Assembly (NCBI GenBank): GCA_037447605.1 | Contig: CM074805.1 | Location: 1,831,361-1,895,360, forward strand | DNA length: 64,000 bases | Reading direction: 5' to 3' | From: Zygnema circumcarinatum SAG 698-1b | Lineage: Eukaryota; Plantae; Zygnematophyceae | Part shown: one piece after another, positions 1-64,000 of the stretch | Position numbering within the stretch: position 1 is the first letter of the stretch | How the letters are laid out: the number at the start of each line of letters is the position of its first letter | The notes under the pieces: model-generated | The model's input: only the letters and a program-made list of their open reading frames with translations | What the model was told of the DNA's origin: nothing | Database searches by the model: none | Translations under genes and position numbers: made by a program

Positions 1-473
1 TTCATGAGAGCTTCCGCGCATGTACTTTGCTTGACTCATGATCACCTCACAACAGTACATTAAGGATAGGTCAGCAGAAGAGTGGTAGTTGTGTTTCGTG
101 TGACCACGTCGTTATGTAGCCACAGGTTGTTTTCTAATCAATTCAGGGGAGGTGTGGCATCTGAATGTCATCAGTCATGAACAGTTTCAAAAGTACACAA
201 TCTGAAGCAAGGGGAAGAATACATTAGAAGAATTTGTGCCTTTATTCATCATGTTTCCAGATAAAGGATGAATGATCACCTTCTTAACGGAGCAGTCGTC
301 ATCTTCTAAGTTAACCCGATAAACCTCACTCCAATTGCAATTTCTGAGGAATTAGGTTAATTACGTTAGTTTGCATCGAAGCCAGCGACCATTTCAATTG
401 TCACATTCATGGTGTCAGCAAGCCATCGGATCTTTATGTTCGAGGCTTGACTGGTTCATTGATGTGGATGCAG

Positions 474-1029
474 TTTGTTGCGGACCCAAGATTTGAGGAG
501 GTTAAGGAATACATTAGATCGGGAGTGTTTGGCAGCTACGACTTTGACCCCCTTTTGGGCTCCTTGGAGGGTAATGAGGGCTATGGCCGCGGTGACTATT
601 TCCTGGTTGGAAAGGACTTCCCTGCTTACATTGAGTGCCAGGACAAGGTGGACGAAGCCTACAGGGACCAGGAGGTGAGAAATTCTCCTCGGAGCTCAGC
701 ACGCCTCCTTTCCTTGTTTCGTTCCTTGTTTCGGTTTACGATTATGAAATGGAAAATATGAACCGTCAGCCATTCCACCTGTAGCAAAGTTTTTCTATCA
801 GTAATTATTCTGAAGAATCCGTCAAGGAAAAAACCAGTACCAGTAGGTTCTCGCTATGTTAATACGATCGTCTTTGTTCTTGAATCTGACACGTTGCTTT
901 TGCTGTACACAGAGATGGGTAAGGTCATCAATCTTGAACACAGCCAATTCCGGAAAGTTCAGCAGTGATCGCACCATCAAGCAGTATTGCGAGGAAATCT
1001 GGGGCGTTACGGCCTGCCCTGTGCCCTAG
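474..1029 (+). CDS. PHS2: Alpha-glucan (starch) phosphorylase, last two exons (474-674, 913-1029); 5' part lies outside the window
   Basis: [20 protein letters not shown]...[28 protein letters not shown] spliced GT-AG to [38 protein letters not shown]. The ACPVP end resembles the cytosolic isoform, but the isoform call is tentative. Confidence 0.93.
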
Positions 1030-1691
1030 ACAATTCAGGTGACCACGATGAATCTCAGCTCCAAGGGGTCGATTGGCTCTACCTGACGATAAATATATTT
1101 TCTTGATGGAACAGAACAAAACGGATGTTAGAGCATGACTGTACGGTGTATTTGACTTGGCAACATAGCTCGTAGCGCAGGTGCTCTCAGTGCACCTGTG
1201 GCTATTGCATGCCGTGGCTCATTCCGCAGGGAATTCAAAATGCTGTCTCAGCTCATACAGTAGTGATGGCCTCCTCAGTTGAGGATATGGATGGCAGGAA
1301 CAACACGTCGTTATAGAAGAAAGCCACGGCATCTGTGGAACTAGTCAGATTTTTTTGTCTCGCACTTTTCTGGGGAGGGAGGGGGATATCCATTGTATGG
1401 GCATATTGTTTAAAAATCTATGTCTGGAAATTCTTTACGTTGGAGGAAGTATTTTGGCTTTCTAGGAATTATTTGTTGTGAACTTGTCTATTCCAATGCC
1501 TGTCCGTTCCAGTGTCTGTTCCAAAGTTTCTCTGTTCCAATATCTACCTGTTTTAATGAAGGCGGCAGGAACTGACTCAGGCGATATTGGCAACCTCCTC
1601 TAGAAGCCGCGACGTGCCCATAGCTTTTTTTTCGTTCCTAGGTCATTTTTGTGACCGGTTCTCCATATCCCGGGCATGTAACTTTCGACTG

Positions 1692-2016
1692 TGTACATCT
1701 GATGGCATTGCCACTGTGATATTGACGCTAGCTTAGGTTCTTTGGCAAGGTAAAAAAAAAAAAGTGATGGTCCAAAAGTCTTCTAGTCTTCGAAAAAAAA
1801 TGGCTTTTTAATTACTCAACCATCCTTTCTCCTTTTTTTCGCTGAATGCACTGTCACCATTACTCGTCACACATGCCACGTGAAGACAAGCTTGCTGACA
1901 TTACCTTACCCCAAGCAGCCACCCTACCTTGCTCATGCATAACCTGTGCATAATTTAATGTGTTTCAATCGGACCAGTGGCATTGATCTCACGATGGCAA
2001 TGCCATCAAGTGCACA
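1692..2016. mobile_element. Degenerate MITE-like element with ~39-bp imperfect terminal inverted repeats
   Basis: TGATGGCATTGCCA (1700-1713) is the exact reverse complement of TGGCAATGCCATCA (1995-2008). Pairing extends over 1692-1730 vs 1978-2016 with mostly transition mismatches. A related fragment sits at ~40409-40445. No clear TSD. Confidence 0.5.
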
Positions 2017-2895
2017 TGAACAAAATCAGCATGGGGAACGACGAGGGGTCCAATTGCACACACGCAGATGGCAGTAACGTGGTCTTGCCCAGTACGGTAA
2101 CACCAACAACAAACAATGTATCTGATGGGCAAAATCAATTGTAACGTGTGCAATGTTTTGCGTTTTGCCTGCCAAGGGATGGTGAAGCAGCTGCGGCCAT
2201 GCAAGCATGCATACAACCGAACAGAAACAGAGCACGAACAGAAAAGAGTTAGCGAGCAGACATTGCCAAACGATATACGGTACTGCAGCTTCCTGGAAGG
2301 AAGCTGAAATATACATTTGTAGAACATTAACACACGGATTGTAGGGACACACAATCCTAATTTTATATACATTACAAACCTGCCAAACGGAATAACAGAA
2401 CTACGATAGTATAATCCTCCTACCATACAATACATGATCCTCCTACCCACTTACAACCTTTGTGAACATATGCCCCCTAAGTTGTTCGTAGTGCTCCTCT
2501 TGTATCCTTCAGTTCTCCACTCTGAGCGTTCACTTTAGAACTTGAGCAGGCCATGCACCGACTTCCATCCCTTTTGCAAATGGAATCCCCATTTGAATGG
2601 AACTGGAACCTCAATTCTTCCACATCGGTCAAGACCTCCTCGTACGTAGGCCCTCGTGTGCAAACAGATATAAACATGATTACCCTTCCACACTAAGTAG
2701 GGAATGGTCCACCTTAAATCTCAACAGGACCTAACCAACCACAAAAACAAAAGCCTCGGAGACACCCATGGTCGCTTACCATCCAAGAGCAAAGGTCTAG
2801 ATCCTTTCCTATCTCGCATCCACAGTCTCCACTCTGATAAAATAATGTGAGCGGATATACCTTTGAGCGAAAAATTCGCACGTTTTAAGCGCAAT

Positions 2896-5800
2896 TTAAT
2901 ATGATGCAGGCACAGAAAGCGGATCTGCCGACGAAGCGGAACCGTTTCCTGTCAACAGAGGCACCTGGACATGTGGGAACTCCGCATTACCGCCGAAGAA
3001 TGCACCTTCATTAATCACAATCGCGGCTGCCTTCACCAGCAGGTCTTGCTGTGCAGCATAGAACTTCGCCGACGACTGCCCAGACAATCCCAAATGCAGA
3101 GTCAGGCCGAGTCGGCAACGGCAAGCATTCTACAAAAGCGTCTATAAGTGCATAGCAGAGAAAAGGTTCGAGTGCCTTGTAATACCATGCTTTTGGCGGT
3201 TGCTTTCAGCTCCAGTATGAGGTTGTTGGAGCCGAGAGACTTGAGGTAGCACACGGGTTTACTTATCACGGTGTCGAGAGTATTCTGCTGAAGCATCATC
3301 AGTGTGATCTTTGAAGTGATGGCACCAACTCGCAGAATGTCCTCATTGCGGAGTGCAAAGCTGGCTTCAAGATTACGATGAGTGGCTCTTGACATGTTGG
3401 TGATTACCTGCATCAGAAGATAAAATCTTTAGCACTTTATGTTGTCTTTCCCAAAATCAATCTCCCCAAAAAACCATAAGCAAATATTGCGAAATGTTTT
3501 CCTGCAGTTCCCGTCAACAACAAGCCCCTAAAATTCCCTGCTGCACCCGTTCAATGAAAATCACCATATCAGGGTAAATCTTGACGCATTCAAAAAGCAA
3601 AAGGACCTCGCGTAAAAAGGTACGAACACTTAGCAGAATCCTTCACTCCTTTACTCACCATATTGGTGAAGACCTGATTAGGCACTGTGATTTGCATCCT
3701 GTCAAATCCCTGCAGCTTGGTCTGAAAGAATCCAATGTCCTGCACTACTCCTGAGAACGACCCTGCCTGCACCACCCAACGCCCCACTTCCCACTCACAT
3801 CCAAACTGACAACCAACATCGCCGGCTTTTCCCTTTAAGCAAGTGAAAGAAATGAAGGCTCCTAGGGAGAAAACAGCAAAGAACAAAATCAAACCAAAAT
3901 CAAAATAAAACAAAAAAAACAAAATAAAAAACAACAAAATCAAAACAAAATCAAAAAAACAAAATCAAGAACAAAATCAGACCTTAATGGTCTCCCCAAT
4001 GACAAAGGGGCGAGTGAGCCACAAAACCAACCCTCCAAAAAAGTTGGTCACCACTTCCTTGGATGCCAAACCGACCGCAAGACCTGCGCATGATCCCTTA
4101 ACAATCTCAGTTTGAGCAGTGTCCAAACTCATCCTCAAAAGCGCAAAAAAGAGCAAAACAGCAGCGATGCTTTTATGAACATGGCGACATGTCATATACT
4201 GTGGCTATCCACTTGCTTAGTTGCCATCCATACCAGTGAATCCTCCAAAGGCAGCAAGAGATCGCAGTGGAACCCCTACACTCTCTGCTGCAGTAAGGAT
4301 TCCCATCACAACAAGAAATGTTGTGCTCAAGCGATCAATGGCAACGAGTCGAGGCTGGACGGAAATCACCCACAGGCAATCAGAGATGTTAGAAGTGTCT
4401 CCAGTGAGGCCGATATTTGCCATATTTAGTTAATAAACATAAAGGGGTTCGTTCCAAGGGAAGATATGCGTTTGTTCACCTTGTCAAGCTTGCTATTCCC
4501 TTCATAGCTCGATAAGATACAACTCTTCCAACCGAAGAGGCACCATGTGAGAGAACCCACAAATGCAACTGTTCGCACTTGCCCCATCAATACATTGTCG
4601 AAGGGAACGCGGACCAAAGGCAGGAAAACCCTCGCCCTGTTGACCATATCCACCAGCCATTCAAACTTAGCTCTCGCTTCTTACAATGGAAGAAGGTGAT
4701 TTGATTCAGAGCTGAAAAGGAGAAACATGGAAGAAGGTTTGTAATTGTGGTTGACTGATTTGGTTGGCCTTTCTACTGATGATATAAAAGTTTCTTTCCA
4801 ATCTTTTGGGGTCGAAATATTACAATCGCGTGATGGCAAGAATAATGGTGAAGAACTTGGTAGGTTCAGCCAGCGCAAAGAAACCCGAACGGGAATACTT
4901 TTCTTCCAATGCCTCATTATCATGCAATGCATATCTGCTCCACATCCTGCAGAGTACAAACTGGAAACACATTACAGGAGTGCAAGGATGCAAAGCAGTA
5001 ACAACGAGAAAAAACAACGCATAGCATACAACCTCATGAATGTCAAGATTAAGTTGCGAACGTTGATTGTTGTCAATTTTCCTGCATCCAAGGAACTGCG
5101 CATCCTTGCAGGCCATTTCCCCACTGACCAAGATCAAAATTGAGAACCCACCGAAAGAGGTGATAGCACATTTTATCCACGTATCGGATGACAGTCAGCG
5201 CAATCGCCAGCAGGAGAGTCTCCCGGACGAAAAGCACTGCCTGCAAGGAGCAACAGTTTGTCGACATGTCAAAGCCCGGTGCATTGTCAAGTAACATCTC
5301 AAAAGCAAAACTCATAAAAAATCTGTTGCACAACATGAGCGCACACTCACTCATCAGAAAAAAAAGGCAATTTCCCACCTCTGTCCATTTTAGCTGAGAG
5401 ATTGCTCAGCTATAAACCAAAAGCTACCTAAAAAACATCAGCCATACCTCTATACCACCACCATAGAGTGGCGGATGAATGTGCTGCATACCCTGGGAAA
5501 TGTAGGCTTCAAGAGCATATAACTCACTGAGCACAGGCAGAAATGCGTGTTCAGACGTCTCGATGCATTCCTTCCAATTTTCTTTCCTCTCAAAAAACAG
5601 CTTAGAAAAGGATTTTCCCCGCAAATCGGTGCACGCAATGGGTGTACTGTACTTTAATGACCGTCTTAAAACAAGGTTTAAGTAATTTACTCAAAAGGTC
5701 CTCCAAGTCGGGACACAGGCTTCTACTCTTTACGCCTCAAAAAATAAAACCACGCTCAAACCCGGATACGAGTGACATATGAGATAACCATATGTCACAT

Positions 5801-6745
5801 CTACATGATGCTGGTCCTTGTGACCAAGGCTGCTAACCAGTGCCTATCAGCTACTTCCCTGCATCATACATCACCAATGCCACACAAATCTTCTCGCCCG
5901 AAAAATCTGCAAAAGCAGTTTCAAGCAGCCCTTTGGACTCCCGCATTGCACCACCACTTCGAATCCTTCTCACCTCAAAGCCGCCAGGCACTCCTAACTT
6001 CACTTGTGCTCCCCATTCAGCCCTCCCTAAAGCAAGCCACTCCGTTCAAAATTCATCTCTCACCAGTGGCTCACAGCTGTGCAGCTTCTGATGCAAGCCT
6101 TCAGGCAGCCAGAAGAGCCAATCTTGCATGTCCGGCTTGCAGGTCGGGCAGGGCGGCTGCAGTTTGTGCCAAATCCAACGGCTGATATTATCCAAGAAGC
6201 TGTCCTCGGTGTTTCCCAGAAACGCGTTGACACTGGACGCGGCGGCGGCTGCTGCTGACGTTGGAGCTGCAGCAGCCTCTGTGGCGAGAGCCCCATGCGC
6301 GCCCGGAACCCCAGATGTTTGGATGGGGGATGCAGCAGCTCTCCGCGTTGAACGTGAATGGAACGACGTCCTTCTTAAGGATAGTAGAGACTTCGGGGTG
6401 AAGGTGGAGCACAGATAAATGCGGCTTTTCTGTAACAAAGGAAGGATCGAAAGTGAGGCATTAGACCTTCATCTATTCCTCTCGGTCTTCCTTCCCTCTC
6501 TCCCTTTGATGCTAGCACGAGAAGCCTCTTTCTACCTCCATCTTTGCAAGAAATAACCCTAAAATGCTCGTGCATTGCACGTGATTGCAAAACTCCGAAT
6601 GTTGCAAGAGCACGCAAGCAGCATTCCATTCCCTTCCAGCTCCACGCACCTTCCGAGAGGCATCGACAGCGACGCCTGCAGCACTCGCCTCCAAGCAGCC
6701 CGAGGCGCGCCCAGCCAGAAGGCGAGAGGAGGCGAGAGCAGCCAT
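2896..6745 (-). CDS. MSL1: MscS-like mechanosensitive ion channel, probably mitochondrial MSL1 type (multi-exon)
   Basis: Exons encode SLAAFGGFTGLAVGLASKEVVTNFFGGLVLWLTRPFVIGETIK, AGSFSGVVQDIGFFQTKL..ITVPNQVFTNMVITNMSRA and FYAAQQDLLVKAAAIV (MscS core). Ala/Ser/Arg-rich presequence MAALASSRLLAGRA from ATG 6745. GT-AG introns. Confidence 0.88.
3880..3976. repeat. Degenerate (CAAAA/CAAAAT)n low-complexity tract in an MSL intron
   Basis: Directly visible repeated caaaat/caaaa units. Confidence 0.8.
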
Positions 6746-6810
6746 GGCCGCTCAGCTGCATGCAAGCGAGGGCCTCCCTCCCTCTCTAAAGGGCTCTCAG
6801 GAAAGAAGAC

Positions 6811-6845
6811 TGCCACGTGTCGCCTTGGCACGCGCGCTGACGTCA
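6811..6845. promoter_or_regulatory. G-box/ABRE (GCCACGTGTC) and C-box (TGACGTCA) upstream of the MSL start
   Basis: CACGTG at 6814-6819 and TGACGTCA at 6838-6845, 70-100 bp upstream of the minus-strand ATG. Confidence 0.45.
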
Positions 6846-8052
6846 TCGAAAGCCCTTCTTCAATCTCCGGGCTACTGCTGACATCACCCATCAAGCGTGT
6901 GATGGTTTTATTGGCTACTTATGCCGTCATCTTAACCTTTTCGGTTTCGTACGGTCACCGAAACTGGGCTTCGACGGAAAGTTCGGGGGGAGAAAAGCTA
7001 TACGTTTTAAACCGGACGACGGTCAACCAGTCGGGTGGCGCCATGTGACGCCAAATTTGTCGTTTACGGACCCTGAGGACCCGCCTTGACTCGGGTTGAA
7101 AAAGTGGGCTCGGCTCCTAGCCGCCCTTGCCCGGGACGATATATTGAACATATCGCCCGGAAAGCTATCGCGATATATTGCGAGACATCGATTTTAGCAT
7201 CGCAGGCGCACCTTCAACGTCTGACGTCCAAAACGATGCTCGAGGGAGTTCAAGCCCCTCTAAAACCCGAAACCTCCGCAAGGCCCCTTCTGGGCACGAA
7301 CATCTCTCATAGGAATTTCCCTGCAGGAACGAACAAGTTGAAAATTTCTGTGTCTAGCTCTTAAGATTGATGAGGGGTTTAGGCACTTCCAAGTGTTTAA
7401 AGTAACTCAGAGTTTCGGAAATGTAGAGGATGTCGGGTTTCCACTCACCCTGCGAGTCCGTACAATATCAGTCAGACAAAGGCAAGCTTCGACTTCGGTA
7501 ACCCCCAACACCCATACAGTGCAAACAATGCAAATCCTACAACCCTTACTTACCACGTAGACATGCTAACATGAAGCCTTAAACCCTGATTTCCACAAAA
7601 CCTGAACCATAATCCCTAAGCATCCCACGATCTCTTCCAAACCCCGTGCGGGACGTGACATGGGCTCCCTCCCTCCCTCCCTCCCTAGACCATGAGGCCG
7701 TGCGCATGACATGGCCATGATGGCCTCATGACTTCATGAGCCACAAGCCGTTCCGTTGACGGCGGGATGTTCGCCGATATGGAAATACCGCCGGTCTGTA
7801 GCCCAAGCAACCTGCCGACCGCCAGACGGCCGACTAGATGCTCGTGGCCCACGCCTCCGTACAGTATGTACATAATTCCATTTGCGACTTCAGACCGAGG
7901 TTCGACGGCAGGCCCTGCATGAATCGCGCGTTTTACGGCCCAAGGACGGTCCGTTTGCGCCGCCCTAATCTCGGAGCGCATCGCAGCCGTCCATTTAACC
8001 CCTTTTTTTGTACTCGTGGAAAAATTCCGTGGCATGTGGCACGTGCCCGCCC

Positions 8053-8126
8053 TACCGTACTGTATCTGCAAACCTACAGTACAGTGTAGTTTCATGCCGT
8101 ACCGTACGGCATGCATACGGACGGTA
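8053..8126. repeat. Nested palindrome cluster just upstream of the telomeric array
   Basis: Perfect inverted repeat CATGCCGTAC-C-GTACGGCATG (8093-8113) inside an imperfect outer pair TACCGTACTGTAT / ATACGGACGGTA. Confidence 0.65.
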
Positions 8127-8167
8127 TGGGCCCTGGCTACCCCTTGGCGTGGGTGCCGGCGGGGGGA

Positions 8168-8497
8168 TTAGGGTTAGGGTTAGGGTTAGGGTTAGGGTTA
8201 GGGTTAGGGTTAGGGTTAGGGTTAGGGTTAGGGTTAGGGTTAGGGTTAGGGTTAGGGTTAGGGTTAGGGTTAGGGTTAGGGTTAGGGTTAGGGTTAGGGT
8301 TAGGGTTAGGGTTAGGGTTAGGGTTAGGGTTAGGGTTAGGGTTAGGGTTAGGGTTAGGGTTAGGGTTAGGGTTAGGGTTAGGGTTAGGGTTAGGGTTAGG
8401 GTTAGGGTTAGGGTTAGGGTTAGGGTTAGGGTTAGGGTTAGGGTTAGGGTTAGGGTTAGGGTTAGGGTTAGGGTTAGGGTTAGGGTTAGGGTTAGGG
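8168..8497 (+). repeat. Interstitial telomeric array (TTAGGG)55, perfect
   Basis: 330 bp of uninterrupted TTAGGG flanked by unique sequence on both sides; ends 50 bp before ATG 8548. Confidence 0.98.
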
Positions 8498-8547
8498 TGG
8501 AGAGGAGAGGAGAGGGGAGGAGAGGGGAGGAGAGGGGAGGGGCAGCC

Positions 8548-11500
8548 ATGGAGGAAGATGATGACTTTGGCGCCCTGTATGAGAATATTGGGGTTGAGGA
8601 GGGCATGGAAGCAGGGGAGGACGAGTTGGATTACGACGACAGGGAGTATGCTGGCTTGCCCGTGGGGGTCTCGGACGACGAGGATGAGGACGAAGAGGAA
8701 GAGATGCTATATGGCACTCCTGCTACAGGCCCTCCCGCTAAGAAGAGCATTCAGCCTACATTTTCCGTATCGACACCGGCATTTGTACAGGCATCTGTGG
8801 CATCGGTGGTAGGAGCAGCAGCTCCAGCAACAGCAGCAGCAGCTCCAGCAATAACAGCAGCAGCTCCATCAATAGCAGCAGCAGCTCCAGCAACAGCAGC
8901 AGCAGCTCCAGCAACAGCAGCAGCAGCTCCAGCAACAGCAGCAGCAGTTCCAGCAACAGCAGCAGCAGCTCCAGCAACAGCAGCAGAAGCTTCAGCAACA
9001 GCAGCAGCAGCTCCAGCAATAGCAGCCGCAGCTCCAGCAACAGCAGCAGCAGCTCCAGCGAAAGCAGCAGCAGCTCCAGCAACAGCAGTTGCATCCACTG
9101 GAGCACAGGATGAGGTGGCTAGGAGCTCAAACCAACAGCCCACCATACGGAGAGGGGAAGTGGAGGATGACGATGGGGAAGAAGATGATCTTTACGCGCA
9201 GCTCTACGGTGAGGCTCCTTCCTCAACTGCTACCAAGACAGAAACAGCCATGGCCGTCTATACTCTATCTTCTTCGCCTTCTCCACATTTAAGTGCCCCT
9301 GGGGTCGTCTCAGAACTTTTCTGGCCCACCAGGGCAGCATATACAGAACAAAATGCTGAAACCAGCAAGTTGCCTGGCGGCGAGAAAGTAGATTTTGCGA
9401 GAACGGCATGCGAGGCAGAAATAAGAGGCGTAGGGGGGATAGAAGCAGACGCAGCTGATAGGATTTGCAACAGGGAAGTGCAAAATGAATTCGAAACGTC
9501 TCCAAGTGGTATTGAGAATTCATTTGGGGGTAATACGACGCTTCCAGGTGCTGTTGCATCTCATAAGGACACACGAGAAGTTTTAATCGGTGAGCATCTA
9601 TTTAGAGTTGCTCGAGGTGAAAGGGAAGCAACTACAGATGGTGGATCCACACAAGAGAAGTACGAACAAAGAGCGGCTGATCAAGCTCTTGGTCAGGGTG
9701 CGCAAAGAAGTGAATTCTGCCTAAACGGTGAAAGCCAGAAAAAAAGTTTAGGAGAGGTAGTGGAAGCAACTTCGCTCTACACCCAAGATGCACTTGGAGT
9801 AAATGAAACTGTCCCAATTGGTAAAATTCGTACTGCAGACGAAGGATCATTTCAAGTCGGGCGAACTGACATATCAAGAGAAAACAATGATTCAACTTTG
9901 ACGGGTGTTGTCAGGCAGTTTAACAGTGTACATGTTAGGCAGGATGGACTGAAAGGTGAATGGTACGACAGCAATGTGGAAGACGTTGTTGAGGGCTCGG
10001 GCAAAGGAGTCCAGGAAAGTGGGATTCATGGTGAAACTGAAACCCAGGTTGACGTTGTCGGCCATACAGCAGGGAGCAGCAATGGTGTAGGTGAAGGTGG
10101 ATATGGAGTGGATCTTGAAGGACCTGGACCTGCAGGTTTAGTTGTTGAAACCGGTAGTGCTGGTCCAACTTCTGTGGAGGAATTGATTGAACAGGCGCAA
10201 GAGGGTGACATGGATTGGGTTTCGGGGTTGAAAGGAGATGGGATTGAGGCTGCAGTGGAAGACGAAGACGAGAGCGGGAGTGAGGACGACCTCCAAATTG
10301 TATTGAATGAGGAGCCTCCCCTATCATACGCCGGACGTGGCCCTTATCAGCAGATGGCCCAGCAGCAGCATCTCCACAGTGCAGCTCTGCTTGGAAGTGT
10401 GAATGAAGCGAGCGGTTTTGTGGAAGGTGAGGAGTTTGAGGACAGTGAAGATGACGACGATTTGGTTATTGTGGCCGATGAGCCACTGGCAGACGGTGAC
10501 GACCCGTGGGCCCGCAGCCAACCCCTTACAGAATCTGGCGCCGGTGGAGCTCCTAGCATGCCTTCTCTAGAGGGTGAGCAAGTTGGTGCCGTCCAAGGGG
10601 TTGCTGAACAGCGATCAACTGCATTGCTAGGGCAACCTCCAGTAGGTCCTCGGGGCGCCTTATCCGGAGCCCGCGTTGCAGGCCAGCCTGTTGTTTCTCC
10701 GTACATGAAGGTGAGGCCACAGGATTGGAATTTCGCTAATTGTAGGTTCTCAGATTTTTCTTCCAGACTCCATGAGCGCATTTTTTTGGCTTAAGCGTGG
10801 TTATTTAATGGAACTTTCTTCTCGATTTGATTAGTGCAGTAATGTCACTGTTGTTCAAAGGCCAAAAATCAGTCGGATTTCGGTGTTGCTGAATTGGCTT
10901 TCTGTATTCTTCTGGAATAAAGAAGGCTAATGGCCCAAAAAGTGTTCATCAATAACCTCCAATATTTATTTGCAAGGTTTTTTGTTTGTTACTCTTGCTC
11001 TTATCGTTGCTGTGTTAACGTGGCATGGGTGGGTTGTGAACAGTATGTGCGGCCAGGTGCCGCTAATGCCTTGACTGGCGTTACTGCCACAACAGGGCCA
11101 GCAGGTCCTGCTATTGGTGGAGCCACAGGAGAGACTGGTCCAGGCACTGCCGGTCGTTCCTCGGGTGCTGGACGCGGTGACTGGGCATGGGGTTCAGCGC
11201 AGCAGCGGCATGCGTGGGGAGGAGAGACCGTCCGGGAGTTTATGCTTCCACCGAACAAGTGAGTTGTAGAACTTTTGTATAAATGGCTGGCCTAGATTGC
11301 ATCCACTTGCCAGCATTTGGCGGCCCTCTCGGTCCCAGGCGAAGGATGCATTCAATACCTAGCTATCTGGTCTTACAGAACATGTTAGCTGAAGTTGCTG
11401 CAAAGAGGAAGTGGTACAGTTGTTAATGGCAGGAACCTTTTGTTGTCGTTTTTCTTGACGTTGGAAAAATTTGAGAGTCTTTTTTGTACGTTGTATCCAA

Positions 11501-14500
11501 TTCCATTTATTCACTTTCAGTTCAAACACTCGCGGATTCATCCTCTTAGTATATTAAGACCTGTTTGGGATGATGGATCTACATTTGCCCAAGCTTATGC
11601 AAGGAACTAAAGGCTTTCTATACTGAGTTTGTGACACTGAGTGTGATGGAATTGTCCAAAAGCTTGTTTTCTCGTTGCTTATTCCAATTTGCTCATTGGA
11701 ATCGCTTTCAAGTCCTTCAATTCTAGAGAAAGTTTTGCCACCATTTCGGAAAGTGGAATTTGTAGTTCCTATCAGATGTGAATATTTCCTGACATGTCAG
11801 TTGTCATATACTTGCTGGCCCTGTTACAGGTCCTTGTTCGAGGTGAACGTTGATGAATTGGAAGATAAGCCATGGCGTCGACCACAAGCAGATGTCTCTG
11901 ATTACTTTAATTTCGACCTCAATGAGAGCTCCTGGCAGGAGTATTGTCGTCAACTGGTAAGCATCAAATAGCCTGCCCACCTTTTGCTAAACCAATGTGT
12001 GTAGTCTGGTGTTTCAGTTTTCGACATGAAACATGAGATATATACAGCCACGTCTGGTGTAGGGAAGGTTGAATGTTTAGCATTTTCTGTTTCTGAAATT
12101 TGAGGAACTTCGCACTATCCTGGTTCCCAAGTCGTGCATTTTTCCCAAAGCCTGCGATGAGAACTCCAATGCACCTCATTTTGGAAGAGCGAAGGCAAGT
12201 TTTGTCTTTAAATGTCGCAAAGAATGATGCCAATTGAACAGGAAAGACCTCTACTTGCGATGCCAGAAAGTCTCTCGACTGTGTCTTTGGATACTCGTTA
12301 GAGAGGCAACATTAATGTGATCACCCTTCTGAAGGTGGTTTTGAAGTCTGATTCCCATCATAGTAGCGCTACTTGACGGTATCATGTCGTTTCTGAAGTT
12401 CGCGAGAGATATGGTCAAGTTTCAATTAGAATCTGTGTCTGTATTCACCAAATTGTCGGAATGGACTTGGCGGGGTCTCTGCAGGCACAGCTCAAGGAAG
12501 AAGCTACTGGGAGCAAGATACGGGTGTATGAGAGCAACAGAGGCGAGCAGGTATCTTTTTTTACTTGTAGGAATATACAACGGCACTTGTTTGTCTGTCT
12601 TTTCTTTTTGCATCAGTAGCAAGAAGTATTGAAGAGCAGTGTGACAACAGCTGCGGCAATGCTCTCGGCTTATCGTTGGAGGTGCTGACCCTATTTCACG
12701 GAGCACTGTTTACCGCTCATATTAGGGAATGCACACTGTACTTCAAAGCAAATTTGCAAAAGAAGGTTGTGAGATTCTGCCTCCAACCCAGTTGCTATTT
12801 ATCCAGCTTAGTTATCTAAAGCGTAATTCGGGAGCTGTTCCGAACAGGAGTATGATCCCGAGCTTCCCCCGGAGTTGGCTGCTGCTGCCGGCATTCCTGA
12901 ACGTGGGGGGCCTTCGACCGATGGCGGGGGGAAAGGTCGAGGGGGGCAGGTGACTTTCCGCTTCTTGACCATCGTTGGTCAAGGTCTCATTGCAGACCTT
13001 TGTTCAACACATGGAATTTTTTTTCTTTTTTGGCAACCTTGAATGATATTGTCCCTGGTTTACAGTGTGCAACATGTCATGAGGGAACTATCTAGCACAT
13101 AAATCTGTCAGTCAGACTCATGTGAAGGTCGAACGTGCTTCTTGTTTTGAAGTACCCTGAATACATACAGACGCTGCAAAACCCTGATTAACGCTCATGT
13201 TCAAGTCTATTTACTTCTCTTTTTAAACTACATCTTCCTATTCGGAGATTGTTCTTGAGAGGGGATGCGGAAAGGCAATGGTATGCAAGGAGATGCAGGG
13301 GAAGACATGATGATAGCCTTAAGGAATCACGTCACTTATTGACTGATTGATTGAAAGTCTAGATGCAGTGTTGCTTGTTTTTGTCTAGTTTTCATGTCCG
13401 TCAGACTAATTGAAGAGCATTTGTGGCTTCAATGTTTGTGGTAAACTTTTTTGTCAAGTTAGAACTAGTTATGGCAAGTGAACTGAGCACATGTCATGCG
13501 AGTTGTTTACCCTAAAAACACTGATGGTACAGTAGATCGTTGACCTCCTTTGACTCGTTGTCATGGCTACAGGTTCAACTGCTCGGACGTGCCATTCAAG
13601 TTGAGGGTGGAGGAGGAGAGCGTCGGCCTTCAAGTGATATGCGCAGACAGAGACCTTTGGATCCTGATGTCATCATCGAGGTAATTTAGTGTCTGACTGA
13701 AAGTGTATAAGGTGTTGCCTGGCTAGGAATGTTCCAAATGAATAGATGCTGTCCTAAGTAGCACCGGGCATCAAATAATTCTCGGCGCTAACCGTTAGAT
13801 AGGCGAGTGTGACCTGTTCCCATATCTAACTAGCTGTAGAGCACCATGCCATTTCTGGATAGGTTCACTTTTGCTCATCCATGACAATGGCCACGTTTAA
13901 AGGGGACTCCCATTCTCTTTTTTTTTTTTTTTTTTAATGCCGAGCACCATACTTCACCTTGTGGGAAGGACCAATCTGCGTGCTGAAAGAAAGAATCTCG
14001 TTCGGTGTTTACTGCCAAGGAATTGACAAAGCATTTTTGGATGCAGATCAAGCTGCTAAATCTCGACGATTTTGGGAACCCCCTACCAGAACCAGCAGCT
14101 CCTTCTCCGGATAACAAAAAGACACCGAAACTAAACCAAAAGTCCGAGGGTACTCAAGGAGATTCCGGAGTTATGTTAGAAGGAACAGCAGCAGACACGC
14201 GAATGAAAGACGACCTTCACATGAAGGAGGAGACCTTGCAACAGTCACATGGGGTCCGATCTCGCCAGTCCACCCCGCAACGGAGCGGTATGAGTCGACC
14301 GCCATGGCCTGTTGGCGAAGAGGGTGGACCTCTCCCTAACGGCATGTGGGAGAGAATGCCGCTTTTGCCGGGTCCGGGAATGCGGAGAGGAGGAGGACCC
14401 ATCCGAGGTGGCCTTCCTATGGGGCCGGGGCATGCCATGGGTCCAATGGCTGGAATTGGGCCTATGGGGCTTCAAGGGCCAATTGGACCAGGCCATATAT

Positions 14501-17500
14501 TGCCACTAATGGGACCTGGGTATCCACCGGGCGCGAATTTGCCACATAGGTGTGTGATTCGAGCTGATTGGAATGATCATCAACTGGGAATGCGCCGCAC
14601 AGGGTATTGTTGATGACGAGATTCGTATTTGGAAGGAAGAGGGTAGTTGTAGTGGAAAGGATGAGATGAAGGTGCTGGAGGCCCGTTGCGGGGGGTCATC
14701 AGCATTGTGACAGATATAGGTCTTGAAGAGGTGGAGTTATGGTCGATCTGGTAGTTGAGAGATGCAAGGTTTGTCCGGCTACACTTAAGCTCTGAGGGTT
14801 GATTGGGACACATTGTCTGTGCAGGTTACTGCCCAATGCTGCTGCTTTTGGGGGCCTGCCTCCTGGGACTGGTTTGAGGCCATCAATGATGCCTCCTATG
14901 GGCCCGGAAGATCATTCTATGTCATTTGGAGCCCACCACGAATTCCAAGGTGGTACAAGGTGAGGACTTATCATTATTACTTACTCGTGTCCTTTCCCTT
15001 TCTATGCTTTCGTCTTTTGACATTTTGTAAATACTTAGCACAGTCAAGAAGACTGAAATTTACAAGGAGACGTTACCGAACCAGTTGATCTTGACTTTAT
15101 GTAGAGATAATGATTGTTCTACTGGGTATCTTTGTAAGCTTTGACGAAGTCGTATAGTTAGCTGCGCGAAAGCGAGCATTCTTCGCCTGCTGTGTTGCAG
15201 CAGTTCTTGTACATTGGTGAAAGATTTCAATGTTTGACGGTAACCAAAAATGTTTGACGTGTTGATGACAATTTTGATCGACTTATAGCACTGGGTATTC
15301 CTTGTTGTGTGGCAAACAGAGCCGTTGAACGGATGAGTCCTCCATCACCCCCTGCGACAGCTTTTCACAGGAAACCACTTCCTGATTTACATGGCCCAAA
15401 ACGAGGAAGCAACATGGATGATGAGACGAGGGCGAAAGAGCATCTGGTCTCTTCAAGAAACAGGGAGGAGGAATCTGAGGAAGAGAGCGAAGATGAGGAT
15501 GAGGATGAAGATGATGAAGGTGAGGATGAGCAAGAGGAGAACGAAGAGGATGAGGAGGAGGCGGAAATGGAGAATCAGAAGGAAAGGGCGAGACGAGAGG
15601 CTGCAATGCATCGGCGAAATGTTCCCAAGGAACGGAGTGCAGATAGGTCCCGCCCAAAAGCTAAAGAATGGTCACCGCCGCAGAGTCTGTCAGACGAAAA
15701 CCGGTTCAGAAAAAGAGAAAGCGGTGATTGGGGACAGGGAGAGGAGAGTGCAGCTATGATTGAGAGCAGGAGTAGGCGGAAAGCAGAGGACCGTGTAGCA
15801 GTATCTCGGCCTGGACAGGATGACCAGTTTGTACGACGGACAACTTCAAGAGATGAGAGCAGCAGGTTACGTCGTACCTCTGAACGCAGCAATAGAGTTG
15901 AAGAGCGGTCCGTTGCTTCACGAGATCGGGAATCTGCTAGGACAGGGAAGGGATGGAATGATGCAGAGTGGAAAGAATCAGGAAGAAGCCCTCACGGGCA
16001 AACTGCTGCTGTGAATGCTGTCTATAGTGGGAGGAGTGGTGTGAGGGGTGAGAGGGGACCAACTAGTGAGGGAGATCGAAGGCAAGACAGGGGCAGTTGG
16101 GAGGAGCCCCCCATGCGTAATGAACCCAGGAAGGGAGCAGAACGTGCGATGCGACGAGAAGATGGGTTGAGAGAGAGAAAGAGGCCGAATGAGAGAGCTG
16201 AAGAGGCCATCATTCGTATGGAACGTGGCCCGAGGTACAGCAGTGATCCTCGTTCGGTTGCTGACCGAGTGCATGGCGAGGAAGGTAAAGGTGGACGTGG
16301 CGAATCTTTGAAGGAATCATCACGGAGAAGAGCATTGGAAGACGAGCGTTCAAGAGAATCGCGGCGGTCGGATAATGTCTCAAGACCGGTGGAAGTCTTG
16401 GAGCGTGGTCGGAGAGTAGAGAAGGACAAAAGGAGAGATGCAGTCAATGACCGACCAGGAACCCGATCTATTGAACCCCCGGATGACCGAAATGCTGAAC
16501 GTTTACATAATCGTGATCGTGATCGTGAACGTGAACGTGAACGCGAGCGGGAGAGAACATCAGACCGAGAGCGCAACAGTGTCCGTGATAGCCGGGGAAT
16601 TGAATGGGAACAAACGCGGCCCAAGAAAAGGCGAACAGAGGACTGGGCAAGAGAAGCAGAACCTTCCCGTGTCCATCGTCATGAAGATCATGCAGCTGAA
16701 CGGGGGGTCGATTCGCGAGGACCGATTGCCAGTAGTGGTGATTGGCAACGCAGGGGAAAGCGTGGGCAGGAGGGAGGGGAAGAGCATGAGAGGACCGCTG
16801 GCGAGAACATTGTGGATTCTGGACAGCGTCATGGAAATGGAGTTGCTGTTAATAAACGACGAGTTGTCACAGAGGACGAGGGCACGGCTGAGCCTAGTGA
16901 AAAAGTGGGTGGAACCATATGCATTGCTCTATTTCTTTTTGCAGATAATCGCGTGCGTGCACATATCGGTCCTGAATTCGTTGACATTTGTTTAGGGACT
17001 CGTTTCTTGGGTTTTTTCTTTGTTTGTTTGTTTTTTTTTGTTTGTGAAGAAGCCATTACGGGGGATGGTTTAAGAATTACCAAGCCATGCTCATTAGGTT
17101 TCCGCTTGTGGAGATGACAACAGCATAGTTTTGCAGGATCTGCATGCTCAGATAGTTCCTTTCTATGGTAAGGCTCATGACTGGTGGGTGGCTTTAAATG
17201 CAGACGAAAAGAAGACGCTCCGATGATCATGTCGAGGTTGACGCATCTAGTCATCCGGCTGATCGTAAAGATCATGAAGCAACTGCTAATGGGCGACGCA
17301 AACGGGATCGAATTCCAGGAGCCATGGAGACAGGAGTTGGTAGTCGGGAGGACGTTGGCATGCAGACAGGGCGAGTGGGAAGGTCACGATTCGAGCGTTG
17401 GAACAGTGTAAAGAGTGTTGAAGAAGATAGAGATGTTGACGATAACAATGCATCTGCAGGTTTAGGAGGAAAGGTCAGAGATGAGATGAGTCAGAGAGGC

Positions 17501-18049
17501 AGAGATGTGCCCGACAAACAAGTAGATCGTGAAGCTAGTAGTCGCCATCTTCAAGGGGGTTCTGAGCGGCCCCTTACAGAACATGTCAGGGAGATGGGGT
17601 CAAGGCATCATAACAGACATAAGGCTGCAGAAAATGTTCAAGCTAAGGACCCTTCAACTTTGAAGGAGGCTCTGGACATTTCTGATAATCAGCCGGTGAA
17701 AACCGAGAAGGTGCAGAGGCGGGAGGCAGGTGAGGGAAGAAACTTTGAAGGAGGGAAAAAGGAAGGAGGGGGAAGCCGGCCGAGTGTTAGCAGTGCGAAA
17801 GATATGAAGACTGGAGTGGGACGAGTGAAAGATGAAGGTGGCCACCCGCAAGATACTCATCCTCGTCAATCGGCACAAGGGAACAAAGAAAAGGCCCCAG
17901 AGGGCTTAGAAATTGAAGAAGTGCGCAAGCGCAGACGAGAACGCTTTGGACCCATAGGGGAAGACTTAGTCGCAAAAGCAAGTTCTGCTAAGGTGCATGA
18001 TGAGGAGGCCAAGGCAGACAGGCCGGCTCGTAAGCGGCGATGGGCCTGA
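8548..18049 (+). CDS. FIP1: Pre-mRNA polyadenylation factor FIP1 (FIP1[V]/FIPS5-like), about 10 exons
   Basis: Acidic start MEEDDDFGALY; SEDDLQIVLNE and DSEDDDDLVIVAD motifs; Fip1 domain SLFEVNVDELEDKPWRRPQADVSDYFNFDLNESSWQEYCRQL (11830-11956); GRAIQVEGGGGERRPS exon (13573-13680); RE/RD-rich tail ending RPARKRRWA*. Confidence 0.93.
8815..9087 (+). repeat. Coding minisatellite, ~13 x 21 bp (AAAPATA heptapeptide) in FIP1 exon 1
   Basis: Repeated GCAGCAGCTCCAGCAACAGCA units, in frame. Confidence 0.9.
16512..16553 (+). repeat. (CGTGAT/CGTGAA)n encoding the RD/RE dipeptide tract of FIP1
   Basis: RDRDRERERERERE in the 15309-17117 ORF. Confidence 0.8.
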
Positions 18050-18878
18050 GGGGACAGCCGGACCTTCGCTACTGGAGGGAATGCGGACCTCCTTTCAGCT
18101 AAAGAGTTGGAGATGCGAAGAGTTCGTTCAATGAGATAGGCATGCTCCTTGGAGAGTATGAGAGGCTGGGGTCATATTGTGTACAGTTGAAAGGAGGGGT
18201 GGTGGGGAAGGGGATGCACTAGTTCACTTTCTTAATGGTCAAATTCTTTCCCCAGCTCCGCGGAGTCTACACTCTCTCCTGCAAGTTAGATGTCGACCTT
18301 TTGAGCCCCATGTTTAAGTCTTTTAGAAAGCAACCCACAATGCCTTAGATTGATTTTGCTGATCAGGAGAAAACTTGTTTTCACTGCCTGGTGTTATTGG
18401 CGTAAGGCAAGTGTCTCTTCTCCCAAATTTTGCCAGCTGGACTCTCGGGCCCATGCCTCATGTCCACAGTTTGAAGGCCTGCTCTAAGCCTCGCGATCCT
18501 TCAAAGTGTCCAAACATTCTTTATTTGTTCCTTGCGAGTAAGAATCACAAGATTCCCAAATCCCTACTGCAAACGTGTGTGCAGTGAACTACTTGTGCCG
18601 AATTGTCTATTTAACATGTGTTCTGTTCTAGCCTTCAATTGGGCTTCCAATGCCTGCAACTTACTCCAGCTACTTCCATCTCCTTCTCTTCTATGGCTGG
18701 CCATGACACGTCCCCCAAAAGCTATCATGCTCGTGCCCATCCATGCAAAGTCCCCATCGCCCATGTTGGAATTCGCCCCTCCCAATTCGTCCCCCAGTTC
18801 CATGTTTAAATTTGCGGTCCAGTTAAGCACTGCATTTGAAACTGTGGACGGGTTCCATGCTGCGTCTTCCAGCTGCTC

Positions 18879-18887
18879 GTTAGGGTT
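18879..18887 (+). promoter_or_regulatory. Telo-box-like GTTAGGGTT upstream of RIN2
   Basis: Telomere-like motif in the GC-rich, GA-rich region preceding the gene. Confidence 0.4.
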
Positions 18888-19249
18888 CGAGATAGCCCGC
18901 TCGGCAGGCGGAGAGGAGAGGAGCAGCAAGGAGGCATTTTTGGCCATGGCGTCGACACAGCGCATCTGTCTGCCGCTCGGCGGCCATCGTCGCATGTCCT
19001 GCATATCTCAAGCACATGCCGGCCGCTTTTGAAGAGCATGCGGTGCTCATTGCCGCTTTTTTATGTACGTCAAATGGGTAGAGTGTGGAGTACATTTGTT
19101 CATGTAACGTTGCTCCTGGAGCAGCTGAAAAGAAGGATGGTAAAGGGAGCAGGGAGGCACCATGTGCTAATTCATTTCTTTCGGGTGCAAATGTTGGAGA
19201 GGCCCTTAGAGCGTGCTGGCTGATGCTGAATTCTGTGGCAAACGGCAGG

Positions 19250-22200
19250 ATGCGGGAGGTATGGCACGTCGTTGCAGCATATACGGGACTCAGCGTTGCA
19301 GCTGTAGCATGGAGAATCCATGGCCCCGTTCGAGCTGTCGAGGTTTCTCAAGAATTTGGAGAAGGTTCAAGTTCCAGTCTGACAGTGTTCATCCTCGTGA
19401 ACTTTGTGGTCAACATTATTCTTTTGCTTTACTTATCTGGCAAGGTGAGGCTTATGACACGCTGAATCTTTTGCCGAAAGGGCTATTAGCCTTGTTCAAT
19501 GTTGTTATTTGCTACGGCGACGCTCACAATCTACGGCTACTCACAACCTCACGGCAATCTCACGGCCACTCACAACCGTTCGCTTAAGCTCTCGTTTACA
19601 TTGCATGCAAAGGCAATTGGAGTGTTTATCAAAAAAGTGAAAGCCGGCCCAACCTGTGCTATACTTCAGCATTAGTCTTTGGGCGCCCTAATGCTCGGAG
19701 AATTATTCTCACTGAAGATGTGTACGTCATGTATGCATCTTGCAGGCGATCTTTTTTGGGCCACTCTCTCTTCAAGAAGCTCAAAAGATGGCAGAGCGCC
19801 TCATCAATTATGCTCTTTTCAAGGTGAGGACCATTGTTTTTGTCCTCAAAATTTGTAAGGCCTGGAGCAAACCAGGTCTCATTCATGTTCAAGCTTTTTT
19901 TATGAGCTGCTTGCTCATCCTTGAGACAATCTTGATTTTGTTGCACACATTAATAATTAGTCTCGGCTTACTTTGCTTGGCTTACTCTGTAATTGCTCAT
20001 TCATATGTATGCCAGGCTGTTTAGTTTCCTCACTGTTCCATCTGTCCAGTTGTTTTATAGCATTCTGGCTATATTGTGCTGTAGTTTTGGGACCCTTGTG
20101 GTCTATAGTTGACAAGCTAAAGAAACCTACGCAGGAATTTCTTGATGTATGGTTTGGGCGGTCTCAGCAAATGACTGGTCTTAGCTGACTTATGGTTCAT
20201 ATTTGTCTAACTTATGTCACTCCCGTTGTTGATTCCTGGTCTTTATACAGGTCTTGTTCCTTATGGCAGTTCCAAACTCTGAAGAACTTGGAGCTCTATG
20301 GCTGCTATTATGGTTTGCCCTTCTTGGGTTTTTGAAGGTCGGCTATGCTCTCATTCATTTTCGAAGCTTGCTATTTTGGAAAAAATACTGGCATGCTTTC
20401 CACGTCGTCCTTTAGAGTTAAGAGGGCCTGCATAGCTAGCGCATATAAAGTGGTCTCGACTTGGAGGCGTTCTAGACAGTTTTCAGTAAGTGATTCATTC
20501 TGACTGCTGATCGAAATGCATGTACCCTTGCAAATGGAATTTACAGATCTTTTCTGGTCTTGCACGTGATCGTTTTGAGAGATTATGTGCATCTCCAGCT
20601 GCTTCCCTTTGGTCCCATGCTCGGACTCTATCGGCTTTGCTGCTCATTCTTACCGGTGACCTCTTGGGGTGAGTATTTCTTGAGGTGGTTGACTTTTGTC
20701 CTTAAACTCACCTTTATGAGGAAAGCTCGAATATGCTTATAACTTCGTACTTGAAAGAACTATTCAGACAGGTTGGCTGCTCGTCTGATATTTATGTACT
20801 TGTGGAAAATCATTAAGCTATATCACTGCATGTTCCTCAGCAATCCTTTTTGCAGTTAGGAGTGGCTTCTCAACCTTTTTGCTTCGTTAGTTAGGTTCTT
20901 TTCAGTAGAAGGATGTCAATACTGTATTGGCACTTTTGCATTGGTTGCTGAACGTAAAATTCGATTTTTAGACATGAGATTGATAGGCCTTCTCTTGAAG
21001 GGCCGACTGTCGTTCTCTAGTTTCTCGGTTGAAGCACACGATTGAGCCAACCATTATCACCCAGAAGGAAGTTACATGAAGCCATATCCTGTGAACCCTG
21101 TTAGCTTGCCATGTCCTGGCAAGTTTAGGACGTCTGGCTTAGGAACCCATGTTAGAGCAATACCTGATCGTTTGGTTCGGTATTGATTGATTTGGCAAAA
21201 AAAGTAGGGGCGTGGATTGTCTCTGACTTGCTGTTTGACTTGCAGCATGCATTTATGCTTCAAGTGGCTAAAGGACGCACGCTTGAACAGTCTTTTGCTT
21301 CTTAATTTTGAAGCTGTGATTATTGCACTCGACACGTCACAGGTGAGCAGCTGCTTTGGCTTGTTGGTTGGCATTGAGGACAAGAATTGACTCACTTATT
21401 GTTTTCGAGCAATCAGTTTAGGAGTTCGATTGTTTGCGAACTGACACGAAGAAGCAGTACCCTTTCTTGTGCACTTGACATAGTACTATTCTGAAACGAC
21501 TTATATTCCTCATTCTGTTAGTTACTCATTCCGTTTTGATGTCATAGAAGAGATTTACGTGATTGGGAGACTGTCAAACTGAACGTTTATTTTTTACAAA
21601 CCTGTTGACATGCTGTGTGGTATTGCTACCATGATGATGTTCTTTGGTTTTGATCTTTTCCGACTCATGCCCCTTGCAGACTGTGTTTCAATACGTGCTC
21701 CATCTTGCTGAAATACTTATGGAGTTCCCGTCAAGTGGGTTTAGTCCTTACATACGATTTCCTTGTAAGTGGATAACGTCCCTTTGTTACCATGGTCTAA
21801 AGAAAACTGGATTTCAAGGAGCGTCTAACCTGCACCTTCTGTTTTCAAAAGTATCTCATGCACAGGACCCCTGGGATGAGCAGATGCAGGATTGGCAGCT
21901 GAAATCTAGAGCCATGTTTGTTCATATAATTCTTTTTCCAGTCCCTCTTTGAGGAGACGAGGGACAGGATGTACAGAGATTGTATGGCATTAGCCTTTTG
22001 TGTTGTGTTGGTAGGCGAGTTGGATCAATGGTCATGTGTGCACCAGAAAGACAAGAACTCAGACTGCCGACTTTGGTGGGGTATGCCAGGGATGAACTCA
22101 GCTTCTTGGACGGAGTTTCGTGGAGAGCTACTTTTCTACCTGAATTTTGGCTGTGATTTAGTAAACCTGATCCTGACTATTGCCCATTACGCTCATATTT

Positions 22201-24021
22201 GGTGGCTTCATGGCCTTTCCTTTCATTTCATCGATGGGATTCTCTTCCTCAATTTGCGGGTAAGCTACCAGATACTACATTATTATCATCCATGCATTTT
22301 AGTGTATGTCACTGCACAGTGTGCACACACACTGCACACTGTCACACACACACACACACTGCACACTGCACACACACACACTGCACTGCACACTGTCACT
22401 GTCACTGCACATAATTTTTTATGGTGGGTGTTCCTAAGCCGCAGTTCCTCTATCATGCTATTTATGAGCTGTTGGCCAGAGTTTTTCGTCTCTTACATAG
22501 CCTATTCAGAACGTGGTTGCAGTGCTGTCATATGCAGGCTTCCATTCAACTGACAAACGTGTGTCACTCGTTGTCCACTTTAGCAAATGAGTTATGACAG
22601 GATGGTCCTTCCGCCTATTGAGATGGTTAGGTGTTTCATTACTCTTTTCTGTTGCCAGGCTTTGGGAGGGGCAGGCGTGCGACGAGTCCGGCAAATGCTC
22701 AAGTATCGACATGCTATGCATAATCTGCGTACTTCGTTCACGGATGCTACATGCGAAGAGCTTCAAGAGTTCAATGATGACTGTGCTATTTGCAAGGTGC
22801 ATAGTTAATTATGTTGAGACAACTTGCCTGAGCTTGGGGGGGGGTAATTTCGTCTAGTCAGAATATGGGCTCGGCAACTGTTGTAGTTGGAGTTGTTCTG
22901 TCATGTTTTTCCAGTATTGCATGTATTCCTTCAGAATGCCTGAGTTTACGATACCATGGAGACTAAGTGCTTGGATTCACTGGGGGACAGGAACCAATGG
23001 CAGTGGCAAAGCGGCTGCCGTGCAAACATCTTTTTCACCTCGGCTGCCTACGTTCTTGGTAAACACATTCTGTTCATTCTCTTTTTTTTGTTTTTTTGGT
23101 ATGGCAGGCAACTAGTTCATTCAGCAGTATTGACGGTGCATACTGCCAAAACATTTTTTCAGTAGTCATGAAAACCTGAGGATTTAGATGAAGGTAGCCT
23201 AGTTTTGTGCAGAATACTGTTCTTTCAAGAAGCAGAAGAGCTGCAAAGGCTCAGCACGTCATGTAATGTGCGGGATTCGGTGGTAACAGGTTTGACCAAG
23301 GTTCAACAGGCACATATTCTTGTCCTACATGCCGATATTCTTTGCTAGGCCCCCTCCAAAAACAGGCCGCTGGAAACCCCTTTGCGGCTGCACAAAACAC
23401 ACCAGCAGACCCTTTAGAGCAGGAGCAGACTGGCCAGCATGCAAACAGAGATAGACGTGAAGCTTCCGAGGAATATGGACCTGATGGAAACGGCCGAAGA
23501 GCCGGCTTAAGCAGTGACTTTGATGGGGGCTCCGGAAGGAGTCAAGGATGGTGGTGGCCCTTCAGACATCGTTCAGAGGCAGATGTTGATGGAGGGACTG
23601 TGAGAGAACGAGTGGTTGCCCGGCCACTGAGTGCAGGGGGGCTCAGATTTAGAGGGCAGCGAGCCTTTTGGAGGAGCCAATCTATGCCTGAAGTGGTGGA
23701 GTCCGGACAGCTGCTGGCAGAGGAAGCACGCTTGGCGACAATGGCTTCGAGGGTGCACGAGGTGTTGCCACATGTCCCACACTACTTGGTGGTGCAAGTG
23801 AGTGAACTGAACTGAACCCCTTTCTATCTACCTCCCCTCCTTGTGCTTTGTTTTTAGATTTTTTATAGTTACAGGTTGTTTTGTTTCTGTAGTTTTTGTT
23901 TGTGTGGGGAGTCAACCGTTCCGTGCTTGACTGTAACGGAGTCTGTTGGGGGCTGCAGGATCTGAGAAGAACGAATTCTGTAGAAGTAACGCTTGAGCAT
24001 CTGCTAGAAGGCGCTTTTTGA
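19250..24021 (+). CDS. RIN2: RIN2/RIN3 (gp78/AMFR-like) membrane E3 ubiquitin ligase with RING-H2 and CUE domains
   Basis: Transmembrane exons (ERLINYALFK, LARDRFERL, HIWWLHGLSFHFIDGILFLNLR); RING CAICKEPMAVAKRLPCKHLFHLGCLRSWFDQG..YSCPTCR; CUE MASRVHEVLPHVPHYLVVQDLRRTNSVEVTLEHLL. Confidence 0.93.
22308..22411. repeat. Compound (CA)n/(CACTG)n microsatellite in a RIN2 intron
   Basis: Directly visible. Confidence 0.85.
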
Positions 24022-24753
24022 CGAGCCTTGTAGAGCGGTTCCGAATGAATGTCGATGTCAGCGAGTAAAGGGTGTGCACAAAGGATGGGTAGTGCTTTTG
24101 TGTTGTACAGCAGCAGCTGGCGTAGGGCGCTACAGTAGGCGTTATTTCCGAGATAGGGCTAGGGAGTTACAGGGGTATGCTGGAGGTGGCTGGACCCCCT
24201 TAAGGCTCACCATGCATGGAAGCCAATCTTGTTCAGCTTGTACATAGAGCGGCCTTCGGGCTCTGGATGGAAAGTACAAGACCTGCGCTCACTCATGCTC
24301 CCTCCACTCCCTCCACTCCCTCCACTCCCTCCCTCTCTTTGCCTGCCATGGCAATTACGTAACCTCACCTCCTCTGAAACATTGTACCTCTCCAACCTTC
24401 TCCTTCCATTCGTGTCTGGCTGTTGTAGTCCCTATATGGCTCGAACAAACCATCCAGGTGGATACCATCCAAGCCGAGGTACCTTGAAAATGGTTAACAA
24501 AAGGCAATGGTGGAAGGGTGGCGGCCCTTATACCAGACCAAGCACAAAGTGCAGAAATCCGGCAAGCAATGGAACGTGGGGGGCATAAAAAAAGCAAAGG
24601 GCAGCAGAGCGCCTCCTGCTACAAGCCATGCATGCGGTCTCTATGCGAAGAAACTGGATAAATTCCGTGAACCGGCTGTCGAACGGAACGGCGACATGGA
24701 GCGGCCGTTGCTCGATGGTCCCCGGGCGGCAGCTTCTAAGCGCCTCGCGGGCC

Positions 24754-24999
24754 GACACGTGGCGGTTCCGCGACACATGGCCGGGCATGCCCATGGGGTG
24801 GGCGGGACTCATCGATGGTAGTAAAAATCACTGAACCAATCGCAGCCTACCATGTCAGCAACAGTGTACACGTGTACGGCTATGATTGGTTATCGTTCAA
24901 TATGGGGCACCTTGGAGGGAGGGCTGGCATACCGTGTGCCGTCGTAGTTCCGTGTTGGCGCTGAGCTCTCGAGCAGCTTCTGGCTGCAAATTAGGGTTT
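24754..24999 (+). promoter_or_regulatory. Promoter of the RBM26/27-like gene: G-box/ABRE and telo-box
   Basis: GACACGTGGC at 24754-24763; TTAGGGTTT (reverse complement of the telo-box AAACCCTAA) at 24991-24999. Confidence 0.5.
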
Positions 25000-25016
25000 G
25001 CAGGCGTCAGCAGGCG

Positions 25017-28000
25017 ATGGCGGAAGCCATGGCGGGCTCGCAAGGCGAGCCGACTGAGCTGTAGGAAGGTTTGGCTGTCTCCTGCTGCTGTATTGGTGCA
25101 GAAAGCGCGGGGCGAGACCCTTCAGGGGGCGGCACTTGGGGTTGAGTGACAGGCGAGGAAGGTTGACAAGGGAAATGAGAGCTGGAGACGCGCAGATGCA
25201 GCCGTTGGACGAGTTTCTTCTCAAGGAGTTGGAGCCAATGTAAGTCTCGCTGGAGCCGCATGAAACACACTTTTGTTGTTGGAGCGAGCCTTGTTCGGTT
25301 CAATTCTGGTACCATAGCCCTCATACTTTTTCGTTTTAGGGTAGAACAGCAAAGAATCAGTGCATGAAAACTGTATTTCCAACTTCCCTTCTGGCCATGT
25401 TCTTGGTCCTGTGGTTAGAAGTAAAGTTATCCATTATTTCGCACATAATGAGTGCCTTGCTGAAGTGGGTATTTTCCCAAGCGACCTGGCAAAAGCCGTG
25501 CGAGATTTTCTTACTTGCGACATCTTGAGCTTATACTCCCGGCACATGATGCCTGAAGGGTTTTATGGATGCCTTTATTTTGTCAAGGGGTTTGAAGCTT
25601 CCTCATGGCATTGGAGGTGCAGATCCGAAGCTGATCCCAAACTGCTTTCAAGTTATGTTGCTGCTCTTTTGAGGAACGACAAGCCGCAGAAGGAGCTGAA
25701 GCAACTATGCCTGGACCAGCTGGTGGACTTCCTTGGAGGAGGTCAGTAGGCACATCTTCTTCCAAGAGTTTTTCTACCAGAGGAACTTAAGCCTTGTTCT
25801 TTAGGAGTTTTAAAACTTTGTCTTGTATGCTAGCCACGCTAAAGAACGGCAATGCAAAGAACCGCAACCTGCTGTTTGTAAGATGACGAAAGGGATGTTG
25901 TTCAGTTCTATTAGCCCTCTTATAACACTCCTGTCGCTGGAATCTATGCGATCAAATAACCACTCGGTGGAGGACCTCGTGGATAAGTTGCCGACATATG
26001 CGTTTGAATGTAGCACAATGGAACTCTAGACGCTTGGAGGTTTGTTTAATTGTAGGCGGACACATGCCGTTGGCATCATACGTTTCAAGGGAATAGTGGA
26101 ATGGACGGAAGGTGTTGGGCAAAGTGCTGAGAACAATGAAAGGTTATCATGGGAAGAATAGGCTATGAGTAGGCTATAAATTCAAATGGCATGTCAGAAC
26201 TTGGCGCGCCTTGATTGCATTTGGAGGAATCCTGGGTTTATTTTGTCAAGTCAGGGTATTCCTTGGCACCTTATTAACGTTTCTTCTGTTGGCCCCTTAT
26301 GCAGCTACTGGAAATTTCGTGAACAAACTTTTTGTGGCGCTTGAAAACGGTTCTGTCAGAGTTTCAGAAGCAGAACCTGGAGAACGTGTGCTGACAACTG
26401 CAGATGGTGAAGCTCACGAAGTTCGGAGCATTGAAAATGGAGCTGCAGCACAGGAAGAGGAGGCAGCCTTGGAGGCAGCAGCAGCTTCAGCTGGTCTACG
26501 CAGCACACCCTCTCAAACAGGACAAGTCTCTGATAGGAGCAGAGAGATAGACAGACCGCAAGTTGATGGAACAGCAAAAAGGGAGAACGGGACTGGAAGG
26601 ATAGATGAGGAGGAAGGAGGAGAGCAGGAAAGCAGTGATGAGGATGACGATCGCAACCACAAGCATCGCAGGCGAGGCCTATCTTCTCGATTGACAGACA
26701 GGAAAACGGACGATAGGTTGAAAGGTGATGGAGCCGGCAGAGGAGCTGAGGCTAGGGAGGAACACGGTTACCTTCAAACTGACGATGATAAGGGAACTGG
26801 AAAAGGCCTCATTCGTCCTGGAGGAGATATGCGGCGTACGATTGCTCGACTGCCTCGTGAATTTCCTGGCAGGCCCGAGAGGCGGGACCATTTTGTTGCT
26901 CGTTTTGGGCCGGCTGTGGCAGGCCGATTCCCACTAGATGGGGCCCAACGAGGAAGTCTCCCTGGAGGTCGCCAGCCTCCATTTCGGGAAGGATTTGAGG
27001 GCCCAAATGGAAATTTGATTCCAAGGGGCATGAGTCATGGACGAGGTGTAGTCGATGGTTGGGGTCATAATGCGTTATCTGACCGACATTTTGGCACTCC
27101 TCCTTTTGGAGATGGGCAGCCGCCGCTTGTAGGACTCCCTGCAGGAGGTCCCGGCTTTTTCCCTTCCCGAGGAATTGCACGCGCTGGGGTTGGTGCTGGC
27201 CCTCAAACAAACAGTCCTTGGGGAGGGTTTGGGCCTATGTCGGTTAGACCTAATCCCATGGAACGAGGGCCACCCGTTGGCCCAGGAGTGCCGGTAGTAG
27301 TTGGTGGCATGGTTCAAGGGGCACCCCCACCAATGGGAATAGGTCTGAGGGTGCTCCGGATGCGATGCCCCGATTTTGAAGAGAGGGGATTCTGCTTGCG
27401 AGGGGACCTCTGCCCAATGGATCATGGAGCCGATCGTATCGTGCTAGAGGACATAAAGGTTTGTCACGGACACCTCCATTTGCATTACAAGATGATCATC
27501 AAGACTGCTGTATGCTTATTAATAGTATCTGAAGTTTATGTCTGGTGTAGTGCGATTAACGCACTGTAGGTCAGACTCCTTCATAGTGAACGATGTTGCC
27601 TCTATGGTATTTGGAGCCTGTGGCTTTGGTGATGAAAGACTGTGTATTCTTCTCAGGACACGACTGCCCCGGTGAATCGTCAGGTTTACCCTCTACTCAT
27701 AAATAGGACCTTGACTATCACATTGGAATGTTCGTGAGCTATGCCAGCTTAGTATAGTCAATTCACGGCCGTTTTGCAGCCTGTAATCACCCGTGACTTG
27801 GCTAAAATGCTGCATCTTCTGGCAATCTTTAGGAGTTTAGCTGTTTTTAATTTCTGTGGATGTATGGAACCTTTTTTTGGTGTATTACCATGAACTAACT
27901 ATGACTAGAAATTGGACCACTTTGCATGCTTCCCTCGATAGTTTTCACCCTCTTTTGTAGTCTTTTCTCTTCTGAACAGATAGTAGGGGTGTTGATTCCT

Positions 28001-31000
28001 ATTCTAAGCTGGATGTCACTGATAAGGAGGAACTTTTGGATGCAGCATTTGCAACAGTTGAATCTTCCACTTCCGTCTAACCGGTCAATAGGGCCTGCTA
28101 CGATTCCTGCAAATACTCCATCGTTGCCTGGACATGGAAGGCGTAACCGCATTGAAAGAGAAAGAGACAGAAACCTTGATGCTGAACGTCTTTCTCCAGA
28201 ACCGTCCTTGGTTTCTTCTCCTCGGGGCACTCGCGGGCTTCCCGATGATGCAGCAGAAGCTAATGGGGAAGAAAGTGTTCGGGGAGAACACTATGATCCG
28301 GATCAGCTTCTTTGGTCTAGAGATCGCTTGCGACCAAAACCAGCACCGGGTTCAGGAAGACTTGCCTCTTTGATGCGACCTCGGCAAGAAGACCGGTTCA
28401 AAAATGGGGAAGAGGGAGAAGATCAACGAAAACAGCGGATAGGATTGACTTTAGAGGGTGGAGGAAGGCCAGCTTCTGAAGATGCCCAGGCAGCTTCTTT
28501 AGGGCAAAACCCAGGAATTGGAAGTGTATGGGATAGAATTGGACCCCCAGCTGAAAAAGCTGGAGGTTCTCTCACACCAGTATCAACGGTTGACTTGGGG
28601 CCGCGGGGGATAAAGCGTGGGAGAAGCGAACTTATCGATGGAATAAAGTGGGAGGTTGAACCTGAAAGGGTTGTGGCTGCAGGATTGGCAGGAAACGAAG
28701 GGATAGCTTCTAAGCAGGTAGCACCTGGACAGGGTAGGGGACGGGGCGGAAGTGAAGCACAAGGAGGAAGAGGAGGGGGGCGGTGGGGAAATGGAGTTGA
28801 GAAAGAGCGTGCTCAACGGACCCTGTTTGTCAGAAACTTACCAACAGATTTGCAAAACGCAGACGAATTATTGACTCGGCATTTTTGCAAATTTGGCCAA
28901 GTAGTTAGTGTGAAGATCACCCAATCCCGTGATAGAGCCTTTGTGCAGTTTGCAAACAAGCCAGATGCTGAATCAGCTTTAGCTGCACCCGAGGCAGTCA
29001 TGGGTAATCGCTTTATCACCCTCCATTGGGCATTTCATGATAACTATCCTGAGCATAGTGCCGGTTCTTGGGGGGCCCCAAATCAATTAGCTCCTATAGC
29101 CATTCCTAATTTCAAAGGAGGAAATTCACAAGCGAACTTTAGTCCGTCAATTGGGGCTCAACTTAATCGGAGTCCGAGTGCTGCTGCTGGCAGCACTGGA
29201 GAAACTACTGTAGCAACCTCTGCCAGCACAACAGCTCAAGTCGCAGCTGTTGCACAGGCAAAGCAGAGAGAAAAACTGGAACTTCTGAAAGAGATTCAGC
29301 GCAAGAAAGAAGCATTGTTGAGGGCGCAAATTGAGCAGCGAAAGAAGATGCTGGAAAGATTGGCCAAATCCAAACAGCAGGTAACACTTAAAGTGATTGT
29401 GGAAATGAAGCTATGGTCGTTTGTGGGATAATCTTTTCAGAAGCAGTGGGGGATTTATTTGAGTAACTCTCCAGACCATTCCCGATCCAGATTTCATTTG
29501 TTGTGGCAAACCATTCAGTGTCACAAGCAATAATATTTCACTAAAAAGTCAATCCATTCCCGATCTATCATTAGAAATTACAGGTCATACTTTTTTTGTT
29601 GATTCTTGTGGGTGCTGTAAAGTAAGTGCCATAGCTACTTGGATCAACCATATTTTCCCAGGTTAGGTTCTCTAATGATGTTAGCCAATATTCGTTATCA
29701 GAGCTAATTTCAGGGGAAGGGAACAATGCTGGTGCAACAGGGAAGTTCTGAGCAGAATTCTTTACCCGCAGCCACGGATGCTGCTGCATGTGGAAATTCT
29801 TCATCCCCTGCTGATGGTGAAACACCACTTAAGGGAGGCCGTACTAGTGATAGCGGGGCCACTACCCCACATTCTTGGAACTCCTCAAAACCCACCACTC
29901 AGTCCTCTCGTACGTTAGGTCAAGGAGAAGTAGCAGAAGAGGCCTCTGGTAGTGTGCCCCATTCTGGCTCAAATGCAGAGGCTAGCTCGTCTCTCTCTCC
30001 TTATCCTTCCCGGCCCCTTTCAGGAGGGTGGCAGACAGCAAGGGCAGGTGCAGGGGGGGCCATTAGAACTCCGGCTACAACTGGCCACCTGCGCAGTGCA
30101 CCATATCACAGTCCATGGGGACCCGCACGCTACAAGCTTGACAATCGTTCCACTGTTTTGAGAGTTCTTCCACCATTGCCTGCCATAGCTACTGAGGTAA
30201 GTAACTTCGGGCCCTTTTGTCTGTCAGATGCCTGAGATCACTGACAGGTTCTCTCCCGCGAAAGTGTTACCTGCTTGAGATGGCTTGCTTGTTGCATGTG
30301 CGCTGAGTAGTTCACGTTCGTGAACTCCGCATACTGGGATTCTTTGTCCTTTTAGGGCAGGCAACAGTTGCTGTCAAGAGGCACCCTGTTGTTGTGGGCT
30401 CTGCAAATTGCAGTGCATGCGGGTGCTTTTCTTTGTGGCATGTTTGGCGCCCAGTACACAGATATACGTGCAGCATTGTGGACTGCAAAGATTGAATGGC
30501 ATTAATGCATTTCAACTGAAGTTCGATACAGATTCAGCTATTGCCTCTGAGCTTTCCGATCTGCTGGTCTTTGCTGCTGTTTTGATAGGGGGTGTTTTTC
30601 CATGATATTACTTCCGCCGGATAGCAAGCAGGCATCTCGCCAGAGACTGATTATTCCTCTAAATTACTGCTTCCCTCAGCTTATGGAACTTGCTGTCCGT
30701 TTTGTGTGTTCAGCCAGGAGCTCTCTGGGCGCACTTCAGTACTTTTGCAGAAGTGGCAAGCGTGGAGGCAGAGGCTGCTGAACCTGCGGATCAGTCCGCA
30801 TCCACAAGCACAGGAACAGGGGGAGCTGTGAAGGTTACGTTTACGAGCAGAGGAGAAGCGGAGCGTGCAATGGCCCAGGGCAAGATGATGCAGGGAGCAC
30901 AGCTGCAGCTAGCATGGGGCCCGCCCGCAAAGAGCAAATCTTTGGTAGCGGCTGCTTCAACGGCTGGTGGGGCTGACGAAAACACCATTCCAAACCCTGC

Positions 31001-31217
31001 TCTTTCCAAACAAGGGGCGTCGGTCAAGGCCCCTCCCGCGGAGCTTATTCACACGAATGGACAGCGGACGGCTAATTCAGCGATATTGAACATTACGCTG
31101 GGGAATTCCAAGAGGGTATCTGAGGTTGGTTTAGAAACCGGTGCAGTTAAAGGCATTCCAGAAGGTATAGATAGAAAACCCATCAAACCCGTTGTAGGGC
31201 TCCAACTGGATGGGTAA
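25017..31217 (+). CDS. RBM26/RBM27-like zinc-finger CCCH RNA-binding protein (PWI + CCCH + 2 RRM); start at 25017 or 25175
   Basis: PWI LKELEPISEADPKLLSSYVAALLRNDKP..LVDFL..FVNKLF; CCCH RCPDFEERGFCLRGDLCPMDHG; RRM1 RTLFVRNLP..HFCKFGQV..AFVQF..AVMGNRFITLHWA; YKLDNRSTVLRV leading into RRM2. Confidence 0.92.
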
Positions 31218-31751
31218 TCGCAGTCAGCTGTCTCTTTGGTCAGCTTGCAATTCGGAGCAAGCAGGATCAACCTTTTTTTGATTATAGAAAGCTTGCCTTT
31301 TTGTACGAGGTTTGGGGCATTCGATCTCCAGTTTAGAGCAGCGCTGAAGGCCCGCCCGTCTACCGTCTGTGGTGTAGGAGCTATGCTTGCAGCACTGGCC
31401 GGGCCATGTCTTCCTGCCAGCTTGTTATTTTTTTGTGCTGCCAATGCAGATAATACGGCACCTAATTTCAAAGTGAAAGGACGGCAGGCAGCTGGTGAGG
31501 CCCCTTTCACAACTGAGACCATTGTGGACTGTACTTTGCCAGTGCCATGTGGTTACATGGACCATGCGCTGTTGTTTACCTCTGTTACTTCCAGTAAGAC
31601 TTTCAAGAGATCGCAGAGCTCTAAGCATGGCTCCAAAAACAGCACAGACGTTTTTCAAGGTGTTGTGGTTGCTTGTGCCGCTCATATCTGTCACCAAAAT
31701 TCCACCAGTTGTAGCACGGGGAGGAGCTGCTAGCAGCTAGCCCCAAAATGT

Positions 31752-32778
31752 TCAGCTGTTATCTTTATGTTCAAACTCGTCATCACCGAAGGCTGTCCCC
31801 GCTTACCACGGAAATAAAGAGAGAATCATAACATTAGGAAAAAGCAAAAGCTCACTTAAAAAACAAAAATTCAGGAGGGAGAAAGAGCATGCGAGAGAGG
31901 CATAGAGACCAAGAAAATGCTGCAGAAACATCAATTTTAACGTACCATCTCCAGAAGGAGTTGACCCTCTCTCTGCACCGCCTGCAGCCCTGCCTTCGCC
32001 AGCCCTCCTCCCTAGCAGGAGGCAGCCATGGCCTGAAGCCCTGCAGCATTGCGGAACCCTGATTTCGCGCCTTCCCTAAAACAGATGCAGAACGAGAGTA
32101 TGTTAAAACGCTTCCTTAAAAGTTTATAATGAAAAGTCTAATGTACTTCATGACTTCCACCAGGTTTTAGGGTTTCATCTTGTAGCAAGTGTATAGATGT
32201 TCAGCAGATATTTAAATGATCCAGGAAAGGCACATTGGCTAGCAGTGAAGAGAGTAATGACACATGTAATGGGGACTAAAGACAAAGGAATCAAATTTCA
32301 AAGATTGGAAAAAACAACTAACATTTATTGGTTACTGTGATTCCGACTGGGGAAGATGTATTGATACAGGCAAAGTACTAATACTATAACTTTATTTATA
32401 ACAAAACTAAACAGACACCGGCGATGTAATTATTAATCGAAAACTATTAACAGATTAAAATGGGAGGGAAAATGGCATTGAACTCACGATGGCGAGGCAG
32501 TGGAGGCTCGCATTGGTGCATAGGACCTCTGTGGGGATGTCAAATTTCCACGCATGGGTGGCAGCCTGCGCATTCCTCACCTTCCTCCACACGAGGGGGG
32601 GGAGTGCCCTTGGAAGGCGAGGCCGATGTTGAGGTAAGCAGCCGCAAGAAGGCGGGCAGTGCCCTTGACCCTGCGCCCGACCACTGGGGCCTCCCTCAGG
32701 TCTGTCCCTTAGACCAAAGGCCAACTCTCCCTCAGGTCTGTCCCTTAGGCCCAGGGCCAACTCTTCGCCTCTCTCCCA
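31752..32778 (-). other. Candidate unannotated spliced transcript / orphan gene (at least 3 exons)
   Basis: GC-rich blocks bounded by AAG|GTGAGG (32580), TTTTAG| (exon 32075-31946), ATG|GTACGT (31945) and ACAG| (exon from 31792), separated by AT-rich spacers. One frame stays open across all three. No start codon or homology identified. Confidence 0.35.
32691..32762. repeat. 36-bp tandem duplication
   Basis: CTCCCTCAGGTCTGTCCCTTAG(A/G)CC(AAA/CAG)GGCCAACT x2. Confidence 0.9.
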
Positions 32779-32898
32779 CTGTCATAATTCTCTCTCCCTC
32801 GTCTACGGATGGCGAGAGTCTGGGTTTGGCTAGGGGCTGCTGCTCTTGATCTGAGGTGCTCAGTGCCTCTAAATAATTCTAAATGTGAGAGAATTACA

Positions 32899-32955
32899 TC
32901 TGCAAAGCTGAACCATGTCTGCAAAGCTGAACCATGTCTGCAAAGCTGAACCATG
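32899..32955. repeat. 19-bp tandem repeat x3
   Basis: TCTGCAAAGCTGAACCATG, three perfect copies. Confidence 0.92.
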
Positions 32956-33355
32956 TTAGCAAAGTAGAAGAAAGTTGGACCAAATAAACCCGCGACTGCT
33001 TTCAGAGCCGTATGGTTAGGCCTAGAAGCAGGGCTCCGCTCAGCCTCCCTTTCATTTTTAGGTCATTTGTGACCGGTTCACATTGGTTCCATATCTTTTC
33101 TTTGTCCACCGTGAGACCAATGCCAATTCATTTTCACCTCAAAGAGCAGCACGCCATGACTCGGAGTTCTGTTCAACAAGAAGCAAACTTCATAAAGGCC
33201 CTCTTGGGCACCATGAAGAAGCGAGATAGAACAACGAAATAACACAAGCACGACCAGGCGGCGTGCCTCATAACTATAACAAGAAGGCCTACACCCCAAA
33301 CCCCAAAATCAACCTCCTACTCCTGCGAGCTGCCAAGGGCATCCCTTTTAAAGAC

Positions 33356-36300
33356 TTAGGAAGCACTCTTGAGCTCTTGCAAGGCCTTGGCGTGCCCTAG
33401 GATGGCTTCTGCCCCGGATACCCCCAAGCTCCCTTCTTTTGCGTTCACACTATCCGAACTCCCTTCCCCGGAATCAGATCCGTTTGTTCTGTTCTCATCG
33501 ATGGATTCAGCGGAAACATCGACCAATCGCTCCAGCTCCTGCAACTGATCAAAGGGAGCAATCTGCAACAAATAGGACACCAACTGTTCAGTTCAACGGC
33601 AAAGACGAAAGCTTAATACTGGAGCAATTAGCTCTGATGATACGACTTCATATGAAGTGGAGACAACCAACAGGTTGACCAGCAGGTTGACCACTATCAG
33701 TAAGATAATGACTCTCCATAAATGAACAGCCTCCGTAGGGCAATTCATAACATCACACTCTCCTCAAGTTTATGCCCTCCAGCCAGTGGAAAGGGGTGAT
33801 TTTTAAAGCGTCTGAGTACAGAAAAAGCATGAGCAAGAATGAAAGGCACCTGATTGAAGCCATCAGGCCACGTAATTTCAACAGCATAGTTCCCCAAAGG
33901 CCTAATACTTTCCGGCTCAATGTCATTCAGGACATCCGAATAACGCAGCTTCTGCTCCCCTGTCCATTCATCCTGTCATCCTTCCTCCCAGGAACTTGTC
34001 AGTGCTCTGTTCTCAAACTCAAAAAACCTTCAGCAATCAGCGACTTCTGTCATTGCAGCAATCATACTCTAAGCGACTCAGACCTTCAATAAGAATAAAG
34101 GCAGGCGACGTGCAAAAAAAGGGAAAACAGAAAAATCAGATAGTGTTGAACAATGTGGTGCAAAATTATATGAAAAATTCCAATCTTGATTCGATAAGAA
34201 GGTGGCTTTACAATGCTTTGAGCCGATCGGTCGTTCCGTCGTACGGTTGCTGGATGCAGGAAGAACTCCTCTCCACTACCAGGCACGCATACTCTGATAG
34301 CCTTAATGTTCTTCTCATATGTCACTGCTGTTGCCACTGCACACATAACCATTCCATAACCATTGATTTAATATAGATTTCCCCCGAAGCACTCACATGA
34401 GGTCCATAAACCACTTCATAAGTCACTGTATGCATCAACACACACCACCACACTATAGCCAGAACAGTGCTGCGATTGGGTATACAAGCTCTTTCCCTGA
34501 ACCCATGCAAAATCGACCTCCCCCTACAGCCTATCTTTCCCAATATTCCACGGTAAGCAGGCTCGACGAGACCCAAAGCACTCAAGTTCTGTGCATAGAG
34601 AATGCCAACTCAACTTGACAACAGAAAATCCGATCTTATGAAGCAGGTTCAGTCCACACCTTGCTGCCGCAACTTGGCGCATTGCTGCACCACACACGCC
34701 GCAATGTCCGAGAAGGTTCTCGCCACCACTCCTTGAGGATGTGCTACCACTTCCGGCTCTCCCACATCTCCCGCTGCCGACAACTGCAATACGGCAAGCG
34801 AGCAGATGCAAGGCAAGTGTAAGCACACAGGGTAAGATTGAAGTTATATGAAACCTTAGGGAATCAAGGATTGCTTTGTTCTCTCCCTCTCGTTTCCTTT
34901 CGAATCTGTTTACAAGTCAGATCAACGAGAGAAGATCATTTTAAGCTCTGCTTTTTCATAGTAGTGTTGTTCAACACCCCCGTCGTCTTCCTTTTTGGGT
35001 TCACATGAGTGAGAGGGGCATAACCTCAGGTCGAATTGGCATTTCAAACAAGTGCGGGATGCCAAACTGCTGGACAACTTCTGCCCCAGAGCCTTTTCCG
35101 AATGGGAAGTAACGTTTCCCATCATCTCCGTCAAAATAGCACATGTTCTCCACAACTGCAACACACGGAACCTGTACAGAGCCCCCAATCGGTCAGATCT
35201 CCACTTCTCCAGGAAAGTTCGAGATTGCTCGTGGCACATGATTCATGGTTCAGAATGCTGTCAGGAAAGTTGAACCTGCAGTCGGTTGACTGGACAGAGA
35301 TGCATAAAATTTGCGCAACATGGCAACAAAGTCAAACAGATGAATGCTATGGCGAGCTGAAATATCTCTGAGCAGTCACCACGAAGCTCATTTTGTTGAG
35401 AGAGCAAGAACTTTGACAATCTCATGGAAAAATGACGAGCCTCTTACCTTGAGTTTCGAGAACATTCTGACCCCCTTGGCCACATCTATGAAAGCCAACT
35501 TCTGCGGAGTTGTAACGATCACAGCTGCTGTGAGAGGCACAAGCTGTCCGCCCCAACATGCGATGCAAGCACGTCATTGGACCCACAGAACCATTGGTTT
35601 TTTGGATCAAGTTTGATGACATTGCGGTCCACAACGTAGCACATGCTTCAGAGTTAAGTTTCGCTGGAATCAGAGTTAACGACCTACTTCCAGTTGACTC
35701 GTATGAGCAGGAATGTGAGTGAACTGAAGTGCTGCTAGTGAATGGAAGCTGCTGGAGATACAATTAGGACCACAATTTTATGTTCCACACCAATCTCTTC
35801 TGTATGGCAGGCACTCCATATGTGTAGCTGGATCAAAGTTATTCAATTTGCATTCATGAATATCTTCTCTGGCTAGAAGCTGGAAAAGTGGCCTTACCTG
35901 ACATAGAGTGAGCTGAATGTCACCGGTCCCTGGAGGAAAATCTATGATAAGGTAATCCAGCTCCCCCCTGCGAGAAAACCCCTTTAGCCTCTTCAGCCAA
36001 CTTCCCTCTGTGCGAGTTTGAAACCCTCCCTTATAGATTCTCTAGGCTCAAACTTTTGAAATCTTTCCATGCAAGGGCACGATTTCCTTTTTCTTTTTTC
36101 CTCTGCTGAATTCCACCATTGCCGTAAAACCGAACAAGTTGAGAAATTGAGAAACGAGTTTACTTAATTTCTCACATCTCAATCTTATTGAACAGGGTTG
36201 AACTTTGAACACTCGAGGTCGAAACTTTTTCGATTTAAGAAAGCGAAAAGTTCAGAGAAAAAAAAGTTCAAAGACTCAATATGTTTGGTCTCATTGTTGA

Positions 36301-39300
36301 TCGGTGGACCCAAGGAAAATTCAAATTGAACACGAACGGTAATCAATTGTTCAATGTTCAATTGGTTCTCCAAAAAAATTGCATTGAGAAAAAAATTTAG
36401 GAATTCATTTCTCATTTCTCAAAATGAATCGTGTTCACTCATTTTAAGGGTTTTTTTTTTTGAGAAACTGGTTTTGAAAGTTTCTTTCAGTTTCTTTCTT
36501 CGAGAAGCCAAAATATTAAACTTCGTTTTTTCTCAACCTGTTCGGTTTTACGAGCAGCAGCATCGCCATCCCTTACCAGTTGGTGGTGGTCAGCAGCTGA
36601 TTGACCACTCCTGACACCATCGGCCCCCTCATAATGGCGCTGCCCTGACCTGCATATCCGAACGAAACGAGCTTCACTCCGAGGTATTCCGTTGGCACGA
36701 TAGCTTTAGTTTCGGCATCCTGCAGATTCATACATAAGGGGCAAAGTCAAAACATTGTTGGTTAAAAGCCCAAATTGTAGAGCCATAATTCGAATACCCT
36801 CTACCATCCTGAATCAACCGGCATCGATTTTTATACAAGTTCCGGGCTTAGGAGCAGCCCTTAAAACTAAAACTTCACTTCATGAGAACAACCACACAGA
36901 AGATGTATCAGTTCTGTTCCAAAAGGCTCTCACCATCTGCAGCACTCGGAGCTCTGGAGAGACCATTGTCGGCAGAGAGGGTCCATATATATCAGCATCA
37001 AATATGCCGACTCGAGCACCCATGCCTAGAAGTGCATAAGCCAAGTTCACAGCTGTCGTCGACTTCCCTACTCCTCCCTGCACACTCACCATAGTTGCTT
37101 TCTCCATTGTTAACCTCTAGTCTCTCTTACTATGTTTTGAACCACAGCTGATTCCAACACAGCCCTGCATAGATACCTGAAGATGCAGCAAACTAAACAG
37201 TCCCTGGCAGTAGTGACTTGCAGTGCTTGTTTGCAAGTCAGGGCGTAAGGGCTCAGATTTGAAGCAAAACAATCGAACAAGAGCATGGTTGTTAGAAATG
37301 CAAAGGCAGCGTTAAGCGCACCTTGCAGCTGGAAACAGCGATGATGTTCGACACACGTGAGAGGCCAAACGGCACATCTTGCGGCACAAGGGGCCGCGGC
37401 GGCTGCGCTGACATCGTCAACTGAACTTTTGTAACCCACGAGAGAGAGCCGACGTAATCTCGTGCTTGGCGTTCAAACTGCACAGAGCCATATATGGCCA
37501 ATGGACCTGAGTGAGCTGAGAAACGCAGCAGGGGTAGGCCGAAGGGGGGGTTTAAGGAGCACCTGCAATGTTCTATGCTTCACACGTCGTTAGCTAGGGA
37601 GATACGAAACAATCTCCGTAATTAGGTTGTTTTAGTTCCATTGGTAGTTTTCGAAATCGTTGATGAAGCATCCATGGCAGCTTAAACTCCTTCAGCATTG
37701 CATATGTTACAGCTAAAGTAAGACAAGCTCTACTCATTCGAAGCAACCTAACTCTCATGATGAGCCGCACAGGTCAGCCAATTGAAAATGCTTCCTAGCA
37801 TAAGGAATTACTTTTTGGTTCCCACAGAGACACAAATCCAAATTTGGTCCTACCATTCAAGCCTTGCAGACCCCTTCAACAACTGTGTGCGTACCTCGTC
37901 CTTCACAGGACAGGCAGGTGTGGTCAATTCCAGACAGAATGCCACAGTGCCCTCCTCCAAATTGACATCCAAATCTTTCACAAAGCCGCAAGACACAATG
38001 TCGGTGCCAAAATCGGGGTCAATAATTCGCGAAAGCTGACCGAGCACCTCCTTCTCCGCCTCTGCTACTGGAGCCCTAAGCATGCACAGCCAAGCCACGA
38101 TAGCACCCAAGACTCACGTCAGCTAACTGAACACAAGTATGGCGGAAAGTCGTCCCACTTCGACCTTTTCCTCTCCTTTCAATAGGCTGACAGCTGCATT
38201 CAAACACTCGGAAGCCTCACCCTACACTTCAAGCTAGCTTCCAATACGTTTCCGCACTCAAAAATATCGACGCCTCGTCCTTCTAGTGGCCTGCCCTATT
38301 GACTTCATTTTCTTCTCACATCTATATGCTCGGCTGGAAAGACCTTGCCCTCAAGTAATTTCTAAGAGATTATCTATTGAGAAACACCATACGCAGTATA
38401 CTCCGGCCTACCATAAGCACTCGGCTAAAGCAGCCTGTTAGGCAATCGGCTGGCTGAACTTTCAAACCCCAGTGGAAGGAAAGAGGATGGTGTATGATAA
38501 GTGAGTTCCCACTAGTCTTGAGGAACAGCTATTCGTCCAAATCCGACATAAAAATGCTTGAACGCGTTCGTCCAGGATCCTCCTATTTCATCCAAATTGG
38601 TGGCATTCCATAAAACTGAATGAAGTCCTTCTACTTGTTTGTGTCGTACCATAGGGCACCAGTTGTTTAATAAGATTCTTCAGTCTAACGGCAACCTAAG
38701 GGGTACATATACGCTACGATTCTCAAGCTGCTCCCACCTTACACGTTGTCATTTGCCAGCAAGAAAAACTGAGATCTCCATACCAAAAAATGGCCCCTCC
38801 ATTATTCATGAAAATCCGAGCTTCGCATCTGCTGTTCAAAAAGCCTGAGGCGCTTCCTACACTGCCGGCGAAGGACCATGCCTCTTTCTCTGTAGCAGAG
38901 ACAATGGCCAAAATGCATGCCATGCAAGTTCTGGGAGAGAAGTACTTGCCAGAGGAGAGAGCCACTCCAGAGACAGCTTGGCAAGTAGTAGTGGAGCGCC
39001 TCCTCTTCTGGTGCAGTAACTGGTTGTGGATGCTTTGTTGTCTTAGTGGCACTGACGGCATTGGTCTCAAGTGAGGTGCCTCCAAAGCAACTCCAACAAA
39101 GCTGCTGCATGTTTGTAATCGAGAGCCTATTCCAAAACGCACAAATGTTCAAGAAATCAGTAGGGCTCAGTCACCTCTTTTCGACCGAAAAGACTTGAGC
39201 GTTATTCCAAATACACGTTTCTAGTTAAAATTTCTTATGTAGACTAAAACGTTTCCATTCAACTGGTATTTTCTCAAAATTGTACAAGCGTACAGTCCTA

Positions 39301-39999
39301 CGCAATGGAATGAGAGCCTCCAGTGGGGACAGGGAGAGGCTATACGAGAACAAAAAAGACTAAAATGAATAGAGGTTCTCGCAGCTACTCTTTTCACATT
39401 ATGTCCACTGGCCAAACATTAGCCCAATGTATTTGGCGAGCAGCTGCTAGTACTTAAGGAGTTTAGCACATTGTCAGTTAGTTCGCAAGGTTGGCCTCGG
39501 CTATGCCAAGAACTTACAACAGTTTAGATGGCCAAACAAATTCTTCCCAACATTTATGTATCCCTTAATCTTCTGAATATCTTCAATTGCTGTTTGCAAT
39601 GTACCAACTTGAGGACAATGGGGAGGAAAAATTCAATGAGGAGGAGGGAGGGCGAAGGAATAGGGGTCTGTCCTTCCAACTAGAGAATTTTAGGGTCCCA
39701 AAGTAAGCAATAACACACTAACTTTCAAAATGAGAAAAAAGTATTTTCAGGTACAAGCCAGTTTACATAATCACCATAGCTAACCTCGACTCTCGAGCAC
39801 CCAAAACCTACTGGAACCGGGAATACCTCGTCATACTAAGTCCACATTGCATTCCTATGCAAGCCACAGCCCCCATTAACCCCAGTTTCTTACTTTGGAC
39901 AATCTCAGCTTTCTCTCCTGCCCCCAAGAACCTCCGCTGCGAAGTTCCAGCTGTCAAGCAGGCAGCTCCGTTGCTAAGCGTCCACGCAGAAAGCGCCAT
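33356..39999 (-). CDS. HCF101: Chloroplast Fe-S cluster assembly factor HCF101 (DUF59 + Mrp/NBP35 P-loop NTPase + DUF971)
   Basis: [34 protein letters not shown]; [24 protein letters not shown]; [10 protein letters not shown]; [23 protein letters not shown]; [13 protein letters not shown]; [15 protein letters not shown]; transit-peptide-like N-terminus. Confidence 0.96.
36123..36552. mobile_element. MITE-like non-autonomous element (~430 bp) in an HCF101 intron
   Basis: Left CGTAAAACCGAACAAGTTGAGAAA vs reverse complement of right end CGTAAAACCGAACAGGTTGAGAAA (24 bp, 1 mismatch). AT-rich interior with repeated TTGAGAAA/TTGAAC sub-motifs. TSD not evident. Confidence 0.75.
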
Positions 40000-40848
40000 T
40001 TTCACCCTTTGCAGCTCCAGGCAGAGTAGCGCGACACCTCCCCCCTCGCAGAATGAGGCGGGCGAGAGTGAGAGTGGTGACAGTCAGCGGGCGGGAGGGA
40101 GGGAGGGAGGGGAGGCGTCAAAGCCGAAAGGTCCTCCAAAGTTCCGCAATTCCTCAGGGATATATCCTTCTCCTGGATGACTTTATCAAGATCCTCGCGA
40201 CGGCCCGGGCCCACAGGCCCAGCACTGGAAGCCCAATGAAGGTTTACTTTATCGAGGCTGTAATCTCAAAAGAGGAGTGGCTTGCAGGCCCGGCTCGTTC
40301 ACGCGCTGCTGCGAGAGGGGTTGAAAGACCGCTCGATTTTTCTGTCTGTTGGGGTGAGAGCATGAGGCAGGCGAGCCGCAGCCTCTGCATTGCAAGCCTC
40401 AATGTCGTTTGCATGCCACTTTGCTTTCGTGAGATCAATGCCACTTCCAATATCTTTGCTTTCTCGTATGTGCTTCACATTGAGCGAGTACTGCAGTGCT
40501 ATTGATGACTTAGAGCCGTCTCTGATCGTCCTCAACTGTTGTGCTGAGTTCACTTGCTTCAAGTTCAAGTCTTTTTAGTGGTCCCGCCACCCTTATATAA
40601 GACGAGTTTTTTACTGAATTGTCCACGAACACAGGACAGGCAGAGAAACTGATCAGAGGTGCAAGATCGAATACCCGCAGAACTACGTTTCTTTACTATA
40701 CAAGGTATGTTGCATTTCCAATTCGAGAACACAAGGCTGACTCTGTTTCTTGGCCGTCAAACAGCACAAAAACAAGAAGCCCCATATGTCAAAGTATTGG
40801 CATGTCGTCCGCATGAAACTTGGAGCGCGTAAATAGGCCGCCATGTTT

Positions 40849-43800
40849 TCATGAAACTCGAGCGTACGATGAGGAGCCCCGCATGGAGTGATATGCTCCT
40901 TTCACCTTCTCAACTATGAACGAGGCGCCGCTCTGCAGACAATACCCAACCACACCTTTGAGGGAGGCAGAGGTGGGAGAGGTTTCTCTTTAAGAAGAGG
41001 AACATTCTGGCCACTCACATGGCAGCCAGCCCACGGAAAACAATGAGGGGAAGCTCGCCAAAGGCAACCAGCAAGTCCCAAGCGATCTTTCGTCGTATAA
41101 AATGCTTACTTGAAAGTTGCCCGGTACATTCTGCCAAAACTCGAGATTGGGGATTGCCTGTTTCCAACCACCCGTGCTCGATATCGCATTGAGGTTCCAT
41201 CTGAGGACAAATGCTTGTATGGTGATTGGGACGAGGATGTCATGATCGTAGCTTTTCCCTTGCTATGTATGATCCAACAGGAACACAGGGGGGGGGCTCA
41301 CCTCATAGCCAGAAACTCCTAGGACAAGAGTGCGGTAAGCCAGCCCCACAGCAAAGTAAACAATAGCACCACACAGAAAGCTGCATCAAATAACAGAACA
41401 AGCAATACACGTTATCTTCTGGCCAGATTTCCAGTCGCCGAGCGTGGTAGATGCAGGTTTAGGGTTTTTAGGGTTTTTAGGGTTTTTTTTTTTTTTCAGA
41501 CTTTGCCGAAAACCTCCAGATACAGCAGTGCCTGAGGTTTTTTAAGTAAAACTGATCCCATATTGTAACCCTTTGCCAATTGATGGGAAAGAAACAACGA
41601 TAATGCCATGTATCCAGGCGACCAATCACATGTAGCCCTACCCCTGCTTATCAAGAAAATGTACGGAAGAGTTGCGACATGTGCTACCACTACGGAGGAC
41701 ATGGACGAAGGCAATGGAAGGCCCCTTCCCAGAATGCTTACAGGATAAAGATCAGTCCAACCCAGCCCACTCCATTCCCTCCAGTGGACGTCACAACGGG
41801 GCACCCTGAGGGATGCAACATGCTGGCCACCTGCACAATGCTGCTATGACCATTCAGGTGGGGTGTCCCAAAAACGGCAAAAGTACTTTTGTTTATCTGA
41901 TGGGTGGCTAGTATCAGTGCAAAGGTGATTCAAAAAATAAGAACATGCTAAAAAATGTGGAAGTTACACAGTTTGACAGTCAAGCAGGAAGGTCAAGCTC
42001 AGGTTCCATAGTCATACGTATTGGCAACTTCCTTGTGGCTCCTCTTTCGCATTTTTCGGGGGCTGCAGGATTGAAGACAGGAAGGACATTGTTAATAGAA
42101 GCAAAGAACTGGAAAGCTCAAGGAGAAAGTTAGTTGATGTTGAGAATAGACATACTCATTTGGCCGAAGACAAAAGGTAAGTGGGACAGCAGCTATCTAT
42201 ACGAATACTGAAGAGTCAAAGGTAAGCTATAAAGGAAAAGACTGGACTATCTCTGTAATAGCCGTCAGAAGTTTGCTTGTGCAGTCCTTACCTCTACAAC
42301 CCCGTTAGCTGCACAAAGGACCTTCACTGTCAAGGCCCTGCGCCCTCCTCTTCCCCCATAAGCCACGTCTCTTTAGGATGTAGGAACAAGGACCTGCTGC
42401 ACCCCTCTTGATGTGACTCGCGTGTTGCTACCTGGTGTTGGTTTGACAAACCCCTCCGTTTTCACGCAACCCTTGCTGCTGTAAGTTCACTATCCATTTG
42501 TAATCATATCTGCTGAGCTCTGCACCTCAGGACTCCTGACGGGCAGCCATCAGGGTCGCCAGATCCCAAGGTGACCGCAACACCCAAAGCAGGATTGGCT
42601 TCATCTATGAGAGAATAGTTCGCCGGCCCGGTCCCAGCCACAGTTGTGCACTTCCTGTATCCTGGAGTCAAACAAACAGCAAACAGTGCAAATTAGCTTT
42701 CACTATAAGGTGTAGAAGATGATTTCCGAGTGGCAGACAGGCAAATGGGTCTCAAGCTTCAGGCAGTGGGCGGAACAGTTGAGCACCCATCCTGGTGGAC
42801 GCCTGAAGTGCACTGCACGCCTCTCCACAGTGCTGTTGGCCTCCACAGGACTGCAGGGCGTCCATTGCGCACCCAACCCACCCAAACCACCTTCTCTCCA
42901 CTTTGATAAATTGCCATGACGTAGAGGAACATCTCTTCGGCAGCTGCACCTAACAACATAGTCCTGCGACTTTCTAGCCTGGCAAACCTGCCAAATGCGT
43001 TCTACCTATCCAAACTCAACCTTCTTTTTCAAGCTGCGTCATGGGTACCTAAGCGGTCTATACAGATACCTCAGATTTCTGTGGATTCATGCTTCAAACG
43101 GCAAACGCTTTTGAAAAAATGCTCTGAGGCTTACGTAATGCACAGATTATGGGGGCGTTTACCTGCGGACATAGCTGGCAAGAAGGCGGAACGCTGTTGA
43201 ACTTCATATGCCCGCAGAGCTGCAACCCCCAGGCGAAAGTGCTTCTATATCATGCACGAATCAGAGCGCATAACATTTAACAGATAGGATTTACCAAAGG
43301 ATACATGACAAGGCAAGTGATCGAACAAACTAGGCAAATGTGCACAATCGGTTTATCGAGAATACTCCAGAAACAATCTAAATAAACTCCATCAATAAGG
43401 ATGATTTCAGACCTTTCACCTAACATGGCGAATACTCTAGTGGGCATGAATTAACGGCCAGGAGCATGCCCAAACAGACATGAAGCTACAATATGGCAAT
43501 GCACGCTGGTGTCGAACTTCAATAATGTGCTCAATCCACGGCTCCCACTATAATTTGACGATGACGTGCCCCTGAGACTACAGAAATGGATAAGATTTTA
43601 TTCTACATTCTCTTGACAGGAGAGCTTGTGCTTGCCTGAAACCACAACACAGAGGTTTCGTTGGCATTCTCTCCTCTTTCCACTTGAACTTCGTAGAACC
43701 TGCTCGCAACCGTGAACACAAAGTTAACCAGCAACCAAGCTAGCATCAAGTACACGCCTGCTGCCAGCCTGACACCATCACTTCTCTCCGCTCTTAGCTT

Positions 43801-44018
43801 CAGATGCAGACGAAAGAGGAGAGAGCGCATGTGGAGGAGGCCGCAGCCTACCCGTCCTCGCTTTGAGCGCCATGAGGATGCTCCAGCAGGGCTGCTCCCA
43901 GATCAAATGCATATCTTCTTGTGGCTCGCTGCGTGCTCCAGCTGCAAGAGCTGGCGGAGGCCATGGCCAAGGTCAGAGGGAGCAGCCATGCTGCTCTCAA
44001 GAGGCTCCACCTGTACAT
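40849..44018 (-). CDS. ATG27 / cation-dependent mannose-6-phosphate-receptor-like type I membrane protein (about 11 short exons)
   Basis: Signal peptide MYRWSLLRAAWLLPLTLAMA. Spliced Cys-rich lumen: HPHGAQSEDG|FYEV..SVLWFQ|LCGHMKFNSVPPSCQLCPQ|SCGGQQHCGEACSAL..GYRKCTT..LTVKVLC..GSCQY|VASMLHPSGCP. TM GVGWVGLIFILFLCGAIVYFAVGLAYR. Tail AIPNLEFWQNVP..YARVS*. Resembles the plant ATG27-domain family from memory. Confidence 0.85.
41458..41496 (+). repeat. Short telomere-like TTTAGGG(TTTTTAGGG)2 followed by T14, intronic
   Basis: Directly visible in an intron of the ATG27-like gene. Confidence 0.75.
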
Positions 44019-44252
44019 ATCCCCTCCTCCCTTTCCTCCAAGGTCCTGGGAGCCCCACTTCCCCTTCGGCAAAAAGCGACGCTTCTCGCTTTTCTGCGTC
44101 TCTCCTGCTGCTCCGTCTCTTTCCTGCTCTCACGATTCAGAGGGGCTGTCACCCTTTTATGTGAAGTAGCTACTCTTTCCTTCCCTCCTCTATAAGAACA
44201 AGGACCTTGGCACGCAACTTGCAAGGGGCATAAGGTCTGAAAGTGCGGGATA

Positions 44253-47200
44253 ATGGAGCCTGACGGGGAGCTTAAGCCCCTCGTGCTCGTTACGAATGAC
44301 GATGGCATTTCTGCTCCTGGCATCAGAGCTCTTGTGGCCGCACTGGTGGCAATGAATGAATGCCGTGTGTTCGTGGTGGCTCCTGATCAGTGAGTGAACG
44401 CCAACTGCCACTGCAAAGAGAGGGCTGGGAAGTGACAGGACAAATGTGAGCAGCGTCTATAGGATTCTTTGAGCTAAGATGCTCGCGAAGAAGTTTTGGT
44501 TCTGGATTAGAGTGTAATTGTACAAAGCGATGGTTTTTTGAGTTTGCTACTATCGCCTGTGTGGTGACACAGAGAAAAGTCCGGTGTGGCACATTGCATT
44601 ACAATTCGCGAGACTCTGGAAGTTGGCACCGTGGATGTTGAAGGTGCAACCGCATGGGAAGTATCAGGTGAGCAAGGAGCAGAAAAATTTCTTGCAAGGT
44701 GCTTGGAGAAAAAATTTGCTTGCGGCGGTTGAAACTGATATTAAATTCATTTTACCCAAAATTTCAATCTCTCTTCCTTATCTGATGTTTTTGAACAGAG
44801 GAACCTTTTCAAAGAATTGCTTAACCAACGACACCATAAATACTAGGTTAAAGTAAAGCTGTTAACTCAGAATAGGTAGTCTTATGATGGAGAGTGCTTG
44901 AGCTTGTCGCTGCGCAGGCACACCTGCTGACTGTGTGTCGTTGTCTCTGTCGGCACACCTTCTTCCCACTGCACCAGCCCTCGTGCGTTTATTTCTCCCC
45001 GTTCTGTTCTCTTCTAGTTGCATCAAGTGACCCCTTGTCATTGGGCCGCTCTGCATCTTTCATCGTCATCGGGCAGCTGCTACTAGCAACAGAGCATCTT
45101 TGAATTTGTTCCTTTTTTGAGATTTTCTTGTCCCGCCAATTCGTTTGCTCCATCTATTAGTGACACGAATGTGAACTATGTCATGCGACTATTGTTGATC
45201 TCGTCATGCCGGTTGTCCTTATACATCTAGTTATGCAATGCAGGTTATTAGTGGGATCAACAAAGGTTCCAACACCGGACACCACATGTGCGTGTTCCAC
45301 CAAGACTACAAAGCTTGGGCAGCTGTGGTTAGAAAGATTGAACTTGGAAGTGATTGCTGAAATCCTAATATTTCCCAACAGTCAAGTTGGGAATAAGACG
45401 TGTCAATCATGAAATCACATGTACATATCTCGTTGACCTTTTGTGGAGCTCCTCCTTTGCTTAAGTATAGGTTCTTGTACACCTTTAAGAGAGGTACGTC
45501 GTTGAAGAACAATTGTCAAAATGCCATTATATTAACAGATTAATCTAGCAAAGAAATACATTGGGTGTGTTTGTTTCGTTAAGACAATGACTTCACTTTT
45601 GCTGCTCATCTTGGATTCTGAGCCTGGGGGCTCAATAAGTTTCTCAGCTGTTTTCTGGAAATCTGGAAACAGAATATACTCAGGGACTGTCGGAGGTGCG
45701 AGAGAGGCATTTTTGAATGGCATCCCAGCCATTGCAATATCTCTTGACTGGTGAGGACTGCTTATCAGCACCATTTTATGTCGATGTTTTGGGCTGTCCA
45801 ATCTTTTGCGAATGGATGATGCACTCATGTTACCTTGCATGATATGGATGCGACGGACCTTTTTGCCTCTCGATCAGAAACTGAATAGCATTCCAGTGAT
45901 GGTGTGCAATCTGTCATGCTTCTTGACGTTTTGTAAATCTGCAACTTTGTCCCTTTGCGTTTGGCAGAGTTCATGATTGCTGATACGTTGAGTAATATGG
46001 TGATTTGCAGGAAGCGAGGTTACAGTAATGACTCGCACTTTGCAGCCGCTGCGGACGCCTGTATGCCTTTGATCCAAGCCATTCTAAAGGATGTTGGTGA
46101 CGATAAATCTGCTATGAAATGTTTTTTGAATGTCGATGTGCCAAGCGACCCTACCGCATGCAAGGTACGGCATTTGGCTCCATCAGAAAAGCAGAAGGCT
46201 TTCTTACGCCAGATCGGAGTACAGGTCTCTTTTATTCCCGGTCCGGTCAGGGGTAACCACAATTGGCCAATGACTTTGAGGGCAACTCACTGTTGTTGCT
46301 TTTGTGCAGGGCTTCAAAGTGACCCGCCAGGGTTCAGCCCGGATCACTCCTAACTGGGTCAAAGTTGTCCGCCGAAGAACAGGAGCCCAAATGGCTGGAG
46401 GGATGCCAATGCCGGGAATGGCTATGGGGGCGCAATTAGCGCAATTGAGCCTGGCTGCGTCAGCTGCTGTATGGTCTCCTGTCTTCTCGTACTATACCTT
46501 TGAGTGGTTCACAGGCATTTCAGATGTTAAGGATGCTTTTTTGAAACAGATAACGCAGCTCAACCTGGCATGCGGTTCAAGTATCAGTGTCTTTAGCAGA
46601 GGTTTTGGATCCACCATTGTATTGTCTATTCTGCACGGAGAAGCGAAAGTGAAGGTTTCCTTTCTACTGCGGTTAAACTTTGCTGGATTTGAGATGAACA
46701 TCTGTGACCAATCGGCATGCCAATTGCACTTGGAAGATGTACATTGTTAGATGAGGCGTGGTACTTTGTTACAGCTTGTAGCAGGAAAATGCTTTTGCTT
46801 GCAGTTGGTGGTTGGGATTCCTCAGAAGCTTGCATAACTCTATGCTTTAAATGGGTTTTGGATTACAGGGAGTAGCCCGCAGGACCCGGGTCCCAGGGAA
46901 AGATGAGCAGACTGTTGAAAGTTCATCGCCTTCAGGATCTGCAGGAACTGCAGGACCGCCAGGAAAGGAGCACTATCGGAATGAGGTAAAGTTCTGTCTG
47001 CTAGACGCTGTCAAATGAGATTGATCAGAAGGGCTGAAATTCCTCGGTTTGTGATCCTTTCCATTTGTTAATGCTGATGGTATTTGTGAATACAGATGGG
47101 CGATTATGACCACGGCGAGTCGGGACATGATGTGGACTCTGTAGCATTGGCAGAGGGTTGGGTAAGACCTCAATGTAGCCGCCGTGGGGATATCTTTGAG

Positions 47201-47429
47201 GGGTTGCATTTTGTATTTGGTAGGATTCTGTCAACCGCGCTGCAGGCTTTTTCAGTTGAGAAGTTATTCTTTGATGGCCTGGTAGCGAGTGTCTGTATGG
47301 TGTCTGATGAGGTTTGACTAGAGGCATGTGCAGATCTCTGTGACACCTCTTGTTCTCGCTACTCAAGCACCGCTGGAGGCAGTCTCGGACATGAGAGATT
47401 GGTTCAGCTCAAGGCTTCCTGCGTCATGA
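44253..47429 (+). CDS. surE: SurE-like 5'-nucleotidase / phosphatase
   Basis: LVLVTNDDGISAPGI..VVAPDQEKSGVAHCIT; VSGTPADCVSL; VISGINKGSNTG..IYSGTVGGAREA..IPAIAISLDW; FLNVDVP; DVDSVALAEGW..SVTPL. Confidence 0.94.
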
Positions 47430-47982
47430 GCGATGACCGTCCTTCTACTGTTGGTTCATTCATTGGTCGGTGTTAGTCGTGTCGTTTTTTACGAGAAGAG
47501 GCGCGAAGAGCACGAGGAGTCCCTACTTATTTTTCGGGTTGCTATCATTTTTGTGACGTGTACATGTTTTTTTGTAGCAGAAACTGCAACTAGCAGAAGT
47601 GGTAGGGATGAGGTAGCTCTAACTTTCATCTCCCATTTTCAGAGCAAGGGTGGCACTTGTACTGGCGGTACATCAAGTTCACAGTATAATGTCCTTCTGG
47701 CCCGTCAGGTTTTACCATTTGTTCAGCATTGCAAGCCGATCTCTGTCTACCTCGTGGCTGTGGCTTGGATGGTAGTGCCCCACTTTGAGTGCTCTGTGTT
47801 GAACCACATCAAGACCTACCCCATGTAGTTGTGTTCTCTCGCAGGATGGGTGAAAAGGGCAATGTGCAAAAGGGAAGCTGCGTTGTTTGCTGTCAGCCCG
47901 CAAAGGGAACGTTCAGAATTGCCTCCATGGCTGCCATGCCATGCCCCGACCTAAATTAAGGTTACTACCTTTTTTGTAAAAA

Positions 47983-48273
47983 AACCAACCAACCAACCAA
48001 CCAACCAACCAGCACACCAGCACACCAGCACACCAACCAAACAGCCAACCAACCAACCAACCAACTCACCAACCAGCTAGCCAACCAACCCATCAGCCAA
48101 TCAAACAACTAACCAACCACAGCACCAACCAGCGTACCAACCAATCAGCCTACCAACCAACCAACCAGTCAACTACAAGCCAACCAAACTACCTACCAAT
48201 CAACCGACCAACCAGCCAATCAATCAACCAACCAGCCAACTAACTATCAAACCAACCAACCAACCAACCAACC
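47983..48273. repeat. Degenerate (CCAA)n microsatellite upstream of the SYD-like gene
   Basis: ~290 bp of CCAA/CCAG/CTAA variants. Confidence 0.93.
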
Positions 48274-48595
48274 TACATTGAGAAAGCGACTGAGCACAAC
48301 CGCCCCACGTTCTTCGTACAGTGAAACTACCTGACCGTTCAGTCCAGTTACGGTCACCGTTGCTGCGGACTGAACGGGCCACAGAACAATGACGGGTCGC
48401 ATGGAGCGGCTGCACGCCAGCCGAAGGAAATTTGCACGCGTTTTGGCGCCCTTAGCAGCTCTTCTCGAGCGTTGTTGCCTGCCTCTCCTCACCTCTCCTC
48501 TCCTCTTCATACGGTAGTGGGGCCTTGATCCCTTCTCCTCCCTCTGGTCTGCTTCGCCTGGGGACGGGTAATGCAGTTAGGAGGGACTCTACTCC

Positions 48596-59339
<10,744 letters not shown>

Positions 59340-59729
59340 TGGATCTGCCCCGTCGCAGTGCTGGTAATTCTTTGATTCATCGGGCTTTGCCCTACTTTAA
59401 GGTTAAATGGGAGTCTTTGAGGTTCTTAGCAGTATTCAACATCCTAAGCGCCTTTTTTTATTTTGGCTGCTCGCCTTTGTGCTGCACCTTCAGTGACAGG
59501 CAGGTTTGGGCTTGAGCGGCAGCTTTACACTGATTTATATTCGGACAGGCAGAGGAGCGAGTTGTCCCCGAAACACCATACACTGTATTCTTGCCTGAAC
59601 ATGGGCTCAAGTGCAAACTTTTGTACATAGGACTTTCACAAACCATCGATTCTTTTCCTTGAAAAAACTGGTTCTTAAAGTGATGAGTTTGTGCGAGTCT
59701 GCTTCCTGTGGTGCCCCTTCCTTGAGGGG

Positions 59730-59819
59730 TGGCATGGGATGGCACACCATGGCTGTCCCACATCCCGGCCATGATGGCATGGGATCGCAGACCATGGTTG
59801 TCCCACATCCCGGCCATGG
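59730..59819. repeat. 45-bp tandem duplication with internally palindromic units
   Basis: TGGCATGGGAT(G/C)GCA(C/G)ACCATGG(C/T)TGTCCCACATCCCGGCCATG x2; GGGAT...ATCCC pairs within each unit. Confidence 0.85.
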
Positions 59820-60030
59820 TCAGACATGTGAAATCTGCCAGCCCCAAACTCGTCCACAGCAGGGCCCCTATGAGAGTCACAGCCAGACTGCAACCCTCGA
59901 TATGGCCGATATGGTTTTGTATTGTCGTATCGTATCGTATCGTATTGTTCAGAGGATACAATGACGGCTTGAGATTTTTGTTGTCTAGGTCGTGCGAGTG
60001 GAAGCCGCCTGGCAGCTCCACGGTCCATTT

Positions 60031-60173
60031 GCCACGTGGTCCAATCGCGTTCAAGGTACAGCCTGGACCCGTCACGTCGGCAAACCGCCTTGGCAGCATC
60101 CGCGCGACACGTGGCGGCAGTAGGACTCGCCACGTGGGCGAGAGTGAGCTTGCGCCAAAACTCGCCATGTGGC
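60031..60173 (+). promoter_or_regulatory. G-box/ABRE cluster in the fructokinase promoter
   Basis: CACGTG at 60033, 60108 and 60131, plus CACGTC and GCCATGTGGC variants, 90-230 bp upstream of the ATG. Confidence 0.6.
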
Positions 60174-60264
60174 AGCTCACTCACCCCCCTCCATCCCTCT
60201 CTCCCTCCCACCCTCCCTCCGGTGCCGCTGGAAGCTGAGGGAGAGAGCTCCTGCAAGGGGCGCC

Positions 60265-63200
60265 ATGGCCGCCTTCGCTTTTCCCGGCAGTCTTGCTTTG
60301 CTCGGGGAGGGAGTTACGGATGGCTGTGATGCTCGATTCCTCCACTCCTCGTCGTCATTGCTTCTAGGATTTCGGCATCTGACGACTGAATCTTGGAAGA
60401 GACTGCGCTTCAGGAGTTGTGCGGCAATGCAAGAGACATCGCAGCGGGGAGGGCAGGAAGTGAAACTGTCGCGAGGGCGGAACAAGGGTACAGGTGTGTG
60501 AGCTCGCAGCGTTTGTCAGAAGAGCTCAGGGTTACGCTTATTTTTGTTAGCGTTTTGGAAACTATCTCAGCGAGATTTGAGCGACAATCGCAAGATGAAA
60601 TGTAGGAAAAGCACGTTCCACGATGAGAATCATGAAACCGTAGTACCGCTATCTATCGGTGCGCGTGAGAAATCCTCGGCGGAGGAATTCTCCTTGGGCA
60701 ACGTGCTATGTATTTTCCCTCTGGAGGCGTGGAGAGCAACCGCATGTCAAACGATCCGAAGTTTTCTGTTGTAGAGCTGACTTTTCAAACGAATGGGAAT
60801 TGCTTCCCTTTATCCACTGGCCTAATTGCAGATGATTGCGATGTATATCTGTATTTGCCATCATGGATTCCATTTTTTCTGCTGAAGCTCGCTGCTTCTG
60901 TTTAGGACATTGTGAATTGCTCGTTGTGTTTCGCCTCAGCCACAACCATATTGACCTGCATCGTCTGCTGCTGTTTGATTCTGATTATGAGAATCTGATT
61001 CTCTTGCGTCAGCCATGAACATCAGCAAACATGCCTATGTTCCGTCTGTGTTCTATGCTTCCTGTTTTCAAGATTTGAAAGACAGCTGTCATTGTTGCAT
61101 AAATTCCTTTTCCTTGACCTTCACTGCGTAATGCCCCTCCAAATGTTTCTTGGGAATGTCTCTAACGCGTTGTGGATGCTTCATGCCAGGCCGACTTCTG
61201 GCCAGGTCCGGCATATGTGCGCGTCCATTGAAAGCTCAAAATAGCAATGGAGCGACAGAACCTTCTGATTTGGTAGTGTGTTTCGGAGAGATGTTGATTG
61301 ACTTCGTTCCAACGGTGAATGGAGTGTCTCTTGCGGAGGCTCCTGCCTTTCAAAAAGCCCCTGGTGGTGCACCAGCAAATGTTGCCGTCGGAATTTCCCG
61401 CCTTGGTGGGCGTTCTGCTTTTGTGGGCAAGGTGGGAGTTTCTGAAGCCAGGGTTGGTCTTTCCAATCTTGAGCTTTTTGCTGGTCCCATACGCGTTTTA
61501 CAATTGTAAACAGTAAAATGATCGAAAAGATCTCCTGGTAGCAGCAAGTCTTCTCTCGACGTTTGAGCTAGTAGAATCGTTTTTTTTGTTTTCATTTCAG
61601 TCAATTCGTTAGCGCGCACACGAGCACAGAATTTACTTTAGTAAACGGGTACTTTTCCTTCGGTGCATGCAGGTTGGAGATGATGAGTTTGGGCACATGC
61701 TAGCGGATATTTTGCGAACAAACAATGTGGATACACGTGGTGTTCGCTTTGATGGGGGAGCCCGCACGGCGCTTGCCTTTGTCACTCTGCGCTCTGATGG
61801 CGAACGCGAATTTATGTTTTATCGCAATCCTAGTGCAGACATGCTACTGCAGCCTGAAGAGCTAAATCTCGAGCTTATTTCACAGGTGGAAATGGCTGAA
61901 ATGAAGAGGGGAGCAGTTGGTGGTTGCTGCATGTTCAGTTGAAGTATATGAGACTTCCCTCTGTCTCGTATACTTGCAGTCCCCTCCTGACAATAGAGAT
62001 TCTGCCCTGAAACTCAGCCTCTGATAGGATGGTGGCGGACAGGGCGGCGCCTGCAGGCCCGCATTGCTCACTACGGCTCCATCAGCCTTATTGCAGAGCC
62101 ATGCCGCTCTGCTCATGTAGCTTTCATGGATGCTGCACGAGCTTCTGGTGCCCTACTCTCTTATGATCCAAACTTGCGACTGCCACTTTGGTCCTCTGCT
62201 GATGAGGCTCGCACGGAAATCAGGAGCATATGGAATCAGGCGCAGGTGATTAAGGTGCGCCGTTCTGTTGCTTTCCCTGGAACAACTGAACTATTTTAAA
62301 CGCAATCTGCATTCTTTATTATCTGTTCTCAATTCAGCAATGGGGCTGTGCGGTTTCCAAACAGGTCCGTTTTTGCAATGTGATAGAACGGTGGAGGAGG
62401 GAAGTTTGAATGGTTTGGTAGACCTTGAAGGAATGGTTTGATTTATTGCAGGTAAGTGAGGAGGAGATTACATTCTTGACTGAAGGAGGGGACCCCTACA
62501 GCGATGAGGCAGCCCGAGCTCTTTTCCACGACAACCTTGTCGCCTTGCTGGTCACGGAAGGCAGTGCGGGCTGCCGTTACTACACGCAGGTGATGACTCC
62601 TCCGCAGTCAGAAGAGATCCCTCCTTTTTACAGACTTAGGGGCATTGCTTGCGCCTTTTGCAAGAGTTTGCCACTCTCATGATGGCCTCTATGTTCGGCA
62701 TGTTCATGTTCATTACTACTTTCGATTATCGCATGCAGGAATTTCAAGGCCGTGTTCCAGGCTTCAAGGTGGAAGCAGTGGATACGACCGGAGCAGGTGA
62801 TGCCTTTGTCGCAGGCTTTCTAAAAAAGCTGGCGGAGGACAGGAGCCAATTGAAGGTCAGTGCAAAATCCCATGAATCACAGCAAAATCCTTGTTCATGT
62901 TGGCTTAATGTCTGTACAAATAGTTTGGGACGCCAACGTGTATGATGGAGAGGTTACGGGTTCTACCCCACTGACCGGCGTGGCATCACATCCTAATTAC
63001 TATTTAGGAGAAGCTAAAGCAGTGCAGCGGTATCAAAAGCAATACCTCCGACCAGCCCCCAAGCGTCCCAATTGATCAGTTGCTTGGTATGTCACTCGTT
63101 TTTTGTCAAAGTTTGGACATGATGGAGCCCTCCGGAATACAGTATTTCGCCTTTGCAGTAGGAGCAGTGGTTTTTTGTGAGGCGGAGAAACAGAGCGACG

Positions 63201-63540
63201 TGGTCAGACAGTTATAGAGGAGGAATTGAGAGGTATTCAAAATTCATGTTCTTCACCATCAAGAAGTTCATGCTAATGAGGCTTTTCAAGAACTTGTAGA
63301 AGAAAGCTAGCAGGATAGCAACGCGACCTGTTACATGTATATTATGGAACCTCTGAAAGGTGAACTCTCCTTGACCTGCACGTCAGCTGGGGCTTGAGGG
63401 AACAGGATGAGGGCAAACTGCGAGAAACACTTCAATTTGCGAATGCTTGTGGGGCTCTCGCTACCACAGAGAGAGGGGCGATACCTGCGCTACCTACACC
63501 AGCCAAAGTGGAAACGCTTCTCACAAAAATAGCTGTCTAA
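60265..63540 (+). CDS. FRK: pfkB-family fructokinase with N-terminal transit peptide (probably plastid)
   Basis: [44 protein letters not shown]; [31 protein letters not shown]; [11 protein letters not shown]; [15 protein letters not shown]; [20 protein letters not shown]. Confidence 0.96.
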
Positions 63541-64000
63541 ACACAGCCTTCTGCTAATATCATTCTGATACTTTCCGAGCCATAACTTCCCCCCCTTCTT
63601 GCGAGCAATTACATAGCAATGGCAATAATTGTGCTTTCATTGTGCTTTAATTGTGCTACCAGGGCAGTGATTAGTTTAGGGTGGCTGTCTGTTTACGTGC
63701 ACGTGTGGTTTGTTGTGAGATCCTATGCCCACGCTCATGCTGCAAGTGCGAAACTAAGTTGTGCTACAACAGGAAACTAGCAATTGTGTTTCCCCTTTTC
63801 TGCTTGTTTCTAGCGTTGTTGCTTAATAAGGAACATCATAATACACAAGGCCTTAAAGAATCTCGAAAGAATGTTTACAACAATGTAGGAGATAATTCTA
63901 TTGGGAATTGCACTTGTCTCACAAAAAAATCAACAAATTCAGTCAAATTGTATCCAAAACGCCTTTCCATACGAAATGAACACTACCGGAGGAGCCTTCA

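Follow-up and report, generated by a model that had tools for sequence, protein, structure and literature searches.

What is a flawless array of the telomere-type hexamer TTAGGG doing directly in front of the FIP1 gene of the streptophyte alga Zygnema circumcarinatum? Such an array might be a relic of chromosome healing, a product of assembly, a control element of the gene or a microsatellite that grew where it stands. Here, we analysed the 64-kb stretch of contig CM074805.1 that contains it (64,000 nucleotides, hereafter the window), and the array length, its junctions and the transcript structure were all read from the assembly sequence. On balance, we consider the array to be, probably, a real interstitial microsatellite of telomere type and of young evolutionary age, situated at the front of a plant-type FIP1 gene, grown by slippage and tolerated as a passenger, and not a dedicated control element.

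A perfect TTAGGG array lies between promoter-like elements and the FIP1 start codon

The original prediction described a flawless 330-bp array of 55 TTAGGG units, and both its coordinates and the unit count proved correct in the raw sequence (Table 1). Tandem Repeats Finder delimited the array at 8168-8498, with a period of 6, 55.2 copies, 100% matches and 0 indels. The two-unit 12-mer of TTAGGG occurs 54 times in the whole 64-kb window, always inside the array, while 0.16 occurrences are expected. At 331 bp, the array is also the longest perfect repeat of the window, the runner-up (35 bp) being about tenfold shorter. The G-rich strand of (TTAGGG)55 is the FIP1 sense strand, and thus the non-template DNA strand. 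Both flanks are G-rich as well: on the left, a G6 run is followed by an extra A before the first unit, with no target duplication, and on the right there are GGGG runs. The distance of 50 bp between the end of the array and the FIP1 ATG (8548-8550) was likewise confirmed in the sequence.

Two other repeats were seen in the window. A 290-bp (AACC)n array at 47983-48273 is decayed (69% matches), in contrast to the flawless TTAGGG array, and at 41458-41500 three units of TTTTTAGGG are followed by about 14 T.

Table 1. Features at and around the TTAGGG array, in window coordinates
Feature	Position	Strand	Basis
MscS-like channel gene, exons	3593..4204	-	Pfam PF00924, E 4.3e-7 and 1.9e-3
Promoter-like cluster: CACGTG	8040-8045	.	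consensus match
Promoter-like cluster: GTAC-core inverted repeats	8054-8085	.	consensus match
Promoter-like cluster: perfect 10+1+10 palindrome (21 nt), GTAC-core	8093-8113	.	consensus match
Potential upstream ORF, ATG 8111 (8126 in the same frame), (Leu-Gly)n through the array	8111..8812	+	ORF listing
Promoter-like cluster: TGGGCC	8127-8132	.	consensus match
TTAGGG array, 55 perfect units	8168..8497	+	only such array in the window
Purine-only (GGAGA/GGGAGGAGAG)n tract, four GGGG runs, CAG-CC at its end before the ATG	8498..8547	+	sequence
FIP1 exon 1, 721 codons, phase 0, GT donor at 10711	8548..10710	+	ORF, alignment to plant-like FIP1
FIP1 exon	11044-11258	+	in frame by GT-AG logic
FIP1 exon with Fip1 motif	11830..11956	+	Pfam PF05182, E 8.6e-19; boundaries by GT-AG logic

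Residue 1 of the ORF that opens at 8548 aligns to residue 1 of the first exons of plant-like FIP1 genes found in metagenome contigs, and both sides have a near-identical acidic N-terminus followed by common DDLQIVLN and LVIV motifs. Because the N-terminus aligns from residue 1, we take the ATG at 8548 as the conserved FIP1 start codon; its context is strong, with G at -3 and G at +4 (CAG-CC-ATG-G). Exon 1 further contains an in-frame 21-bp repeat at 8814-9088 (13 copies, 92% identity), which encodes an Ala/Pro/Thr-rich heptad. In the searches, the FIP1 exons were used singly and not as a joined spliced protein. The exon-1 protein gave only low-complexity matches, dominated by this heptad, in two protein libraries, and no relative of the C-terminal exon was found among the metagenome contigs. 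The array was also considered as a coding repeat of FIP1, and this was rejected since there is no FIP1-frame ATG upstream of 8548.

To the left of the array, the region 8040..8132 forms the densest CGTAC/GTACG cluster of the window, with three inverted repeats at 8054-8113. These GTAC-core repeats may serve as a binding site for an SBP-type factor or may fold into a hairpin. The GC skew switches from C-rich to G-rich at about 8000-8100. The array is placed between this promoter-like cluster, which is defined by consensus matches, and the conserved FIP1 start codon on the right. The site-II motif TGGGCC that had been singled out just upstream of the array is indeed present, but little can be made of it: the + strand of the 64-kb window has 47 TGGGCY/RGCCCA sites, about one per 1.4 kb, so that a single copy 35 bp upstream of the array means little.

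On the far side of the promoter-like cluster, minus-strand ORF segments that represent 5′ exons of the MscS-like gene reach about 6470-6900. As the MscS-like gene and FIP1 occupy opposite strands (minus and plus, respectively), the array is situated in a head-to-head intergenic region of about 1.7 kb. Further downstream, a plus-strand gene at 25360-29431 carries a CCCH zinc finger and an RRM (Pfam RRM_1, E 2e-10) and looks RBM26/27-like; the RRM-containing ORF returned one distant relative only from the protein collection.

Position of the array relative to the FIP1 transcript

The 470 bp between 7660 and 8128 contain 17 ATGs, while none is found from 8129 to 8547. The potential upstream ORF that starts at 8111 overlaps the FIP1 ATG out of frame, and the FIP1 frame itself reads Arg-Val through the array. 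Owing to these upstream ATGs and the overlapping Leu-Gly ORF, an unspliced transcript starting upstream of 8128 would be badly suited to FIP1 translation, and a start in that region would require splicing before FIP1 could be translated. It is quite possible, with a likelihood somewhat short of even, that transcription starts in the last repeats or in the purine tract, in which case the array would be promoter DNA just upstream of or at the start. The purine tract itself would constitute the 5′ leader of FIP1 or, alternatively, the 3′ end of an intron within that leader.

The latter would apply if transcription started upstream of the array, and the array together with the purine tract made up most of a 5′-UTR intron that ends at the acceptor CAG at 8543-8545 and leaves the mature mRNA free of repeats. 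We regard this arrangement as conceivable, though leaning to the unlikely side. The CAG-CC sequence offers an acceptor-like CAG 2 nt before the ATG, a far-upstream start would need splicing in this ATG-rich region, a weak donor (ACG|GTATGG) is present at 8124, and the 3′ end of FIP1 intron 1 is likewise G-rich. However, no donor matching at least 7 of the 9 consensus positions was found within 7403-8167, and the 47 nt before the putative acceptor are all purine, with 14 competing AGs and no branch-point-like or pyrimidine element ahead of it. Moreover, a similar GA-rich tract that precedes the ATG near 18946 looks like an exonic leader, which suggests that such tracts can be exonic leaders. 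It is unlikely that the array is kept in the mature FIP1 leader as UUAGGG repeats.

The array is predicted to form G-quadruplexes

The array had been proposed as a G-quadruplex platform, and predicted folding is in agreement with this. A hypothetical leader RNA (8129-8560) reached -234.5 kcal/mol with G-quadruplexes, about 13 of them, compared with -31.2 kcal/mol without, and the purine tract by itself was predicted to form one G-quadruplex (-28.8 versus -1.3 kcal/mol). By these folding predictions, the FIP1 sense strand of the array has a very high potential to form G-quadruplexes.

Repeat expansions in 5′ leaders or first introns are represented by the CGG repeat of FMR1 and the GGGGCC repeat of C9orf72. 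Like these, the FIP1 array is a G-rich microsatellite that is prone to quadruplexes and R-loops and precedes a gene, and it is likewise translatable in principle into dipeptide repeats (Leu-Gly from the ATG at 8111, and Arg-Val in the FIP1 frame). It differs from them in that it is known here from genome sequence alone.

A variable telomere-like hexamer array at the front of a land-plant-like FIP1 gene

Six AT-rich, land-plant-like metagenome contigs encode a relative of FIP1, in which the Fip1 motif is 58% identical (E 2e-16). In these contigs, an (AACCCG)n hexamer microsatellite ends 138 bp before the ATG, with 11 perfect units in contig L004 (L004:2981-3046). No other GC-rich hexamer array was found in 15-20 kb of plant-like contig. 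The AACCCG unit differs from the telomere C-strand hexamer by one substitution, and the array is followed by a CT-rich leader with two AACCCT cores. Over 11 distinct contigs (L001-L004 and L007-L014, with L004 and L010 being the same contig and counted once), the array length ranges from 5 to 13 units, while the exon-1 protein is identical or near-identical. The units occur as AACCCG, AAACCG, AGCCCG and one AACCCA, and the flanks are almost invariant. Judged from the contig sequences, this variation of 5-13 units between almost constant flanks is the signature of neutral slippage, and it shows that hexamer arrays of telomere-like sequence at the FIP1 front are able to slip freely, as microsatellites do.

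The plant-like array belongs to the same gene as the algal one and lies on the same side of the conserved start codon, and in both cases a homopurine/homopyrimidine leader stands 3′ of the array. In contrast to the algal array, it has only 5-13 units, lies on the opposite strand, keeps a longer distance from the ATG (138 versus 50 bp) and is visibly polymorphic. The parallel is a single post-hoc comparison between arrays of opposite orientation and may be a coincidence; at the sequence level, it would lend weak support to the idea of a telomere-like, slippage-prone seed in FIP1 promoters.

The array contains no exact plant telo-box

The original prediction interpreted the array as possibly an expanded telo-box, and the motif search did not support this. 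The exact plant telo-box AAACCCTA has 0 occurrences in the window, and all five occurrences of TAGGGTTT in the window lie outside the array. When the telo-box core AAACCCTA(A/G) was considered on either strand, the array was found to supply only TAGGGTTA. The plant telo-box (AAACCCTAA), which is TRB-bound and accompanied by site II, resembles the array in being telomere-derived and in lying near the start of a housekeeping gene, and tandem same-orientation copies of it are known (PMC12616469; PMC4778318). However, it consists of 1-2 copies of a 7-mer-type motif, whereas the FIP1 array is a 6-mer repeated 55 times.

Outside the array, telomere-like 8-mers were found at 6 loci, compared with about 1.9 expected in the window, which is a mild enrichment. 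These loci include 18880-18887, 24991-24999 and a minus-strand site at 6555 in the 5′ region of the MscS-like gene. The telomere-like motifs that had been reported upstream of the next two genes are therefore present, but the gene starts assigned to them are putative, since the ATGs that follow, at 18946 and 25017, open frames of only 28 and 15 codons. In the MscS-like 5′ region (6500-6564, minus strand), TTTTAGGGTT is followed by a GA-rich tract, and the order of a telomere-like motif and then a purine tract is alike in this region, at FIP1 and at 18880-18945.

A functional role of the array would require that it was selected as a platform for TRB-type Myb or RAP1 proteins, or as a G-quadruplex or R-loop element that tunes FIP1 transcription or translation, possibly via a TERRA-like leader. 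Telo-boxes act near the start site and in the leader via TRB proteins in Arabidopsis and moss (PMC12616469), typically no more than about 50 bp from the transcription start or in the 5′ UTR, which would correspond to the position of the array, and tandem same-orientation telo-boxes are present in 146 Arabidopsis upstream regions, with stronger co-expression (PMC4778318). The mild enrichment of telomere-like 8-mers in the window, the hexamer array and AACCCT cores at the plant FIP1 front, and the quadruplexes predicted in the leader are consistent with such a role as well. Nevertheless, we consider it distinctly unlikely, as the array is without an exact telo-box, the length of the plant array varies freely between samples in the manner of a neutral microsatellite, and a leader with 13 G-quadruplexes should be detrimental to the translation of an essential housekeeping gene.

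Replication slippage would account for the growth of the array

The favoured reading, a slippage-grown passenger, would begin with a short telomere-like seed in a FIP1 leader that was already G/purine-rich. This seed would have been extended to 55 units by replication slippage, and the grown array would have been tolerated without taking on a dedicated role in FIP1 control. It has been reported that, in an intron reporter in yeast, (TTAGGG)n tracts grow longer through replication slippage (PMC6410037), and that telomerase of Zygnematophyceae makes the 7-mer TTTAGGG, while that of Klebsormidium makes an 8-mer (PMC3622300). Slippage is favoured over a telomerase scar because it is documented in yeast and because the telomerase tested in Zygnematophyceae makes a 7-mer. 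A literature review of telomere units gives no streptophyte alga with TTAGGG at its chromosome ends (PMC7046594), and our literature search did not bring up any streptophyte alga for which such arrays have been described. The earlier proposal, that a telo-box was expanded by telomerase healing or slippage, is thus retained in part: slippage of a telomere-like seed is reasonable and agrees with the variable plant-like FIP1 array, while the exact telo-box is missing.

The array is made of tandem exact telomere-type units, is non-terminal and has unique flanks, as do the short interstitial telomeric sequences (s-ITS) of vertebrates and some plants, with which it also shares the proximity to a gene. 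Such tracts tend to slip, are unstable and can be bound by telomere proteins (PMC6410037). In comparison with s-ITS, the FIP1 array is long, with its 55 flawless units, and stands only 50 bp from a start codon. Its perfect purity over 331 bp could alternatively result from active maintenance, very recent telomerase synthesis or smoothing by the assembler.

A telomerase scar would have arisen if telomerase had added repeats at a double-strand break in the G-rich FIP1 leader and the ends had later been rejoined, with a pure stretch of the species' own telomere unit staying behind. The purity of the array and the G-rich flanks on both sides would fit such an event, and for s-ITS of other organisms an origin in break-related events and rearrangements has been discussed (PMC6410037). 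However, the repeat made by the tested telomerases is a 7-mer or an 8-mer (PMC3622300), at the left junction the G-run is separated from the first unit by the extra A, and no target duplication was found, which together make a telomerase scar very unlikely.

As for the assembly, the sole gap of the window consists of 10 N at 53824-53833, inside a T-run (T27, 10 N, T27; 53797-53860), and no N or gap lies within 45 kb of the array. The array adjoins no contig end, gap or subtelomeric repeats, and it has unique genes and promoter-like sequence on both sides; with no gap nearby and unique genes on both flanks, a misjoin is unlikely. An artefact, in which a short true telomere from the end of one contig was fused to a contig starting 50 bp ahead of FIP1, or in which the assembler generated a false copy number, would be in line with the orientation of the array (that of a right-hand chromosome end), its plausible length for an algal telomere (about 330 bp) and the existence of a gap elsewhere in the assembly, but it is at best a very slight prospect, as the junctions are without N nearby, the join would need a chance placement exactly between the promoter-like cluster and the conserved start codon, and the neighbours form a sensible head-to-head gene pair. 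A transposon-borne array was considered as well and rejected, since there are no element features and no repeated flanks.

Implications of the array for FIP1 and for algal promoters

If the array is only a passenger, as we favour, it would show how far a pure G-rich microsatellite can grow beside an essential gene without destroying that gene, and it would serve as a convenient marker of length polymorphism. Transcripts starting upstream of 8111, if they exist, would contain an upstream ORF in which the array encodes a Leu-Gly dipeptide repeat. A broader proposal is that sense-polarised hexamer arrays upstream of start codons form a genome-wide class of promoter or leader elements in this alga, read by TRB/RAP1 or acting via G-quadruplexes and R-loops, and derived from one telomere-like promoter seed, of which the short variable array in the land-plant FIP1 front would be a remnant; we hold this to be quite improbable. 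Should telomere proteins prove to bind such arrays, or should the arrays influence where transcription begins across the genome, the short telo-boxes known from land plants would be connected with long telomere-type arrays in an algal relative, and quadruplex-rich leaders could be studied in a natural system.
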